From positions 15,455-79,454 of the IMG/VR virus record IMGVR_UViG_3300032124_000002: a stretch of 64,000 bases of DNA. The stretch is one strand, 5' to 3'. Below, one piece after another: positions 1 through 64,000 of this stretch. The position numbers and the translations under genes were made by a program. The stretch comes from a virus. How positions within the stretch are numbered: the stretch's first letter is position 1; every line of letters begins with the position of its first letter. The notes beneath the pieces were generated by a model. It made no database searches. It was not told the origin of the DNA and saw only the letters and a list, made by a program, of their open reading frames with translations.

Positions 1-128
1 GGCCTGACCTGATAACGGGTTCATACCCCAACTTATCAGGGGCGCTGCTGCAACAGCGTCGCAGGCCGCCAGACCCAGCCAGGGTATTTTCGGTCATCAC
101 CGACATTGCTATTACCCTCATGCTTATT

Positions 129-152
129 GCCTGCCTAACCGCAGGCTTTTTT
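129..152 (+). terminator. Intrinsic terminator in the late leader
   Basis: gcctgc-ctaacc-gcaggc followed by tttttt. Confidence 0.75.
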
Positions 153-259
153 ATTTTCAGGGTCGCGTGAATCACCCTCGACGCTTTGTTGGTAAGTCAG
201 CCCGACGGCCCTGACCTTCTCACACACAGCTTCCCGATCTTTCATCGGAGGCGGTAACT

Positions 260-577
260 ATGGCTAAGCGTATGCAAGACAAAGAGAGCATTGCCGGGAT
301 GTCCTGGCTGGTTCTGCTGATCATTGCTTGCTGGGGTGGACTTGTCCGCTACCTGATAGATGTGAAGCAGAGCAAGGCAACATGGAGCTTGATCAATGCT
401 CTTGCCCAAATGGTGGTTTCAGGGTTTACCGGCGTTATTGCAGGCCTGGTGAGCATTGAAAGCGGACTGAGCATTTACATGATTCTGGCAACCGCGGGGA
501 TAAGCGGCGCGATGGGCTCCGTAGCGTTGACCTATTTCTGGGAGCGCCTGACGGGGATTAAAGATGCAAATCAGTAA
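260..577 (+). CDS. Holin (LydA-like, multi-TM)
   Basis: 105 aa, hydrophobic segments, GGAGG RBS, overlaps endolysin; possible dual start MAKRM. Confidence 0.88.
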   Translation: MAKRMQDKESIAGMSWLVLLIIACWGGLVRYLIDVKQSKATWSLINALAQMVVSGFTGVIAGLVSIESGLSIYMILATAGISGAMGSVALTYFWERLTGIKDANQ

Positions 578-1013
578 TAACGGTATCGCGCTGATTAAGC
601 GATTTGAGGGTTGCAGGTTAACCGCATATCCCGACCCGGGCACAGGTGGTGATCCCTGGACGATTGGCTACGGCTGGACGGGGAAAGTAGACGGCAAACC
701 TATCAAGCCCGGAATGAAGATTGACGACGCAACGGCGGATCGCCTGCTGCGCACTGGCGTAGTGAGCTTTGACCAGGCGGTAAGCAAAATGCTCAAAATC
801 TCCGTTACCCAGAACCAGTATGACGCGCTTGTGTCGCTGGCCTACAACATCGGTACGCGAGCGCTATCCACATCAACGCTGATGAAAAAGCTGAATGCAG
901 GTGATGTGAAAGGCGCTGCTGACGCATTCCTGAGCTGGAACCGGTCAGGCGGCAAGGTAATGGCTGGGTTAACGAATCGCCGCAAGGCAGAGCGTGAGGT
1001 ATTTCTCTCATGA
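564..1013 (+). CDS. Endolysin, GH24 lysozyme
   Basis: FEGCRLTAYPDPGTGGDPWTIGYG catalytic region and GLTNRRKAE C-terminal motif. Confidence 0.95.
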   Translation: MQISNNGIALIKRFEGCRLTAYPDPGTGGDPWTIGYGWTGKVDGKPIKPGMKIDDATADRLLRTGVVSFDQAVSKMLKISVTQNQYDALVSLAYNIGTRALSTSTLMKKLNAGDVKGAADAFLSWNRSGGKVMAGLTNRRKAEREVFLS

Positions 1014-1216
1014 AACTCGTTGATGACTGGAAAAGCGCATGGCGCTGGTTCTCCATGCATGCACTGGTGCTGGCCGGGGTTATCCCCACGGTATGGGCAG
1101 AGCTACCGCCAGACCTCAAGACCGCAATCCCGCCGGGAGCGATGGGCGCCATTACAGCGGTAATCGCTGCATGTGGTGTGGTTGGTCGGCTGGTTAACCA
1201 GAGTAAGACGCAATGA
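1010..1216 (+). CDS. Small two-TM membrane protein in the lysis cassette
   Basis: 68 aa, ATGA overlaps at both ends, LVDDWKSAWRWFSM N-terminus, two hydrophobic helices. Confidence 0.75.
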   Translation: MKLVDDWKSAWRWFSMHALVLAGVIPTVWAELPPDLKTAIPPGAMGAITAVIAACGVVGRLVNQSKTQ

Positions 1217-1560
1217 CAGCCGAAGCCATTCTGGCGCTGGTTAAAAAGTTCTGGCTGCCGGCGCTCATGGTCGTGCTGACCGGTACGCTGGCTATCTCTG
1301 CCAGCCACTACAAAGGTAAAGCCGAACAGGAAAGGCAGCGAGCAGATGGCGCGGAACAGCAGGTAAACGCAGCCCAGACCATCACATCCAACGTTCTGAC
1401 CACCATGACCATCTTCAACACCATCGTCGAGGTCAATCAGCATGCAAAAGAGCAGATCGCACTGGACGCATCGGGAGCCTCGGCTGATATCCGGGTTGCT
1501 GTTGCGAATGATGATTGCACTAATCGCCCTGTCCGGTGGTCCCGTTACCGGCCAACCTGA
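1213..1560 (+). pseudogene. Rz-like i-spanin with aberrant, truncated C-terminus
   Basis: N-terminal TM plus coiled coil; ends CTNRPV-RWSRYRPT after an apparent deletion junction near 1531-1533. Confidence 0.7.
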
Positions 1561-1709
1561 CGGCTGACACCCCGCAACCGGAAATCCCTGACAACCTGAC
1601 GTGGGGCCAGAGCCTGGATTTAAACGTCAGTCTGCTTTCAGCGCTGGGCCAGTGCAACCGGGATAAGGCCGACATCAGGCAAGCAGAGAAAAAACGAGCC
1701 TCGCAATAG
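1533..1709 (+). pseudogene. Rz1-like o-spanin C-terminal remnant without start codon or lipobox
   Basis: Frame reads PVVPLPANLTADTPQPEIPDNLTWGQSLDLNVSLLSALGQCNRDKADIRQAEKKRASQ*; in-frame TAA at 1521 upstream; orphan signal-like MMIALIAL at 1508 is in another frame. Confidence 0.75.
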
Positions 1710-1720
1710 CGGGGCTTTTT
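1697..1720 (+). terminator. Intrinsic terminator after the spanins
   Basis: agcctcgc-aata-gcggggct followed by tttt. Confidence 0.75.
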
Positions 1721-1722
1721 AA

Positions 1723-1840
1723 TGCGTATCGTACACGCAGATCATCGAGAGTCTTTCAGTCGTGAGCCTGAGGAACGCCGTTAAAGGTGGCGACCTCTCT
1801 CGGGCGGCGTTCCTGTACGACAGGCTCACACCTAAAGGAA
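1723..1840 (+). ncRNA. Structured cis-leader element, copy 1
   Basis: Nested stems gtgagcctg/caggctcac, aggaacgccg/cggcgttcct, aggt/acct; homologous to 14906-15026 with compensatory changes. Confidence 0.65.
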
Positions 1841-1848
1841 AGAAAGTC

Positions 1849-2571
1849 ATCAAGTATTGGAAAGTTCAGCTTCTGCAGCTTTCTCAGCCTTCCGGCAATA
1901 TTCCCGGCATTATGAACGCCCGCACTCTGGTCGAAAGCCTGTTGTTTGAGGGGTACTCGAAAGATAAACCGAAAATTAACCTCGGTTCCGGAGTAAATAT
2001 TGAGTTGTTTACAGCACCCGATTCGCTGGAAACCCGTATCTTTCGTGACCACCTCGTTGACAGTGTGCGTTGCTTCCCGATGTGTGAAGATGATGATGAA
2101 ACTGACGGAACTCAGGAAGAGCAGACTAAGCCACCCTCACGCGAGGCCATGATTGAATATATCAAGCAGGCCATTGGGGAAGGCTATCATCCTAAAATCT
2201 GCCATGAGCTCATTCGCAATCCTGATCTGCTTTGGCAGTTGCATGACGAGGCGGTCGATTATGAATATCGCGCTTGTTGGCGCTGGTACCAAAACGGTCA
2301 TGGTTTTCATGAGACTTTTAGCGTCCCTGAGAAAATCCACGATCACGCCTGCGTAAACTGTTTTGCCGATAAAGGCCCATGCCTTGGCGAGTGCCACGTA
2401 TCCGACGTTAATAAGGCTCGCAGCTCCTCCTTCGAAGACGTAGTGAAGCCGGTAATCAAATGGCTTAACGAAAACGCCAACCCTCATGCATCAGTGAGCA
2501 TCGACGCGACCAGTGCTCATCTGCTTACTGGTGAAATCGGCATTCACACGGAAGAGTTCATTAAGGACTGA
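1849..2571 (+). CDS. Modular hypothetical moron protein; likely start is ATC at 1849 (non-canonical or mutated), not GTG 1762
   Basis: Open frame 1762-2571; AAAGGA RBS 9 nt before ATC 1849, the same spacing as RBS-to-ATG in the second leader copy; Cys/His cluster HACVNCFADKGPCLGECH. Confidence 0.55.
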   Translation: MKYWKVQLLQLSQPSGNIPGIMNARTLVESLLFEGYSKDKPKINLGSGVNIELFTAPDSLETRIFRDHLVDSVRCFPMCEDDDETDGTQEEQTKPPSREAMIEYIKQAIGEGYHPKICHELIRNPDLLWQLHDEAVDYEYRACWRWYQNGHGFHETFSVPEKIHDHACVNCFADKGPCLGECHVSDVNKARSSSFEDVVKPVIKWLNENANPHASVSIDATSAHLLTGEIGIHTEEFIKD

Positions 2572-2574
2572 TCG

Positions 2575-2614
2575 GGCATTACAGAGCCACTTCCAGAGGT
2601 GGCTCGATAATGCC
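2575..2614 (+). other. Long hairpin after the moron gene
   Basis: ggcatta..gagccac / gtggctc..taatgcc inverted repeat. Confidence 0.5.
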
Positions 2615-2631
2615 ACAACGAGGTAAGCCAT

Positions 2632-2775
2632 ATGCGCACCACTGGAATCCTAATGGCGGAAATTACGCTTCGCCCATACATGAAGCCGCTGCTCATACTT
2701 TCAGTGCTTTTGAGCTGGGGCTGGCTCACTAAGAAGTGTGTCCGGATTAGCCCTGTAATTGGAAAGAAGACGTGA
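2632..2775 (+). CDS. Small hypothetical protein (47 aa)
   Basis: GAGG RBS, MRTTGILMAEITLRPYMKPLLILSVLLSWGWLTKKCVRISPVIGKKT; below the ORF-track cutoff. Confidence 0.5.
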   Translation: MRTTGILMAEITLRPYMKPLLILSVLLSWGWLTKKCVRISPVIGKKT

Positions 2776-2896
2776 TTATAAAGTTCTGCAAATGGCGTCT
2801 GAAATACGCCATTGACAGAGTTTTATATAAGTTTGTTGATGCATTGGTGTCGAAATTACCGAGCAAGTATCTTCGGTTGCCAGAGGATTGTTCTGC

Positions 2897-3532
2897 ATGA
2901 CTGAAAATGACAATCGCAGACCATACCCTCCCGTCAACTTCACTGGCGAAAACTGGCTGCCGTATACCCGCCTGATCCCCGCTTCCGAAATCGGCGAATG
3001 GGTAAATCAGAACATCCTCTCCGAAGACGGCCGAATCCATAACCCTGACCATACGCACTTGCTCGATGCTGATGTGGCGTTTATGTGGGCTTCTGGCTCA
3101 TTCGCCAAAAGCGGCCGCATTGTGCTGGGGCAGTGTGAGCAGGTAATGATGCGTGCCGGCGGCTGGCAGAAGTCCCGCATGGAGCAGCAGATGCATGAAT
3201 GGTTCGGTCGTATACCGAAGTTCATCATCACCCTGGCTGCCGACTACTGCGAGCAATGTAACGATCTGGAGTTCTGCGCACTGGTAGAGCATGAGCTTTA
3301 CCACATCGCCCAGGCTACCGATGACTATGGCGCGCCGAAGTTCAACAAAGAGACCGGAATGCCGGTGCTCAAACTTCGCGGCCATGACGTCGAGGAATTC
3401 GTCGGAGTGGTCCGGCGTTACGGCGCCAGCAAAGACGTGCAGGAAATGGTGGATGCGGCGAACAGGCCGGCGGAGGTTGCTCATATCGATGTTGCCAGAG
3501 CGTGCGGGACTTGCATGCTGAAACTGGCTTAA
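2897..3532 (+). CDS. Putative phage metallopeptidase
   Basis: HELYH (HExxH) and GHDVEEF motifs; AGAGGA RBS; lies just before the small terminase. Confidence 0.8.
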   Translation: MTENDNRRPYPPVNFTGENWLPYTRLIPASEIGEWVNQNILSEDGRIHNPDHTHLLDADVAFMWASGSFAKSGRIVLGQCEQVMMRAGGWQKSRMEQQMHEWFGRIPKFIITLAADYCEQCNDLEFCALVEHELYHIAQATDDYGAPKFNKETGMPVLKLRGHDVEEFVGVVRRYGASKDVQEMVDAANRPAEVAHIDVARACGTCMLKLA

Positions 3533-3563
3533 TAACTGGACTGTACTGGACGGATGGTGAAAC

Positions 3564-4049
3564 ATGGCTGCACTAAAACCAGAGGTGAAAGCCGCCATCG
3601 TTCAAATGCTTGCGTGCTATGACACGCCTTCGCAGGTGGTCGAGGCTGTCCAGAAAGATTTCGGTATCACCATCACCAGGCAGCAGGTTGAAACTCACGA
3701 CCCGACAAAGGTTAGCGGCAAGACGCTCGCCAAAAAATGGGTCGACCTTTTCAACCGCACCCGCGACCGATTCCTCAACGAAATTTCCGATATCCCGATC
3801 GCCAACAAAGCCTATCGCCTGCGCGTCTTGCAGCGAATGTCGACGACTGCCGAGGGCATGAAAAACCTCGGGATGACAGCTCAGTTACTGGAACAGGCGG
3901 CAAAAGAGGTTGGCGATGCCTACAGCAACAAGCAAAAGGTCGAGCTGACTGGTAAAGACGGCGGCCCACTGAATCAGGTGACGTACACCGCTGAAGACTA
4001 TGCGAAGGCCCAGCAGAAGCTGGAGGGAAGGTTAGAAGGGCTGGACTGA
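3564..4049 (+). CDS. Terminase small subunit (DUF2280-like)
   Basis: N-terminal HTH-like segment, KQKVELTGKDGGPL C-terminal motif, precedes TerL. Confidence 0.85.
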   Translation: MAALKPEVKAAIVQMLACYDTPSQVVEAVQKDFGITITRQQVETHDPTKVSGKTLAKKWVDLFNRTRDRFLNEISDIPIANKAYRLRVLQRMSTTAEGMKNLGMTAQLLEQAAKEVGDAYSNKQKVELTGKDGGPLNQVTYTAEDYAKAQQKLEGRLEGLD

Positions 4050-4050
4050 T

Positions 4051-5727
4051 ATGAGCGGAATTATCGAATGGGATGACCTGTCATTCCCGGAGCGCGTGAT
4101 CATCCGTTCAAAGTCCACGAAGTCATTCCTCAACTTCACCCGGATATGGTTCGAGCTAATTCAGGGCGATCGGCTGCTGGTTAACTGGCATCACCGCCTG
4201 ATGGCTTCGAAAATTGATGATCTGCTTGCCGGGCGCCTTGTCCCGCGAAACCTGATTATCAACATCCCGCCAGGCGGTACAAAAACAGAGTTCTTCTCCA
4301 TCCACTTCCCGGCGTATGTCAACGCCCTGGTGCAGGAGAAGCGGCTTAAACGCTTTCGCAACCTGAATATCTCTTTTGCTGACACGCTGGTAAAGCGTAA
4401 CAGCCGGCGCACCCGCGACATTATCGCCAGCCGTGAATATCAGGAGTTCTGGCCCTGCTCGTTTGGTGTCAACCAGGCAGAAGAGTGGGAGATAAAGGAC
4501 GAGCGAGGGCGCTCTATAGGCCAGACGGTATCGCGCTCAAGCAACGGGCAGATCACCGGTGGTCGTGGTGGCTACTACGGACCAGAGTTCTCCGGCATGG
4601 TGATGCTGGACGACTACAACAAGCCGGTGGACATGCTCAGTGAGTCCCGACGCAAAAGTGCGAATACGCTGCTGGTAAACACCATTCGATCACGCCGCGG
4701 CGATAAGTCGAAAGAGCACCCGACTCCGTTTGTGAGCATTCAGCAGCGCCTGCACACCGACGATGCAACGGGCTTCATGCTTGCCGGCGGAATGGGCGTA
4801 CCGTTTCACCATGTCGCCATACCAGCCATGATCGACGAGAAGTACATCCAGTCGCTTGATGAGCCATGGCGTTCGCTTTGCTGGGAAACGGTCAAAGATA
4901 CCGATTCTGTGGTCGTTGGTGGTGTTCGCTACTGGTCCTACTGGCCGCAGATGGAAGACGTTAACGACCTCCTGCAACTGTGGGAAAAGGATCGCTATAC
5001 CTTCCTGTCGCAATACCAGCAAAACCCGATGGCGCTGACTGGCGGGATCATCGACACCAGCTGGTTCAGAACGTACACCACCCTGCCGAAGCTTACGCAC
5101 CGCGCCGTGTATGTCGATACGAACAGCGGGAAGGTAGAGGACTGGCTGGATTATACCGTGTTTACGCTGGCTGGCATGGGTGTGGACGGGAATCTGTACA
5201 TCATCGACGTCGTTCGTGGCCGGTGGGACCCGGAAGACCTCCTGAAGAAAGCGGAAGAGGTTTGGGAAAAGTGGCGCCTCTCTGGCTCCATGCGGGTCAT
5301 GCCGCTGCGTCATATGGCCATTGAAGAGAAGCAGGCCGGACAGGGCCTCATCACCACTCTGAAAAAACGTAGTCAGACCCTCGGACAACTCGCCATCCCG
5401 GTGAGGGAAATTCCGCGCGGTACCGGGCAGAACAAGCTTGTTCGCTGCCTTAACGTCATCCCTCAAATCAAAACCGGGAAAGTGTTCGTCCCCGCGACGC
5501 ACACCGACGACGGACAGAAGCTTTCCAGCATCTTCTACGAGGACGGCACGATCGCAGGCTCAACGGAGTGGGTTCTGACGGCGATGACGGAATGCGCTGC
5601 TTTCTCCGCTGATGACAGTCACGACAACGACGACATCCTCGATACCTGGATGGACGCAATCGACGACAACCTGATTTCCGGCCCGCAGCCGATGGTTATC
5701 GACCCGAATCAACTCAGGAGAATTTAA
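4051..5727 (+). CDS. Terminase large subunit
   Basis: Walker A-like PPGGTKT, MLDD, QQRLHTDD and nuclease acidic motifs (YVDT, HDNDDILD). Confidence 0.93.
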   Translation: MSGIIEWDDLSFPERVIIRSKSTKSFLNFTRIWFELIQGDRLLVNWHHRLMASKIDDLLAGRLVPRNLIINIPPGGTKTEFFSIHFPAYVNALVQEKRLKRFRNLNISFADTLVKRNSRRTRDIIASREYQEFWPCSFGVNQAEEWEIKDERGRSIGQTVSRSSNGQITGGRGGYYGPEFSGMVMLDDYNKPVDMLSESRRKSANTLLVNTIRSRRGDKSKEHPTPFVSIQQRLHTDDATGFMLAGGMGVPFHHVAIPAMIDEKYIQSLDEPWRSLCWETVKDTDSVVVGGVRYWSYWPQMEDVNDLLQLWEKDRYTFLSQYQQNPMALTGGIIDTSWFRTYTTLPKLTHRAVYVDTNSGKVEDWLDYTVFTLAGMGVDGNLYIIDVVRGRWDPEDLLKKAEEVWEKWRLSGSMRVMPLRHMAIEEKQAGQGLITTLKKRSQTLGQLAIPVREIPRGTGQNKLVRCLNVIPQIKTGKVFVPATHTDDGQKLSSIFYEDGTIAGSTEWVLTAMTECAAFSADDSHDNDDILDTWMDAIDDNLISGPQPMVIDPNQLRRI

Positions 5728-7248
5728 GTGTGGTGGTTTAAAAAGAAAGAAGTCGCCGCGCCTGAGCCGGCAAAAGAACCAGAAGCGCCGAAGGTCGGGA
5801 TCAGGCCAGAGGCCGTGGCCGAAGTCCACGCATTACCGAAAAGAGAGTTTCAGCGCTACGAGCCGCCGAAAGGGGTGATCCCCGAGGCTATCAAAAGCGC
5901 CATTCTGGCAATGGACTCCACGCCTTACGATGATCTCAATGCTGCGTATGGCGGTTACGGCTACGGCGACTTTGATAGCTTTCCCGGATACCCGTATCTT
6001 TCCACGCTGGCGCAGAAGCCTGAATATCGCAAGATGGTCGGCACCATCGCGGAAGAAATGACCCGCAAATGGATAAAGCTCAAAACTGTCGGCGATGAAG
6101 ACAAGGCGGATCGGGTAAAACAGCTCGAAGAGGCCATGAAGCGGTTTAAGGTGCGCGAGCGCTTTAAAGAAGCCGCAGAACACGACGGCTACTTTGGCGG
6201 TGGCCAAATTTACATCGACGTTCGTACGCCGCGGGGAATCTCCGCATGGATGGACGACAACGAGCTGCAATCGAAGCTCTTCATGAGCGACAAGAAGATC
6301 ACGAAAGGCAGCCTGCAGGGGTTCAGGGTCATCGAGCCTATATGGACCTATCCGGGGATTTATAACTCCGACAACCCGCTGAGCCCGGATTTCTACAAGC
6401 CGACGCAGTGGTTTGTCATGGGCCGGACCGTACATGCAAGCCGGATGATTGATTTCGTCTCGCGGCAGGTCCCTGATCTGCTGAAAGCATCGTATAACTT
6501 CCGCGGCCTGTCTCTCTCGCAGATTGCTGAGCCTTACGTCAATAACTGGCTTCGCACCCGCGACAGCGTCAGCGACATGATTCACTCGTTCTCAGTTCCG
6601 GTAATCGGAACAAATATGAGCACGATTCTGCAGGGCGGTGGGGCAGATAGTCTTCTGGCAAGGCTTGATGTCTTCAACCGATGCCGCGATAACCGTGGCG
6701 CATTCGCTAAAGACAACAACCCTACCCAGCCAGAAACGGTTGAGTTCGTTAACGCCCCGCTTAACGGTCTGGATGCCCTGCAGGCACAGTCGCAGGAGCA
6801 CATGTCTGCGGTTTCGAGCATCCCGCTCGTCAAGCTGCTGGGCATTACTCCAAATGGCCTTAACGCAACGTCTGACGGCGAAATCCGCGTTTTCTACGAC
6901 TACATTCACGCCCTGCAGCAGTCTGTTTTTAAAGACAACCTGAAGCGCGTGATGGACATCATTCAGCTCTCTGAGTTCGGCGACATTGACGACGACATAA
7001 CCTTCGACTTTGAGCCGCTGTACGAAATGAGCGCTAAAGAGCGGGCGGAAATTCGCAAAGTAGACGCTGACACTGACGCTGTCTATGTGGCCGCCAGCGT
7101 GCTCTCTGGCAACGAAGTCCGCGAAAAAATCGCCGGTGACCCGGACTCTCCTTATCACTCTCTGGACCTGAATGATGACCTCGAAATCGAAGACGACTAC
7201 GACGAAGAGGAAGAAACAGACCCTGGCGATAAGGGCGGTTCATCCTAA
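5728..7248 (+). CDS. Portal protein (DUF1073 type)
   Basis: 506 aa after TerL; IPLVKLLGITPNGLNATSDGEIRVFYDYI motif. Confidence 0.9.
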   Translation: MWWFKKKEVAAPEPAKEPEAPKVGIRPEAVAEVHALPKREFQRYEPPKGVIPEAIKSAILAMDSTPYDDLNAAYGGYGYGDFDSFPGYPYLSTLAQKPEYRKMVGTIAEEMTRKWIKLKTVGDEDKADRVKQLEEAMKRFKVRERFKEAAEHDGYFGGGQIYIDVRTPRGISAWMDDNELQSKLFMSDKKITKGSLQGFRVIEPIWTYPGIYNSDNPLSPDFYKPTQWFVMGRTVHASRMIDFVSRQVPDLLKASYNFRGLSLSQIAEPYVNNWLRTRDSVSDMIHSFSVPVIGTNMSTILQGGGADSLLARLDVFNRCRDNRGAFAKDNNPTQPETVEFVNAPLNGLDALQAQSQEHMSAVSSIPLVKLLGITPNGLNATSDGEIRVFYDYIHALQQSVFKDNLKRVMDIIQLSEFGDIDDDITFDFEPLYEMSAKERAEIRKVDADTDAVYVAASVLSGNEVREKIAGDPDSPYHSLDLNDDLEIEDDYDEEEETDPGDKGGSS

Positions 7249-7999
7249 CGCTGGCGTCGAAGCATGGTACCGCCGACAGCTTGATAAGCAGGTGCAGGAA
7301 ATGCAGGCATCTGTTGTCTACTGGCTGTCTGCAAACTATCGGGCCAGCGGCGCGGCTGTCGCCATGGATGCATCACCTGCAGTGATGATGCGTAATGCCA
7401 TGCAGAAACTGGCTAAGCGCTGGACGCGGCGGTTTGATGACATGGCGCAAAAGTTGGCCGACAGGTTCGCTAACGACGCCATGAAAAACGCGGATACTTC
7501 ACTGGCCACAGCCTTCAAAGATGCGGGGTTTACTGTCGAGTTCAAGATGACCTCGCAGATGAATAACGCTCTTCAGGCGACCATCGCCGAGAATGTCGGC
7601 CTTATCCGATCCATACCCGAGAAGTATTTCACCGAGGTGGAAGGGCTGGTTATGCGGTCGGTAGCGCGTGGGCGCGACTTGTCCTATCTCACCGATGAAC
7701 TCCAGAAGCGATACGGGATTACCCGGCGCCGTGCGGCGTTCATTGCCCGAGATCAGAACAACAAGGCCACCTCAGTCGTTCAGTCCGCTCGACAGCAGGC
7801 GCTAGGCATTACCCAGGGTATATGGAAGCACTCCCATGCAGGTAAAAAGCCTCGCCAGTCCCATGTAAAAGCCAATGGCAGGCTGTTCGACCTCTCGGAA
7901 GGGATGTTCATTGATGGCGAGCATATCATGCCAGGTGAGTTACCAAATTGTCGTTGCACCTGGGAGGCTGTCATTCCAGGGCTTTCAAAACAGGATTGA
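7172..7999 (+). CDS. Head morphogenesis protein (SPP1 gp7/Mu F family)
   Basis: IARDQNNKA, WKHSHAG..R.SH and PGELPNCRC motifs. Confidence 0.9.
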   Translation: MMTSKSKTTTTKRKKQTLAIRAVHPNAGVEAWYRRQLDKQVQEMQASVVYWLSANYRASGAAVAMDASPAVMMRNAMQKLAKRWTRRFDDMAQKLADRFANDAMKNADTSLATAFKDAGFTVEFKMTSQMNNALQATIAENVGLIRSIPEKYFTEVEGLVMRSVARGRDLSYLTDELQKRYGITRRRAAFIARDQNNKATSVVQSARQQALGITQGIWKHSHAGKKPRQSHVKANGRLFDLSEGMFIDGEHIMPGELPNCRCTWEAVIPGLSKQD

Positions 8000-9172
<1,173 letters not shown>

Positions 9173-9173
9173 C

Positions 9174-9656
9174 ATGGCAGGTTTTCAGACACGAATTAAC
9201 CAGTATCCGGCCCCCGGCGTCGAAGGGGCCTTTGCTGGCACTAACCCTCACGCGACCTATCAGGCCGGCGAGGGCGCTCTGGTTGCTGGCGAGGACGGCC
9301 TGACTGTCGGCCGCTTTGCCTGGGATGTTGACGGTGTGGCTTCCAATGCCGGTAGCGGTGTTCCGTCTGGCTTTGTCCATCGTGATGGTCAGGCCTCGAT
9401 CACCGTTTGGCTGGGTCAGGCATCCATGCTTATCCAGCCCGGCCGCGAAGTGACCCTGATGGTAGCCGGTGACTTCTGGGCCAAAACGTCAACCGCTGCC
9501 ACCCGCGGGCAGAAGGTTTTTGCATCCCTGACCACCGGTGAGGTGCAAGTCGCCGCAGCCGGCGCAACCGTGTCCGGTTTTATCGAGACTGCATTCTATG
9601 CCGCAAGCGATTGTGACGCTGGCGAGCTGGTCAAAATCAGCACCTGGAGCAAGTAA
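9174..9656 (+). CDS. Capsid cement/decoration protein
   Basis: 160 aa between protease and capsid; typical position and size. Confidence 0.8.
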
Positions 9657-10693
9657 TGAACGAATTTCAGCGACACTACGCCGCAGCCAGCGGGAAATAT
9701 GGCATTGTGCTGCCCGGCGCGAAGGACTACCTGAAGCCGGAGTTTGCGGAGAATTTCGCGCTGGCGATGGATGCCCAGCCGCAAATGGTTACTGCGAATA
9801 ACGCCGGTATCCCGGCCTACTTCACGAACTACGTCGATCCGGAACTTATCCGCGTTCTCGTAACGCCGATGAAGGCCGCAGAGATTATCGGTGAAGTGAA
9901 AAAAGGCGACTGGACGACGCTGACCTCGCAGTTCCCGATCGTCGAGTCGACTGGTGAAACCAGCGCTTACGGCGACTTCAACAACAACGGCATGACTTCC
10001 GCCAACGTCAACTGGGTGCCGCGCCAGTCGTTCCATTATCAGACTCACACCCGCTGGGGTGAGCGCGAGCTGGACATGTATGGCGCCGGGCGTATCGGCT
10101 ATGCCGCAGAGCTCAACGTGGCCTCTGCGCTTGTGCTGAACAAGTTCCAGAACAAGTCCTACTTCTACGGCATCGCCGGGCTGGAAAACTACGGCCTGCT
10201 CAACGATCCGTCTCTGAGCGCTCCGGTTACTCCGGCGGCGACTGGTTCCGGCGGTGGCGTTACCTGGGCAACGAAAGACGGGCAGGCTGTATATGACGAC
10301 ATTTCCGGTCGCCTCTATAAGCAGCTGGTCTCTCAGACCAAAGGCCTCGTAGAGCGCACCGATCGCATGGTACTCGGCATGTCGCCGGAAATGGAAGTCA
10401 ACCTGACCAAGACGAACCAGTACAACGTGAACGTCACCGATCAGCTGAAGAAAAACTTCCCGAACATGCGTATCGAAACCGCTGTTGAATACAGCACCGC
10501 CTCAGGCGAGCTGGTGCAACTGATTGTTGAGCGTCTGGGTGAGCAGGACACCGCTTACGCAGCATTCACCGAGAAGATGCGCGCGCACGCTGTCGTGGTG
10601 GAAGAGTCTTCCTGGCGGCAGAAAAAATCCGGTGGCACCTGGGGTGCAATCATTCGTCAACCGCTGGGCATTGCCAGCATGATCGGGGTGTAA
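9656..10693 (+). CDS. Major capsid protein (DUF2184, HK97 fold)
   Basis: 345 aa; [20 protein letters not shown] motif; overlaps the upstream gene. Confidence 0.9.
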
Positions 10694-10694
10694 C

Positions 10695-11021
10695 ATGGCC
10701 GAAACAGTAACAGTAGGATGCAAACTGCCGAACGGCCTGATCCTGGAGCAGGGCGCGTACAAAGTGGAGCTTAACGGCTCCAACTCCTCTCTCGTTGTCG
10801 GCGGCTACGGCCTGACCGAAAACGTGGACAAGGAAGCCTTTGAGGCGTGGCTGGCAGTACATGCTGATCAGCCATACGTTCGCAAAGAGCTGGTATTTGC
10901 CCAGGCGAAAACCAGCAGCGCTCAGGCGAAAGCGAATGAAAACGCTTCGGAGAAAACTGGTCTGGAAGGTCTGGATCAGAACAACCCGGCCCCGGGCATT
11001 GAGAAGGCGGACAAAAAATAA
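10695..11021 (+). CDS. Head-associated hypothetical protein
   Basis: 108 aa directly after capsid, VGCKLPNGL motif. Confidence 0.7.
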
Positions 11022-11464
11022 TGGCGATCGTTGTCTTTGATGTTGCCGCATTTCGTGAGCGTTATCCGGAGTTCGATGCCGTAAGTGAAACGCTGCTTAA
11101 TGCGTACTTCACTGAGGCAACGATTTACCTGAATAACACGGACAGCAGCCCGGTAAAAGATATCTCTATCCGGGCTCTTTTCCTGAACATGCTGGTTGCG
11201 CACATTGCGGCGCTGAATTCAGGCGTAAACGGCGAAAAGGCTTCTGGTCTGGTTGGCCGTGTGGCAAGCGCATCTGAGGGGTCAGTGTCAGTATCAGCTG
11301 ACGCAGGGCCCTCAAGCGAAAGCTCCTGGTGGTATAAGCAGACTACTTACGGGTCAGCTTACTGGGAAGCCACAAAGCCTTACAGGACCGGTTTTTATGT
11401 CCCTGGCTCATCCCCTTCAATGTACCCGGGCCATTATAACCGTCGTTCATTCATCCGGAGGTAG
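11021..11464 (+). CDS. Head-tail adaptor (DUF4054)
   Basis: FRERYPEF and [10 protein letters not shown] motifs. Confidence 0.85.
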
Positions 11465-11466
11465 CT

Positions 11467-12030
11467 ATGGATGGAATGTCAGGCGGCGATAAGCTGATGG
11501 AGCACCTGCAGTCTATCGCAAAGGGGCTGTCCTCTGGCGATGATTTGAAGGTGGGTTTCCTTGAGGGGGCTAAGTACCCAGACGGGACGCCGGTAGCACT
11601 TGTGGCAGCCACCAACGAATTTGGCGGCACTGTAAAAATCCCGGCGCATACCCGGGATTTGAACTTTTACGTTCGACGTGACGGCGTTTCGCGCTTCGCA
11701 AAGCCATCAAAGGCCAATTTCGCGCAGTCAGTAATGATACCCGAGCATATCGTTACGATCCCATCCCGGCCGTACTTCAGGAAGACCATTTCTGAACATG
11801 GTCCGGAGTGGGGTGGAGAGCTCGGGAAACTCATGAAGGCAAACGATTTTGACGCCCGCAAAAGCCTGGCGCTGATGGGGGAGCGGATAAAGGGGCAGAT
11901 TCAGTCGTCAATCATCGCCTTTTCTGAGCCGCCCAACGCAAAAAGCACGGTCGACCAAAAGGGGTTTAATGACCCGTTAATCTGGTCAGGGCACATGCTG
12001 AACTCGGTCGATTACGAGGTGAAAGAGTGA
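11467..12030 (+). CDS. Neck/tail completion protein
   Basis: IPSRPYFR and KGFNDPLIWSGHMLNSV motifs. Confidence 0.8.
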   Translation: MDGMSGGDKLMEHLQSIAKGLSSGDDLKVGFLEGAKYPDGTPVALVAATNEFGGTVKIPAHTRDLNFYVRRDGVSRFAKPSKANFAQSVMIPEHIVTIPSRPYFRKTISEHGPEWGGELGKLMKANDFDARKSLALMGERIKGQIQSSIIAFSEPPNAKSTVDQKGFNDPLIWSGHMLNSVDYEVKE

Positions 12031-12395
12031 ATCTTCATTCCATAGTGCGAAACGCCATTAGCGCGGTTAATCCTCGCGTCGAGGCGCAGATTTACCGCTC
12101 GATCGGACCAATCAAAAACCCGGATTACTCGACCTCTCCTGGCTTCGCGCCGCCGGTAACGATGATGGTGCAAAAGCAGGCGCTGAGTCAGGCTGATATC
12201 AGGCACATGGATAACATGAATATCCAGGGTGTGCTGGTCAGTATCTGGACGGATGGCAACTGGTGCGGGATTAACAGGGATCGGCAGCAGGGCGGCGATA
12301 AGTTCGTTATCGGCAATGAAACGTGGCTGGTCGTGGATGTGCCTGAAATCTGGCCGGACTGGACGAGGGTTATCGCATGTCAACAATTGACGTAG
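12027..12395 (+). CDS. Head closure/head-tail joining protein
   Basis: 122 aa beta-rich protein, neck-region synteny. Confidence 0.7.
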   Translation: MNLHSIVRNAISAVNPRVEAQIYRSIGPIKNPDYSTSPGFAPPVTMMVQKQALSQADIRHMDNMNIQGVLVSIWTDGNWCGINRDRQQGGDKFVIGNETWLVVDVPEIWPDWTRVIACQQLT

Positions 12396-12928
12396 GCCTG
12401 CAGGTCACTGAAAGCGATCTGTTTAAGGCGACTGGCGATTTCCTTTCTGTCCTCTTCCCGGATTCAGAGATCACGCAGACTCAGCAAAATCAGACCCCCA
12501 TGCCGAAAGGCGGTTTCATCACTATGACGCCGCTTTTTCTGACGGACCTCTCAACCAGTGCTGTCAATTACGAGTATGACGGCGTTAGCGATTACGGGCG
12601 GGCAGAACTTTGCCGCGTTGATGAATGGCAATGTCAGCTCGATTTCTACGGAGATCAGGCGCAAAACAATGCCACCATCTTTTCGCGCATTGCCCGCTCC
12701 GAATTCGCATGCACCTGGTTCAGGGAAAACGCAAATGTCCTGGTACCGCTTTATTCCGGCCCCCCGCGGCAAACCTCGATGATCAACGGCGAGAAACAGT
12801 GGGAATCCCGCTGGACGCTTGAATTCCACGCAAACCCGCTGATTGTCGTCAGCGTTCCTCAGCAGTTTATGACAGGCGCAGATGTGATATCGCAGCCGGT
12901 CGACGTGAGATTTCCTCCGGAGAAATAA
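12377..12928 (+). CDS. Tail terminator protein
   Basis: CQLDFYG motif, immediately before the sheath gene. Confidence 0.75.
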   Translation: MSTIDVGLQVTESDLFKATGDFLSVLFPDSEITQTQQNQTPMPKGGFITMTPLFLTDLSTSAVNYEYDGVSDYGRAELCRVDEWQCQLDFYGDQAQNNATIFSRIARSEFACTWFRENANVLVPLYSGPPRQTSMINGEKQWESRWTLEFHANPLIVVSVPQQFMTGADVISQPVDVRFPPEK

Positions 12929-12931
12929 TAA

Positions 12932-14413
12932 ATGGCAATTTCGCTATCAAAAATCGCCCAGATGCTTCCCGGCGTACTGAAGGCGACAGGGACAGCTATT
13001 GATCTCAATGGCCTGTTCCTGACCGACAGCGCATACGCGCCGGTTGGTGCAGTACCCTCATTTTCCAGTGCGGATGAGGTAAAGGCGTACTTCGGCAGCG
13101 CGTCGATTGAGTACACCGCCGCGGTGCTGTATTTCGCCGCTTTCACCGGTAAAACGCAGATGCCTGGCAAGCTGTATTTTAGCCGATTCAATACCTCAGC
13201 AGTGGCGGCATTCCTTCGTTCTGGATCGCACGCCGCGACCACGCTGGCACAGCTCAAGTTGCTTTCGGGTACGCTGACTCTGACCGTTGACGGTACGGAG
13301 GAGACTTCTGCGGCTATCAACCTCAGCGGCGCCACCAGTTTTGATAACGCGGCAGAGCTGATTGAAACCGGTATTGGTTCCTCGGTTGTAGTGACCTGGG
13401 ATAGCGTGCTGAAGAAATTCATCATCACCTCTGCCACCACAGGCGTGGATAGCACCATTACCTTTGCCGATGAAGGTACGCTGGCCACAGGTCTTAAACT
13501 GACCGAAGCGACCGGTGCGGTGATCTCTCAGGGTGCGGCGCCGGCAGTGGTTGACGATATCTTTACTGCCATTCTGGCCAAAGAGCAGGACTGGGTAACA
13601 TTCTCCACGACGTTCGCTGTCACCAAAGACCAGGCTAATGCGTTTGCGCTCTGGACAAACAGCCAGAACCACCGCTTTGCCTATGTCCCATGGGACGCAT
13701 CAGGAACGGCAATCGTGGCGGGCAGCTCGAATGCACTGGTGTATGACATCATCAACACCTACGCCTATAACGACACCTGCCCGGTGTATGGTTATCCGAA
13801 CCACGCAGCAAACGCTATGGGGTTTGTGGCTGCGCTGAACTTCACGCAGGCCAATGGGCGCTGTTCTCTGAATGGTCGTCAGGTGTCCGGCCTGCTGCCG
13901 ATGATCAGTAACGATACTGATTACGAGGCGGCCAAGGCCAACGGTTATAACTTCTACGGCAACTATGCCTCGAATGCCGTCGAAACCAACCAGTGGGCTC
14001 CCGGCTCTATTACCGGTGATTACGCCTGGCTTGACGCATGGGCGGGTCAGGTATGGGTAAATGCTCAGCTTCAGGCGGCTCTCGTTGCGCTGTTCCAGCA
14101 GGCGAGCAATCTGCCCTACGCAGCAGCCGGAAAAGCTCGCATTGAGTCGTGCATGAAGCCGACCATTGAGCAATTCAGGGCGTGGGGTGGCATGACGGCG
14201 GGCACCGATCTTGACCAGTCGCAGATCGACCAGATTAACGCCATCGCTGGCGTCGATGTTACGGATTCGCTTCTGGCTGAAGGGTATTACGTCTACATCG
14301 GCCCGTTCACCGCGGCAATGCGCGCCGCGCGTACCAAGCCAACGGTTTACTTCTGGTACACCGACGGCGGGATCATCCAGGGTATCACCGTTAACAGCGT
14401 GGAGGTGCAGTAA
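12932..14413 (+). CDS. Contractile tail sheath (DUF3383)
   Basis: 493 aa; NGYNFYG and YFWYTDGGIIQGI C-terminal motifs. Confidence 0.9.
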   Translation: MAISLSKIAQMLPGVLKATGTAIDLNGLFLTDSAYAPVGAVPSFSSADEVKAYFGSASIEYTAAVLYFAAFTGKTQMPGKLYFSRFNTSAVAAFLRSGSHAATTLAQLKLLSGTLTLTVDGTEETSAAINLSGATSFDNAAELIETGIGSSVVVTWDSVLKKFIITSATTGVDSTITFADEGTLATGLKLTEATGAVISQGAAPAVVDDIFTAILAKEQDWVTFSTTFAVTKDQANAFALWTNSQNHRFAYVPWDASGTAIVAGSSNALVYDIINTYAYNDTCPVYGYPNHAANAMGFVAALNFTQANGRCSLNGRQVSGLLPMISNDTDYEAAKANGYNFYGNYASNAVETNQWAPGSITGDYAWLDAWAGQVWVNAQLQAALVALFQQASNLPYAAAGKARIESCMKPTIEQFRAWGGMTAGTDLDQSQIDQINAIAGVDVTDSLLAEGYYVYIGPFTAAMRAARTKPTVYFWYTDGGIIQGITVNSVEVQ

Positions 14414-14856
14414 TGGCCGGTCAAAATATTACGTCGGCAGACGCCATCATTGAGCTGGTAATCGCTGAGCTCTACCCGTCAGGGTTTAACCTGGAGCAGT
14501 TCGAAGCGCAGAACATCTTCGAAATGGGTGATACTGACACGGCAGAGTACCAGCGTACTGCTGACGGGAAACTGCTGGGCGGTTTTGTTTATGGTGATCT
14601 TCCGTGGACTTTCCATCTGGCGGCATCATCCCCGTCGATTAAGTACATCGACAACTGGCAAACCACGCAGATGACCACGCGGTCTGTGCTGCGTGTCAAT
14701 GGTACGGTGATCCTGCCGTCGCTGGGTAAAAAGTACATTATGACCAACGGTATCCTGCAGCGCGCGCGCCGTATGCCGTCTGCCGGCCGTGTGCTTCAGC
14801 CGGTAACTGGACTCATCCAGTGGGAAACTGTCACCCCGGCAGACTACTCAGCGTAA
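14413..14856 (+). CDS. Tail tube protein
   Basis: 147 aa right after the sheath; NITSADA..LEQF motif. Confidence 0.85.
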   Translation: MAGQNITSADAIIELVIAELYPSGFNLEQFEAQNIFEMGDTDTAEYQRTADGKLLGGFVYGDLPWTFHLAASSPSIKYIDNWQTTQMTTRSVLRVNGTVILPSLGKKYIMTNGILQRARRMPSAGRVLQPVTGLIQWETVTPADYSA

Positions 14857-14862
14857 ACAATC

Positions 14863-14887
14863 AGCCCGGCCAAGTCCGGGCTTTTTT
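14863..14887 (+). terminator. Intrinsic terminator after the tube gene
   Basis: agcccgg-ccaagt-ccgggct plus T-tract. Confidence 0.75.
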
Positions 14888-14905
14888 ATACCAGAAATAA
14901 ACCCC

Positions 14906-15026
14906 TGCGCGTCGCAGCGCATTTAACTCCCGAGTCTTTCAGAAAGCTGAGCCTGAGAAATGCCGTATAGGTGCGGACCTTCTCGGGGCGGCATTTCTGT
15001 GCGAACAGGCTCATCTTTCTAAAGGA
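14906..15026 (+). ncRNA. Structured cis-leader element, copy 2
   Basis: agaaag/ctttct, tgagcctg/caggctca, agaaatgccg/cggcatttct and aggt/acct stems ending at the AAAGGA RBS of rha. Confidence 0.65.
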
Positions 15027-15035
15027 AATACCGCA

Positions 15036-15593
15036 ATGTCATACCCAACAGTTATTAACGGACTTGATTTCCGTGACCTCATTTTTGTTGCTGACAACGA
15101 CCCGGTAACTGACTCGTTTATGGTGGCGAAGGCATTTGGGAAACGTCCTGACAACGTCATTCGTGATATCGAAAAAACTATTAAGGCATGCCCGGAAGAG
15201 TTCGATACAAAACTCAATTTTGAGGTTTGCTATAAAAACAATGAGTTGCAGAACGGAAAGCCGCAGAAGTTCTATCGACTCCGCAAAGATGGATTGATGC
15301 TTCTGGTTATGTCCTACACCAAAAAAGAGGCGATGCGTATTAAGATCGCCTACATCAACGCCTTCAACTGGATGTACGCGATGCTTCAGGTAGGGCGGCG
15401 CCAGTTTGAAGAAGAGCGTAACGCCGTCATGCTGGAGTTCCTGAAAGAGAAGGATGTCGCCAGTATGTCTGGTCGTCTGTTACGCCGGTGGGGGAAAGAG
15501 AAGAAGCCACAGCTACTTTCACGCATTGAGCAACTGGACAAGCAAGGTCAGTTGGCATTGCCCGGTTTTCCTGGTGCGCTTACCGAATCATGA
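15036..15593 (+). CDS. rha: Rha family regulatory protein (moron)
   Basis: TDSFMVAKAFGKRPDNVIRDI and KDGLMLLVMSYTKKEAMRIKIAYINAF Rha motifs. Confidence 0.88.
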   Translation: MSYPTVINGLDFRDLIFVADNDPVTDSFMVAKAFGKRPDNVIRDIEKTIKACPEEFDTKLNFEVCYKNNELQNGKPQKFYRLRKDGLMLLVMSYTKKEAMRIKIAYINAFNWMYAMLQVGRRQFEEERNAVMLEFLKEKDVASMSGRLLRRWGKEKKPQLLSRIEQLDKQGQLALPGFPGALTES

Positions 15594-15620
15594 AAACCAC
15601 AAATTCGTGGTTTTTGAATG

Positions 15621-15642
15621 GCCCACTACGGTGGGCTTTTTT
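15621..15642 (+). terminator. Intrinsic terminator after rha
   Basis: gcccac-tacg-gtgggc plus tttttt. Confidence 0.75.
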
Positions 15643-15672
15643 ATTGCCAGATAACTCATTCAGGAAACAAAA

Positions 15673-16149
15673 ATGGCTCGTAAAAGCATCGTATTCACGG
15701 TTGAAGCAGATAACCGTGACAAGGGTAAGCAGTTCAAAATCACCGAAATGCCGGCGAGAAAGGCCGAAGAGTGGGCGATCCGCCTGGCGTGTGCCGTGAT
15801 TGGCGCCGGCGTTACCGTTCCCGACAATATGATGATGGCCATCGGTGCTGCGGTGGCGCCGGCCCCAGCCGAGGATAACGCAGAAGCTCGCGAGCTGTAC
15901 GAAAGCGTGATGGCCAGCGGCATGGCAGGTCTCGCTCAGTGGGGTATCACATCACTGGCTAAAGTTCCGTTCGCACAGTCCAAGCCTCTGCTTGATGAGT
16001 TGCTTGGCTGCGTGAAATTCCTCGGAGGTAATGGTATCGAAACAGCGCTTGTTGACGAAGGTCAGATCGAAGAAATTAGCACCTGGTCGCGCCTGAAAAT
16101 CGAAGCCTTCAAACTCCATATCGCTTTTGTAGCAGCCACCGCAAGTTAG
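15673..16149 (+). CDS. Tail assembly chaperone
   Basis: 158 aa upstream of the tape measure gene. Confidence 0.8.
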   Translation: MARKSIVFTVEADNRDKGKQFKITEMPARKAEEWAIRLACAVIGAGVTVPDNMMMAIGAAVAPAPAEDNAEARELYESVMASGMAGLAQWGITSLAKVPFAQSKPLLDELLGCVKFLGGNGIETALVDEGQIEEISTWSRLKIEAFKLHIAFVAATAS

Positions 16150-16373
16150 AAATCCCCTTATCCGTCCCGGAAGATTCAGATCGCGGCTTTATACAGTATG
16201 CGAATGTACCGCGCACCATCGCCGCGGTGATCTCCGGGAAAATGGCGACACTCCACGAACTGGACACCGTATACAGCGTCCAGGATATGTGGTGGCTGAT
16301 TGAAATAATGACCGTGGATAACACCAACAGAGCCATAGCAGCGGAGAGTGATCATGGCAGCAACGGTAATTGA
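16146..16373 (+). CDS. Second tail chaperone segment, probably reached by -1 frameshift
   Basis: Open -1 frame LEIPLSVPEDSDRGFIQYANVPRTIAAVISGKMATLHELDTVYSVQDMWWLIEIM...*, overlapping the chaperone stop and TMP start. Confidence 0.6.
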   Translation, partial: LEIPLSVPEDSDRGFIQYANVPRTIAAVISGKMATLHELDTVYSVQDMWWLIEIMTVDNTNRAIAAESDHGSNGN

Positions 16374-18270
16374 CGCCCTCCTGGTTACGCTGGGCCTTGA
16401 TACTTCTCAGTTCCGCAAAGGCCAGCAGGAAGTCAGTGACGACCTGAAAAAGCAGCGCGAAGACGCCAAAAACACCGCCAAGGAAATGGCTGAGCAGGGC
16501 AAGAAAGCCGCTTCGTTCTTCAGCAGCATAAAGACTGAATTGCTGGCACTGACTGGCGTTACTGTCACTGCCGGCGGCCTGATAAGCTTTGTGAAAAGCA
16601 CCACTTCCGGCCTGATGGATTTATCGATCCAGTCGAAAGCGCTAGGGCTGTCAGCCCGTGAGCTTGACGGCTGGTCGAAGTCAGCAGAGGCTGCAGGGAG
16701 TTCAGCTGAGAAGATAAGCGCTTCTCTGCAGGGGTTTCAGGGCGCCATACAGGGCTCCAGGGTCGGCGATTACAGTAGCTCTATTTTTGGTGGACTTGCG
16801 CAGTTAAATGCGCTGACGGGCCAGAATTTTGACGTGTGGGGACAGGACGCCAGTTCCCTGGCCAAAACATCCCTTGATGCGCTACGGAAAATCAGCGATC
16901 CAAACCTTCGCCGGCAGGTCGGGTTAAGTCTTGGATTTGATGATGCAACCTTGCAGCGTAATCAGGAAGGGAAATTCCTGCCTGACGTTGATCGCCTGAC
17001 CAAAAGCTCCGGCATTACAGACGCCTCAACCAAAGGCGCAAAGGAATTTACAGCTGCATGGGCGGAGCTGGGCCAAAATCTCGACACGGTAAAAAACCAG
17101 ATTTACGTGGGCTTGATACCAACCATTCGCGATCTGAATGGTCTCCTCATAGAGTGGTCGTCTGGTAACGCAAAATCATCTTCATTCTTCAAAGAGCTGA
17201 AGCGGGACATTAACGACATTACTGGTATTGACCTTGGTAGCTGGACGCTATCAGGCGATCTGCGCAACCTCAAAGATAACTTTTCCATGCTCGGAAAAGT
17301 GCTCAATCACCTGGGTAACGCTTTAAACGAGCTCAATAACGGCAACTTCTCCAAGGCTGCCGATGAGTTTAAAAAGGCGTGGTACGGCACTGAAGACGGA
17401 AAGCCTACCGGTAATGATGCGCTGCCCGGGGTGACAAGTAACTCCCAAAGCATTTACGAAAACAGCACGTATAAAAAATATAATGACCTCCTGAACAAGT
17501 ATCTACCCGAGTGGCTGGGGGGAACACCTTCGGACAGAAAGAAGGACCAAGATGAGAAGTCTTACTGGGATACGACAAAGACTCTGCTTTCTAAAATAGC
17601 CGATGCCATTGTCACCCCTGCTGGCGCCTCCTCTTTAGAGCCAAGTATCGGGGGGTATCAGCCCAACGTCCCGCTTAACGCTCAGGCCGCTCGTCTTGGC
17701 GCTAAAGGAAAGGCATTTCTTCAGGCAATGGCTGGGGAGTTCGGATCGCTGGAAGGTAAATATGGACTTCCAGCCGGTCTGCTGTCTTCGGTAGCTGCTA
17801 CTGAATCAGGTGGTGACCCGTTCGCTGAGTCGAAAGCCGGAGCAAAAGGCTTGTTCCAGTTCATGCCAGGCACCGCAAAAGATATGGGGCTGAAAGGTCG
17901 TGACGTTTACGATCCCCATAAGTCTGCAGAGGCCGCAGCGAAATATCTAAGATGGTTAATGGATGCCACAGGCGGCGATCTGGAAAAAACTCTTGCTTCC
18001 TATAACTGGGGGCTCGGAAACGTCCAGAAGAAAGGCATGGATAACCTGCCGTCGGAAACTCGCAATTACGTCCCTAAAGTCATGGCCGGAATGCGCCCCG
18101 GCGCCGGTATGGCCGTAGACCGCGCGATGCCCGGGCAGTCCGGCGCGACTTATCAGTTTTATGGCACCAAAATCACCACCCAGGCCCAGAACGTGGAACA
18201 GCTTACCAGCGACATCAAAAAGCACGGCGACAACCGTGTCATGCTTTTGGCTGGCTACTCAGGACAATAA
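16354..18270 (+). CDS. Tape measure protein with lytic transglycosylase (SLT) domain
   Basis: ATESGGDPFAESKAGAKGLFQFMPGTA and LASYNWGLGNV SLT motifs. Confidence 0.9.
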   Translation: MAATVIDALLVTLGLDTSQFRKGQQEVSDDLKKQREDAKNTAKEMAEQGKKAASFFSSIKTELLALTGVTVTAGGLISFVKSTTSGLMDLSIQSKALGLSARELDGWSKSAEAAGSSAEKISASLQGFQGAIQGSRVGDYSSSIFGGLAQLNALTGQNFDVWGQDASSLAKTSLDALRKISDPNLRRQVGLSLGFDDATLQRNQEGKFLPDVDRLTKSSGITDASTKGAKEFTAAWAELGQNLDTVKNQIYVGLIPTIRDLNGLLIEWSSGNAKSSSFFKELKRDINDITGIDLGSWTLSGDLRNLKDNFSMLGKVLNHLGNALNELNNGNFSKAADEFKKAWYGTEDGKPTGNDALPGVTSNSQSIYENSTYKKYNDLLNKYLPEWLGGTPSDRKKDQDEKSYWDTTKTLLSKIADAIVTPAGASSLEPSIGGYQPNVPLNAQAARLGAKGKAFLQAMAGEFGSLEGKYGLPAGLLSSVAATESGGDPFAESKAGAKGLFQFMPGTAKDMGLKGRDVYDPHKSAEAAAKYLRWLMDATGGDLEKTLASYNWGLGNVQKKGMDNLPSETRNYVPKVMAGMRPGAGMAVDRAMPGQSGATYQFYGTKITTQAQNVEQLTSDIKKHGDNRVMLLAGYSGQ

Positions 18271-18273
18271 CTC

Positions 18274-19113
18274 ATGTCGTTTTCTCTGAATGTCTCGACA
18301 GTGCTATCCGCCATTCAGGGAGGAAGCCTGTTATCCGTCCTTAACAGCGCCCTGTCGCCAACTTACCGGATCACCTATAACACCGTTGACGAGTCGCTTT
18401 TGACGGCTGCAGCCGGGCAGGAGGTTTTCTCTCCTTCCGGCTGGGTTAGCGTTGATCGCTACGGTGATGCGGCAGTGACTAAGGGGCCAGTAGAAAAGGG
18501 CCGGTACACGTCCTACAACAAAGTGAAACAGCCGTCTGAACTCAGGATCATTTTTGCCCTTGAGGGATGGACGGCTTTTTCCGGGTCACTGCCTAACCTG
18601 ACCAATTTCTCTTTGCTGAGCCGGAACAATTTCATTCAGAAACTGGATGAGATGAAAAACACGGCCAGCACCTACAACATCGAGACGCCGGACACGGTGT
18701 ATTACAGCTACGATCTGACCCACTTCGATTATTTTGTGGGGTCATATCGCGGGCAGACGTTGTTGATGGCGAACTGCACTTTCGAGGAGATCATGGACGG
18801 CGGGGAGGTCATGCTTTCAAATGCTGTGATTGAAGGGCCGCCGACCAGCAACGCGAAAACCAACAATGGCGCCGCAGCCTCAACGCAGGTGATCACCGGG
18901 GCAACGAAAGAGGTGACATTGAGCGATGTTAAGAATGCCTGGTCAAGTGCAGATACAACCTTATCAGACGCTCTCCAGACGACTGGGGCGGCGATTGTGT
19001 CTAACGTTAACTCGGCAGCCGAGTCGGTCTCTAAGTCGTGGGACAGTTCATCTACTGCAGTTTCTAAGCAGATAAAAAGCACCGTCTCCGACTTTCTGGA
19101 AAAGGTGATGTGA
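18274..19113 (+). CDS. Baseplate/tube initiator (Dit-like) protein
   Basis: Follows TMP; GPVEKGRYTSYNKV motif. Confidence 0.7.
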   Translation: MSFSLNVSTVLSAIQGGSLLSVLNSALSPTYRITYNTVDESLLTAAAGQEVFSPSGWVSVDRYGDAAVTKGPVEKGRYTSYNKVKQPSELRIIFALEGWTAFSGSLPNLTNFSLLSRNNFIQKLDEMKNTASTYNIETPDTVYYSYDLTHFDYFVGSYRGQTLLMANCTFEEIMDGGEVMLSNAVIEGPPTSNAKTNNGAAASTQVITGATKEVTLSDVKNAWSSADTTLSDALQTTGAAIVSNVNSAAESVSKSWDSSSTAVSKQIKSTVSDFLEKVM

Positions 19114-19114
19114 C

Positions 19115-19420
19115 ATGCAGGAAATTAGCTTATCACCGTCACTATCTCAAAAGGTCTATGTCACGCTTGGCGGCCAGAACTGCGCGATCAAGTTACATCA
19201 GCGTTCAACCGGGTTTTACGCCGATCTGTATGTCGATGACAAGCCGATATTTCAGGGCGTTCTCTGCCTGAACTGCGTCTACCTGGTTCGGTATAAATAT
19301 CTGGGGTTCAGTGGCGATCTGGTTTTCGTTGACTCAAAAGGTACAGCCGATCCCTATTACGACGAAATCGGCACCAGATTCAAGCTGTATTATGCGACGA
19401 GCAGTGAGGTAGGCAGATGA
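19115..19420 (+). CDS. Small baseplate protein
   Basis: 101 aa, baseplate cluster synteny. Confidence 0.7.
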   Translation: MQEISLSPSLSQKVYVTLGGQNCAIKLHQRSTGFYADLYVDDKPIFQGVLCLNCVYLVRYKYLGFSGDLVFVDSKGTADPYYDEIGTRFKLYYATSSEVGR

Positions 19421-20286
19421 GTTACAAGGAGAGAGAGCTTACCGTATCGTTCACGCTGGCCAACGGTACGTTTGACGGTGGCATTGGTAATACGCTGACG
19501 GTTAAAGGCTTCAAATGTGAAGCTGCTATATCTGCCTTTGGCGGCGCTACAGGCACAATGTTGGAACTAAGCCTGTGGGGCCTGTCGCTGGAGAACATGG
19601 CCAAGCTGACGACCAACGCGCAAAAAATAATCGCCGCCGAGCAAAATGCTATCGTCGTTTATGCCGGAGACACCCGTGTTTTTTCCGGGTCAATAACATC
19701 TGCCAGGATTAACCTGAACCAGATGCCGGATGCACCGATTGAGATAACCGCGGCGGCCGCTGGCAGGGAGCGCCTGATCCCATGTGAGCCTACATCCATT
19801 CGCGGTGATGCGGATGTGGCTGATATGATTCGCGCTCTTGCCTTTAAAGTTGGCCTGAAATTCATCAATGTCGACGTCAAAAGCACCGAGCGCAACCCGG
19901 TGTACAAAGGCAATGCGATAAAGCAGATCATTGAAATAGCAGCAGCGCATAAAATAACGGTAAATATTGATTTTGGCACGGTCACTATTTACACCGGAAA
20001 GAAACCCTCTGACTCTGTCGTTCCATATGTTTCTCCATCAACAGGGCTTATTGGGTATCCGATTTTTTATGACATGGGGATTAACTTTCGCTGCATTTAC
20101 TCTCCATCTCTGAAACTGAATACCAAAATCATCCTTGAGACTGACCTGCCGCACGCAAGCGGGGAATGGATTATTCAGGCAGGAACTACTCATTATCTTT
20201 CCTGTAAAGTTCCCGGTGGTCTGTGGGAAACGTTCGTTGTGGCCGCGCCTGGGTATCTTGTAAAAGGGGATGAAAATGCTAACTAA
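19417..20286 (+). CDS. Baseplate hub protein
   Basis: 289 aa; SPSTGLIGYP motif; synteny. Confidence 0.78.
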   Translation: MSYKERELTVSFTLANGTFDGGIGNTLTVKGFKCEAAISAFGGATGTMLELSLWGLSLENMAKLTTNAQKIIAAEQNAIVVYAGDTRVFSGSITSARINLNQMPDAPIEITAAAAGRERLIPCEPTSIRGDADVADMIRALAFKVGLKFINVDVKSTERNPVYKGNAIKQIIEIAAAHKITVNIDFGTVTIYTGKKPSDSVVPYVSPSTGLIGYPIFYDMGINFRCIYSPSLKLNTKIILETDLPHASGEWIIQAGTTHYLSCKVPGGLWETFVVAAPGYLVKGDENAN

Positions 20287-20863
20287 CCAGACCCCTGAGA
20301 GCGTGTCATCGCAGGGTAACGCCATATTATCGCTGCTACATTCAGCGCTGAAAGGAATGACTTTTGTCGATATTGTTCTGGTTAGGGAGGTTGAAGGCAA
20401 CGTGTTGACCGTTCTCCCCCTGGTTAATGATGTAGACGTATCAGGCCGGGCCATTGCTAATCAGGACGTTTACCAGATCCCATACCTCAGACTTCAGGCG
20501 GGAAACAGCGCGGTAAAAATGGAGCCAAGGCCAGGAGACATTGGTCTGGTTGTTATCTGCGACAAGGACACCACGAACGTTAGGGAAACCAGATCAGAGG
20601 GGCCCGCACCAACTCAGCGCCGCCACTCGTATTCCGATGCGATGTACATAACCGCAATAGCCAGCATGAATGGGGAACCTACTGAATTTGCTGAATTTAC
20701 TGGAAGTGGCATAAATATAAAAAGCCCTGGCGTGGTTAACATCAATGGCTTGAAAGTCCACTCAGATGGCAAACTTGAGCTTGTCGATGGCTCTATCGTT
20801 GATGGGCATGACCATGGCGGGGTAATATCAGGGGGAAGCCGAACCGATCCCCTGGAGCCGTGA
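20270..20863 (+). CDS. Baseplate spike (Gp138-like)
   Basis: OB-fold N-terminus, RRHSYSDA, and C-terminal HDHGGV metal-binding tip. Confidence 0.85.
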   Translation: MKMLTNQTPESVSSQGNAILSLLHSALKGMTFVDIVLVREVEGNVLTVLPLVNDVDVSGRAIANQDVYQIPYLRLQAGNSAVKMEPRPGDIGLVVICDKDTTNVRETRSEGPAPTQRRHSYSDAMYITAIASMNGEPTEFAEFTGSGINIKSPGVVNINGLKVHSDGKLELVDGSIVDGHDHGGVISGGSRTDPLEP

Positions 20864-21651
20864 TGAAAAAATTAATAGTCATTTCAGCATTTATCCTTTT
20901 TGCCTTATCTCCGCCAGCCATATCAAAGCAGATAACATCACATTTAAAAATGGTTGATGGCTATTTTAATGGAATTCTCACGGAAAATGATGACGAGCCG
21001 ATATGGTTTGGTATCTTAGAGTTTGACTTTTTGGGCAGCCAGCACCTAACCTGCAGAATGGACTCAATGCATACCTCCGGAGATGTACCGGACAGGATGT
21101 CGTCAGTTAACTACCGTTGCCAAAACGGGTTTTCTGTCCAGCTATCAAAAAAAGAAAATGAAAGGTACGCTACTTTAAGCCTACAAAACATAAACTTCGA
21201 CAGTGGCGATGAAAGGCAGTTAGGTAGTTACAAGGTTACCTCTTCAATCCCTTTAACGATGATTGAAAATAATAAATATAATGATGATTTGTTCAATAAG
21301 AGGAACGCCGAGAGGGAGCGATGGATAAAGGAAAATACTGTTGACGTTTTTTCAGCGTGCGACATTATTATGTCATCCCACCTTCTGGCTTATCAAATGG
21401 TAAATACTGGAACACAAAATAACAGCGCAGGCAGGAATGAAATAAGGGATGCGCTGTCAAAACTTTACCCAAAAAATGCGGATGAAATGGCACAATCCTT
21501 TATAAGCTTTCACTCTGGCGACAAAGAGCCTTTCGGTATGCCGCTTACATTTGGAGTTAAGGGGCGCATGATTAAAATGTGCATGGATCAGCCTGGTGAT
21601 TACATTCCTGAGTTTGGCTCACTGGTCATGTCAGGTAAAATATTCAGATAA
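20860..21651 (+). CDS. AT-rich exported hypothetical protein (moron inside the baseplate cluster)
   Basis: Sec-type signal MMKKLIVISAFILFALSPPAIS; composition shift; own terminator. Confidence 0.75.
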   Translation: MMKKLIVISAFILFALSPPAISKQITSHLKMVDGYFNGILTENDDEPIWFGILEFDFLGSQHLTCRMDSMHTSGDVPDRMSSVNYRCQNGFSVQLSKKENERYATLSLQNINFDSGDERQLGSYKVTSSIPLTMIENNKYNDDLFNKRNAERERWIKENTVDVFSACDIIMSSHLLAYQMVNTGTQNNSAGRNEIRDALSKLYPKNADEMAQSFISFHSGDKEPFGMPLTFGVKGRMIKMCMDQPGDYIPEFGSLVMSGKIFR

Positions 21652-21689
21652 AAGTTTCTTATTTATAAACCACAGTAATTAAACAATAG

Positions 21690-21713
21690 ACCTCGCTTCG
21701 GCGGGGTTTTTTT
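21690..21713 (+). terminator. Intrinsic terminator after the moron
   Basis: acctcgc-ttcg-gcggggt plus T-tract. Confidence 0.75.
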
Positions 21714-21726
21714 ATGGGCGAAATCC

Positions 21727-22083
21727 ATGAAAACAATATCTCTCAAACTTGACCCCGATACCTGGGATCTTGTCCTTGATGAGCTGGGTAATATCGCCAC
21801 GGTTGAAAATCCCTACGCCTGTGCTCAGGACGTAGCGACGGCATGCCTGGCCATACGCGGCGAGTGCATTTACGAAAAAGACACCGGCGTTAATTACAAA
21901 GAGCTTCTGAACGTCAAGGCCAGCACCGGCGCCATGGCAGCCGCGCTTCAGGTTGAAGCGTTGCGGATGAGCTATATCGCGCGCGCTGAGCCGACGCTGA
22001 TTAACAACCGCGATACGCGCCGCACTACCGGCGTTATTGCGATCGTGGATACCAACGGCCTGGATTCCAGCGTCACCCTGTGA
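21727..22083 (+). CDS. Baseplate wedge protein (gp25/GpW-like)
   Basis: AQDVATACLAIRGECIYEKDTGV motif; precedes baseplate J. Confidence 0.78.
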   Translation: MKTISLKLDPDTWDLVLDELGNIATVENPYACAQDVATACLAIRGECIYEKDTGVNYKELLNVKASTGAMAAALQVEALRMSYIARAEPTLINNRDTRRTTGVIAIVDTNGLDSSVTL

Positions 22084-22090
22084 GGAAAAA

Positions 22091-23323
22091 ATGACGACAA
22101 TCTCTACGGCGGTACCGGCCGTGACCTTTTCCACCACTGGCCTTGATGTTCCGGATGAGGGAGACATTCTTGCCGGGCGTATAGCAGATATTGGTTCTGC
22201 ATTCGGGACGGCGATGAGCACGAACCTCAAGACGCCGCAGGGGCAACTGGCTGTCACTGATACTGCAATCATCGCAGACAAGAACGATCAGCTTCTGGCT
22301 ATCGTCAACAACATGAACCCGGACTTTTCCTCCGGCAGATTTCAGGATGGCATCGGCAGGATTTACTTCCTCGATCGCATTGCTGCTGCGGGTACAGTTG
22401 TAACGGCCACATGCTCCGGCGTACCGGGAACGGTGATCCCGGCGCAGTCCTATGCAACCGACGATAACGGTTATATGTACGTGTCCCTGGCGGCCGGAAC
22501 GATTGGCGCCGACGGGACGGTAAAGATCGAGTTCCAGAACCTGACTACCGGGCCGATAGCTTGTCCCATCGGTACGCTGACAAACATCTATGTCGCGGTA
22601 AGTGGCTGGTCGAGTATCACCAACGAGACCGCGGGTGTACCGGGCTCGAATGTTGAAGGGCGATCTGCATTTGAGTATCGCCGTCGCCAGTCAGTGGCAC
22701 GTAACGCCTTCAACACGGCAGCGGCTGTGCGGGCTGCTGTCCTGGAAGTCGATGGGGTACTTGATGTTTATGTGATCGACAACAAAGAGCCGACTTCTGT
22801 CGAAAAAGGTTCCACGAATTACACGCTGCTTGCCAGCTCGATTTATATCGGGGTTTATGGCGGGGCAGTGGCAGACATTGCAGCGGCCATCAATAAAAAA
22901 CTTCCCCCGGGCACCGTTATGAACGGTGACACCACCGGGACCGTGCAGGATACCGAAAATTATGACGCCCCTTATCCGGAGTACACCTACAGGTGGAAAA
23001 CGCTGGACGCGGTGAGTGTTCATATCAAGGTGGAATACGAGGCAAATGATGGCCTTCCGTCAGATATCAACGCGCAGATCAGAACGGTCGTCCTGAATGC
23101 CTTTACCGGCGCAGATGGCGGCACCCGGGCGCGTGCCGGCGCGCGAATTTATGGCAGCCGCTATATCGGACCCATTCAGGCGCTTGATGCACAGAACATG
23201 AACGTTCTTTCGGTCCAGATCTCTCTGGACGGAACCACCTGGTCTAGTGCGCTGACTATGGGGATAGATCAGGAGCCGACTCTCGATGCGACAAACATCA
23301 TAACGGAGGCGGTAAGTGAATAA
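22091..23323 (+). CDS. Baseplate J-like protein
   Basis: TPQGQLA and GRFQDGIGRIY motifs; GAGG RBS before ATG 22091. Confidence 0.88.
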   Translation: MTTISTAVPAVTFSTTGLDVPDEGDILAGRIADIGSAFGTAMSTNLKTPQGQLAVTDTAIIADKNDQLLAIVNNMNPDFSSGRFQDGIGRIYFLDRIAAAGTVVTATCSGVPGTVIPAQSYATDDNGYMYVSLAAGTIGADGTVKIEFQNLTTGPIACPIGTLTNIYVAVSGWSSITNETAGVPGSNVEGRSAFEYRRRQSVARNAFNTAAAVRAAVLEVDGVLDVYVIDNKEPTSVEKGSTNYTLLASSIYIGVYGGAVADIAAAINKKLPPGTVMNGDTTGTVQDTENYDAPYPEYTYRWKTLDAVSVHIKVEYEANDGLPSDINAQIRTVVLNAFTGADGGTRARAGARIYGSRYIGPIQALDAQNMNVLSVQISLDGTTWSSALTMGIDQEPTLDATNIITEAVSE

Positions 23324-23903
23324 TGTCGACTGGACGATCTACGCGCAGTACGTGAACTCAACCAGCCTGCGGTCACTGATTGACACCTTTAACGCTTCTG
23401 TAGCGCCAGAGGACTGGATAGACACGTTCTATGACCTCGTATTCAACATCGAGACCTGCGGCGATTACGGGCTGATGTGCTGGGGTAAAATCGTTGATGT
23501 AGAGCGTTTGCTGACTGTGACGCCATCCCAGCAGTTCCTGGGGTTTGGCGAAGCGACCAGCACCCCGGCAGAACTCACCGACCCGCAACCCTTTAACCAG
23601 GCGCCTTTCTATACCGGCGTGCAGGACACGAACACTGTTGTCCTGACCAATGATGCATACCGCAAGCTGATCATGTGCAAAGCGATGGCGAACATCAGCG
23701 ACTGCACCGTGCCCGTCATGAATCGCATGCTGATGTACATGTTCGGAGCCAGTGGGCGAGCTTACGTGCGTGACGATGGCAACCATGTCATGAGCTACGT
23801 ATTTGAGTTCCAACTTTCCGATTCGGAGCTGGCCATAGTGCAAAGCTCCGGCGCGCTTCCTTCCCCTCCCGGGGTAAAAGTTAACATCGTTCAGGAGGTC
23901 TGA
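23316..23903 (+). CDS. Baseplate wedge/tail protein (DUF2612)
   Basis: GLMCWGKIV and YRKLIMCKAMAN motifs. Confidence 0.85.
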   Translation: MNNVDWTIYAQYVNSTSLRSLIDTFNASVAPEDWIDTFYDLVFNIETCGDYGLMCWGKIVDVERLLTVTPSQQFLGFGEATSTPAELTDPQPFNQAPFYTGVQDTNTVVLTNDAYRKLIMCKAMANISDCTVPVMNRMLMYMFGASGRAYVRDDGNHVMSYVFEFQLSDSELAIVQSSGALPSPPGVKVNIVQEV

Positions 23904-23904
23904 A

Positions 23905-25035
23905 TTGAATAATTCAGCCATACCGTCACGTCTGACGGTTGTATTTTCTGCGAGCGGCGACAAAAACACGATCCCGGTCAATTCCACCTCTGAAACGCTG
24001 GCTGACGGCCTGGCGGCGATGGATTCCGGTTTCCCGCCGCTGACCCGTATTGCACTTTCTGCCGGCGGTAAGCCGCCAAGAGGTCAGGACTTTAACGGCA
24101 TTTTTAATGACGTTTACACTCGCCTGCAATGGTCGGCAGCTGGGGCGGGGTATCCGTTTAGTAACGAATTCAGCACTGCAATTTCCGGATATCCAAAGGG
24201 GGCTATTGTTCCTGCTTCTGATTACTCAGGGGGATGGTTGAACCTGAACAACGGAAATACAGTGAACCCTGAATCACTTTCAGGAGCTCCTACCGGATGG
24301 GTTCCTAATAGCTCATACGGGATCACAGCCATTTCTGGCATTTCAGGATCCAGTATTACCCTATCTTCCCTGCAGGCCGCAAAAGAACGAATTATTCTGA
24401 CTGGGACATTAACTGCAAATATTAATCTGATTTTTCCAGAATGGATAAAAGGATGGGTAGTTCATAATAACTGTACAGGACCATACTCTATAACCTGTAA
24501 AACATCTTCTGGTAGTGGTGTCGTTGTAATTCCAGGACTGGTATCTAGAATATTCTGTGATGGAGTAAATATCACTGATGAAACCATGTCCACACAAACC
24601 GATCTAGTTGGTAGTGTCGTCGGATTTGCCGTTAATACACCCCCTGCTGGGTGGCTTGCTGCTAATGGGCAAGCGGTAAGCAGAAATATTTACGCAAGAC
24701 TTTTCTTAAGAATTGGAACTTTGTGGGGTGCTGGCGATGGAAGTACCACATTTAACCTTCCTGATTATCGCGGTGAATTTATAAGAGGCTGGGACAATGG
24801 CAGGGGAGTAGATCCTGGAAGGGGGCTTGCCACCCCTCAAAATGCAACCCAAATTGTAGATTACGCCGGAAGTGCAGATGGTAGCGCTATTCAAGTAGGA
24901 ATAATTAACGGAGAAGGAAGTTCACCTGATAGCACATGGCAAAGATATAGAGGTACAGCCACTTCCTCTTATGGTGCGAACCGTATTTCAGTCAGACCCA
25001 GGAATATCGCAGCTCTTTACTGCATAAAATTCTAA
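23905..25035 (+). CDS. Tail fibre with tail-collar domain
   Basis: GFPPLT..AGGKPP N-terminus; PPAGWLAANGQAVSR..GAGDGSTTFNLPDYRGEFIRGWDNGRGVD collar motif. Confidence 0.88.
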   Translation: MNNSAIPSRLTVVFSASGDKNTIPVNSTSETLADGLAAMDSGFPPLTRIALSAGGKPPRGQDFNGIFNDVYTRLQWSAAGAGYPFSNEFSTAISGYPKGAIVPASDYSGGWLNLNNGNTVNPESLSGAPTGWVPNSSYGITAISGISGSSITLSSLQAAKERIILTGTLTANINLIFPEWIKGWVVHNNCTGPYSITCKTSSGSGVVVIPGLVSRIFCDGVNITDETMSTQTDLVGSVVGFAVNTPPAGWLAANGQAVSRNIYARLFLRIGTLWGAGDGSTTFNLPDYRGEFIRGWDNGRGVDPGRGLATPQNATQIVDYAGSADGSAIQVGIINGEGSSPDSTWQRYRGTATSSYGANRISVRPRNIAALYCIKF

Positions 25036-25072
25036 CTTCTCCATATTAAGTAAAATTACCAAAGGATTCGCT

Positions 25073-27913
25073 ATGGCGATTACTGACACACAGCAAACGG
25101 CGCAGTTCGCGGCAGAGGCGGCCGTGAGTGCCGCAGAGGCAAAACAGTATCTGATCGAGATCCAGCAGGGCTATCAGGATATTAGCGCCACCACTCAGGA
25201 AGCGATTAATGCAGCTACTGCGGCAGAGGCATCGAAAATCGCAGCAGAAACTGCTGAGCAAAATTCGTCTGCTTCGGCCGTTGCCTCATCCGAATCGGCA
25301 ACGGCAGCCGCAGGTTCAGCTGCACAGGCCGAAGAGTACAAGAATGATGCCTCTGAATATGCACTGAATAAGTTCACGTTCTATAAAACACCGAGCGATC
25401 CGGACGGTACAATTGCAGGCCTCGCTGCCACTACAAACGGTCAGTCATTCCGCGTAGCGGAAGGGCCGGAAGCGACAGCAGCATTCAAAACCTACGAGAA
25501 CCAGGATGGCGTAGCTGTGTTACAGGCCTCTCAGCCAGGTACAGCGGCTATAACCGGGACAATCCGCGAATTTCCCACGCTGGCGGCGGCACAGGCTGAT
25601 GCTGATGCCGGCAATATACCGACCGGATCAACGGCGTATTACCGCATCCCGGATGACAGCACCCTCGCGATTGAGGTCATGAACGTCAGCGGGACGCTGA
25701 CCGCCACAGGCAGAGAAATGCCGTCACAACAATTATTGAGCGATCTGGCATCGGGATTGTACCCATTAACGGCATCGGGTATCTGGGAGATTACCAGTAA
25801 CCTGGTCATTTTCTCTGGAGGTGCAACGGGAACTTATTCCGACTATGATGCTTATTTTTTACCCTGTGAGCCAGGGGATGTAGTCAGTTATTTTGGCGTC
25901 ATAAATACGGCAACGGCGAACCAGGTTAACGCATGGCTTATACAGTGTGACGGCAATAAAAACTACGTATCAGATATCGCCACTCACATATCGGATGGAA
26001 GCGGCACCGGGCAGGGAACGGTCAGCGGGAAAGCTACGCAAACTGGTTATGTATATGTCAGGGTGAAAAAATCCGCGAATCCCGGGTGGAAGATAGGATT
26101 CCTTGAAAAGCGACTGGTTACTACGGAGGACGTAGGGGGCGCTGGCGGTGTGGCAGAATATGACGTGGTTAAGGGGATTGCTGATAACGGAAAAACCATT
26201 AACTATACAGGGAATTCCGATTATTACACTGTAGGCGTTGTTATGCTGCTTAACGGCGGCATAAATACCGCAGCAGGTACTGACTGGCTGGCTTATTACG
26301 TGCCGGTGAAGGAGGGAGATGAGATAACCATGGAGGGTACATACGGTTCACTTCAGAGTGGGCAGCAAATGGCCTATTTCATCCAACTTGATGCCGACAA
26401 GAATTTTGTGAAACCACTGGATATTTATGTTTCCACCGGGTCAACAGACGTTCAACTCACCCGTAGTGCAGTCGCATCGCAGGATGGGGTCATGTACGTT
26501 CGTGTGCGCCGTTCCTTGAACAACGAAGTGAAACCTTACTCTGTTATGGGATTCCAGCGTCCATACCAGCTTCTCCAGGATGTTGCAAAAATTCGCTCTG
26601 ACGTTGATGAGCTTATGAGTGGGAGTGCGCCGATTGCCGGACAAACTCCTTTCATTGGTGCGTCGTTGGATTTGTTGCCCGTTAAGTTTGGCAATATGTA
26701 TAACTACAACTCTGCAGCCTTCATTCAGAATAATGTGGTAAAGGCCGGAGGGTATATTTATATCTGTGGTAATGCGCAAGGGCAGCGTCCGTATGTATTT
26801 AAGAAGAGCATTAATGGTGGAGCCTGGAGTTACTTTGACCTGACGAATGTTGACGGGAACCCGCTGGCCAGGCCCACGGCAGATGACAGCCATAACGCCT
26901 ACTGCATGACCGTGACAAAAGACGGCTATATTATCATTTCAGGTAATATGCACGCCGACCCTTGCAGGGCTGTAATCTCTAACAATCCTCATGACATCAA
27001 CTCATGGTCATCAATAACTTACAGCGATAACGCTGAGATAACCTATCCACGGCTGACGTTGTTCCCGAACGGCAAGACTCGGGTATTCTGGAGGGAGGGG
27101 TCTAGCCAGGCTGGGCAGTATTACACAGCATCGTTTAATGATTCAACCAAGGCCTTCGAAGCCAAGGTAAAGCTGATTGAAACAAATCTTACTGTGAACG
27201 CCTACGAACAGCGGATTGGAATTGGTTTGGATAACTCCATTCATCTGTGCTGGGGATACAGAAGCGCGTCATCTTCCGCTGACAGCAATTACGGGCTATT
27301 TTATGCGAAAAGTATGGATAATGGTCTTACGTGGACCAATGCTGACGGAACGATAAACTATCCATTACCTCTCAATGAAGCTAACTGCGAAAAAATAGCA
27401 GATATCGCGCAATCATCTGGTTATGTGAACCAGAATGGAGGGGCGGTTGACAGGGACGGGAAATATCATACTTGCCTCTGGCAGCATGACAGCAATAATA
27501 ACACTCAAATCATGCACATCTGGTTTGATGGAACGACCTGGCAGATCGAGCAGGTAACTAACTTTAATTTTCACATTAATACATCCGATGCGTACATGGA
27601 TGGGTCAATGAGCAGGCCATTGATTGCATGTACTCGCTACGGTAAGACGTATGTTTTTTACCGGACAAACAAAGGCGGAATGGAGGGTGAGGTTAGGGTT
27701 ATTGACGTGACAACTCCGGGCTCTCCTGTAGAGTTCATCCTTGCCAGGTTCAACTATGGATTCCTGGAACTGTCTCTGAATACTGACATCATTCTAAATG
27801 ATAACAACGTTATGATGCTGGCTACTCGCGGAGCAATTGGTACAGCTCAGGGGAACTCCAGATATTTCTATACGGCTGAATCAGCCTATCTGATGACGGC
27901 AGCATTGCCATAA
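25073..27913 (+). CDS. Tail spike/receptor-binding protein: conserved anchor, beta-sandwich modules and a BNR_4-like beta-propeller
   Basis: Ala-rich anchor with PDGTIAGLAATTNGQSFRV; C-terminal DDSHN..GNMH..TYPRL..SMDNGLTW motifs. Confidence 0.8.
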   Translation: MAITDTQQTAQFAAEAAVSAAEAKQYLIEIQQGYQDISATTQEAINAATAAEASKIAAETAEQNSSASAVASSESATAAAGSAAQAEEYKNDASEYALNKFTFYKTPSDPDGTIAGLAATTNGQSFRVAEGPEATAAFKTYENQDGVAVLQASQPGTAAITGTIREFPTLAAAQADADAGNIPTGSTAYYRIPDDSTLAIEVMNVSGTLTATGREMPSQQLLSDLASGLYPLTASGIWEITSNLVIFSGGATGTYSDYDAYFLPCEPGDVVSYFGVINTATANQVNAWLIQCDGNKNYVSDIATHISDGSGTGQGTVSGKATQTGYVYVRVKKSANPGWKIGFLEKRLVTTEDVGGAGGVAEYDVVKGIADNGKTINYTGNSDYYTVGVVMLLNGGINTAAGTDWLAYYVPVKEGDEITMEGTYGSLQSGQQMAYFIQLDADKNFVKPLDIYVSTGSTDVQLTRSAVASQDGVMYVRVRRSLNNEVKPYSVMGFQRPYQLLQDVAKIRSDVDELMSGSAPIAGQTPFIGASLDLLPVKFGNMYNYNSAAFIQNNVVKAGGYIYICGNAQGQRPYVFKKSINGGAWSYFDLTNVDGNPLARPTADDSHNAYCMTVTKDGYIIISGNMHADPCRAVISNNPHDINSWSSITYSDNAEITYPRLTLFPNGKTRVFWREGSSQAGQYYTASFNDSTKAFEAKVKLIETNLTVNAYEQRIGIGLDNSIHLCWGYRSASSSADSNYGLFYAKSMDNGLTWTNADGTINYPLPLNEANCEKIADIAQSSGYVNQNGGAVDRDGKYHTCLWQHDSNNNTQIMHIWFDGTTWQIEQVTNFNFHINTSDAYMDGSMSRPLIACTRYGKTYVFYRTNKGGMEGEVRVIDVTTPGSPVEFILARFNYGFLELSLNTDIILNDNNVMMLATRGAIGTAQGNSRYFYTAESAYLMTAALP

Positions 27914-27924
27914 TTTAGTAGCTC

Positions 27925-27958
27925 GCGGCCATCATGTAATTTGATGGCCGCAAAAAAA
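27925..27958. terminator. Terminator between convergent genes
   Basis: gcggccatca/tgatggccgc stem followed by A7. Confidence 0.7.
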
Positions 27959-27983
27959 TTTTATAAAATGTTTTAGTAACTTG

Positions 27984-28313
27984 TTATTTAATTAAATCAT
28001 TTATGACTGAACTTACCTTTTTGATTACAGCAAGGGACCATGACATTGTCATGTGATTGCTATCAAACATGAAAGGCGTTCCAGATTTATCAACATAAGA
28101 ACAATCACTGGCGCTGCAACCATAATTATATATATCGATATATTTTATGTTTGTGCCAGAAAGTGCAGTAGCTAACGAGGAGTTGAAGTCTTTAATGTCA
28201 ATTAACTCTTGCGATGCAATGCCTTTTTCATTTCCAACCTGTACTGTTCTGTACATCGGGTATTTGAAAATTTTTGTCTGTCCAATAAAGAACACGTTTT
28301 TAACTGATTTTGT
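27984..28313 (-). pseudogene. C-terminal SGNH-domain remnant of an acyltransferase-3/SGNH (OafA/OafB-like) gene
   Basis: Ends ..C...C....GTPFMFDSNHMT (DxxH); frame closed upstream at 28314-28316 with no RBS or start. Confidence 0.65.
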
Positions 28314-28527
28314 TTACGTTGTGCTGGATATCTCCCTGAAGCCAAAGCAGGGTAGTCAGGTTCTGATCCAGCACGGCGGCGGGACGGAGCTTGCCACGCT
28401 GAGAGGAAAATCGCTGATAACCGAAGATGGCGAAGCGATCGAGGGAGATGCTCTCGCCGATGTCACTGTCATCGGCGTCGTGACGTTCACTATATGCGAT
28501 GTTCGTTCTGATAATTCTATTATTTAA
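28314..28527 (+). pseudogene. C-terminal remnant of a conserved small phage protein
   Basis: YVVLDISLKPKQGSQVLIQHGGGTELATLRGKSLITEDGEAIEGDALADVTVIGVVTF resembles the second half of MGFPSP-type prophage proteins; N-terminus absent. Confidence 0.6.
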
Positions 28528-28538
28528 CTGGGGTATAT

Positions 28539-29219
28539 ATGGCGCTGACTCTATTAGCCAATAATAACGCAAAAAGTGTTCTCGCTGCTGGTATTAGCGC
28601 GTCCGCTACAGTTATTACCGTCGGTACGGGCGCGGGGGCTTTATTCCCCGTTCCGGTACCTGGCCAGAGTTATTTCAAATTAACGATAACCGATGCGGCC
28701 ACAAAAACCATTTCCGAAATCATGCATGTCACGTCTGTTTCTGGTGATGTGATGACGGTAATTCGTGGGCAGGAGGGGACCACTCCGCGCGTATGGTCAA
28801 CAAACGATATTGTTGCTAACTTGATGACCGCAGGAACTTTCACATCCTGCTTGCAAACTGCTAATAACCTCGCAGAAATAAAAGACGCTGGTAGCGAAGC
28901 TGTCGACCAGACGTTATCAAACTTAGGGTTTGCAAAGAGAATATTCGGCGCCTCTGATTATATAAGGATTCCAGATGTTGATGGAGGGCTGATTATTCAG
29001 TTTGGCGCCAATGCAATAAATCAAATCTCTGGGGTCATTGATTTTCCTATACCATTTCCAAATGCAGCGTTAGTTTTTGTTCCAGTGAAGAGATCTGGTT
29101 CAGCGCCACGATATGTGACCTATGACAATCTTACCAAAACAAATGTTGAGGTTTTTGGCTGGATACCATCAGGAGCTGGTAACGTGGATAACTTCAACTG
29201 GATAGCCATCGGTTACTGA
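28539..29219 (+). CDS. Second fibre-like protein with gp53-like C-terminal domain
   Basis: GLIIQFG..FPIPFPN..WIAIGY C-terminus. Confidence 0.75.
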   Translation: MALTLLANNNAKSVLAAGISASATVITVGTGAGALFPVPVPGQSYFKLTITDAATKTISEIMHVTSVSGDVMTVIRGQEGTTPRVWSTNDIVANLMTAGTFTSCLQTANNLAEIKDAGSEAVDQTLSNLGFAKRIFGASDYIRIPDVDGGLIIQFGANAINQISGVIDFPIPFPNAALVFVPVKRSGSAPRYVTYDNLTKTNVEVFGWIPSGAGNVDNFNWIAIGY

Positions 29220-29253
29220 TGGCTACTTATTATGAGATAATCCTCGTAATAGC

Positions 29254-30414
29254 TTACTCTCCTGCGCGTCCATCAATGTAGTCAGCCCACCACTGCATCA
29301 TCTCCCTGCGTTTATCCAGATACTGAGCATGGTTGTAAATTCCACGGATTGACCCGCTGGCGGTGTGCGCGAGTTGTTTTTCAATCGCATCCGCTGGCCA
29401 GCCATGCTCATTCATTATTGTGCTGAACTGGTGGCGGAATCCATGCCCGCTCGCCAGCCCCTCATAGCCAATCTGTCGAATAACTAATAATACGGCATTC
29501 TCGCTGATGGGCTTTTTCTTATCATTCCGCCCGGCGAACACAAAAGAGGAAACAGGGCTTGTGATCGGTTTGAGAGTATTCAGGAGATTTATTACCTGAT
29601 CTGACATCGGAACCACATGAACACGGCGCCCCTTCATTACCTCTTCGTCGATGGTTATCATCCTGTTTTCAAAGTCGACGTTTTCCCATTGCATAGAACG
29701 GAGCTCTTTTGTGCGCAGCGCCGTATATTGCAAAACCTGCGTGGCAATTTTCGAAATAATGCTTCCGGAAAAACCAGATAGCGCGTTATTGAATGCAGGT
29801 ATCTGATCTGCAGGAAGGAAAGGGTAATTTTTCTTTCTATATCCCTTCATGGCATCAGCAAGGTCAGGAGCCGGATTATATTTGGCCCTGCCTGTAACAA
29901 TCGCATACCTGAATACTTCCCCGCATCGTCTACGGGCTTTATTTGCCCTCTCCATTGCCCCACGCTCTTCAAACCTCCGGATCACCTCCAGTATCTGCAT
30001 CGGCTCAATGTCCTGTATTTCCAGATACCCGATCATCGGCAGAATATCGTCACGGAACATGCGAGAAAGTTCATCCGCATATCCTTCTGACCAAACCTGC
30101 CGCTTGTGGTCATGCCATTCATGATAAATAGCTGAAAATGAATTGTCCTTCACAGACAACTTTTTGGCTTTAACCGGATCGACCCCGACAGAAACATCCT
30201 TCCTTGCGGTCCACGCTTTATCCCTGGCTTCCTGTAATGACATGAGAGGGTATTTTCCCACTGTCAGCACCTTCTCTTTGCCGTCGAGCTTATAGCGCAA
30301 CTGCCACACCTTTTTGCCAGACACAGGAACGTACAGGTACAGGCCGTTGCTGTCGAGCATGCGGTATGGTTTGTCTTTAGGCTTGGCGGACTCTATCTGC
30401 TTAACGGTGAGCAT
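29254..30414 (-). CDS. intS: Tyrosine integrase, IntS/Sf6 type
   Basis: MLTVKQIESAKPKDKPYR..; catalytic R, HGFR, H, Y; near co-linear with E. coli IntS as recalled; next to the argW 3' end. Confidence 0.95.
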   Translation of the reverse strand: MLTVKQIESAKPKDKPYRMLDSNGLYLYVPVSGKKVWQLRYKLDGKEKVLTVGKYPLMSLQEARDKAWTARKDVSVGVDPVKAKKLSVKDNSFSAIYHEWHDHKRQVWSEGYADELSRMFRDDILPMIGYLEIQDIEPMQILEVIRRFEERGAMERANKARRRCGEVFRYAIVTGRAKYNPAPDLADAMKGYRKKNYPFLPADQIPAFNNALSGFSGSIISKIATQVLQYTALRTKELRSMQWENVDFENRMITIDEEVMKGRRVHVVPMSDQVINLLNTLKPITSPVSSFVFAGRNDKKKPISENAVLLVIRQIGYEGLASGHGFRHQFSTIMNEHGWPADAIEKQLAHTASGSIRGIYNHAQYLDKRREMMQWWADYIDGRAGE

Positions 30415-30579
30415 GGGTAAAATTCCGGTGGGTAAAGTTGTTTTACTCGTTTTTTACCCGCCAAAAGGTGTGGCTGTCAATGCACTAAGAAAAACTACAG
30501 GAGACTGTTGTAGTAGTGAAGGCGGCGATTTTACTGATGATTCGTGAACCAAGTGAGACTATGGGAGACCAGAGAAAAG
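30415..30579 (-). promoter_or_regulatory. att arm / intS leader region
   Basis: Repeated gggtaaa/tttaccc boxes between the tRNA 3' end and the intS ATG, as in the KplE1 attachment region. Confidence 0.55.
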
Positions 30580-30651
30580 TGTCCCCTGCAGGAATCGAAC
30601 CTGCAACTAGCCCTTAGGAGGGGCTCGTTATATCCATTTAACTAAGGGGAC
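30580..30651 (-). tRNA. argW: tRNA-Arg(CCT); 3' end reads A-CTT instead of A-CCA
   Basis: GTCCCCT TA GTTA..TAAC G AGCCC CT CCT AA GGGCT AGTT GCAGG TTCGATT CCTGC AGGGGAC A; full cloverleaf. Confidence 0.96.
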
Positions 30652-30846
30652 ATAGAACTTACTGATTTTTAAGCGTTCAGCTTGTGTTGCATGTTATCCT
30701 ATCATTCCCCGCACCATCAAGCATTTCATTCCTTTTATTTCCTTTCCGTTTGCATCGATTCGCTTAGAAAATCACTTCGTTCACTTGCCATTGCGTACAC
30801 ATTGAGTACAGAATGCAGAATTTCTGTGTGTACAGGATACAGAGCC

Positions 30847-32016
30847 GTGGCCCTTAGTGATACCAAACTTCGAAGCATCAATGCTAAACCATACAGCGGC
30901 GCAGCTGAGGTCACAGATGGTGACGGACTGAGTGTACGCATAACTCCCACAGGCACGATCACATTCCAGTTTCGTTATCGCTGGAACGGTAAGCCCGTTC
31001 GCCTCTCCATTGGCCGCTATCCCGCTATGTCTCTCAAGGAGGCGCGCGTAGTCGTCGGTGAGATGCGCGAATTGTACCTCAAGGGGCTAAACCCTAAAAA
31101 TTATTTTGCCAAAGAAGATGGCGAGCTGACTCTAAAAGAGTGCCTGGATCAGTGGTGGAGTAAGTATGTTGAAACGCTGAAACCGAACACTCAGACGCTG
31201 TACAAGTCAGTTGTGTACAACACGATGTACACAGAATTCCCGGACGCACCGGTAGTAAATATTCCTGTTTCTGCATGGGTGCGTTTCTTTGATAAGCAGG
31301 AAAAGAAGAACAGCAAAAAGGCCAGAGTGCTTCTTCTACAGCTACGTTCTGTAATGAACTGGTGTATCAGCCGCCAGTTGATCTCATCGTGCGAGGTCCT
31401 GAAGCTTAGCGTTAAGACCATTGGCAAAAAACCTGATGTGGGTAGCAGGGTTCTGACCTATACCGAACTGGCTAAGATTTGGCTAGCTCTTGAAAACAAC
31501 AAAATCGTTACTTCTAACAAGGTGCTTCATCAGCTGCTTTTGCTTTGGGGAGCCAGGCTATCTGAGTTGCGTCTGGCTACCGCCAGCGAATTCAACATGG
31601 ATGATCTTATCTGGACGACGCCAGGAGAGCATTCCAAGATGGGTAACGTTATCCGTCGCCCGGTGTTCGATCAGGTGAAGCCTTTTGTTGAAAGACTCCT
31701 CAATGCTGGAAACAATGTTCTGTTTCCCGGCCAGGAACTGGACAAGCCTATAGATCGCTCATCAGCAAATCTCTATATGAAAAAGTTAAGGGATAAAATT
31801 GATATCCCGGAATGGCGAACACATGACTTCAGGCGCTCGCTGGTGACAAATTTATCAGGTGAAGGGGTTATGCCCCATGTCACCGAAAAGATGTTGGGGC
31901 ATGAGTTGGGAGGAGTGATGGCGGTGTACAACAAACACGATTGGCTGGTGGAACAGAAAGAAGCATATGAAATTTATGCAGATAAAATCTTTTGGCATGT
32001 AAATAAATTAAGATAG
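30847..32016 (+). CDS. Tyrosine integrase, Rac IntR-like family
   Basis: GTG start gives MALSDTKLR..KPYSG; WGARLSELR, WRTHDFRR, MLGHELGG and VYNKHDW motifs. Confidence 0.93.
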   Translation: MALSDTKLRSINAKPYSGAAEVTDGDGLSVRITPTGTITFQFRYRWNGKPVRLSIGRYPAMSLKEARVVVGEMRELYLKGLNPKNYFAKEDGELTLKECLDQWWSKYVETLKPNTQTLYKSVVYNTMYTEFPDAPVVNIPVSAWVRFFDKQEKKNSKKARVLLLQLRSVMNWCISRQLISSCEVLKLSVKTIGKKPDVGSRVLTYTELAKIWLALENNKIVTSNKVLHQLLLLWGARLSELRLATASEFNMDDLIWTTPGEHSKMGNVIRRPVFDQVKPFVERLLNAGNNVLFPGQELDKPIDRSSANLYMKKLRDKIDIPEWRTHDFRRSLVTNLSGEGVMPHVTEKMLGHELGGVMAVYNKHDWLVEQKEAYEIYADKIFWHVNKLR

Positions 32017-32049
32017 ATTCATGTATTTTGTATTTTTTTTGAGGTCATT

Positions 32050-32916
32050 ATGCATAGCGAATTATTTAAGTGGTTTGTTAGTGTTGTTACATCAACAGCA
32101 TTTCTCTCGGCGGTAGGTTACTTTCTTAGAGATAGTATTGGGAAATATTTTACAAAGTCAATTGAACATAATTTTGAAACAAAAATTGAGAAGTTTAAAT
32201 CAGAAATGAGAGAAGGTGAGAAAGAACTCGAGCAAATTAGGGGGTATATTTCTTCTTTAAGAACAAGCAGGGATTCCGTTCTTCAAACGAAAAGATTTGA
32301 AGCTGCTGAGAATCTTATCAAAGTACGTAAATTCCTTAGCAGTTTGACTATTGCTGTGCAATATATGCAAATGCTAAATGTCGATAAGATAATGAAAATG
32401 GGGGATGATCAAAGGATTAATGATTTCATGGATACAGTAGTAAAACCATTAAACCTTAAGGAGAAGTTAGACGAATATAATAATTTTGATAAAGATACTA
32501 TGAAACTATATTTAAATGATGACACCATCAACACATTTGAAGTATATGAAGCAATTATGATGCATACAACAATTGCACTTTATTTTTTATCGTTACCACT
32601 TACACGGACGTATAACTTTCTAAAGGAAGGGGAGGTAAGTAAGAAGATAATACCGATCATACCCGGCTCAGATAAACATTTTGAAAAACATGGTGAAAGT
32701 TACATTTGCTATTATCATGCCTTTTTTTATGCGGATATTTTAAAAAAACTTAGAAGTGAATTAATTGGTGGGAGTCATATTTTGAGTGACGCAAGGTCCG
32801 CTGAAAAGCTCGCTCTTGATTTTAAAGAAGCCAAAACAAATATACAAAAAAACCTATCAAAGTATGGATTATCTGAGGATTTAATCAACGAAAGTATTGA
32901 TGGTGACGACAAATAA
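32050..32916 (+). CDS. AT-rich hypothetical protein, N-terminal TM plus coiled coil (moron between int and xis)
   Basis: 288 aa, GAGG RBS, low GC, hairpin terminator at 32951-32987. Confidence 0.8.
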   Translation: MHSELFKWFVSVVTSTAFLSAVGYFLRDSIGKYFTKSIEHNFETKIEKFKSEMREGEKELEQIRGYISSLRTSRDSVLQTKRFEAAENLIKVRKFLSSLTIAVQYMQMLNVDKIMKMGDDQRINDFMDTVVKPLNLKEKLDEYNNFDKDTMKLYLNDDTINTFEVYEAIMMHTTIALYFLSLPLTRTYNFLKEGEVSKKIIPIIPGSDKHFEKHGESYICYYHAFFYADILKKLRSELIGGSHILSDARSAEKLALDFKEAKTNIQKNLSKYGLSEDLINESIDGDDK

Positions 32917-33006
32917 GTGAATAGTGTAATGAGTTTTTCTTATTATTAATAATGGCTTTAAGTGGGTTTGAAATACTTAAAGCCATTGCTTATTGTCAAG
33001 GGATAT

Positions 33007-33192
33007 TCATAAGTTACGGTTAATACCCCCGCTTTCCAACCATTCTTTAACTGCTCTCCGGCTATAACGTGTAGGATAGGTCAGAACTGGTTGAGGAAAC
33101 CCATGCTCTTTACGTAAACGCCATACAGCTGTTTTTTTCTTCCCCAGTAATTCGAATACTTCTTTCTCTTCCATAAAATCTGTAGAAGTCAT
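33007..33192 (-). CDS. Excisionase/AlpA-like winged HTH
   Basis: MEEKEVFELLGKKKTAVWRLRKEHGFPQPV..YSRRAVKEW. Confidence 0.82.
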   Translation of the reverse strand: MTSTDFMEEKEVFELLGKKKTAVWRLRKEHGFPQPVLTYPTRYSRRAVKEWLESGGINRNL

Positions 33193-33199
33193 AAGCACC

Positions 33200-33796
33200 T
33201 CATTCAAAATTACCGTTAAAAATACATGTCCCACACCCGCCACGAGCCCCTTCAGTACAAACATCACAGCGGTCGACTCTTTTACGAGATTGTTCGATTT
33301 TCTCAGGCACTACCTGTGCCTCCTGCGGGGCAGATACGAGCATGGTGGTGCGGCAGGTTTTCTCTGCCCACTCCAGATACTTCTCTTTCACCCCTTCATC
33401 CAGTCCGCCGCAATCGACGAGATTATCAACCAGTTCGCGAGCCAGTTTTTTGAAATCCGGTACTACCGGCACCACCGGCGCTGGCTGTGCGTGGCGATAG
33501 AGAGGGGCTTCAGCCATTAACTCGATTTCTCGTGCCAGCTGGTATAGATGTGCGGCGTTAAATCTCGATTCACCACCAAATGGTCGCTTATTTTCAGCCA
33601 AAAATCTCAGTGCTGCTGGCACGGTTTTATCGCATCCGTTACCCCACGCAACCGGCTCGCCGTTCAGTGCGGCCAGCGCCAAGCAGGCCAGCTCTTCCGC
33701 TTCTTCAGCTGGCAGCATTACGTTGCTTCCGGCGCCGTAGGTTTCACGCCATGATTTAATTTTTTCCAGGCGTTCTCTGGTTAATTTGCTGGTCAT
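33200..33796 (-). CDS. Eaa-like modular early protein
   Basis: LTRERLEKIKSWRETYGAGSNVMLPAEEAEELA N-terminus typical of lambdoid nin/ea regions. Confidence 0.7.
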   Translation of the reverse strand: MTSKLTRERLEKIKSWRETYGAGSNVMLPAEEAEELACLALAALNGEPVAWGNGCDKTVPAALRFLAENKRPFGGESRFNAAHLYQLAREIELMAEAPLYRHAQPAPVVPVVPDFKKLARELVDNLVDCGGLDEGVKEKYLEWAEKTCRTTMLVSAPQEAQVVPEKIEQSRKRVDRCDVCTEGARGGCGTCIFNGNFE

Positions 33797-34093
33797 TTAA
33801 AAATCTCCGTCGCCAACACTAAGATATCCACTGGCAGAAATAGCAATTAACTGATTACCCTCAGTGCTATCGCAGTCAGTTGCGCTACCCAGCAACAAAT
33901 TAAAACCACCGGAAGCGGTGTAAAAATTCGCGTCAGGGAACTCTTTCTGAACGTCCTTCAGTAACTCGGCTAACCCTTTTGTCAGGCGCTTAAATTTGCG
34001 CGCTGCGCCTGGGCATTTTTCATCGAGCAAGCAACTGGCCTCGTAATAGTCCCCGGCGTCAATGTGTTCCAGTAATTCTTTAGTATCCATCAC
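33797..34093 (-). CDS. Hypothetical early protein
   Basis: 98 aa in the leftward operon, abutting its neighbours. Confidence 0.7.
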   Translation of the reverse strand: MMDTKELLEHIDAGDYYEASCLLDEKCPGAARKFKRLTKGLAELLKDVQKEFPDANFYTASGGFNLLLGSATDCDSTEGNQLIAISASGYLSVGDGDF

Positions 34094-34542
34094 TCAGCCT
34101 CCACCTTGATGCCAGCGGCGGACGAGAACACTTCAAAGGCAGCCCGCCAGGCATCTTCGCAATATGCAATTGTCATGGTTCCAGCTGTCGCAGGGAGTTT
34201 TCCGTTTGCCCATTTTCCGAATCCGTATGCTTGGCCATCTTCATCATCCGGCAGCTTCACGGTCACGGTGCGGTACTCCAGCTCGGCGATGCGCTGGCGC
34301 AGAGCAGTAACCTCGTCGAACAACTCACAGGCAGTACGTCCCTGCTCAATCGCTCTTGTCTGCGCCTTCTCCAGCGCCTCTACCATAGCCCTCATGCGCC
34401 TAGCCACCGCCACTTCGTCAGGGAATGCAAGACGCCAGGCTTCATTAAGCAGTTTGGCGCTAATGGGGTTCATACTGAAACGCTCTGTCATTAAGAACGC
34501 CAGCTTTTTTGCTCGTTCTAGCGCTAACTCAGCCTCAGTCAT
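34090..34542 (-). CDS. Ead/Ea22-like protein
   Basis: ALVEALEKAQ..LRQRIAELE..TVKLP..AAGIKVE pattern. Confidence 0.7.
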   Translation of the reverse strand: MTEAELALERAKKLAFLMTERFSMNPISAKLLNEAWRLAFPDEVAVARRMRAMVEALEKAQTRAIEQGRTACELFDEVTALRQRIAELEYRTVTVKLPDDEDGQAYGFGKWANGKLPATAGTMTIAYCEDAWRAAFEVFSSAAGIKVEAE

Positions 34543-35611
34543 GGCTGGCCTCCTTACTGCGACTAACAGACAAAGTTTTATTCACGATGGCATCCATCAG
34601 ACGTGATGCAGCCGCCTTTTGAGCAGATACATTCGCAATGACCGTTGGTCTGGTTTTCTCGCAGCTGGCGCAAATACCATCCCATGATGAAATGAGGAAG
34701 AAATCTTCACGTTCGGAAATGCCGGTATTCATTGCCAGGTCCTCAATCATCAGCGTGACCCCGCGAACTCCCCGACCTTCGCTTAACCGCTGCACTGCGT
34801 AGCCGAAGGCGTTAATCATCACTGCATGGAACTGGATGTATTCGCGTTTGTACTCCGCTTGGTTCGTACCTTGGCGAACATCATCTAAACCTGTCAGCAT
34901 TAGCCACGCATTCCACAACCCTTCAAGATCATCCTTTGAGCAGGAACCTGAAAATTTTGCTGTGGCATCACTAAGGGCTTTGAAGCTCACCCACTTATCA
35001 CTTTTCGCGGGAACGACGTTATGCTCAAAATCGGTGACTTCAGAAAATACTTCGTGTGAGCTGATAAAGCTGACCATTTCCTGCGCGTTCTTATCGCGCC
35101 CGTTATAGGCCATGTTGATAGCCGCAGATGGCTTCGAAACATTGTTGTTGATGTCAGAGAAAAACTGCTGCCTCGTCTTCAGCGGCAACTGGAGAGTAAG
35201 CATCATCGGGACATGGATCGGTTCATCAATGGTGCGGCAATACTCCGCAATACCGGCTGCACGATGCTGACCATCAAACAATTTAATCTCGGCATCCATC
35301 GGGAAACGGGCCACCCCGACATTAGTGTTTCCGAACTCTTCGAATTCAACATACGAGTCGCAGTTACCCACAAGCGGCGGAATAATGAACGGTTCCTTGT
35401 TCTCGTATGCTTCAAGGAGATACTGATAAAACTTTTTCGCCCTGGCGGGGTTCAGTTCTCGCTGAGATCGATCAAGGGTGTCCCCGTAGTTATCGCTGGC
35501 GAGGACTCGCGTTAGTGTCCGTGCAGGTACTGTCAGCATCAGGACAATTGAATCGCCCTGAGTTCCACGCGACGCCGGAAATTCAAAGAAATGATCGCCT
35601 ACTTTGCTCAT
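34535..35611 (-). CDS. DndB-like DGQHR-domain protein
   Basis: RSQRELNPARAK, LFDGQHRAAGI and QQFFSDINNN motifs; ATG at 35611 overlaps the parB stop. Confidence 0.88.
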   Translation of the reverse strand: MSKVGDHFFEFPASRGTQGDSIVLMLTVPARTLTRVLASDNYGDTLDRSQRELNPARAKKFYQYLLEAYENKEPFIIPPLVGNCDSYVEFEEFGNTNVGVARFPMDAEIKLFDGQHRAAGIAEYCRTIDEPIHVPMMLTLQLPLKTRQQFFSDINNNVSKPSAAINMAYNGRDKNAQEMVSFISSHEVFSEVTDFEHNVVPAKSDKWVSFKALSDATAKFSGSCSKDDLEGLWNAWLMLTGLDDVRQGTNQAEYKREYIQFHAVMINAFGYAVQRLSEGRGVRGVTLMIEDLAMNTGISEREDFFLISSWDGICASCEKTRPTVIANVSAQKAAASRLMDAIVNKTLSVSRSKEASHD

Positions 35612-36396
35612 AATGATTCCTCCCCAAGTACCCAACGCAGTGCGCTTGCATACTCACCCTCGGCAGATTCCAGGGCTTTAGTGATTTCTTTGCGGGTTTT
35701 CAGGCGCGGCTTTGCATCACCGAGGATCTGGCGCTGACGCCGGGCTTTTTCATGGCCGGTTGTGCCAGCAGTTGCCGCTTCGATTTCAGAGACCTTCTCC
35801 CGCTGCTCTTCGGGTTTAAGTGATGACAACTGACGGGCCTGGGTAACGGTTACAGTTCCAGACTCCACTGCATCGCGAACAGCCTGGGTGGCATCCAGCA
35901 GTGACAGAGTTGCGCGTACGGTCTGGACACTCACGCCAAACATCAGCGCTAAATCGTCCTCGTCGTGCCCGCGCTCCAGCGCATCAGCCATTTTCTTTGC
36001 TCGGCCCAGTGGCGTATCTGCCTGGCGGATTTCGTTAGCACTTACCATTGCCTGCGCCATGCGAACGGCAGAGCCACGTTTAGCGACTGCCGGAACCAGT
36101 AACGGTTCTTTGCCCTCTTTCGACAGTCGCTTGTTGGCTTCCAGTGTATGGCGCACACGCTGGCGACCATCAACCACACAAGACAGCCCTGTTTCCGGGT
36201 CTTTCCAGACGATAATCGGCTCAAGAACGCCCTGGTCCATGATGTTCAGCACCATTGCCTCGCTGATAGGCAGGTGGATACGCTCATCGTAAAGCGGGTG
36301 CGTTTTGTCGGTAACCAGGTGCAGGTTTTCAGGTTCGAACGTCAAAACGTTCGTTTTGCCACTGGCGCCGTATACAAGCTTTGAGTCTTTAGCCAT
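35608..36396 (-). CDS. ParB/Srx-like N-terminal domain plus HTH protein
   Basis: GVLEPIIV..VVDGRQRVR ParB box; HTH DLALMFGVSVQTVR. Confidence 0.88.
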   Translation of the reverse strand: MAKDSKLVYGASGKTNVLTFEPENLHLVTDKTHPLYDERIHLPISEAMVLNIMDQGVLEPIIVWKDPETGLSCVVDGRQRVRHTLEANKRLSKEGKEPLLVPAVAKRGSAVRMAQAMVSANEIRQADTPLGRAKKMADALERGHDEDDLALMFGVSVQTVRATLSLLDATQAVRDAVESGTVTVTQARQLSSLKPEEQREKVSEIEAATAGTTGHEKARRQRQILGDAKPRLKTRKEITKALESAEGEYASALRWVLGEESL

Positions 36397-36734
36397 CAGA
36401 GTGCCTCCACGTTACGAAAGCTGGTGGGGCAAATTGCTTTCAAATCGCGCATTGCTTCGAGGACATGCAGATTTATACGCTTCTTGGTATATCGCTCAGT
36501 AATACGATCACACTCCTTCGCCCAGGATTTGACCTCTGCGAGAAGGGCGTCACGTTCGGTGCGCGTCTGGCGCAGAGCTACATTCGAAACATCGAGGACG
36601 GTAGCCAGTTCCTTGATGATTGCTGCCTGTTCTGGTGGCATCGTTTTGGCTATTTCGTACGCCTGTTTAATCAGTTGTTTTGCTGTCTTAGCCATCTTTT
36701 GTTCTCCATCTGACGCGCTGCAACGCGTAAATTT
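36396..36734 (-). CDS. Hypothetical early protein (MAKTAKQLIKQAYEIAK...)
   Basis: GGAG RBS precedes MAKTAK; the longer ORF-track start probably runs through the leader. The start coordinate is approximate (ATG near 36695). Confidence 0.6.
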   Translation of the reverse strand, partial: KFTRCSASDGEQKMAKTAKQLIKQAYEIAKTMPPEQAAIIKELATVLDVSNVALRQTRTERDALLAEVKSWAKECDRITERYTKKRINLHVLEAMRDLKAICPTSFRNVEAL

Positions 36735-36991
36735 AGGGTGCAGCAACCCAACCCATGAGAGTGGGTGAATAGCTGATTTAAATTTCTTGCTGATGGGGGA
36801 CCGCCACTGCAATGGCGGTACGTTAGTTCTCCACACAACACAGAAGAGCACCTGCGGCCGCAAATCCGCTCGGGCGGATTGTGTTAGGGCACGTCACTCG
36901 GTGGTGCTCTGATGTCTTTTGTAAAAGGGCGAACCAGAAACAATGGGGAAACTGGTGCCGCCAAGATGACATAGTCCATCAGACTCACTTG

Positions 36992-37020
36992 ATGTTAGGT
37001 TATGCCTAGTGTCATGTCAA
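36992..37020 (-). promoter_or_regulatory. PL-like sigma70 promoter
   Basis: Minus strand TTGACA-17 bp-TAACAT. Confidence 0.8.
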
Positions 37021-37035
37021 TAGGCTTAGCCTAAT
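36994..37035. promoter_or_regulatory. OL operators (RacR-type TTAGGC/GCCTAA half-sites)
   Basis: gttaggttatgcctag and ataggcttagcctaat overlap PL; the second matches the OR palindrome. Confidence 0.75.
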
Positions 37036-37049
37036 GGTGGTCGGCGGTC

Positions 37050-37076
37050 AAAAAAAATCCCGCATAAGCGGGATTT
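37050..37076 (-). terminator. Terminator ending the cI-nuclease transcript
   Basis: aaatcccgc-ttat-gcgggattt plus T-tract on the minus strand. Confidence 0.75.
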
Positions 37077-37104
37077 GTGTGAAATAAAGCTAGTGTTTTT
37101 ATGA

Positions 37105-38259
37105 TTATGGACGACGCTTTCTGAAATTCTCATCATTCTGTACATATTGTAAAGAATCAAGGATTAAACCTGAAATCCTTAATACATCCTCGGGATGTTC
37201 AATGAAAATACGATTGTTATCATGTTCAAGTCCGGCTCTTTTAATTTCATTACCGGTTATTTCATTGATATCAATTGGTAACTGTATGTTTGAGCGATTC
37301 TTCTTGTCATAATAGCGAACCAGCCAGCGGTTTGTTTTTCCTTGGAAAAGAATAGAGTAATAGGACTCTGTATCTTTGGCTTGAAGTTCGTATGCAGGGC
37401 CTATAATAGAACAGATTTTTTCAAATAAAATTCTTTCATTATAGGTTGTTACTATGTTGGGGTTCTCTGCATCGACAATATCTGCGCGCTCATCAATTAC
37501 ATTATTTTCAGTTACATCAGCAGGGGATTCTAATTCAGGAATAGATGTTCTTGATGAAAGACCAGAAACAACCATTTCACTTACTGACCTCTCTACGGCC
37601 TGCCTCACCAATGGAGTTATTGTTTCTATAAATCTTTGATTTAATTGACGACCAATATTTGCTCGTCCTGCAACATATCTAACAAATTCATGATCTACTT
37701 CCCGAAGGCTTGTACTCACAACTTTAACAAATGCAGAAATATATACACTCTCTTCTGCAAGGGTTCTTAGGGCCTCTGGTTTGAATTTGTCATGGCGGAA
37801 TCTAAATAATTGCTCAGCATCAGAATCTTTAATGTCATCCATCATGATTCGTAAAAATGGCGTTGAATCCATTATATTTTTTTCATTGAGATCCGTAAAA
37901 AAGCGCCATTCAATTCCATTAGTAATTGCTGATATTGTCACCTCAGGAGTAGAATTAAAATACCTAGATAATTGAGGGCAATGGTTGTCCATTTTTTCTT
38001 TACAACCTTTGGCCTCAATAAACATAACGGGAACACCTTGGCAGAATAGAGCATAATCTACACGCTCACCCACTTTCACACCAGGGAAGTCCGCACCATA
38101 TTCAGCTTTGACTTTTTGCGGATCATATGCGTTAAAGCCTAGGATGTCCAAAAAAGGAAGTATCAAAGCCTGCTTGGTTGTCTCTTCCGTTGTGCAGTGT
38201 TCTCTAACATTTTTAACATGTTCAATGTGATTTTTAAGACGTACTTTGAAGTTTTCCAT
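37105..38259 (-). CDS. HsdR-N-terminal-like PD-(D/E)xK nuclease protein in the immunity region
   Basis: EETTKQALILPFL..LG, ERVDYAL..IEAK, QLSRYF, ITNGIEWRFFTD; GGAGG RBS before ATG 38259; no helicase motifs. Confidence 0.85.
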   Translation of the reverse strand: MENFKVRLKNHIEHVKNVREHCTTEETTKQALILPFLDILGFNAYDPQKVKAEYGADFPGVKVGERVDYALFCQGVPVMFIEAKGCKEKMDNHCPQLSRYFNSTPEVTISAITNGIEWRFFTDLNEKNIMDSTPFLRIMMDDIKDSDAEQLFRFRHDKFKPEALRTLAEESVYISAFVKVVSTSLREVDHEFVRYVAGRANIGRQLNQRFIETITPLVRQAVERSVSEMVVSGLSSRTSIPELESPADVTENNVIDERADIVDAENPNIVTTYNERILFEKICSIIGPAYELQAKDTESYYSILFQGKTNRWLVRYYDKKNRSNIQLPIDINEITGNEIKRAGLEHDNNRIFIEHPEDVLRISGLILDSLQYVQNDENFRKRRP

Positions 38260-38429
38260 GCATCCTCCATGCAAAGTGAAAACCTGCTGTTAAATCAAAG
38301 CAAGTCACAATCCCGGATAGGCTTCATACAAGCCAATCCCCCACAGGGATTGAGTTATGCAAGCGAATCAATCTCAGAGCTTTTAACATGTATGGAGCTT
38401 AGAGATATTGTCCGTTAGACCATATAAGC

Positions 38430-38906
38430 TTAAGCTCTGGCTTTCGTTTGTTTTTTTCCATCTTCCTCCTGCTCTGCCCATCTCCTTATCTTCATCTCTA
38501 ATGAGTCTAAATATGCTTTAGCATCGCTATCTACCCAGCCAGGTATACGCTGTCCTTGCTCTAAGAGGACAAAATCAATGATAGCCTTTTTTTCTCTCGA
38601 AGCCTTATTATAGAGCTCGTCAATAGAACCATTTTTAACTATGGGATCTGTTGCGGGCTCACATGTATCAGTTAGCGGGTATCCCTTTAGTCCCCAGTGC
38701 TCGGGGCCCACAACATCAGAAAAGTAGTTCCAAAGCTCTGGTAGCTTCTCTTTCGATATGGAGCCTTTATTGATCCAGTCATGGATTGATGGGGGTTTTA
38801 TTTTGAAATGACGTGCGATTTCCGCCTTACTCTTGGCAGAACCTATTGAAAGCTTCTTGTCTATGGCCTGCTCGATCGCTCGGCCCAATTCTTTACCACT
38901 AAGCAT
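38430..38906 (-). CDS. racR: Repressor, RacR-like (HTH, no LexA-type peptidase domain)
   Basis: MLSGKELGRAIEQAI..KSKAEIARHFKIKPPSIHDWI..VVGPEHWGL; 158 aa like E. coli RacR. Confidence 0.9.
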   Translation of the reverse strand: MLSGKELGRAIEQAIDKKLSIGSAKSKAEIARHFKIKPPSIHDWINKGSISKEKLPELWNYFSDVVGPEHWGLKGYPLTDTCEPATDPIVKNGSIDELYNKASREKKAIIDFVLLEQGQRIPGWVDSDAKAYLDSLEMKIRRWAEQEEDGKKQTKARA

Positions 38907-38907
38907 T

Positions 38908-38976
38908 GCCTAATAATCCTCATAACCTATAGCTTAGGCAATTCCTATTGATTGTTTATTAGGCTTAGCCTAATAT
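38908..38976 (+). promoter_or_regulatory. PR promoter and OR operators
   Basis: TTGATT(38948)-17 bp-TAATAT(38971); palindrome attaggc-tta-gcctaat at 38958-38974; gcctaa at 38908 and ttaggc at 38934. Confidence 0.8.
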
Positions 38977-39007
38977 CTGCTTGTGTGGAAATCATAGGAA
39001 TCCGTTT

Positions 39008-39271
39008 ATGAGAAGTAGCCTTGAAGCAATCAGTGAAGCCTGCCGCATTGTTGGGGGACAAGCCGCTTTGTCAAGGAATCTAGGCATCTCATCACCAACA
39101 GTGAATCAATGGACAACGGGCATTAGGCAAATACCTGCGGAACGATGTCCTGCGATTGAGAAAGCTACTGGTGGTGCTGTCACCTGCGAAGAGCTTCGTC
39201 CTGACATTGACTGGGCCTATTTAAGAGGTGCAGCAATGCGAAAGCTTAATGTCACTGCATCAAATTTGTAA
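39008..39271 (+). CDS. ydaS: Cro-like regulator, YdaS family
   Basis: GGQAALSRNLGISSPTVNQW..IPAERCPAIEKATGGAVTCEELRPDIDW. Confidence 0.9.
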   Translation: MRSSLEAISEACRIVGGQAALSRNLGISSPTVNQWTTGIRQIPAERCPAIEKATGGAVTCEELRPDIDWAYLRGAAMRKLNVTASNL

Positions 39272-39299
39272 CTACCACCCGAATTTGAAAGGAGTAGGT

Positions 39300-39752
39300 A
39301 TGAACCTCAAAGAAGTCGTGAAATCTATGTGCAAAGCATATCCAGGTGGGCGCGAAGCAATGGCTGGCGCACTGGGAATGACGGTGACGCAGTTTAACAA
39401 CAACCTTTACGAGAAAAACGGCTGTCGTTTCTTCGAAGTCAGCGAGCTGGAAGCGATGGAAGACATATCCAACACGTCGTTACTGGCTGACTACTTCGCC
39501 CGCCGTCGTGGTGCTCTGCTGGTGGATGTTCCGCACCTGGAAGAGCTGGATCGCGTGGACTTGTTCAGCCGGGCAATGCGTACCTCTGCCGCCAGGGGGC
39601 AGGTTGATCAGATTATCGAACAGGCGCTTGAAGATGGCGTAATTGAAAGGCATGAGGCCGAAGAAATCATGGTGCATCACCGCCGCCACCTGGCTGCGCG
39701 TGAAGAAGAGATCGCGGCAATTATCACGTTGTTTGCACGCAAAAAGAAGTGA
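39300..39752 (+). CDS. ymfL: YmfL family CII-like regulator
   Basis: YPGGREAMAGALGMT..FNNNLYEKNGCRFF motif; GGAG RBS. Confidence 0.82.
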   Translation: MNLKEVVKSMCKAYPGGREAMAGALGMTVTQFNNNLYEKNGCRFFEVSELEAMEDISNTSLLADYFARRRGALLVDVPHLEELDRVDLFSRAMRTSAARGQVDQIIEQALEDGVIERHEAEEIMVHHRRHLAAREEEIAAIITLFARKKK

Positions 39753-39813
39753 CGCCAGCGAGTTGCAGCTCCTGGCGTCGTGGCGTGTCGTTATCAGTGG
39801 AGATTACTAACGC

Positions 39814-40149
39814 ATGAACAGTTTATCAACACAATACCGCAGGTCGCAACTTGTAGCGCGTCCGGTTCCTGGTGGAGCAGGACCGGTGCAGTTCGTGTAT
39901 GGGGTAAGAGTACCCGGTGGGATAGAACCTGTCTGCTACCAGTTTGCTCAGTGGGTGGTAGGGGACTTTAACGGCCAGGCGGAGAAGGTATGCGAGAGCT
40001 CAACCGATGGTTCAGAGATCACTACGGCGTCCCGGTCAGGGTCATACGCTGGGAGCCCCAGACACAGCGCGTTATATACCTGCGCGAAGGGTATAAGCAC
40101 GAGTGTTTCAGCCCCCTCGAGCAGTTCAGACGAAAATTCAGGGAAATAG
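39814..40149 (+). CDS. Hypothetical protein
   Basis: 111 aa between ymfL and the DUF4222-like gene; heavily overlapped. Confidence 0.45.
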   Translation: MNSLSTQYRRSQLVARPVPGGAGPVQFVYGVRVPGGIEPVCYQFAQWVVGDFNGQAEKVCESSTDGSEITTASRSGSYAGSPRHSALYTCAKGISTSVSAPSSSSDENSGK

Positions 40150-40202
40150 AGGGGTCTTATGAGCCTGTTAATGCCATCAAGGCCGATAGTCATCAATCCT
40201 GA
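39990..40202 (+). CDS. DUF4222-like small protein
   Basis: WFRDHYGVPVRVIRWEPQTQRVIYLREGYKHECFSPL. Confidence 0.75.
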   Translation: MRELNRWFRDHYGVPVRVIRWEPQTQRVIYLREGYKHECFSPLEQFRRKFREIEGSYEPVNAIKADSHQS

Positions 40203-41073
40203 CCTTGCGTACAGCATAGGCCTGAATGAAGCCATTGCGCTGCAGCAGGTTAACTACTGGCTGCAGGAGACTAACTCAGGGCTGGAGCGTGACGGCGTAC
40301 GCTGGATCTACAACACGACAGAGCAATGGCTGGAGCAATTCCCGTTCTGGTCTGAATCCACTCTGAAGCGCACCTTCACCCGGCTGAAGAGCCTGGGCGT
40401 GCTTAAAGTTGAGCAGCTGAACAAGTCCCAGCGCGACATGACGAACTACTACACGATCAACTACGACAGCTCGCTTTTAGATGAGGTCAAAGTGACCAAA
40501 TCGAAGAAGTCAAAATGCGCCGCTCCATCAGGTCAAAATGACACGATGGAAGAGGTCAATGTGAAACGCTCCACCGGGTCAAAACGAACCGCTGTCATCA
40601 GGTCAAATTGGCACGATGATCTTACAGAGAATACAACAGAGAGTACTACAGAGATTACAGGTAAAGACTCTTGTCCGGTTGCGCTGCAACCAGACCAGAC
40701 CGATCCGGCAGATCTCGTTCTGGATCATTTCAATCGGGTAACCAACTCGACCTATGGCAAGGGGGGACGAACCAAAACGACGCTGGGTTATATCCGGGGA
40801 CGCCTGGCCGAAGATTACAGCCCTGAAGACCTGATGCTGGTGGTTGACTACCTGAACGAGAAATGGGCTCAGGATCCGAAGATGAGCGACTACCTGCGGC
40901 CCAAAACGCTGTTTGCTCCCGAGAACTGCGTCGAGTATTTCGACAAGGCCAAAAAATGGGAAGCAGCCGGGCGCCCAGCCTGGACTGGCGGCAAGTGGGT
41001 TAAGCAGGATGATAGTTTCAAATCCAGTTTCGCCAATGTGGTTTATACAGTGCCAGCGGGGTTCCGCTCATGA
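40159..41073 (+). CDS. Replication initiator (O-like) with conserved phage C-terminal domain
   Basis: wHTH N-terminus; VVDYLNEKWAQDPKMSDYLRPKTLF motif; internal iterons. Confidence 0.88.
   Translation: MSLLMPSRPIVINPDLAYSIGLNEAIALQQVNYWLQETNSGLERDGVRWIYNTTEQWLEQFPFWSESTLKRTFTRLKSLGVLKVEQLNKSQRDMTNYYTINYDSSLLDEVKVTKSKKSKCAAPSGQNDTMEEVNVKRSTGSKRTAVIRSNWHDDLTENTTESTTEITGKDSCPVALQPDQTDPADLVLDHFNRVTNSTYGKGGRTKTTLGYIRGRLAEDYSPEDLMLVVDYLNEKWAQDPKMSDYLRPKTLFAPENCVEYFDKAKKWEAAGRPAWTGGKWVKQDDSFKSSFANVVYTVPAGFRS
40485..40615 (+). repeat. Origin iterons, six GGTCAA-core repeats at ~23 bp spacing
   Basis: Cores at 40485, 40508 (variant), 40531, 40554, 40577 and 40601 inside the initiator gene. Confidence 0.8.
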
Positions 41074-41879
41074 GCAAGCCATTTCTGAAATGGGCTGGTG
41101 GAAAGTATACCCAGCTGGCTGACCTGTTCGTGCATATCCCGGCAGGGAAACGCCTGATAGAGCCATTCGTTGGTGGTGGCTCGGTATTCCTGAACAGCGA
41201 AAAGCACGCAGATTACCTGCTGGCGGACGTTAACCCGGATCTGATTAATCTGTATCAGATGTTAGCGGTGGTGCCGGATGAAGTGGAATTAAAGGCCCGC
41301 TGGATGTTCGAGCACATGCGGTCAACAGATGGTTATGAGCTGATCCGTTCCGAGTTCAACGCTCAGACGCTGGATGCTACTGAACGCGCAGCTGCATTCC
41401 TGTATCTCAACCGGCATTGCTTCAATGGACTGATGCGCTACAACCAGGCGAACAAGTTCAATGTGGGCTGGGGAGGCTACAAGGCTCCGTATTACCCGAT
41501 GGATGAGATGAAAGCCTTCGCGGCTATGGCGCATAACTGCGTCTTCATGACTGCTGACTATCGCCGAACTATCAGCCTGGCCGGGAAAGGGGATGTGGTT
41601 TACTGCGATCCGCCTTACGAACCGATGCCGGGAACAACCGGATTCACCGCCTACGCCGCTGGTGGTTTTAACTGGGAGAACCAGGTAGACCTGGCGAAGC
41701 AATGCGTATCAGCCTTTCACCGTGGGGCTCGGGTAGTGATTTCTAACTCATCTGCATCGAAGGTTCTCGACCTGTACCGGGAGCATGGTTTTAACCTGCA
41801 ATTCATCAAAGCGCGCCGTTCGATCTCCTGCAAAAGCAGTACGCGGGAAGTCGCAAAAGACGTTGTAGCGATCCTTTAA
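41070..41879 (+). CDS. dam: DNA adenine methyltransferase (Dam family)
   Basis: KWAGGK, EPFVGGGSV and YCDPPY motifs. Confidence 0.93.
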   Translation: MSKPFLKWAGGKYTQLADLFVHIPAGKRLIEPFVGGGSVFLNSEKHADYLLADVNPDLINLYQMLAVVPDEVELKARWMFEHMRSTDGYELIRSEFNAQTLDATERAAAFLYLNRHCFNGLMRYNQANKFNVGWGGYKAPYYPMDEMKAFAAMAHNCVFMTADYRRTISLAGKGDVVYCDPPYEPMPGTTGFTAYAAGGFNWENQVDLAKQCVSAFHRGARVVISNSSASKVLDLYREHGFNLQFIKARRSISCKSSTREVAKDVVAIL

Positions 41880-41888
41880 GGGGGCTAA

Positions 41889-42266
41889 ATGAAACTGACT
41901 TTACCATTTCCACCGAGCGTAAATAGTTACTGGCGCGCCCCGAGCAAGGGACCGCTGAAAGGCAGGCATCTGGTAAGCGAGACAGGGCGCAAGTTCCAGC
42001 AGGCAGCGAGAGCGGCGATTATTGAGCAACTGCGTGCCGTTCCCCGGCCATCCTCTGATCTGGCCGAGGTTCACATAGTGTTGTATCCGCCGGATCAGCG
42101 CCGTCGGGATATCGATAACTACAACAAAGCGCTGTTCGATGCCCTGACTCTAACAGGCGTCTGGGAAGACGACAGTCAGGTTAAGCGCATGCTAGTGGAG
42201 TGGGGGAACATCGTTAAGAAAGGGAAAGTAGAAATCACCATCCGACGTTTTCGTGCAGTTGCCTGA
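41889..42266 (+). CDS. rusA: RusA Holliday junction resolvase
   Basis: LPFPPSVNSYWR, RRDIDNYNKALFDAL and WEDDSQV motifs. Confidence 0.93.
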   Translation: MKLTLPFPPSVNSYWRAPSKGPLKGRHLVSETGRKFQQAARAAIIEQLRAVPRPSSDLAEVHIVLYPPDQRRRDIDNYNKALFDALTLTGVWEDDSQVKRMLVEWGNIVKKGKVEITIRRFRAVA

Positions 42267-42278
42267 CGTGGAGATGAT

Positions 42279-43259
42279 ATGAGAGCACTACTAACCCCTG
42301 AGATTGCCCCACGCATGGGCGTTGTTCTTCTTCGCCCAGGTGCTGATCTCATGCCGATGTTCAGGAGAGGGCGGGTACTGATTGAGCCTGCACCGGAAAA
42401 ATACAGCGACTACGCAACCGGCGCTATCCCTCCCGCCACGCAGCCACTGGCAGGAGACCCGGTTTTGAAGCCAGTATTCGAAAACAAAGACGTCATTCTG
42501 CGCGCGGGTGGTATTAGCTCGCTGGAGTCCGAGCTGGAGCGTCGTTTTGAATGCCAGTATCCCCACGGCTCATGGCACAGCGAAAATTTTACGCTGTTCC
42601 GGCATGAGCCTGGCAGCATCCGCCTTTGCTGGGCCTGCGATAACCTGCTGCGTGATCAGTACACAGAGACGCTGGCAGGCATTGCGCGTGAGAACCTGGT
42701 ATCCTGGCTGATAACGGTCATCCGCTCGCAGCTGGGGTTCAACGAAGACCATCAACTGACGATCCCCGAGTTGTGCTGGTGGCTGGTTATAAACAATCTG
42801 GCGCACGTCATCCCTGAATCGCTGGCCCGAAAAGCCCTGCGATTGCCGGAAATTAAGCATCAGCCGGTGATGAAGGAGAGCGATATTGTGCCGGAGCCAG
42901 CGGCGAGCGAAGTGGTGCAGAAAAAGATTCTTGGTCTTCGCGTAGATCCTGAAACGCCGGAATCATTCATGCTGCGACCAAAGCGCCGCCGCTGGGTAAA
43001 CGAGAGCTGGACGCGCTGGGTTAAGTCCCAGCAGTGTGTCTGCTGTAACAAACAAGCAGATGATCCCCATCACCTGATAGGCCACGGACAAGGTGGAATG
43101 GGAACGAAAGCGCACGATTTGTTTGTGTTGCCGCTTTGCAGAGCGCATCACGACCAGTTGCACGCTGACACCGTGGCATTTGAGGAGAAGCACGGCTCAC
43201 AGCTGGAGCTGCTGTTTCGATTTCTGGATCGTTCGCTGGCAATTGGCGTGCTGGCATAG
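42279..43259 (+). CDS. DUF968 protein with C-terminal HNH-like Zn module
   Basis: CVCCNKQADDPHHLIGHG..KAHDLFVLPLCRAHHDQLH. Confidence 0.88.
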   Translation: MRALLTPEIAPRMGVVLLRPGADLMPMFRRGRVLIEPAPEKYSDYATGAIPPATQPLAGDPVLKPVFENKDVILRAGGISSLESELERRFECQYPHGSWHSENFTLFRHEPGSIRLCWACDNLLRDQYTETLAGIARENLVSWLITVIRSQLGFNEDHQLTIPELCWWLVINNLAHVIPESLARKALRLPEIKHQPVMKESDIVPEPAASEVVQKKILGLRVDPETPESFMLRPKRRRWVNESWTRWVKSQQCVCCNKQADDPHHLIGHGQGGMGTKAHDLFVLPLCRAHHDQLHADTVAFEEKHGSQLELLFRFLDRSLAIGVLA

Positions 43260-43272
43260 TGGAGAACGCATA

Positions 43273-43851
43273 ATGATTAACCCGTCCGAGGTTGGAAAAG
43301 CTGGTGAAATGGTCAGGCTGAAAACGCTGGAGGCCATCTGGATTCAAGGGAAGCTGCGCATGTGGGGCCGCTGGTCCTACATCGGCGGCGGTAGTGGCGG
43401 CAATATGTTTAACCAGTTACTGGCCTCCGGGAAAGTCACTAAAACAGCCATCAACGAAGCATTACGCACGATGAAGAAGTCTGGCATCTCGAAGCCAGAG
43501 CTTGAGGCGTTTTTTCGTGAAATACTCGCGGGGAAAAACAAAAGCGGCCTGGCCTTCTGTACAGACGATGAAGGACTGCTGATTGATAAGGTACTGGGGG
43601 CAGTCCTTATTACGGGTGGTCACAAAGAGCTGTATCACCTGCTGGTGGAGCATTACCGGTTACGGAAGAGCAAACGCCTCATAGCTGAAGAGCTCTATGA
43701 AAAGCATCCGGACTGGTGCTTTATGACATGCAGACGAAGAGTTGATGCATGGATAAGTTTGGCAGAATCGATGCTATACGCACCAATGTGTGACGCATTC
43801 GAGACAAATGGCGACAGATTTTACTTGCAAAGTGAGCCAGAAAATGCTTGA
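43273..43851 (+). CDS. Late antiterminator Q (DUF1133 type)
   Basis: WIQGKLRMWGRWS motif; last gene before late control. Confidence 0.8.
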   Translation: MINPSEVGKAGEMVRLKTLEAIWIQGKLRMWGRWSYIGGGSGGNMFNQLLASGKVTKTAINEALRTMKKSGISKPELEAFFREILAGKNKSGLAFCTDDEGLLIDKVLGAVLITGGHKELYHLLVEHYRLRKSKRLIAEELYEKHPDWCFMTCRRRVDAWISLAESMLYAPMCDAFETNGDRFYLQSEPENA

Positions 43852-43895
43852 ATTGTGATAGGCTCGGGACGTTAAAGCGAAGTGAGCAATAGAAT

Positions 43896-43927
43896 AAAAA
43901 AACCCGCTGTTGATAGCGGGTTTTTTT
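43896..43927. terminator. Bidirectional terminator
   Basis: A7-cccgct..agcggg-T7. Confidence 0.8.
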
Positions 43928-43936
43928 GTTGTAAAA

Positions 43937-44386
43937 CTATTCGTTAGTCACAATTATATAAATACTAACTTGGTCATTGTCGTTATTTTCAACTTCTGTA
44001 AGAATTTTTTCAAACATGCTTTCTTGATATGCTTCTAACGATATGTTGGGACCAATTTTTAATATTTTTTTTGCTAGTTTCTCTGCTGCATTTCTTTTTG
44101 AAAAATTGTCATTGAAACTGTGGGAGTCGTGGCGTGAGGCATCTGCATTCCATGATACTTGCTGGCTTTTTGATGATTTGTGTTTTTTTGCAGCTATATG
44201 TATATGTCTTTGTGTTTTAGTATTTGTGTTTTCTGCATCGACTCGATAATAAAGTTTTGTTTCTGGATCTAGCTTCCAACTTTCTGTTGCAATATTAAGA
44301 ACTTCAACTTCATTATTGAGAATTATTTGAGCTGTTAAAACATAATCTTCAGGTAATTCATCATAAATCTCTTTTAAAATACTCAT
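43937..44386 (-). CDS. AT-rich hypothetical (DUF6367-like) moron between Q and holin
   Basis: 149 aa, AAGGA RBS, RHIHIA and VSWNADASRHD motifs, antisense to the late operon. Confidence 0.8.
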   Translation of the reverse strand: MSILKEIYDELPEDYVLTAQIILNNEVEVLNIATESWKLDPETKLYYRVDAENTNTKTQRHIHIAAKKHKSSKSQQVSWNADASRHDSHSFNDNFSKRNAAEKLAKKILKIGPNISLEAYQESMFEKILTEVENNDNDQVSIYIIVTNE

Positions 44387-44659
44387 GATTCATCCTTATT
44401 TTGCTGTTTTAAAATATCTTTCTAAACGTAATGGCTAGGTTACCTGACACCTCAGTAACTGAGATGATTACTGGTAACGCTATGAAAAGAAGATACCAGA
44501 GAGTTTAAAACGATTCTATGTTTCAATGACTAGATTAAGTGTCATCTTGGCACTCAGCATTTTGTTATCTCTGATGCAATTAAAATTTCTCAGCCATCTA
44601 AGGATGGCTTTTCATCTTCCCTCGTACCAGAGAGGATTCACAGCAATTGAGGGGGACCA

Positions 44660-45046
44660 ATGTCCGAACCAATAACCGGCACAGGTTTAGCTGGTGGCGC
44701 TTTAACTGGGGCGAGTGTTTACGGGCTATTAACCGGTACAGACTACGGTGTTGTATTCGGGGCATTTGCTGGTTCCGTCTTTTATATAGCGACAGCGGCC
44801 GATTTGAGCGCCCCACGACGGATGGCATATTTCGTTGTGTCCTACATCGCTGGAGTTCTGTGCTCCGGGCTGGTCGGTTCTAAGTTATCCGACCTGACCG
44901 GGTATAACGATAAGCCTCTGGATGCTATTGGTGCCGTAATCATTTCGGCATTGGCCGTGAAAATACTCACTTTCCTGAACAATCAGGATATTGGCTCGCT
45001 GGTGGCGCTAATAACGCGCCGGGGAGGTTCCGGTGGTACTAAATGA
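44660..45046 (+). CDS. Putative holin
   Basis: MSEPITGTGLAGGALTGA..; multi-TM; first lysis gene. Confidence 0.85.
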   Translation: MSEPITGTGLAGGALTGASVYGLLTGTDYGVVFGAFAGSVFYIATAADLSAPRRMAYFVVSYIAGVLCSGLVGSKLSDLTGYNDKPLDAIGAVIISALAVKILTFLNNQDIGSLVALITRRGGSGGTK

Positions 45047-45314
45047 TCCTACTGCAACCATCAATGCGCTGTTATGTGCTGGTGTCGTTGTTACGTTGAT
45101 GTTCTATCGCCGCAGAGACTCACGTCATCGTAAGTGGGTGTCGCGGCTGGCATGGCTGATAACAGTGATATACAGCTCTGTGCCGTTGGCGTATCTGTGC
45201 GGCATCTATCCCTATTCATCATGGCCCACCATTGCGGCCAATATCATGATCCTTGTTGTGCTGCTGAGCGTAAGAGGCAATGTAGCGCGGCTGGTTGATG
45301 CACTGAGGCACTAA
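45033..45314 (+). CDS. Second holin-family membrane protein
   Basis: 93 aa, three hydrophobic segments, FYRRRDSRHRKW motif. Confidence 0.8.
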   Translation: MVLNDPTATINALLCAGVVVTLMFYRRRDSRHRKWVSRLAWLITVIYSSVPLAYLCGIYPYSSWPTIAANIMILVVLLSVRGNVARLVDALRH

Positions 45315-45943
45315 TGAATCAAACACAATTCCAGAAGGCGGCTGGTATCAGCGCCGGGTTAGCTGCGCGCTGGTATCCGCATATTACAGCCGCGATGAAA
45401 GAGTTTGGCATCACTTCCGCTATCGACCAGGCAATGTTCATTGCTCAGTGCGGCCATGAAAGCCTCGGGTTTAACAGGGTAGTCGAGAATTTCAACTACA
45501 GCATCGACGGGCTTGCTGATTTTGTTCGTTACGGCAGGTTAACGCAGGATCAGGCCAATTCCCTCGGGCGCAGCCAGTCAGAAACTGTGTTACCTCTGGA
45601 GCGCCAGCGGGCTATCGCCAATATTGTCTATAGCAAGCGGTTGGGTAACAACAGGGCAACTGATGGCTGGGTTTATCGAGGGCGCGGACTTATTCAAATA
45701 ACCGGACTTTCTAATTACAGGGACTGCGGCAGCGGTTTGAAGGTTGATCTGGTGGCACAGTCAGAATTACTGGAGCAGTCCTCGTACGCGGCCCGAAGTG
45801 CAGCGTGGTTCTATGTCTCAAAAGGTTGCTTGAAATATCCGGGTGATCTTGTTCGGGTCACGCAGATTATCAACGGCGGGCAAAACGGGATTAATAACCG
45901 GCGCGCCCGCTTCCTGAAAGCAAAATCGGTGCTGGTGGGGTGA
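45314..45943 (+). CDS. Endolysin, GH19 family
   Basis: FIAQCGHES, YRGRGLIQITGLSNY and INGGQNG motifs. Confidence 0.93.
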   Translation: MNQTQFQKAAGISAGLAARWYPHITAAMKEFGITSAIDQAMFIAQCGHESLGFNRVVENFNYSIDGLADFVRYGRLTQDQANSLGRSQSETVLPLERQRAIANIVYSKRLGNNRATDGWVYRGRGLIQITGLSNYRDCGSGLKVDLVAQSELLEQSSYAARSAAWFYVSKGCLKYPGDLVRVTQIINGGQNGINNRRARFLKAKSVLVG

Positions 45944-45945
45944 TT

Positions 45946-46221
45946 ATGGGAATCGAAGCTATCGCGGGGCTGGTGGTCGTTATCCTGAGCGCTATCGCTG
46001 GCGCGTTTGGCATCGGTCATGCTCGCGGAACAAGTAAGGCGGAAGCCAAAGCCGAACAGCAGCGTACCGAAGAAAACGCCGCTGCTACTGTCGCCGCGGC
46101 AGAACGCCGTGCTGAAGTCACGAAAGGGGCCAGTGATGTACAGGAAGACGTTAAGCGTATGGGCGATGACTATGTTGATCGCGAGCTGCGCGAAAGATTT
46201 ACCCGCCCCGGTAGTCGTTGA
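45946..46221 (+). CDS. i-spanin (Rz-like)
   Basis: N-terminal TM plus Ala-rich coiled coil after the endolysin. Confidence 0.8.
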   Translation: MGIEAIAGLVVVILSAIAGAFGIGHARGTSKAEAKAEQQRTEENAAATVAAAERRAEVTKGASDVQEDVKRMGDDYVDRELRERFTRPGSR

Positions 46222-46357
46222 TACGGCCTGCAATTGGGTGCGGATCATCTACCTGACTGACCACGATATCGATGTGCTGGATAAGCAGACGAAGCGCGAC
46301 ATTCTGGCGCACAATAGATCGGTATCCGCGAATTGCTCCAAAAAAAAATCACTTTGA
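46136..46357 (+). CDS. o-spanin lipoprotein (Rz1-like)
   Basis: MYRKTLSVWAMTMLIASC lipobox overlapping the Rz 3' end; VVDTACNWVRII. Confidence 0.8.
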   Translation: MYRKTLSVWAMTMLIASCAKDLPAPVVVDTACNWVRIIYLTDHDIDVLDKQTKRDILAHNRSVSANCSKKKSL

Positions 46358-46399
46358 GTCCGCAGCAGCAAAAAAGCCGGTATATACCGGCTTTGATAC

Positions 46400-46579
46400 T
46401 TATCTTTTACTATCTGGGGTTCTTTTTACGGGGACCCAAGATCCTCCTGGTTTGGAGGTAGGTGGTGCAGTCCTGTTGTCCGGAATCGTAGTAAAGTTAT
46501 CTGTCTTTCCTCCTCTCGGACCTTGTTCACGATAAACACCACCATCCTTACCACTGTTTTGTCCTGGTTTTAATGGCAT
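46400..46579 (-). CDS. YjzC-like small protein
   Basis: LKPGQNSGKDGGVYREQGPRGG..PPTSKPGGSW matches the YjzC pattern (KPGQ..G.Y.E.G..G..P.T....W). Confidence 0.65.
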   Translation of the reverse strand: MPLKPGQNSGKDGGVYREQGPRGGKTDNFTTIPDNRTAPPTSKPGGSWVPVKRTPDSKR

Positions 46580-46678
46580 GGAAACCCCCATAGGTATGAC
46601 CACAATATTGTGGCCTGATCATTATGTCGTGAACATCATGGATAGAAAGTGAAACACACCAAATTAGTGAGATTAAGC

Positions 46679-47029
46679 ATGCCAACTTTAATACCTCGTG
46701 CGTGCCGTAAGCGTGGATGCCCTGGAACTACCACAGACCGCTCAGGCTTTTGCGAGAAGCACCGCAATGAAGGCTGGCAACAGCACCAGCAAGGCAAGAG
46801 CAGGCACGAGCGCGGCTATGGTAGCCAATGGGATATCAGGCGTGCGCGCATCCTGAAACGCGACAACCATTTGTGCCAGAACTGCCTTCGTAGCGGGCGA
46901 GCTGTCGCAGCAAAGACGGTTGACCACATCAAGGCCAAGGCTCATGGGGGAACTGATGACGATTCGAACCTCGAAAGCCTGTGCTGGCCCTGTCACCGTC
47001 ACAAGACCGCAACGGAGAGAACGCGATGA
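46679..47029 (+). CDS. Packaging-associated HNH endonuclease
   Basis: LCQNCL..TVDHIKAKAHGGTDDDSNLESLCWPCHRHKT. Confidence 0.92.
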   Translation: MPTLIPRACRKRGCPGTTTDRSGFCEKHRNEGWQQHQQGKSRHERGYGSQWDIRRARILKRDNHLCQNCLRSGRAVAAKTVDHIKAKAHGGTDDDSNLESLCWPCHRHKTATERTR

Positions 47030-47226
47030 GTTACACGCGCTGCACCTATTGCGGCTCAAAGATGCACACTGTCGCAAATTGCCCTAAGACGTGGGGTGGT
47101 TCCTCGCGACGTGCAAATCTGCGCTGCGGCTACTGCGGTCAGTCAGGGCACAACTCCAGCGCCTGCCCGCGCAATGCGACCTCCGGGCGTCGGCGCACCC
47201 TGAATGATGACTTTCATCTCGATTAG
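47026..47226 (+). CDS. Tandem CCHC zinc-knuckle microprotein (66 aa)
   Basis: CTYCGSKMHTVANC and CGYCGQSGHNSSAC (both Cx2Cx4Hx4C); ATGA overlap with HNH. Confidence 0.85.
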   Translation: MSYTRCTYCGSKMHTVANCPKTWGGSSRRANLRCGYCGQSGHNSSACPRNATSGRRRTLNDDFHLD

Positions 47227-47285
47227 TTGCATTTGAAATGATTTTGAATGAAATTAAATGTTGCAAATGAGAATGAATGTCAAAT

Positions 47286-47340
47286 AGGGCGGGGGGGGAT
47301 CAAATCTCTACGGGCGACCGCCCAAAGGACCGCCGCAGCC
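47286..47340 (+). other. Truncated cos-like region of an HNH-type packaging module
   Basis: G-run followed by gatcaaatctctac..ggaccgccgc just after HNH, then an abrupt switch to spanin sequence. Confidence 0.5.
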
Positions 47341-47497
47341 AGTTTTACTGTGGCAGAGCGTAAAGCGGAAGTCACGAAAGGGGCCAGCGATGTACAGCAG
47401 ACTGTTAGCCATATGCCTGCTGACGATATTGATCGGGAGCTGGGCGAGCACTTCACCCGCCCCGCTAGTCGTTACAAGGCACCATCTAATTGATTAG
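47335..47497 (+). pseudogene. Degenerate second Rz/Rz1 3' fragment
   Basis: Homologous to ~46075-46220 (gaagtcacgaaaggggccag.gatgtacag..cccgcccc..tagtcgtt); lipobox Cys codon is TGG at 47441. Confidence 0.8.
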
Positions 47498-47524
47498 TCA
47501 ATGGATAAATCGCATGACATAGAT

Positions 47525-47578
47525 GTTTATGTTTATGTTTATGTTTATGTTTATGTTTATGTTTATGTTTATGTTTAC
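47525..47578 (+). repeat. Hexanucleotide microsatellite (GTTTAT)8 + GTTTAC
   Basis: Read directly from the sequence. Confidence 0.97.
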
Positions 47579-47676
47579 GTTGATAAAAACTACAAAAAGA
47601 TGATTTTTATAAGTATTTTATGTTTTCTTTTTAATCTGATAGACTCGATAGGTTTACATTTTTGTATGGGCATGAG

Positions 47677-48198
47677 ATGGGCAGAAAACTTATCAGAACA
47701 ATGAAGGGAGAGGTTCTCGAAGGCTTTCCTCGCCCTGTTCTCGGAAAGCAAATCAGTAAGGTTTTGGGGGTGCGCTACTGCGCGGTTAGTGCTGAAGATG
47801 GCAACATTTATGATATAATCACTAACGCCGATGGTATCATTGAAAACTTAAAGCAGGGACTTTCTGTTTCACCTCCTCCGAAAGAGAACCTTCCACGGCA
47901 TCATCAAAATTTGAAAAGTGGTCAGTTTTTCTTCTGTATAGATGAAGATATATTTGCAGAACATCTTCATTTAGTTTATATAGAGGATGAGGTAATCATG
48001 GGTGAGCTTGCAACCCATGGAATCATTGCACCACGCATTGAAATGCATATCGATCAGTATATGTCGTACCTATCAGCCACCCAGGGTTTTTGGGAGGTTC
48101 TCCATGAAGAAAGTGAAAGTGGAACTGGAACTCAAAGCACTGTTGAAAGACAGCTCAATGCTGAAACTCAGAAATTTTATAGCAAATCAAATAAATAG
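47677..48198 (+). CDS. Tse2-like ADP-ribosyltransferase-fold protein (putative toxin)
   Basis: KLIR strand, GLSVSPPPKENLPRH and ATHGIIAPRIEMHIDQYMSYL..FW; start uncertain (TTG 47662 or ATG 47677). Confidence 0.6.
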   Translation: MGRKLIRTMKGEVLEGFPRPVLGKQISKVLGVRYCAVSAEDGNIYDIITNADGIIENLKQGLSVSPPPKENLPRHHQNLKSGQFFFCIDEDIFAEHLHLVYIEDEVIMGELATHGIIAPRIEMHIDQYMSYLSATQGFWEVLHEESESGTGTQSTVERQLNAETQKFYSKSNK

Positions 48199-48373
48199 CG
48201 GTGAAGTAACCGGGGATGAGATATATCAATATCTTTTTGATTTTGTTGATAAAGGCCTGTTAAGTGAAGAAGTTGAGGAAAAAGCTAACGATCTCATGGA
48301 TGCTTTATCAGGTTGGTGTGCTAAAGAATGTTGGTTAGGCACTGGCAACTATGGTCAGCAATTGACAGCATAG
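48104..48373 (+). CDS. Small helical protein, putative immunity/antitoxin
   Basis: GGAGG RBS at 48093, 89 aa, acidic core, LMDALSGWC motif; overlaps the toxin 3' end. Confidence 0.7.
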   Translation: MKKVKVELELKALLKDSSMLKLRNFIANQINSGEVTGDEIYQYLFDFVDKGLLSEEVEEKANDLMDALSGWCAKECWLGTGNYGQQLTA

Positions 48374-48398
48374 TAGGCTTCAACACCGTCCGCTTAAG

Positions 48399-48420
48399 AA
48401 CCGCCTTTGGGCGGTTTTTT
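48399..48420 (+). terminator. Terminator closing the moron
   Basis: aaccgcc-tttg-ggcggtt plus T-tract. Confidence 0.8.
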
Positions 48421-48464
48421 GTTGTGCACAACACAATATTTGAATGCTAATCATTATCATTTAT

Positions 48465-48530
48465 GGGTCCTCCCGGTAGGGTTATCTGCCACGGGGCGGC
48501 GGACTCGCGGAAAACGGCTAGTTTTCATTT
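48465..48530 (+). other. Lambda-type cos: cosQ GGGTCCT and cosN 12-mer GGGCGGCGGACT
   Basis: gggtcct at 48465; acg/gggcggcggact/cgcg at 48494-48505 parallels lambda ACG/GGGCGGCGACCT/CGCG. Confidence 0.82.
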
Positions 48531-48622
48531 TTCATAGTCATCATCATCATGTGCACAGGTTATTGATTTTCCAGATGTCGGATTTTCAATGATGTCGAAT
48601 CGTATAAAAAGTGTTCACCATC

Positions 48623-49114
48623 ATGGACCAGGAAATCGCTACTTTAAAACTCAATATCAACCAGCTTGCCGGGATTACTGGCGTACACCGCCAGACCGTC
48701 GCTACCAGGCTAAAAAATGTCAGTCCCGCCCAGGGAAGCAACAGCAAACTTAAGTTGTATCTTGTCACCGATATTCTGACAGAATTAATGATCCCGACGG
48801 TTTCCTCATCGAATCTTGAAGAGATGACACCCCCTGATCGCCTCGCTCACTGGAAAGCAGAAAACGAGCGGTTGAAATTTGAAGTAGATACCAAGCAACT
48901 TATCCCCGCCGAAGACGTCGCACGTGAATTTTCAATGATGGCGAAAGCCGTCGTCATGGTACTTGAAACACTTCCGGACATTCTTGAGCGCGACTGTGCA
49001 CTTACGCCGGTTGCGGTATCACGCGTGCAAAGCGTGATTGATGACCTGCGCGATCAGGTTGCTCAAAAAGTAATGGACGCTGAACCAGAGGAGGATGAGC
49101 CAGAGGAGGACTGA
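48623..49114 (+). CDS. Terminase small subunit (Nu1/DUF1441-like)
   Basis: HTH LNINQLAGITGVHRQTV; follows cos. Confidence 0.88.
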   Translation: MDQEIATLKLNINQLAGITGVHRQTVATRLKNVSPAQGSNSKLKLYLVTDILTELMIPTVSSSNLEEMTPPDRLAHWKAENERLKFEVDTKQLIPAEDVAREFSMMAKAVVMVLETLPDILERDCALTPVAVSRVQSVIDDLRDQVAQKVMDAEPEEDEPEED

Positions 49115-51222
49115 TGACAAAACGGGCATCTGCCAAGGGGATACGCCGCGATGTCTCCGGTATTCTTCGTGCCCCACGTCGTATGCAGGTGGCCGATGCG
49201 GTCAGCTCATATATGCGTGTGCCGATGGGGGCGGGTAACTCCGTACCATGGGACCCCAATCTGGCCCCTTATATTATTGAGCCGATGAATTGTCTGGCAT
49301 CCCGTGAATATGATGCGGTGGTGTTTGTCGGACCGGCCCGAACCGGGAAAACGATTGGCCTGATTGATGGCTGGATTGTCTACAACATCGTTTGTGATCC
49401 CGCTGACATGCTGGTTATTCAGGTCTCCGAAGAGAAAGCGCGTGAACATTCCAAGAAACGCCTCGATCGCACATTCCGGTGTAGTCCGGAAGTAAAATCG
49501 CGACTCAGTCCGCGTCGTAACGACAATAACGTTCACGACCGCACCTTCCGGGCCGGTAACTATCTCAAACTGGGCTGGCCGTCAGTCAACATTATGTCGT
49601 CGTCAGACTATAAAAGCGTGGCGTTGACTGACTATGACCGCTTTCCTGAAGATATTGACGGGGAAGGTGATGCATTTTCCCTGGGTTCGAAACGTACCAC
49701 TACGTTTATGTCCAGCGGCATGACTCTGGTTGAGAGTTCACCTGGCCGAGATATTCGTGACACGAAATGGCGACCAAACACTGCACATGAGGCACCGCCG
49801 ACTACCGGCATATTATCGTTGTTTAATCGTGGTGACCGCCGCCGCCTTTACTGGCCTTGCCCGCATTGCGGAGAATATTTTCAGCCGGAGGTTGCAAATA
49901 TGACGGGCTACCGGGATTCCCTTGATCCCGTTGTGGCAAGTGAGTCTGCATATCTCCAGTGCCCGGCCTGCAAAGGCAGGATCACCGCAGATATGAAACG
50001 TGAACTGAATATCCGCCATGTCTGGTTACGCGATGGAGAAAAAATAGACCGTGATGGCAACAGATTTGGGGAGCCGCGGCGATCACGTATCGCTTCATTC
50101 TGGATGGAGGGGCCTGCGGCTGCATATCAGACATGGTCGCAGATGATATACAAATTCCTGACTGCTGAGCAGGAATATGAGTCCACCCAGAGTGAAGAGA
50201 CGCTGAAAACGGTAGTTAATACCGACTTTGGTCGGCCTTATCTACCCCGAGCCAGTCTCGAACAACGTAAGAGTGAGCTGCTCGAACGACGCGCTGAAGA
50301 CGTGCCGAAGCGATCTGTACCAGATGGTGTGCTCTTTATGACTGCAACCGTTGATGTGCAGGGCGGTAAATCCCGTCGTTTCGTGGTTCAGGTGACTGGC
50401 TACGGTGAGCAGGGTGAGAGATGGCTGGTCGATCGCTACAACATCCGCCAGTCTCTGCGGGCAAACGAGCACGGTGAATGTTACTCCATCGATCCGGCAA
50501 GTTACCCGGAAGACTGGGATTTACTTTTGTCTGACGTGTTCGAAAAGTCATGGCCCTTAGCGAGTAACCCGTCAAAACGCATGCGGCTCATGGCGATGGC
50601 TGTCGATTCCGGCGGTGAGGATGGTGTCACCGATAACGCATATAAGTTCTGGCGTAAGTGTCGCCGGGATGGGCTTGGTAAAAAGATTTTCCTCTTCAAG
50701 GGCGACAGTGTCCGACGCTCAAAACTAATTACCCGAACATTTCCTGATAACACTGACAGATCAACTCGCCGGGCAAAAGCCGCTGGCGATGTGCCGCTTT
50801 ACCTTCTTCAGACTGATGCGCTGAAAGATCAGGTGAATAACGCCCTGTGGCGAGAATCACCCGGCCCGAACTATGTGCATTTCCCTAAATGGCTCGGCAG
50901 CTGGTTTTACGATGAGCTGACCTATGAGGAACGTTCACCCGATGGAAAATGGAGCAAACCGGGCCGAGGTCCGAATGAAGCTTTCGATCTACTCGTTTAT
51001 GCCGATGCGCTGGCCATATTGCACGGATACGAAAAGATCAAATGGCCGGATGCGCCTGAATGGGCGAGGCGGACAACGTGGATCGAAGAAAGCACGCCGG
51101 AAACTGGCGAAGCGTCACCCACGTTATCAGCAAAAACGACCCATAGCAGAAAAAAACGGAAGGCAAATAAGCCGGATGTTGAAAACAATCCGTGGACTAC
51201 ATCATCAGGAGGCTGGGTGTGA
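49114..51222 (+). CDS. Terminase large subunit (lambda GpA family)
   Basis: GPARTGKT Walker A, DYDRF, CPHC..CPAC, NEAFDLLVYA. Confidence 0.95.
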   Translation: MTKRASAKGIRRDVSGILRAPRRMQVADAVSSYMRVPMGAGNSVPWDPNLAPYIIEPMNCLASREYDAVVFVGPARTGKTIGLIDGWIVYNIVCDPADMLVIQVSEEKAREHSKKRLDRTFRCSPEVKSRLSPRRNDNNVHDRTFRAGNYLKLGWPSVNIMSSSDYKSVALTDYDRFPEDIDGEGDAFSLGSKRTTTFMSSGMTLVESSPGRDIRDTKWRPNTAHEAPPTTGILSLFNRGDRRRLYWPCPHCGEYFQPEVANMTGYRDSLDPVVASESAYLQCPACKGRITADMKRELNIRHVWLRDGEKIDRDGNRFGEPRRSRIASFWMEGPAAAYQTWSQMIYKFLTAEQEYESTQSEETLKTVVNTDFGRPYLPRASLEQRKSELLERRAEDVPKRSVPDGVLFMTATVDVQGGKSRRFVVQVTGYGEQGERWLVDRYNIRQSLRANEHGECYSIDPASYPEDWDLLLSDVFEKSWPLASNPSKRMRLMAMAVDSGGEDGVTDNAYKFWRKCRRDGLGKKIFLFKGDSVRRSKLITRTFPDNTDRSTRRAKAAGDVPLYLLQTDALKDQVNNALWRESPGPNYVHFPKWLGSWFYDELTYEERSPDGKWSKPGRGPNEAFDLLVYADALAILHGYEKIKWPDAPEWARRTTWIEESTPETGEASPTLSAKTTHSRKKRKANKPDVENNPWTTSSGGWV

Positions 51223-51434
51223 AACAAACCGATATTGAATCCATTATCCAGCGTTATACCGATGCGGAAATAGCTGTGCTGGATGGAAAGTCTATTACAT
51301 TCAACGGACAGCAGATGACGCTGGAGAACCTGTCCGAAATCCGCAAGGGGCGTCAGGAATGGGAGCGCCGTCTTGCATCCCTGTTGGCTCAACGTCACGG
51401 GCGACCTGGTTATAAACTCGCGAGGTTTCCATGA
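51219..51434 (+). CDS. Head-tail joining protein W-like
   Basis: GTG start; AEIAVLDGKSITFNGQQMTLENLSEIRKGR. Confidence 0.82.
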   Translation: MKQTDIESIIQRYTDAEIAVLDGKSITFNGQQMTLENLSEIRKGRQEWERRLASLLAQRHGRPGYKLARFP

Positions 51435-52930
51435 GCCTGTTAGATGATGCGATTGGCGTTTTTTCCCCTGGATGGAAAGCGGCGCGGTTACGTTCTAGAG
51501 CAATGATCCAGGCATATGAAGCGGTTAAGCCCACCCGAACACACAAGGCGCGCAGGGAAAACCGTTCCGCTAACCAGCTAAGCCAGATGGGGGCTGTATC
51601 CCTCCGTGAGCAAGCGCGCTGGCTGGATAATAATCACGATCTCGTTATCGGCGTGTTCGATAAGCTTGAGGAACGGGTGGTTGGTGCAAAAGGAATTATT
51701 GTTGAGCCCCACCCGGTACTGAATAACGGAAGTATAGCGAAGAAACTTGCTGAACAAATCAGAGCGAAGTGGGCTGAATGGTCGGTCAGCCCTGAGGTCA
51801 CGGGGCAGTTTACCCGCCCGATGCTTGAGCGGTTGATGCTCAGGAGCTGGCTCAGAGACGGAGAAATTTTCGCTCAGATGGTGAATGGCTCAGCGCAGGG
51901 ACTTGAGCCGGTGGCTGGAGTACCATTCTGGCTTGAAGCGCTTGAGGCCGATTTTGTGCCGATGACCAATGATGAGTCCCTGCAACTTTGTCAGGGGGTA
52001 TATGTAGATAACTGGGGGCGCCCAAAAAAGTACCTGGTCTATAAAAGTCTGCCTGTTACCGGCCGTCAATTGGATACGAAAGATGTCGATGCCGGGAATA
52101 TGCTTCATCTCAAATTTACCCGCCGTCTTCATCAGACCCGAGGGACCTCTCTCCTTTCTGGTGTGCTCATGCGCCTCAGTGCGCTGAAAGAATACGAGGA
52201 TGCGGAGTTAACGGCAGCACGTATTGCAGCTGCGTTGGGGATGTACATAAAAAAAGGAGACGGGCAAAGTTTTACGGACGAGACCACCAAAGACAATCGC
52301 GACGTAATGATTGAGCCAGGCATTATTTATGATGATCTGCTGCCCGGTGAAGACATCGGGATGATCAAGTCCGACAGACCAAACCCTAACCTTGAAACAT
52401 TCCGAAATGGACAATTGCGCGCTGTCGCTGCCGGTGCTCGTCTCAGCTTCTCCAGTACAGCCAGAAACTACGATGGAACATACAGTGCCCAGCGCCAGGA
52501 GTTGGTTGAATCAACAGATGGTTATCTGATCCTTCAGGACTGGTTCATAGGCGCAATCACCCGGCCAATGTACCGAAACTGGTTAAAAATGGCGGTAGCT
52601 TCTGGCGAAATTCAGCTACCACGTGGGCTGGATATGGCGTCGCTTTACACCGCAGTTTATTCCGGACCGGTCATGCCGTGGATCGACCCAGTTAAAGAGG
52701 CTAATGCCTGGAAAGCGCAAATCCGAGGTGGTGCTGCGACAGAATCTGACTGGGTGCGAGCTAGCGGACGCAATCCGGATGATGTGAAACGTCGTCGCAA
52801 GGCTGAAGTTGATGATAACCGAGAACTGGGACTGGTGTATGACACCGATCCTGCAAACGATAAAGGAGGCATCAGTGCCGAAGTCAAAGAACCGGACGCC
52901 CCGTCGTCCGAAAGCCAGCGCAAGAAGTAA
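51431..52930 (+). CDS. Portal protein (lambda family)
   Basis: QTRGTSLL, YSAQRQEL and PVMPWIDPVKE motifs. Confidence 0.95.
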   Translation: MSLLDDAIGVFSPGWKAARLRSRAMIQAYEAVKPTRTHKARRENRSANQLSQMGAVSLREQARWLDNNHDLVIGVFDKLEERVVGAKGIIVEPHPVLNNGSIAKKLAEQIRAKWAEWSVSPEVTGQFTRPMLERLMLRSWLRDGEIFAQMVNGSAQGLEPVAGVPFWLEALEADFVPMTNDESLQLCQGVYVDNWGRPKKYLVYKSLPVTGRQLDTKDVDAGNMLHLKFTRRLHQTRGTSLLSGVLMRLSALKEYEDAELTAARIAAALGMYIKKGDGQSFTDETTKDNRDVMIEPGIIYDDLLPGEDIGMIKSDRPNPNLETFRNGQLRAVAAGARLSFSSTARNYDGTYSAQRQELVESTDGYLILQDWFIGAITRPMYRNWLKMAVASGEIQLPRGLDMASLYTAVYSGPVMPWIDPVKEANAWKAQIRGGAATESDWVRASGRNPDDVKRRRKAEVDDNRELGLVYDTDPANDKGGISAEVKEPDAPSSESQRKK

Positions 52931-54890
52931 TTCGTGGTTTCGTATGCAGGCCAGCGCCGACAATCAGGTAGAAATCTATATCTACGACGAGATCGGCTAC
53001 TGGGGCGTGACCGCCCGGCAGTTTGTTAACGACCTTAAAGCGCTTGGTGATGTGACCCATATTAATCTTCATATCAATTCGCCTGGTGGCGATGTCTTTG
53101 ACGGCATCGCCATTTTTAATGCTCTTAAACATCATGGTGCGTCAATTACCGTTCATATCGACGGTCTGGCCGCGTCTATGGCCTCGGTCATTGCTATGGT
53201 GGGTAATCCGGTCATCATGCCTGAAAACACCATGATGATGATCCATAAGCCCTGGGGCTTTGCTGGTGGTGATGCCAACGATATGCGTGACTACGCAGAG
53301 CTTCTGGACAAGGTTGAGTCTGTTCTGATCCCTGCTTATGCAGAGAAAACGGGTAAGAGCCCCGATGAAATAGCGGCGATGCTGGAAGATGAAACATGGA
53401 TGGATGGCAAAGAATGCGTCGCTATGGGTTTTGCCGACCAGGTCACCCCCTCTCTTCAGGCTATGGCCTGTATCCAGTCTAAACGTATTGAGGACTTCGA
53501 AAAGATGCCAAAAAATATTCGCAACATGTTAACGCCGCCGCGAGCTACCACGCAACGCGATCCCCAGCAACCACAAATGCAGCAGCCGGTGGTGAGCCAA
53601 CCTTCCGTAATTGACGAAAACACCATTCGTGCTCAGGTAATCGCTGAGCAAAAGGATCGCGTTAATGGTATTAACAACCTCTTTGCGATGTTTGGTGGTA
53701 AACACGCCGAACTGCAGGCGCAGTGTGTAGCAGATATGGACTGCTCTGTCGATCAGGCTAAAGACAAACTGCTGGCGCTGCTGGGTAAAGATGCTTCACC
53801 ATCGGCTAAAACCACGCCAGCGCATATTCATGCAGGTAACGGTAATTTTGTCGCCGATGGTATTCGCCAGGCATTGATGGCGCGTGCCGGATTTGAAGAT
53901 CAGGAACGTGACAATGTCTACAACGGCATGACCCTGCGTGAATATGCCCGCATGGCCCTGACTGAGCGGGGAATTGGCGTATCCAGCTATAACCCGATGC
54001 AGATGGTAGGGCTGGCGCTGACGCACAGCACCTCTGATTTTGGCAACATCCTTCTTGATGTCGCCAACAAATCGATTTTGCAGGGCTGGGACGAAGCTGC
54101 AGAAACCTTTGAGCAGTGGACAAAGAAAGGCCAGTTGTCGGACTTTAAGACAGCGCATCGTGTGGGGATGGGCGGATTCCCGTCTCTGCGGCAGGTTCGC
54201 GAAGGCGCTGAATATAAGTATGTGACTACCGGCGATAAAGGTGAAACCATCGCGCTAGCCACCTACGGAGAAATTTTTTCCATCACTCGCCAGGCAATCA
54301 TCAATGATGATCTGAACCAGCTCACAGATGTTCCGATGAAAATGGGCCGTGCCGCTAAGGCGACTATCGGTGACCTGGTTTACGCCATTCTGACCAAAAA
54401 CCCAAAACTCTCAGATGGTAAGGCGTTATTCCACGCAGACCACAAGAACCTGTCCACCGGTGCTATTTCCGTTAGCAGCCTGGACGATGCCCGTAAACTG
54501 ATGCGCCTGCAGAAAGAGGGAGAACGATCTCTGAACATCCGCCCGGCATTTATGCTGGTGCCGGTCGCGCTGGAGACACTGGCTAACCAGACGATAAAAT
54601 CAGCGAGCGTAAAAGGGGCGGATATCAACGCCGGGATTATTAACCCGATCCAGAATTTTGCAGATGTGATTGCAGAGGCCCGCCTTGACGAAGCTGACGC
54701 AAAAGCCTGGTATCTGATGGCGGCAAAAGGGACGGACACCATCGAAGTTGCGTATCTGAATGGTGTTGATACTCCTTACATTGATCAGCAGGAAGGGTTT
54801 ACCACTGACGGTATCGCTACAAAAGTTCGTATCGATGCTGGTGTGGCGCCGCTTGATTACCGCGGCCTGGTGAAATCCAGCGGCCAGTAA
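52875..54890 (+). CDS. ClpP-like prohead protease/major capsid fusion
   Basis: INSPGGDVFDG, DGLAASMAS, MIHKPW, then Mu-like capsid domain HSTSDFGNILL; GGAGG RBS before GTG 52875. Confidence 0.92.
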   Translation: MPKSKNRTPRRPKASARSNSWFRMQASADNQVEIYIYDEIGYWGVTARQFVNDLKALGDVTHINLHINSPGGDVFDGIAIFNALKHHGASITVHIDGLAASMASVIAMVGNPVIMPENTMMMIHKPWGFAGGDANDMRDYAELLDKVESVLIPAYAEKTGKSPDEIAAMLEDETWMDGKECVAMGFADQVTPSLQAMACIQSKRIEDFEKMPKNIRNMLTPPRATTQRDPQQPQMQQPVVSQPSVIDENTIRAQVIAEQKDRVNGINNLFAMFGGKHAELQAQCVADMDCSVDQAKDKLLALLGKDASPSAKTTPAHIHAGNGNFVADGIRQALMARAGFEDQERDNVYNGMTLREYARMALTERGIGVSSYNPMQMVGLALTHSTSDFGNILLDVANKSILQGWDEAAETFEQWTKKGQLSDFKTAHRVGMGGFPSLRQVREGAEYKYVTTGDKGETIALATYGEIFSITRQAIINDDLNQLTDVPMKMGRAAKATIGDLVYAILTKNPKLSDGKALFHADHKNLSTGAISVSSLDDARKLMRLQKEGERSLNIRPAFMLVPVALETLANQTIKSASVKGADINAGIINPIQNFADVIAEARLDEADAKAWYLMAAKGTDTIEVAYLNGVDTPYIDQQEGFTTDGIATKVRIDAGVAPLDYRGLVKSSGQ

Positions 54891-54970
54891 TCATTACAGT
54901 TCTGAATACGACGCCCGGAAGGGTTTTTTTTATACCTGAAATCAGCCCTGCGGGGCTGACAGGAGACGTT

Positions 54971-55297
54971 ATGGCTAAAAATTATGTGCAAGACGGCAAA
55001 ACCATCCCCGTGAAAAATTCTGGTACCGAGGAAATTCTCAGCGGTACACCCGTTTCTTTAGGCGGGATGATTGCGGTTGCAATTACCGATATTCAGCCGG
55101 GTGATGTAGGCGACGGATTCGCTGAAGGTGTCTTTCTTTTACCTAAGCTGCCAGCTGATGCCGTGACCGCCGGGGAAAAGGTATATCTCAAAGCTGGAAA
55201 TGTTCAACTGGATGACACCGATGCGGTGTTAGCCGGGACTGCCTGGGAGGATGCTGCGGCAGGCGTTACCGTCCTGGAAGTCAAAATCAATGGCTAA
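54971..55297 (+). CDS. Capsid cement protein (DUF2190)
   Basis: MAKNYVQDGKTI..EGVFLLPK motif. Confidence 0.88.
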   Translation: MAKNYVQDGKTIPVKNSGTEEILSGTPVSLGGMIAVAITDIQPGDVGDGFAEGVFLLPKLPADAVTAGEKVYLKAGNVQLDDTDAVLAGTAWEDAAAGVTVLEVKING

Positions 55298-55583
55298 TGC
55301 CTTTGACAATATGGCTGGCAGGATGGATGAACTGACGGCGAAAAGGCTGGGCAGAACGGTGACTATTAATGGCGATGAGCATATTGCTGTTGAAAGTCAC
55401 CTGCTGCCTGAGCTGGGGCCGGTCGCGGGGGATGGGATTAACCTGGTTATCTTCAGCGCTGGCTATCAGCCGGCGCGGGGAGATGAGGTTATTTATAAAA
55501 GTCAGGTTTACACCGTTACCCGATGGCTCCTCTTTAATGGTAAGCCGCAAATCTGGATTGAGGAGGTCACAGGTGACGATTAA
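55290..55583 (+). CDS. Head-tail joining protein (FII-like)
   Basis: 97 aa, synteny after the cement gene. Confidence 0.75.
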   Translation: MANAFDNMAGRMDELTAKRLGRTVTINGDEHIAVESHLLPELGPVAGDGINLVIFSAGYQPARGDEVIYKSQVYTVTRWLLFNGKPQIWIEEVTGDD

Positions 55584-56124
55584 AGGGCTGGAAGAGCTCA
55601 GGCAGAACCTGAGCAATATCAGTAAAAATGCCATTCCTCGGGCGACATCCCAGTCCATTAACCGGGTAGCTGGAAGGGCAATCAGCCGCAGCTCTACGCG
55701 AGTGGCGAAAGAGACTAAGGTTAAGCGAAAACTGGTCATGCAGCGCGCCAAACTTAAACGGGCAAGCCCTAAAAAACCAATGGCTACCATCCGGGTAAAT
55801 CGCGGCAACCTCCCGGCGATAAAGCTGGGGCATGTCCGTGTTCAGCTTTCACGACGAAAGCGCGACAACGGTAGTTCTGGAAGCGTTCTGAAGATTGGGA
55901 ATTTCAGCTTCCCTGGTGCTTTTGTGCAACAGCTTAATAATGGTCGCTGGCATGTTCTTCGACGAACCAGTAAATCTCGTTACCCGGTAGAAGTGGTGAA
56001 AGTACCTCTGTCCACCCCCCTGACTGCTGCATTCAAAGAAGAACTTCCCAAAATGATGGCATCTGATATGCCAAAAGAAATGATGGCTGCGATCAAAAAT
56101 CAGATAAGGCTGGTGACAAAATGA
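55573..56124 (+). CDS. Minor tail protein Z-like
   Basis: IRVNRGNLPAIKLG..SRYPVEVVKVPL, basic. Confidence 0.88.
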   Translation: MTIKGLEELRQNLSNISKNAIPRATSQSINRVAGRAISRSSTRVAKETKVKRKLVMQRAKLKRASPKKPMATIRVNRGNLPAIKLGHVRVQLSRRKRDNGSSGSVLKIGNFSFPGAFVQQLNNGRWHVLRRTSKSRYPVEVVKVPLSTPLTAAFKEELPKMMASDMPKEMMAAIKNQIRLVTK

Positions 56125-56519
56125 TTCACCCGCAAGTACGAAAAGCTGTTCTGGATAAACTGAAGTCAATCAACTCCGGAAAAATATTCTGGTATGACGG
56201 TCGGCCAGCTTTCCTGGCTCCAGAAGAGTTACCCGCGGTCGCTGTATATCTTACTGATGCAAAGGCGACGGGCGGCAGTATTGATGAGGAAGAGTGGGAG
56301 GCTGTCCTTCACATTGAAGTATTCCTTAAAGCAACTGCTACCGATAGCGAGCTGGATAAATGGATGGAAACCCGCATCTATCCGGCCATGGCTGACGTTC
56401 CTGAGCTTGCCAGTATCGTTGAAACCATCAGCGTTGCCGGGTACGACTACCAACGTGACGATGAAGCCACTACATGGGGCTCCGCGGATCTCCAATATTC
56501 CCTGACTTATATTATGTGA
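56121..56519 (+). CDS. Tail terminator U-like
   Basis: [32 protein letters not shown]. Confidence 0.9.
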
Positions 56520-56526
56520 GGACTAT

Positions 56527-57009
56527 ATGCCAACTCCAACACCTACCACGCCGACGAAAGGTGCCGGGACAACTTTTTGGATTTATACCGGAACTGGTGA
56601 TCCCTACGATGATCCGTTAAGTGATGTCGGCTGGACACGAACGGCAAAGGTTAAGGAATTAACACCTGGGGAACTGACTGCAGAGTCATATGATGATTCC
56701 TATATTGATGATGATGCGCCTGACTGGGATTCAACAGCTCAGGGTGTTAAGTCAGCCGGTCAAACCAGCGTAACACTTGCCTGGAAACCTGGTGAATCTG
56801 GCCAGAAGGATCTGGTTGACTGGTTTATGAATGGTGATGAAAAATCTTACAAAATTAAATATCCAAATGGGGCAGTTGATGTTTTCACCGGCTGGGTAAA
56901 TAGTTTGGGTAAGACTATTTCACGAAACGAAGTTATTACCCGTAGTGCACAAATCACCAATAAAGGTAAACCTTCTCTGGCTGAAGATAACGCTTCGACT
57001 AATCCTTAA
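56527..57009 (+). CDS. Major tail tube protein V-like (no Ig domain)
   Basis: [35 protein letters not shown]. Confidence 0.9.
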
Positions 57010-57051
57010 TATATTCGTCAGCGGTGCTAAGGCACCGCGAAAGGTAATGAA

Positions 57052-57447
57052 ATGACTTATCTTAAAAAAGATACATTAAATCCCGATGGTGAGAGTATTT
57101 TACTGTTTGAGTTATCGGCTTACAGTAGAATGCAATATATTGAATTTATGGTTGAAGAGCGGAAGTCATTACCATCAGAGGAAAGCACACCTGAAGAAAA
57201 CTTTAAATTGGCCACCTTGTTGACTATGCGTGATCAGGCCATGCTCGTTGCATTATCCTTGAGCGAGGCGGATGAAGAGCAACGTGAAGGGAAAGATATT
57301 TTCCCTGAAATTTTACGGAAATATACACCAGGGTTATTGGGCAGCGCTGCATTACTTGTGCGTATACTTTCAGGGATGATCCCACCAGTGAATAATGACC
57401 CTGAGAAAACTGAAGAAGAGGAAGAGCCAGATTTGGAAAAGTCCTGA
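57052..57447 (+). CDS. Tail assembly chaperone G-like
   Basis: LFELSAYSRMQYIEF; ends at the GGAAAAG slippery-like site (57435-57441). Confidence 0.85.
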   Translation: MTYLKKDTLNPDGESILLFELSAYSRMQYIEFMVEERKSLPSEESTPEENFKLATLLTMRDQAMLVALSLSEADEEQREGKDIFPEILRKYTPGLLGSAALLVRILSGMIPPVNNDPEKTEEEEEPDLEKS

Positions 57448-57785
57448 CCCGCTCACGTCGCTTTGCTATGCGATTAGCCAGGGAGTTTGGACGGCCAGAC
57501 TGGCGCGCAATGCTTTCGGAAATGTCTTCCTCTGAATGGTTCGAATGGATTGAGTATTACCAGGATAATTGTTTTAGCGACGACCTCCTGGACTCTCATT
57601 TTGCCAATCTTAGTTATCTTGCTGTCAGTCTCTTCACCGATCCGGATAAATACGGAATTACCTCCCTTGATTTTAGTTTGTTATCAAAACGTGAGGGAGA
57701 AAGTGAGTTGGATTCAGACGAGCAACTTATGTCGATAGCCGAAAGCATTCCCGGAGGAGTTCGCTATGTCCCAGCCAGTGGGTGA
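57435..57785 (+). CDS. Tail assembly protein T-like, via -1 frameshift
   Basis: -1 frame GKVLTRSRRFAMRLAREFGRPDWRAMLSEMSSSEW. Confidence 0.82.
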   Translation, partial: GKVLTRSRRFAMRLAREFGRPDWRAMLSEMSSSEWFEWIEYYQDNCFSDDLLDSHFANLSYLAVSLFTDPDKYGITSLDFSLLSKREGESELDSDEQLMSIAESIPGGVRYVPASG

Positions 57786-60462
57786 TCTGGTCGTTAAAAT
57801 TAACGGCGATAGCGCAAAATTTGATGAGGAAGTTGCTCATCTGAATAAGCAGCTGAGCGGGTTAGGTAGAGCCGCGAACGACAGTACAGCCCAGGTCACC
57901 GCAGCTTTCACGCGGCAGGAGCGTGCTGCAAAACGTGCCGGTATTTCAATCGGCCAATACAATAATGCAATGCGCATGTTGCCTGCGCAGCTTACTGATG
58001 TCGCAACTCAGTTAGCTGGTGGGCAGAGCCCGTGGCTAATTTTGCTCCAGCAAGGCGGTCAGGTTAAAGACTCATTTGGTGGTCTGATCCCAACGTTTCG
58101 AGGATTACTTGGAGCTGTAAGTCCTTTGGCCGTTGGGATTGCAGCTTTGACTGCCGCTGGTGCCGGAATTGGATATATCTTCTATCAGGGAACGTCAACC
58201 CTTTCCGATTTTAATAAGACGTTGACGCTATCAGGTAACACGGCTGGTCTGACTACCGACAGAATGCTGGCACTGGCAAAATCGGGACAGCAAGCAGGAC
58301 TCACCTTTGATCAAACCACTGATTCTCTGACTGCATTAATTAATGCTGGCGTGGGGGCGGGTGCGCGTTTTGATGAACTAAGCCAGTCAGTTGCAAAATT
58401 TTCTACGGCATCTGGTATCCCCATTGAAAAGGTTGCGGAAGCGTTCGGGAAACTGACCAATGACCCGACGTCCGGCCTGATTGCGATGGCGCAACAATTT
58501 CATAATGTGACAGCCGAGCAGATTGATTACGTTGCTCAGTTACAACGATCAGGAGATGAAGCCGCTGCACTTCAGGCGGCTAATGATGCGGCGACGAAGG
58601 GATTTAACACCCAGACTCAGAGCCTGATCGATAGCATGGGGACGATTGAGCGGTCTGCTGATTCGTTGAAACGCGCGTTTAAATCAATGTGGGACGCTGC
58701 TCTGGATTTGGGGCGGCCAGACACAGCTGGGGAGATGGTAAGCAAGGCGCAATCAGCCTTTAAGCAGGCTGATGAAGTCTGGAATCTCAGGAAAAATGAT
58801 CGCTATGTAAACGATGAAGCCAGAGCCCGTTTCTGGAATGACAGGGAGTCGGCCCGACTGGCTCTTGATATGGCGCAGCAGCAAGCAGGTATTGCCAAAG
58901 CCAGCGCAGCAGCGGCCGAAAAGGAAGCGGAGGCAGAATCTGAAAAACAGAAATATGCCGCTCAAGCACAAGCCAATTATGCTAAATCGCAGACTGCGCT
59001 TGAAAAGTATACCGCCAGGCAGAATGAATTAAATAAAGCTCTGAAAGAAGGACATATCCTACAGGCTGATTACGCCATCAATATGGCCGCAGCCAAGAAA
59101 GAATATGAGGCCACCTTAAAAAAAACGCCGAAACCAAAAGGCGTTAAAGTTTCTGCTGGTGATCGTTCTTCTGATCAGACTGATGCCGAAACCCTGCAGT
59201 TGATGACCCAGTTAAAGTTGCTGCAACAGCATACGGGGCTTAACGATACCATCAGCCAGCAACGTAAAAATTTGTGGTCTTTACAGTCAAAATTCACGGT
59301 TATCGAAGAGGCATCGAAAACACGCGCGCTGAGCAAAGATGAACAATCTTTACTCGCCAGCAAGGATAAGGTTCTGGCGCAGGCGGAGGTTAATGCAAAA
59401 CTGGGCGATCAAATCGTTGCTCAGGAACGCCTGAATAAGCTTCAGGATAATGCATTAAAATATGTTACACAGATACAGGAAAAATCAGCTGCACTGACAG
59501 ATAGTGCTGGATTAAGTGACAGGGATGCACAGCGTAATAATGAGAGGGCGCAATTAAGGCAGGGCTGGAAAAACCAAGGCGGAAGCCTGGATGATGAGGG
59601 ATATAAAAAGGAACTGGGTGCTCTGGAGGGATATTACGCTGCGCAGGATGAAATGCGTAATAACTGGTTGGCTGGCGTTAAGTCATCATGGGAAAACTAT
59701 GCTGATATGGCCACCAATTACAATCAGATCGCCGCGGATACAACCAATACTGCGCTTAGTGGTGTAACAAGTAATCTCCAGCAGGGATTATATGACCTTG
59801 CCACTCAGTCCGAAGATGCTGGCGATGCTCTGAGCAACATGGTTGAAGGATTTGGGAAGACAGTTATTCAGACGCTGGCTCAACTGGCCGCACAGTGGCT
59901 GGTTTATCAGGGCGTTCAGCTTCTGGTTGGGAAGACCACTCAGGCAACGGCTGTTGCTCCGTTGATCGCTAATGCGCAGGCTACAGCGCTTCAGGCCCAA
60001 CTTGCAGCATATGCATCCACCGTTGCGATCCCAATAGTTGGTCCGGGTCTGGCACCTGCGGCACTGGCTGCGGCTGCTGGCGTAACTACCCCTCTTGTTG
60101 CTGCTATCTCAGCATCAGCTTTAGCCGGTATGGCTCACGATGGTATTGATAAAATTCCTGAGACGGGAACTTGGCTATTGAAAAAAGGAGAAAGGGTAAC
60201 TACCGCTGGAACTTCTGCCAAACTGGATGCGACGTTAGACCAGGTTCGGCAGCAAAGGACAACTGGTGGCCGTCAAATTGTTGCTGAATTTCATAATACC
60301 TTTTCTGGTAAGCCAGATGATGCAATGCTTGCCTCATTTGATAAGCGGCAGAGAGAGTCTGAAAAGCGTCTTGTGAAATATCTGACCTCTCAGATTATGG
60401 AGCCGACAGAAGAATATGGGCGTGCGATAAGGTCAGTATATCCGGGACGGAGAATGAGATAA
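57766..60462 (+). CDS. Tape measure protein (lambda H family)
   Basis: QLAGGQSPWLILLQQGGQVKDSFGG; GMAHDG..IPETGTWLL. Confidence 0.93.
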   Translation: MSQPVGDLVVKINGDSAKFDEEVAHLNKQLSGLGRAANDSTAQVTAAFTRQERAAKRAGISIGQYNNAMRMLPAQLTDVATQLAGGQSPWLILLQQGGQVKDSFGGLIPTFRGLLGAVSPLAVGIAALTAAGAGIGYIFYQGTSTLSDFNKTLTLSGNTAGLTTDRMLALAKSGQQAGLTFDQTTDSLTALINAGVGAGARFDELSQSVAKFSTASGIPIEKVAEAFGKLTNDPTSGLIAMAQQFHNVTAEQIDYVAQLQRSGDEAAALQAANDAATKGFNTQTQSLIDSMGTIERSADSLKRAFKSMWDAALDLGRPDTAGEMVSKAQSAFKQADEVWNLRKNDRYVNDEARARFWNDRESARLALDMAQQQAGIAKASAAAAEKEAEAESEKQKYAAQAQANYAKSQTALEKYTARQNELNKALKEGHILQADYAINMAAAKKEYEATLKKTPKPKGVKVSAGDRSSDQTDAETLQLMTQLKLLQQHTGLNDTISQQRKNLWSLQSKFTVIEEASKTRALSKDEQSLLASKDKVLAQAEVNAKLGDQIVAQERLNKLQDNALKYVTQIQEKSAALTDSAGLSDRDAQRNNERAQLRQGWKNQGGSLDDEGYKKELGALEGYYAAQDEMRNNWLAGVKSSWENYADMATNYNQIAADTTNTALSGVTSNLQQGLYDLATQSEDAGDALSNMVEGFGKTVIQTLAQLAAQWLVYQGVQLLVGKTTQATAVAPLIANAQATALQAQLAAYASTVAIPIVGPGLAPAALAAAAGVTTPLVAAISASALAGMAHDGIDKIPETGTWLLKKGERVTTAGTSAKLDATLDQVRQQRTTGGRQIVAEFHNTFSGKPDDAMLASFDKRQRESEKRLVKYLTSQIMEPTEEYGRAIRSVYPGRRMR

Positions 60463-60926
60463 TGGCAGATATTTATTACCCTCATGATTATCTTCCTGTT
60501 CCACTTTATGATGGTTATGGGTTTAAACCTGTATCACCGTCATTAAGAACTGAAATGATAACGGGGAGAGCACGACAACGACGTAGGTATTTGTCAACAC
60601 CAACACAAAGTAGCGTTAAGTGGCTATTTAAAAGTGATGGTCAGGCTCAGCTATTTGAAGCTTGGTTCCGCGAAACTATCACCGACGGTATTTCCTGGTT
60701 TTATATGGTACTCAAAACTCCAATGGGTATTGAGCCTTATAAGTGCCGTTTCGTCGATATTTATGAAGGTCCGACCCCGGTAAAACCGGGAAAGTGGATG
60801 TTTACTGCAACTTTGGAATTATGGGAAAGGCCCGTGTTACCACCTGGCTGGGCCGAGTTCCCTGACTTCATTGTGAACAGCGATATTCTTGATCTTGCAG
60901 TTAACAGGGAGTGGCCTGAAGCATGA
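60462..60926 (+). CDS. Minor tail protein
   Basis: RTEMITGRARQRR motif after TMP. Confidence 0.82.
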   Translation: MADIYYPHDYLPVPLYDGYGFKPVSPSLRTEMITGRARQRRRYLSTPTQSSVKWLFKSDGQAQLFEAWFRETITDGISWFYMVLKTPMGIEPYKCRFVDIYEGPTPVKPGKWMFTATLELWERPVLPPGWAEFPDFIVNSDILDLAVNREWPEA

Positions 60927-61405
60927 CAAGACTAAACAGGCTGTATGCCAGTAGCGGGCCGGAGGTGATCATTGAAACGCTGCAGATCACAGTTGGCTCA
61001 GATGTTCACTACCTGTGCCAGGGGTATGAGGATATTACGGCGACGACAGAGAGCGGCAATACCGTAACGTTTACCGCCTGCGCGATTGACATTGCGCTGC
61101 CGGCGCGCAACGCGGACGGTACGCAAGATTTGAAATTCGCCCTGTGCAATGTTGATGGTGTTGTGTCCACGACGATCCGCAATGCCCTGGCTAACAGGTT
61201 ATCTGCATCGCTGACATACCGCAGTTTTATCTCCACGGATTTAGCCGCGCCTGCGGAAGTGCCGTATACGCTGAAAATCAAGTCGGGTTACTGGACGGCT
61301 ACAGAGGTGCAGATCACTGCGGGCTATATGAATGTCCTTGATATGGCCTGGCCGCGTTACCGCTACACGCTCCCTGTCTTCCCCGGACTACGTTATATCA
61401 GCTAA
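60923..61405 (+). CDS. DUF1833 tail-tip protein
   Basis: LPARNADGTQDLKFALCNV..WPRYRY...FPGLRY. Confidence 0.85.
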   Translation: MTRLNRLYASSGPEVIIETLQITVGSDVHYLCQGYEDITATTESGNTVTFTACAIDIALPARNADGTQDLKFALCNVDGVVSTTIRNALANRLSASLTYRSFISTDLAAPAEVPYTLKIKSGYWTATEVQITAGYMNVLDMAWPRYRYTLPVFPGLRYIS

Positions 61406-61415
61406 GGAACCCATC

Positions 61416-61796
61416 ATGTTTAACCCTGATAAATACCGTTCAGTCACCTGGCTGAAGGGCGGTCGCGTATATCCGCAGCTCGACTGCTTCGGCATTGTGA
61501 ACGAGATACGCCGGGATTTGGGCTTGCCTCTCTGGCCTGATTTTGCCGGGGTCACGAAAGACGACGGCGGCCTCGACCGGGAGGCGCGTCAAATGATGCT
61601 TACCCTGGAACGCTGCGAGCCCTGTGAAGGGGCTGGCGTGGCCTGTTATTCCGGCTCAGCCGTCACCCATGTGGGGATTGTCGTCAGTATTGATGGCCTG
61701 CTGCATGTGGCGGAATGCAATCCAGGTTCTAACGTAACGTTTCTGCCGTTAGCGCGGTTTAAGCGGCGATTTGTCAAAGTGGAGTTCTGGCAATGA
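61416..61796 (+). CDS. NlpC/P60 tail-tip protein (K-like)
   Basis: GGRVYPQLDCFG..HVGIV catalytic C/H. Confidence 0.88.
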   Translation: MFNPDKYRSVTWLKGGRVYPQLDCFGIVNEIRRDLGLPLWPDFAGVTKDDGGLDREARQMMLTLERCEPCEGAGVACYSGSAVTHVGIVVSIDGLLHVAECNPGSNVTFLPLARFKRRFVKVEFWQ

Positions 61797-64000
61797 CCAT
61801 TCGTTTTTACCCGTCCCGGCTTCCCGGTGAACCTCTCGAAACGCATGAGCATGGTGTAACCAGTATTCGCAACTGGCTGGCGGTGAATGTTGAAGGTTAC
61901 GAGGATCGGGATGTGCCGCCGCTGACCATTGAGGTTGACGGTCTGTCCATTCCGCCAGGCGAGTGGGCTACTTGCGTGATCCACCCTGAAAGTGATGTCC
62001 GGCTTTATCCGGTGCCCTTCGGGCTGGAGGCAGCCACCATCGCGTGGATAGGTGTCGGTATCTCCGTTGCTGCAGCAGCTTATTCGCTGTTTATGATGAG
62101 CAGTATCGATACGGGGGGCTATACATCATCCACAGGGCGCAGTCTCGACCTGAACCCGGCGAAGGCAAATACCGCAAAGCTGGGTGATCCGATTCGCGAG
62201 GTGTTTGGCCGGGTGCGTATCTACCCTGATTATGTGGTCCAGCCTGTGACCCGGTTCGACGCTGCTGATCCTACGAAAATGCGCGTCCAGATGCTGCTGT
62301 GTCTCGGTGTCGGTGAACTGATTTATACCAATGGTGATATCCGGGTTGGCAGTACGCCAGCTTCAACGCTGCCGGGATTCAGCATCACCTATTTTCCGCC
62401 CGGCGCGGATGTTTCCGGCGATGAGCGCAGCGAGAACTGGTTCAACTCGACAGAGGTCGGTGGAACATCAAGCGGAACAGGGCTGGACATGGCCCAGACC
62501 TCGCCTGATTCCGACGATATTATCGCTGACAGCATGACGGTTTCTGGTGCATCCGTAACGTTTACAGGCCTTGATACGGATGATGGTGACGATGACGACG
62601 AGGACGATAATTCTCTTCCGGACAGCTGGGTAACGGGGACCATAGTTGAAATTAAGGCGCCGACAAATTATTTGATCTCCACCTCTTCTGGTTACAGTGT
62701 TTTTGCCAGCTCGTTGCTTACCGAACTTGCTCCCGTAGCGGGTATGCCGGTGACGCTGAGTTTCAACAGTGTCGATTATGACCTCGTCATTGCGTCCTAT
62801 ACCCCAGGTCAGGAGGCGGTGCCTGGCGAGGGTGGCAGTCCAGCAAAAATTCAGGCCAGTGCGGCTCCCGTCACCTACGATTTTTCGACCAGCTCCAGTT
62901 CGTTCATGATCACATGGCAGGGCACCACCTATACGGTATCGCTGGTAGCGAACTACATCTCGATGTCGGGGCTGCTGGCGGCTATCACCGAGGGGCTCAC
63001 TGGCTCCGGCCTGGTCGCACGGGACAACGGCGGTACCGTACTGATAACCGAGGCGGCCAGTCCGTTCGTTGGTGGGGCAATCACATCCTCCTCGCTGCCT
63101 GCAGCCGTTTTCGGTGATGCCCCGGTTTACACCTCCGGCACGGCATCAACCGGCGGCAGCCCGGCGGTAACGGCAAACGTGACGCTTGCGTATAACAGCA
63201 CTACGGGAACCGCATTCTCGGGCATGCCTGAAGGTGTGCAACGGCTTTCACTTGCTCACCGCGGGAATGAGTACCAGATCGTCTCTGCCGACGGCACAAC
63301 GGCAACAGTGGCGCGCCTGGTTAATGGGTCCGTTGATGAGTCGTGGCCGGGATTCACCGCCAGGACGATGATCGACTATGAGGCCACTGGTCTTAACGAC
63401 ACGCTGAGCTGGCTGGGGCCGTTCCTGGTTTGCCTTGATTTTTAATGATTCGACGTGCTCCGAGATCAATACTCTTTCCCTAACGGTATCTGCGGCTTTG
63501 ACAGTAAGGGCAAAAAACGGATTCGCCACGTTGAGTGGGAGATACAGTATCGCGTCTACGGTTCCGGATCGGGGTGGGTGAGTCACCAGGGCGAGTACGC
63601 GCTGAAAAACATCAACGGGTTAGGTTTCACTGAGCGGATCACCCTCAGTTCTCCGGGGCTGGTGGAAGTTCGCTGCCGTCGGCGCAATGAGCAGGGCTCA
63701 AACAACGCCAGGGATTCGATGTACTGGCAGGCACTGCGCGGGCGACTGCTGACACGTCCTTCATCCTATCCCGATGTGTCGCTGATGGCGGTGACCGTTG
63801 AGACGGGCGGGAAGCTGGCGGCTCAGTCGGACCGCCGCATAAACGTTGTGGCAACGCGGGCCTACGACTCAGGAACGGCCAGAACCATTTCGGGGGCGCT
63901 GCTGCATGTCGGGAGCTCGCTGGGGCTGGAGATGGACGTCGATACCATCAACGCGCTGGAGTCCGCGTACTGGACGCCACGGGGCGAAAATTTCGATTTC
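61793..64000 (+). pseudogene. Host-specificity J-like tail-tip protein interrupted by in-frame TAA TGA at 63443-63448; continues in the same frame to the window end
   Basis: Frame resumes with SFPNGICGFDSKGKKRIRHVEWEIQYR.. and stays open to 64000. Confidence 0.75.

Follow-up and report, generated by a model that had tools for sequence, protein, structure and literature searches.

What is a sequence of about 125 nt doing twice in one virus genome, each time in front of a different gene? We analysed a window of 64,000 nt, positions 15,455 to 79,454 of the IMG/VR record IMGVR_UViG_3300032124_000002, in which positions 1723-1839 (copy A) and 14906-15026 (copy B) are two copies of one such element, 77% identical by column. 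An earlier, sequence-only reading of this DNA had described the same architecture at both sites, and every part that it listed is present (Table 1). The two compensatory swaps that it had counted in the inner stem (P4) are genuine: between copy A and copy B, a G-C pair becomes A-U and a C-G pair becomes U-A. Each copy also lies, as had been proposed, just 3' of an intrinsic terminator and just 5' of unrelated genes (a phrog_16206 ORF and rha, respectively). The predicted folds have energies of -50.6 kcal/mol (z -3.9) for copy A and -51.7 kcal/mol (z -2.9) for copy B.

Table 1. Positions in the window of the two leader copies, their parts and the adjoining terminators and cargo genes (SD, Shine-Dalgarno sequence; PK, pseudoknot)
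Feature	Position	Strand	Basis or remark
Intrinsic terminator after Rz-like spanin gene, AGCCTCGC-AATA-GCGGGGCT + T run	1697-1720	+	sequence; abuts copy A; aligned by Rfam terminator-containing models
Leader copy A, P1 to SD	1723-1839	+	R1 129.2 bits over 1715-1855; fold
Copy A P1 hairpin, TGCGT-ATCGTAC-ACGCA	1723-1739	+	loop TCGTAC 1729-1734 is the PK1 5' strand
Copy A PK2 5' strand, TCGAGAG	1745-1751	+	directly 5' of anti-SD; UCGAGAG/CUCUCGG
Copy A GAGTCTTTCAG	1749-1759	+	sequence reading
Copy A anti-SD TCTTT, P2a 5' strand	1752-1756	+	fold and family covariation
Copy A P3 (outer stem), GTGAGCCTG/CAGGCTCAC	1762-1770/1821-1829	+	sequence, fold, covariation
Copy A P4 (inner stem), AGGAACGCCG/CGGCGTTCCT	1771-1780/1805-1814	+	sequence, fold, covariation
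Copy A P5, AGGT-GGCG-ACCT	1785-1796	+	sequence, fold, covariation
Copy A PK2 3' strand CTCTCGG, 3' bulge between P5 and P4	1797-1803	+	covariation
Copy A PK1 3' strand GTACGA, 3' internal loop between P4 and P3	1815-1820	+	complementary to P1 loop (UCGUAC/GUACGA)
Copy A TAAAGGA	1833-1839	+	SD region AAAGGA, P2a 3' strand, 1834-1839
Cargo gene A, phrog_16206 family (E 2e-55), hypothetical	1849-2571	+	canonical ATG removed; in-frame ATG 1912
Intrinsic terminator after tail-tube gene, upstream of copy B	14863-14887	+	terminator scan
Leader copy B, P1 to SD	14906-15026	+	R1 139.2 bits over 14898-15042; fold
Copy B P1 hairpin, TGCGC-GTCGCA-GCGCA	14906-14921	+	loop TCGCA 14912-14916 is the PK1 5' strand
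Copy B PK2 5' strand, TCCCGAG	14928-14934	+	matched partner CTCGGGG
Copy B GAGTCTTTCAG	14932-14942	+	sequence reading
Copy B anti-SD TCTTT (P2a 5') 14935-14939; P2b 5' AGAAAG 14941-14946	14935-14946	+	fold, covariation
Copy B P3 (outer stem), TGAGCCTG/CAGGCTCA	14948-14955/15006-15013	+	sequence reading
Copy B P4 (inner stem), AGAAATGCCG/CGGCATTTCT	14956-14965/14989-14998	+	sequence reading
Copy B P5, AGGT-GCGG-ACCT	14969-14980	+	sequence reading
Copy B PK2 3' strand, CTCGGGG	14982-14988	+	matched partner TCCCGAG
Copy B PK1 3' strand, TGCGA	15000-15004	+	complementary to P1 loop TCGCA
Copy B P2b 3' CTTTCT 15015-15020; SD AAGGA 15022-15026	15015-15026	+	fold; ATG at 15036
Copy B TAAAGGA	15020-15026	+	sequence reading
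Cargo gene B, Rha-family protein (Phage_pRha + ORF11CD3)	15036-15593	+	domain searches
Intrinsic terminator closing rha cassette	15620-15645	+	precedes tail assembly chaperone gene 15673-16149

Copy A follows genes for an endolysin (564-1013) and an Rz-like spanin (1213-1560) and precedes the phrog_16206 ORF and the genes for a DUF2280 protein and the large terminase; copy B separates a tail-tube gene (14413-14856) from the Rha-family gene. Shortly before the window begins, the provirus carries genes for NinB, NinG and a Q antiterminator (PF06323, E 1.5e-87). With the Q gene there and the leaders co-oriented, both belong to a lambda-type, Q-dependent late operon; a late operon is also where the earlier reading had placed them. 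Promoter scans at both copies returned 0 sigma-70-like sites and P1 of copy A starts 3 nt past the terminator T run, so leader and downstream (cargo) gene would be transcribed by read-through of the terminator. This qualifies the term 'moron', which had been applied to the cargo and which in the strict sense means an inserted gene with its own promoter upstream and its own terminator downstream: a terminator does follow rha, but no promoter was found at either copy, and in that sense the label fails. The morons of lambdoid phages (in the general Hendrix/Juhala concept) are likewise single accessory genes amid late genes, bounded by terminators. The classical moron, however, brings its own promoter, whereas none is detectable at the window's leaders and transcription must come from upstream. 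Two ORFs of the neighbourhood deserve mention. A 69-aa ORF at 15590-15799, which overlaps the end of rha and crosses the terminator at 15620-15645, matches no family and is probably no gene; the ORF at 2888-3532, between cargo gene A and the DUF2280 gene, encodes a PhageMetallopep protein (PF18894), with which its PHROGs label, 'transposase', disagrees.

To examine the fold, covariation was counted in a 62-sequence model alignment, with a structure comprising P1, P2a, P2b, P3, P4, P5 and two pseudoknots. Standard pairs are formed in 92.9% of the cells across the 62 members, as against 33-54% when the partners are slid by 1-3 columns. Changes on both sides were found in 36 of the 49 pairs, and 0 of 500 shuffles reached any of the five measures used. 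The compensatory changes first noticed between two copies thus extend to the whole family, far above the controls. The helices of the fold as originally drawn hold up, but not its form as a simple nested hairpin, to which two covarying pseudoknots have to be added. In PK1 the loop of P1 pairs with the internal loop that separates P4 from P3 on the 3' side (98.6% paired, 6 of 6 pairs covarying). In PK2 the partners are the 6-8 nt that immediately precede the anti-SD and the bulge on the 3' side between P5 and P4 (97.1% paired); one of its pairs is CG in 29 members and GC in another 29. The alignment was fitted to the nested helices with the pseudoknot segments left unmodelled, so the pairing in PK1 and PK2 is no fitting artefact. 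The small hairpin P1, listed earlier as a part of its own, is on this comparison no separate feature, its loop being one strand of PK1.

More than 10 PK1 sequences and about 9 PK2 sequences occur across the family, each with its own matched partner. For PK1 they include UCGUAC/GUACGA (copy A), UCGCA/UGCGA (copy B), UCUCAC/GUGAGA, UUCACC/GGUGAA, UCCACCG/UGGUGGA, UCACCC/GGGUGA, UGCCC/GGGCA, UCACAC/GUGUGA, CUGACAU/AUGUCAG and, in phage P22, CCGCA/UGCGG. For PK2 we found CGAGAG/CUCUCG, CCCGAG/CUCGGG, CCAGAG/CUCUGG, CGCAGAG/CUCUGCG, CACAGAA/UUCUGUG, GAAAG/CUUUC and, in P22, CCACCGA/UCGGUGG. The two commonest PK1 types and the two commonest PK2 types exist in all four combinations, always with matched partners. 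P5 is missing in three members and PK2 is retained in the resulting loop, which argues that PK2 matters more than P5. Wherever a phage has two leaders (L006, L020, L043, L082, L108, L004 and the window), its copies are told apart by the sequence of PK1, of PK2 or of both; such differences between co-resident copies could reflect selection against cross-pairing, or mere divergence.

The 5' strand of PK2 continues into that of P2a, and the 5' strand of P3 into that of P4, with zero linker at both junctions, and PK2 plus P4 (about 17 bp) is similar in length to P2a, P2b and P3 together (about 19-20 bp). From the linker-free junctions and matching lengths, all helices could be present at once, in two stacks lying next to each other and connected at each end. 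In another arrangement, formation of PK2 could preclude that of P2 and vice versa, making a switch. As to the strand, G.U exceeds A.C overall (108 to 48), and G.U occurs at four positions of P2a/P2b in 19-27 sequences each, an excess that fits an RNA of coding sense. The minus strand was rejected as the functional one: it scores 20 bits against 139, the copies are all co-oriented with their cargo, and G.U exceeds A.C. We also rejected the leader as coding sequence, since its members differ by indels of 1-2 nt and the GTG-started ORF at 1762 merely crosses the hairpin. Nor is the hairpin an intrinsic terminator or attenuator, which would be a GC-rich hairpin with a U run directly after it; here (C)UAAAGGA follows, with no U run, and the scans flag the upstream terminators only. 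Judged by these patterns of pairing and substitution, the leader is a conserved, structured and strand-specific RNA element.

Does this element belong to a known family? Rfam 15, searched with the whole window at gathering threshold, gave no match for the leader. The only hit was a tRNA gene (30580-30651, minus strand, 66 bits), far downstream of both leaders, a possible marker of the attachment site or of the end of the prophage. With the cutoff relaxed to E<=10, the two copies and the corresponding leader of P22 gave only chance matches on the upstream terminator, so the lack of a known family, which the earlier reading had put up for checking in Rfam, stands in Rfam 15 even at that level. 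The search of phage and prophage sequences with a covariance model, likewise suggested there, was run with R1, a model built from the leader family of the window, and it did find relatives. R1 scores 129 bits for copy A and 139 bits for copy B (E 1e-30 to 1e-33), and finds no third copy in the provirus. Both copies carry the traits of the R1 family: matched PK1 and PK2, an upstream terminator, an SD within P2a and a place directly before an ORF. The same model finds the region just upstream of rha in P22 (52 bits, E 5e-11).

Searches with blastn returned 54 phage records for copy A and 145 for copy B, the carriers including phi80, HK639, HK620, CUS-3, Sf101, epsilon34 and many Stx2a-converting phages. 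A pattern scan of IMG/VR detected the leader in at least 120 contigs. The phi80-type leader is present in 953 of 5,426 complete E. coli genomes, in up to 4 places per genome and without an annotated RNA feature, and the P22-type variant in 75 further phage records. R1 also uncovered a further, divergent copy in each of six loci (IMG/VR or phage) that had been collected for their first copy. A looser pattern, GAGCCTGAG-N40-62-CAGGCTC, was abandoned for genome contigs: among the at least 120 matches listed, all were chance matches from unrelated phyla and none had a leader. The literature searched contained nothing relevant on an rha leader, riboswitch or pseudoknot. From these searches, the leader family is widespread in lambda-, P22- and phi80-like temperate phages of Enterobacterales, and absent from Rfam. 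Klebsiella phage RothC (PP934563.1) carries a P22-type leader before a 'homing endonuclease' as well as a copy-A-type leader (44193-44338 and 46277-46428).

The leader is always co-oriented with the downstream ORF and ends at its start. In annotated relatives it lies between a terminator and a gene start, that gene being rha in phi80 and HK639 and the unrelated gp68 in epsilon34. The complete cargo ORFs that follow 117 leaders were grouped into 17 clusters, among them Rha (Phage_pRha+ORF11CD3), KilA-N, ANT/KilAC, T5orf172/MUG113 (GIY-YIG-like), HNH_3, phrog_16206, a hydrophobic protein and unknowns; the RefSeq labels of E. coli cargo (Rha, GIY-YIG nuclease, KilA-N) agree. Identical leaders are found with differing cargo. 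The slot between the tail-tube and chaperone genes, occupied by rha in the window, contains other leader variants in Klebsiella phage KP12 and in 'Lambdavirus PDP110P1' (R1 52 and 57 bits), each with its own matched PK1 and PK2 and with different cargo, and their homology to the window stops right after the terminator T run. More generally, the start codon and, at the opposite edge, the terminator T run are where homology between phages breaks off. The slot comparison and the limits of homology together suggest that the mobile unit is the leader plus the gene (plus a 3' terminator), set behind a terminator. The portability claimed from the two copies alone is therefore found family-wide, with one leader before Rha, KilA-N, Ant/KilAC, T5orf172/GIY-YIG-like, HNH and unknown genes and slot variants in Klebsiella phages. 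In two related Klebsiella phages (L253, 896-1047; L254, 3197-3342), variant leaders with cargo beginning MSNII... occupy the window's rha slot.

Cargo gene A departs from its relatives. Compared with three close ones (L044, L077 and L124), a 7-nt deletion (ACAGCAT) has removed the ATG and the SD-ATG spacer (window 1838-1915). Twenty-one codons on, the ATC of the relatives has become an in-frame ATG (at 1912) by a C-to-G change. Either cargo gene A is decaying, or its start has moved beyond the control of the leader. With the ATG lost, the copy A leader would currently control nothing canonical.

How might such a leader act on the gene behind it? The near-invariant GAG(U/C)CUUUCAG is an anti-SD: its (U/C)CUUU pairs with AAAGG(A), which lies 7-11 nt before the AUG. 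In the 62 members the P2a pairs between anti-SD and SD are 97-100% paired, and divergent members have changed both sides of P2a together (CACAU/AUGUG in the second copy of L043, CCUA/UAGG in that of L082). This covariation shows the SD to be buried in the basal helix. P2a consists of just 5 pairs (UCUUU/AAGGA, with G.U), and is weak, on a hairpin of -50 kcal/mol. RNA thermometers of the fourU and ROSE types hold the SD in a marginal helix with a U-rich stretch, which melts at 37-42 C. The calculated cost of freeing the SD-AUG region, pseudoknots ignored, has a median of 6 kcal/mol (range 2.8-15), and is about 3.0 for copy B.

We consider it probable that the leader is a cis-acting throttle or gate, static or tunable, on cargo translation. 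Late RNA polymerase would read through the terminator that always precedes the leader, and the transcribed leader would fold into P1 and a long hairpin (P2a-P2b-P3-P4-P5) clamped by PK1 and PK2. The basal helix P2a, pairing the anti-SD with the cargo SD, would then hold down or gate translation initiation in cis. The cargo held down in this way would comprise antirepressor-like DNA binders and homing-type nucleases, whose overproduction would probably do harm. Since the SD moves with the leader, a gene recombined behind the leader would inherit the same control. We infer this control of cargo translation from the anatomy of the leader alone. Several findings weigh against a throttle: the opening cost of copy B, about 3 kcal/mol, is by itself a mild block, the SD of P22 (GAAGG) lies just outside the clearest basal helix, and copy A stands before a gene that no longer has its canonical ATG. 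Moreover, two conserved pseudoknots far exceed what masking an SD needs, a hint that the RNA may do something more, for instance sense a cue, bind a protein or undergo processing.

Evidence that part of the leader is made as RNA comes from P22. Salmonella infected with this phage contain P22F, an RNA of 89 nt that appears only after infection, is abundant, was checked by RT-PCR and is listed with 'No known function' (2026; PMC13397905). Its 3' end lies 6 nt before the start of rha (PMC13397905). Mapped on P22, its span begins at the P2b 5' strand and stops a little beyond the SD, and so covers the long hairpin but neither P1 nor the PK2 5' strand. From P22F it is evident that the hairpin folds and persists in vivo, and the ends of P22F hint that the leader is cleaved internally. 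The region upstream of rha in P22 (P22F) and phi80 is thus the same element as the leaders of the window, the phi80 rha leader being a typical member; the source describes P22F without a fold, a family or a tie to other cargo (PMC13397905). The window copies, by contrast, belong to the main sequence type and not to that of P22, and one of the two stands before a gene other than rha. The copy B region is present in four RNA libraries from four studies, as assembled contigs only, from which starts, ends, strand and DNA carry-over are not readable; two contigs span tail tube, terminator, leader and rha, and two break in or near the leader (at 14976 and 14919).

Several other functions have to be weighed against translational throttling. 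The elaborate fold could belong to a conditional switch, either riboswitch-like or operated by a protein or by temperature, in which the double-pseudoknot core is the sensor and the AU-rich P2a/P2b the expression platform, the cargo being translated on a host or phage cue. We regard such a switch as unlikely, although it would account for a fold more elaborate than SD masking needs, for the division between a GC-rich, stable core (P3, P4, PK1, PK2) and an AU-rich P2a/P2b with G.U pairs, and for several unpaired positions that are conserved even among the most divergent members. The cargo differs between copies, so any regulator would have to be shared, from the host or the phage backbone, and not the cargo protein. 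Classical genetics, according to the summary in PMC4936722, ties rha toxicity to loss of the host factor IHF, a link that would suit a host cue. Against a switch, the analysis brought up no ligand, no protein and no alternative helix that excludes another; three members lack P5; the helices may all be present together in a static fold; and no Rfam riboswitch model matches. In its boldest form, which we hold quite unlikely, the sensing core would define a riboregulator class of its own, by which lambdoid phages, Shiga-toxin phages included, translate antirepressor-like, nuclease and possibly counter-defence cargo on a cellular cue, with PK1 and PK2 serving as 'address codes' against cross-talk among copies. 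P22F brings to mind a processing or stability module instead, with terminator and leader forming a cleavage point that segments the late transcript and frees a stable P22F-like RNA, either trans-acting or a by-product. That RNA has discrete ends inside the P22 leader and is RT-PCR-validated and abundant in infected cells only (PMC13397905), the hairpin of more than 20 bp resembles an RNase III substrate, and a terminator hairpin is always directly upstream. Small-RNA libraries, however, enrich any nuclease-resistant hairpin, no target is known for a trans-acting RNA, and the covariation of the SD pairing and the two pseudoknots would be left unexplained; we judge this reading very unlikely.

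An element acting as DNA, whether a conserved linker through which homologous recombination exchanges cargo cassettes or a site bound by a protein such as IHF, would agree with homology that ends at the start codon and the terminator T run, as at a recombination joint, and with identical leaders before different cargo. It is nevertheless highly improbable: compensatory changes in seven helices, two pseudoknots included, denote selection on a folded single strand and not on a duplex, the G.U excess is strand-specific, and recombination is better viewed as a consequence of the conservation than as its cause. The put RNAs of HK022 type consist of two stem-loops just downstream of an early promoter and act on RNA polymerase. 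A put-like RNA that alters the polymerase to pass the terminator behind the cassette might be imagined here because the rha cassette sits between two terminators amid essential tail genes, and because the leader is carried by HK639, reportedly a phage with put-type antitermination (King et al. 2011). Its probability seems to us close to negligible, as the Q antiterminator of the phage already explains read-through, the leader lies downstream of the terminator and could not help to pass it, and its late-operon position and its 3' end, tied to the SD and AUG, point to translation.

This RNA of about 125 nt, with seven covarying helices of which two are pseudoknots, occurs in hundreds of sequenced phages, including P22, phi80, HK620 and Stx-converting phages, and in roughly a sixth of complete E. 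coli genomes; what was already known amounts to one unexplained small RNA, P22F, and the leader is in no RNA family database. It may be a general 'plug-in socket' for phage accessory genes, giving any gene recombined behind it the same ribosome-binding site and control. Such a mechanism would explain how antirepressor-like genes such as rha stay harmless in lytic growth (the old IHF-dependent Rha phenotype) and would aid the annotation of start codons and cargo boundaries in prophages. The leader also offers a compact natural double pseudoknot for structural study.

Known systems share single features with the leader. Hairpins that sequester an SD are found at homing-endonuclease and late genes of T4 and at the N leader/RNase III site of lambda. 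As in our leader, they lie on long read-through transcripts and set the translation of non-essential or toxic genes, homing nucleases included. They are, however, simple and gene-specific, and an internal late promoter or RNase III lifts their block, whereas the leader is one conserved, portable, pseudoknotted family with no internal promoter found. Pseudoknotted translational operators occur in E. coli rpsO (bound by S15), the E. coli alpha operon (S4) and T4 gene 32, where a pseudoknotted 5' leader likewise overlaps the ribosome-binding site. Those operators are bound by the protein that they encode; the proteins downstream of our leader are mutually unrelated, so autoregulation cannot be its common logic.

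The C4/IsrK modules (P1 immI and Gifsy-1 isrK-orf45-anrP; PMC4825925) resemble the leader in placing antirepressor-type phage genes under RNA control. Modules and leader alike have two short complementary segments that covary in the manner of 'address codes', and fold so that the ribosome-binding site is kept shut (PMC4825925). C4 and IsrK are, however, separate small RNAs with their own terminator that act through an upstream small ORF, whereas the leader holds both pairing partners in itself, downstream of the terminator. Homology was rejected: the Rfam models C4 (RF01695), c4-a1b1 (RF03163) and isrK (RF01394) match Gifsy-1 at 48-79 bits and miss the leader at E<=10, and R1 has no match in Gifsy-1 at E<=10. 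Without cross-matches in either direction, the likeness would be one of function, not of descent. At the Gifsy-1 isrK locus itself (L252, 34131-34329, minus strand), c4-a1b1, isrK and C4 match side by side, as an already known C4 module of the P1 immI type.

Follow-up and report, generated by a model that had tools for sequence, protein, structure and literature searches.

A two-gene cassette lodged between the lysis genes and the terminase genes of a lambdoid prophage is probably best explained as a mobile toxin-immunity moron, for which conflict with other phages would be the likeliest role. The window, by which we denote the whole stretch of 64,000 nucleotides that was analysed, forms part of an 89.8-kb provirus record. 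The modelled structure of the first gene product, ORF1, shows the ADP-ribosyltransferase (ART) fold, and we assign the protein to the Tse2 superfamily, as a diverged form that escapes the current Pfam model. With its smaller neighbour, ORF2, it very probably constitutes a toxin-immunity pair.

The cassette and its genomic slot

The cassette lies downstream of a Q antiterminator (43093-43851), which is followed by two holins, an endolysin and Rz (45940-46221). Beyond these come an inserted HNH endonuclease (46649-47029), then a small Zn-knuckle ORF, and lastly a second Rz 3' end, a partial one (47248-47493), which precedes the cassette region. Downstream of the cassette are terS (48611-49114) and terL (49114-51222), and the unit between Rz and terS is co-oriented with the late operon. 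Its GC content is 0.35-0.43 (47350-48400) versus 0.51-0.60 in both flanks, and on the plus strand it is closed by an intrinsic terminator (48390..48424), made up of a stem-loop at 48390-48414 with a 9-bp stem and the T-run TTTTTTGTTG. Composition, stem-loop and neighbouring genes thus bear out an earlier note on this DNA, which had described an AT-rich two-gene unit with its own terminator, set between lysis and cos.

ORF1 (47677-48198, plus strand) encodes 173 aa from the ATG at 47677. The frame is open from a TTG at 47662, and the ATG was preferred as the start because all homologues begin MGRKLIR. The elements previously listed for this protein, L-I-R (containing R7), GLSVSP..NLP.H and ATHGIIAPRIEMHIDQYMSYL..FW, were all present when the sequence was re-read. 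Its core, residues 1-142 (47677..48102, plus strand), corresponds to a Tse2-type ART-fold toxin domain, and residues 143-173 (48103..48198, plus strand) form a tail delimited by alignment A3, by pLDDT and by codon-position variability. ORF2 (48104..48373, plus strand), a putative immunity or antitoxin protein of 89 aa, starts at the ATG at 48104, and a Shine-Dalgarno sequence, GGGAGG (48092..48097, plus strand), can be read 6 nt before this codon. The site is strong and that of ORF1 weak, an arrangement which fits an excess of inhibitor. As had been noted, ORF2 therefore combines a length of 89 aa and a strong Shine-Dalgarno sequence with a start inside the 3' end of ORF1; the overlap amounts to 95 nt, and ORF2 lies in the +1 frame.

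Upstream of ORF1, TRF detected the microsatellite (ATGTTT)9.8 at 47523..47581. The same repeat occurs at L014, a locus with a 99% identical ORF1, in 8.8 copies, or one unit fewer, and is absent from L015 (95% identical), L001, L003, L005 and L010, the toxin identities of these loci ranging from 53 to 95%. On account of this one-unit difference between near-identical loci and of its absence from the more distant ones, the microsatellite is unstable and lineage-specific and lies outside the module, and the suggestion that it might tune the system does not hold as a general feature. The sole upstream block conserved in an alignment of six loci, ATCTGATAG, contains TGaTAGACT (47637..47645, plus strand), a candidate extended -10, and judging from this alignment the block could act as an extended -10 promoter element. 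A scan for consensus sigma-70 sites returned no two-hexamer promoter upstream of ORF1. In one RNA-seq run a single 162-nt contig fell within ORF1 (47925-48086), with none on the lysis or terminase genes, and three RNA runs of the same species gave zero coverage of the cassette; the contig is at most a hint of cassette expression.

At eight loci (the window, L001, L003, L005, L009, L010, L014 and L015) the cassette stands in the same slot, behind the spanin genes and ahead of terS. Three packaging modules, HNH+Terminase_4+TerL, DUF1441+GpA and Nu1+GpA, were distinguished among the six loci that were typed, and since one slot is thereby combined with several packaging modules, the cassette appears to move as a moron. 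At none of the loci, which span 53-99% identity, is either gene disrupted. The cassette was found at three loci in 2.9 million IMG/VR contigs and in approximately 19 DNA runs from some 13 studies. With blastn and tblastn, neither 50,697 phage records nor 5,426 complete E. coli genomes gave a match to ORF1, and no locus of the ORF1 subfamily was present in 185,579 species-representative genomes.

ORF1 and the Tse2 superfamily

An initial AlphaFold2 model of ORF1, built from 13 close sequences, was poor (pLDDT 57.6) and was replaced by one based on the 53-sequence alignment A3, with a pLDDT of 88 overall and above 90 over residues 1-143. When this model was compared with 48,161 PDB chains using VIA-align, the best match was Tse2 (5AKO; Z 8.6, rmsd 3.8 A, 120 aligned residues), and nearly all lower rows belonged to the ART superfamily, among them KptA/Tpt1, HopF, RES, TccC3, TreX, PltA, Scabin, DarT, diphtheria toxin, LT, Arr, ParT, MbcT and pierisin. 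Foldseek also ranked 5ako_C first in the PDB (probability 1.00, TM 0.48/0.53). The best match among AFDB clusters was an Rhs C-terminal domain (E 5.5e-9, TM 0.65), with entries described as 'Tse2 ADP-ribosyltransferase toxin domain' at E 1e-7, and the viral structures of BFVD contained no match to ORF1 at E up to 0.001. The Tse2-type ART fold proposed for ORF1 in the earlier note is accordingly upheld by the model and by the structural searches of the PDB and AFDB clusters.

Direct sequence matches fell below significance. Against PF18648 (ADPRTs_Tse2), ORF1 scored 15.1 bits (E 0.038, residues 60-134) and so fails the Pfam gathering cut-off of 26.6 bits. Its close family comprises 13 clusters from Enterobacter, Cronobacter, Rahnella, Serratia and metagenomes, and just 3 of these 13 close homologues gave any PF18648 match; Serratia is also among the hosts of the prophage subfamily (P0015). 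Searches of PDB sequences by phmmer and hmmsearch, with ORF1 and with alignments A1, A2 and A3, recovered nothing significant. The best-ranked entries (Spc110, an ABC-transporter binding protein and phosphoglucomutase) were set aside as chance matches, and Tse2 itself appeared in the profile searches at a non-significant E of 0.25-0.44. The Tse2 chain of 5AKO reads ..PDIV..GGTSVF..LKVKQD..ATHYTIMPAKPM.., and in the alignment at E 0.44 it follows the family profile motif for motif, sharing D, G-x-S-V, L..D and H-x-x-I-x-P-x3-M. The Tse2 motifs given in the earlier note are thus real and can be seen in this chain, although the alignment itself is not significant.

More distant relatives provide the connection. 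The A1 family profile, searched exhaustively against 1.84 billion representative proteins, retrieved 47 relatives at E < 1e-3, most of them stand-alone proteins of 120-150 aa. Rhs-type C-terminal tips were also among them (P0036, P0037, P0044, P0050, P0053 and P0065), with the motif that ends the Rhs core visible. PF18648 was matched by 16 of 43 relatives, with a best E of 9e-11, and two relatives exceeded the Pfam cut-off (P0028 at 32.0 bits and P0037 at 30.9 bits). The A1 profile recovers the threshold-passing P0028 at E 1e-9 in the same 1.84 billion proteins, and a significant profile link consequently runs from the ORF1 family to PF18648 members above the cut-off. It is on profile and structural evidence that we place ORF1 in the Tse2 superfamily, its direct matches to Pfam and to the Tse2 sequence being non-significant.

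The polar positions conserved in the 53-sequence alignment comprise R7 (45/46), R33 (49/53), D46 (53/53), S63 (53/53), D104 (46/53) and H114 (52/53), and ORF1 keeps every one of them. The R7, R33, D46, G61-x-S63-V64, D104, H114, P119 and W139 that it retains align with the motifs of Tse2. We infer ART chemistry, that is, enzymatic activity, as well as toxicity for ORF1. To our knowledge, the activity of Tse2 has so far been argued from structure only. One review words this enzymatic activity as shown (PMC6099711). Neither ORF1 nor ORF2 matched PADLOC-DB v2 at E up to 10, nor did they match the PHROG and NCBIfam models, and the pair is thus absent from these catalogues, as its earlier description as a new system would lead one to expect.

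The tail of ORF1 differs from the core in several respects. It is restricted to the prophage subfamily in alignment A3, is modelled with low confidence (pLDDT 48-61) and lies wholly within ORF2; residue 142 is the last of the conserved toxin domain, and ORF2 opens at the nucleotide that follows. All prophage-type loci keep the tail, at 31-32 codons, and in plasmid relatives toxin and partner overlap by 4-20 nt only. Variability in the overlap, measured over six loci, peaks at ORF2 codon position 3 (0.387) and is lowest at ORF1 position 3 (0.243), and the tail is without a codon-position signature of its own. Since the overlap follows the pattern of ORF2, we regard ORF2 as the constrained frame and the tail of ORF1 as an overprinted extension. 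In the parts of ORF1 and ORF2 that do not overlap, position 3 varies at 0.52-0.54 as against 0.21-0.28 at positions 1 and 2, codon patterns which clearly indicate purifying selection on both genes. An ORF1-ORF2 fusion made by programmed frameshifting was considered and rejected: ORF2 keeps its own strong Shine-Dalgarno sequence and ATG in all loci, and the short overlap of 4-20 nt in the plasmid relatives also counters it.

ORF2, its family and the predicted complex

A homologue of ORF2 stands behind every ORF1 homologue examined (L001, L003, L005, L009, L010 and short contigs), and in all of those loci the start codon of the partner falls at the boundary of the toxin domain. The partner family also follows toxins which are just 30-35% identical to ORF1. 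Partners on Klebsiella IncF and Pantoea plasmids match ORF2 at a pairwise E of 3e-8, and hhalign detects the family on 5.5-kb Mob plasmids (98.8%), on a soil contig (98.3%) and beside the threshold-passing PF18648 member P0028 (95.7%).

The 29 sequences of the partner alignment (A7) share the C-terminal motif LDALSGxC...IG.G.Y. Pfam held no match for ORF2 or for any of the 29 members, and the A7 profile matched nothing among PDB sequences, the Tsi2 chains not being recovered; by these sequence comparisons with Pfam, the PDB and Tsi2, the family is undescribed. No HTH, RHH or AbrB match and no macrodomain were found in ORF2 with Pfam, and the gene order has the toxin first. With no DNA-binding domain detectable in it, ORF2 bears little resemblance to the classical type II antitoxin that regulates its own operon. 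A look-up in the ESM Atlas gave scores of 0.80-0.82 and was uninformative.

Structure prediction for ORF1 with ORF2 returned a complex with an ipSAE of 0.89, compared to 0.00 for the best of three controls. Of 80 solved complexes, 58 attained that mark, as did 2 of 110 mismatched pairs, counts which hold approximately here, our own alignments having been used for the ORF1-ORF2 prediction. The predicted interface takes in ORF1 residues 26-28, 33, 38-48, 59-61, 63, 70-78 and 113-114, and with them the invariant R33, D46, G61, S63 and H114; on ORF2 it includes the conserved motif at residues 62-76 (LMDALSGWCAKECW). The model supports the view that ORF2 binds ORF1 and covers its conserved cleft. 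That ORF2 might be a cognate partner had been proposed from the layout of the window, and the proposal is strengthened both by pairing across deep divergence and by the predicted binding over the conserved cleft.

Proposed role, rival readings and known systems

We envisage a two-gene toxin-immunity cassette which would be carried as a 'moron' by lambdoid prophages and housed between their lysis genes and terminase. Residues 1-142 of ORF1 would form a stand-alone toxin of the Tse2 clade, probably cytoplasmic, which may carry out an NAD+-dependent reaction and arrest growth as Tse2 does. ORF2 would be the cognate inhibitor, seated on the toxin face that bears R33, D46, G61/S63 and H114 and blocking the putative NAD+/substrate cleft, as Tsi2 does with Tse2, though from a different and undescribed family. 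Loss or displacement of the immunity protein would release the toxin. The likeliest role would be abortive infection, or exclusion of other phages by the lysogen or plasmid host, with stabilisation of the carrier element as a possible side effect.

Genomic neighbours and phage homologues both bear on this role. Each of the larger-plasmid contexts examined, of which there were two only, places a known anti-phage gene near a relative of the cassette: on a Klebsiella IncFIA plasmid PifA (E 8e-217) lies 1.8 kb from it, and on a Pantoea plasmid Ppl (E 6e-290) lies 1.2 kb from it. Kamaji and Slocum, virulent T5-like Demerecviridae phages of Serratia marcescens, each encode a 150-aa protein (KAMAJI_00920 and Slocum_191) in which hhalign recovers the partner domain in full (98.5%, E 2e-15); over the 31 residues at its C-terminus, which correspond to the predicted toxin-binding segment, identity to ORF2 is 61-65%. 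No toxin homologue was found in any of the 50,697 phage records. In Kamaji, the gene that precedes the partner homologue proved unrelated to the toxin (hhalign probability 0.4%). Virulent phages are known to counter DarTG with orphan proteins that resemble its antitoxin (PMC11825919, PMC11481870). On circumstantial evidence we favour phage conflict over interbacterial killing because T6SS, Rhs and PAAR genes are missing nearby, PifA and Ppl are neighbours, and phages carry orphan homologues. A phage-defence role, which we infer from these contexts, is a credible possibility that falls somewhat short of being probable. More tentatively, the cassette may be an unrecognised abortive-infection system of enterobacterial prophages and plasmids which T5-like phages evade by means of an orphan immunity mimic, although the Kamaji/Slocum homologue might equally have a different function.

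Chief among the rival readings is that of a T6SS cargo effector resembling Tse2. ORF1 would then be loaded into Hcp as a prophage-borne interbacterial weapon, and ORF2 would protect sister lysogens. Toxin followed by immunity gene is the order of polymorphic toxins, many distant relatives of ORF1 are Rhs C-terminal tips and, at 173 aa, ORF1 falls within the size range of Hcp cargo. Tse2 is itself such a stand-alone cargo, secreted through direct interaction with Hcp1 (PMC6099711). The earlier note had taken the missing delivery domain as an argument for an intracellular role, a weak one given that Tse2 also lacks such a domain, and on this point the cargo reading is left standing. We nevertheless hold it to be unlikely, as no hcp, vgrG, PAAR, Rhs, adaptor or T6SS gene occurs within 4-6 kb of the cassette at the six prophage and four plasmid loci examined, the cassette is carried by prophages, by IncF plasmids and by 5.5-kb Mob plasmids, and such a reading accounts poorly for the orphan immunity homologue of virulent phages. 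A pure addiction module, which would stabilise prophage or plasmid by post-segregational killing and have no anti-phage role, could account for the two-gene toxin-inhibitor architecture, for the weak ribosome-binding site of the toxin beside the strong one of the inhibitor, and for the presence of relatives on small mobilisable and IncF plasmids. ORF2, however, gives no sign of lability or DNA binding, and the late-region site in prophages, the defence neighbours on plasmids and the orphans in virulent phages all point to phage conflict, so that addiction on its own is distinctly unlikely. Addiction and phage-conflict roles are mutually compatible.

The remaining readings fare worse. ORF1 might be an enzyme of the phage life cycle, a late ART expressed from the Q-antiterminated transcript which modifies host or phage components, as the ARTs Alt, ModA and ModB of T4 do, with ORF2 as a timing regulator. 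Co-orientation inside the late operon, from Rz to terS, would suit such an enzyme, which is nonetheless a very improbable reading of a rare AT-rich accessory that has its own terminator, is present 3 times among 2.9 million IMG/VR contigs and in none of 50,697 phage records, has close relatives on plasmids without phage genes, and conserves a stoichiometric inhibitor throughout. It is scarcely credible that the cassette is a decayed or inert remnant, in which ORF1 would be a catalytically dead ART fold and its pairing with ORF2 a historical leftover. The sub-threshold Pfam score of ORF1 and the unproven activity of the family are compatible with decay; the retention of all family-conserved residues, the purifying-selection codon patterns of both genes (0.52-0.54 at position 3 versus 0.21-0.28) and the intactness of both genes in all loci, at 53-99% identity, argue against it.

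The reading we prefer, a toxin-immunity moron in conflict with other phages, may be set beside several described systems. Tse2-Tsi2 of Pseudomonas aeruginosa is an H1-T6SS effector-immunity pair. It has the same ART-like fold as ORF1 (PDB 5AKO, Z 8.6) and the same order of motifs (R in strand 1, D, G-x-S-V, D, H-x-x-I-x-P-x3-M), and like ORF1-ORF2 it joins a small stand-alone toxin to a small inhibitor, ORF2 being predicted to sit over the conserved cleft. It differs in that ORF1 is approximately 20% identical to Tse2 and below the Pfam cut-off, ORF2 is not Tsi2-like by sequence, the cassette resides on prophages and plasmids and is not flanked by T6SS genes, and the last 31 residues of ORF1 form a tail overprinted on the gene for the inhibitor. 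The potency of Tse2 as a T6SS toxin has been recognised since 2010. As a compact phage-borne relative with a different inhibitor family, the cassette offers a tractable second system for target finding, and it adds an immunity-protein family (motif LDALSGxC) which is absent from Pfam. The Rhs and polymorphic-toxin tips listed above, which also include the top AFDB match, carry a homologous Tse2-like domain and share the toxin-then-immunity order, whereas ORF1 starts at the toxin domain and is without Rhs core, PAAR or cleavage motif.

In the full-text literature we found no paper tying Tse2 or PF18648 to prophages or to anti-phage defence. If the abortive-infection reading is true, the Tse2 family, known only as an interbacterial weapon, would also serve antiviral immunity, and the Kamaji/Slocum homologue would be a natural anti-defence protein. 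A candidate defence cassette and a candidate phage antidote mimic together form a concrete, testable pairing.

Other ART-fold toxins are likewise held in check by protein partners. ParT-ParS, MbcT-MbcA and Xre-RES each combine a toxin of the ART superfamily with a protein antitoxin, and their toxins give weak fold matches to ORF1 (Z 2.6-3.9). They have no sequence relation to it, their gene order differs, and their antitoxins are DNA-binding or have other distinct folds. With DarTG and CmdTAC the cassette would share, by analogy, the logic of an ART-fold toxin restrained by a cognate partner on a mobile element, and the orphan antitoxin-like proteins by which phages counter DarTG, in the reports cited above (PMC11825919, PMC11481870), find a parallel in the Kamaji/Slocum homologue. 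The assignment of ORF1 to an ART clade other than that of DarTG, made in the earlier note, agrees with the matches obtained (Z 3.1-3.5 for DarT versus 8.6 for Tse2). ORF2 has no macrodomain and would be a small binder, not a macrodomain enzyme or a chaperone-dependent antitoxin. Should the defence role prove true, the lysis-terminase junction of lambdoid prophages would gain further evidence as a defence hotspot, and the ART-fold toxins of antiviral immunity, represented by DarTG and CmdTAC, would gain a third clade.

Sequence immediately upstream of the cassette and the tail of its toxin gene

The intact Rz is separated from the two-gene cassette of the Tse2-like toxin (ORF1) and its putative immunity protein (ORF2) by an insert (window 46649-47493) that comprises an HNH endonuclease gene, a small ORF of double-CCHC type and another Rz 3' end, this one partial. 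The last of these (window 47248-47493) matches PHROG 1026 at positions 39-84, and the entire insert is absent from L015, a prophage locus with a 95% identical ORF1. The region looks like a recombination scar derived from the lysis/packaging junction of another phage.

A 67-codon ORF (window 47501-47704) encloses the (ATGTTT)9.8 microsatellite upstream of ORF1, and its predicted product contains (VY)9. As it is without a ribosome-binding site and without homologues in related loci, this ORF is probably not a gene. At the other end of ORF1, a tail of 31 codons is overprinted on ORF2 (window 48103-48198). The length of this tail is kept across all six diverged prophage loci and the plasmid relatives do without it; no codon-position signature of its own was found.

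A possible accessory gene pair and a phage-borne homologue of the putative immunity domain

In the Serratia prophage L005, a gene encoding HTH and Peptidase_M78 domains is followed by a DUF4411 gene (L005:1832-3471), with Q on one side and lysis genes on the other; these may constitute a further accessory or defence pair of the late region. The virulent T5-like Serratia phages Kamaji (L008:3501-3953; ON287373.1 KAMAJI_00920) and Slocum (L023:6001-6447; MN095770.1 CPT_Slocum_191) encode a 150-aa protein in which a homologue of the ORF2 immunity domain is embedded, and carry it without the toxin. The gene belongs to a small operon made up of unknown genes and flanked by the receptor-binding protein gene and the dmp genome end, and its product is a candidate anti-defence "immunity mimic".

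Plasmid relatives

Cassette relatives are located beside PifA on the Klebsiella IncFIA plasmid pP35B (L006:1-2213) and beside Ppl on the Pantoea plasmid pPagL15_3 (L007:4932-6408), regions which may represent small plasmid defence islands. Small metagenomic MobC/relaxase plasmids (L020-L022; 5.5 kb), seen on 24 contigs, devote a large share of their length to the pair formed by P0026, a toxin relative of 128 aa, and a 111-aa partner protein. Their layout is reminiscent of colicin-type plasmids, from which they differ in that P0026 is without an uptake domain.
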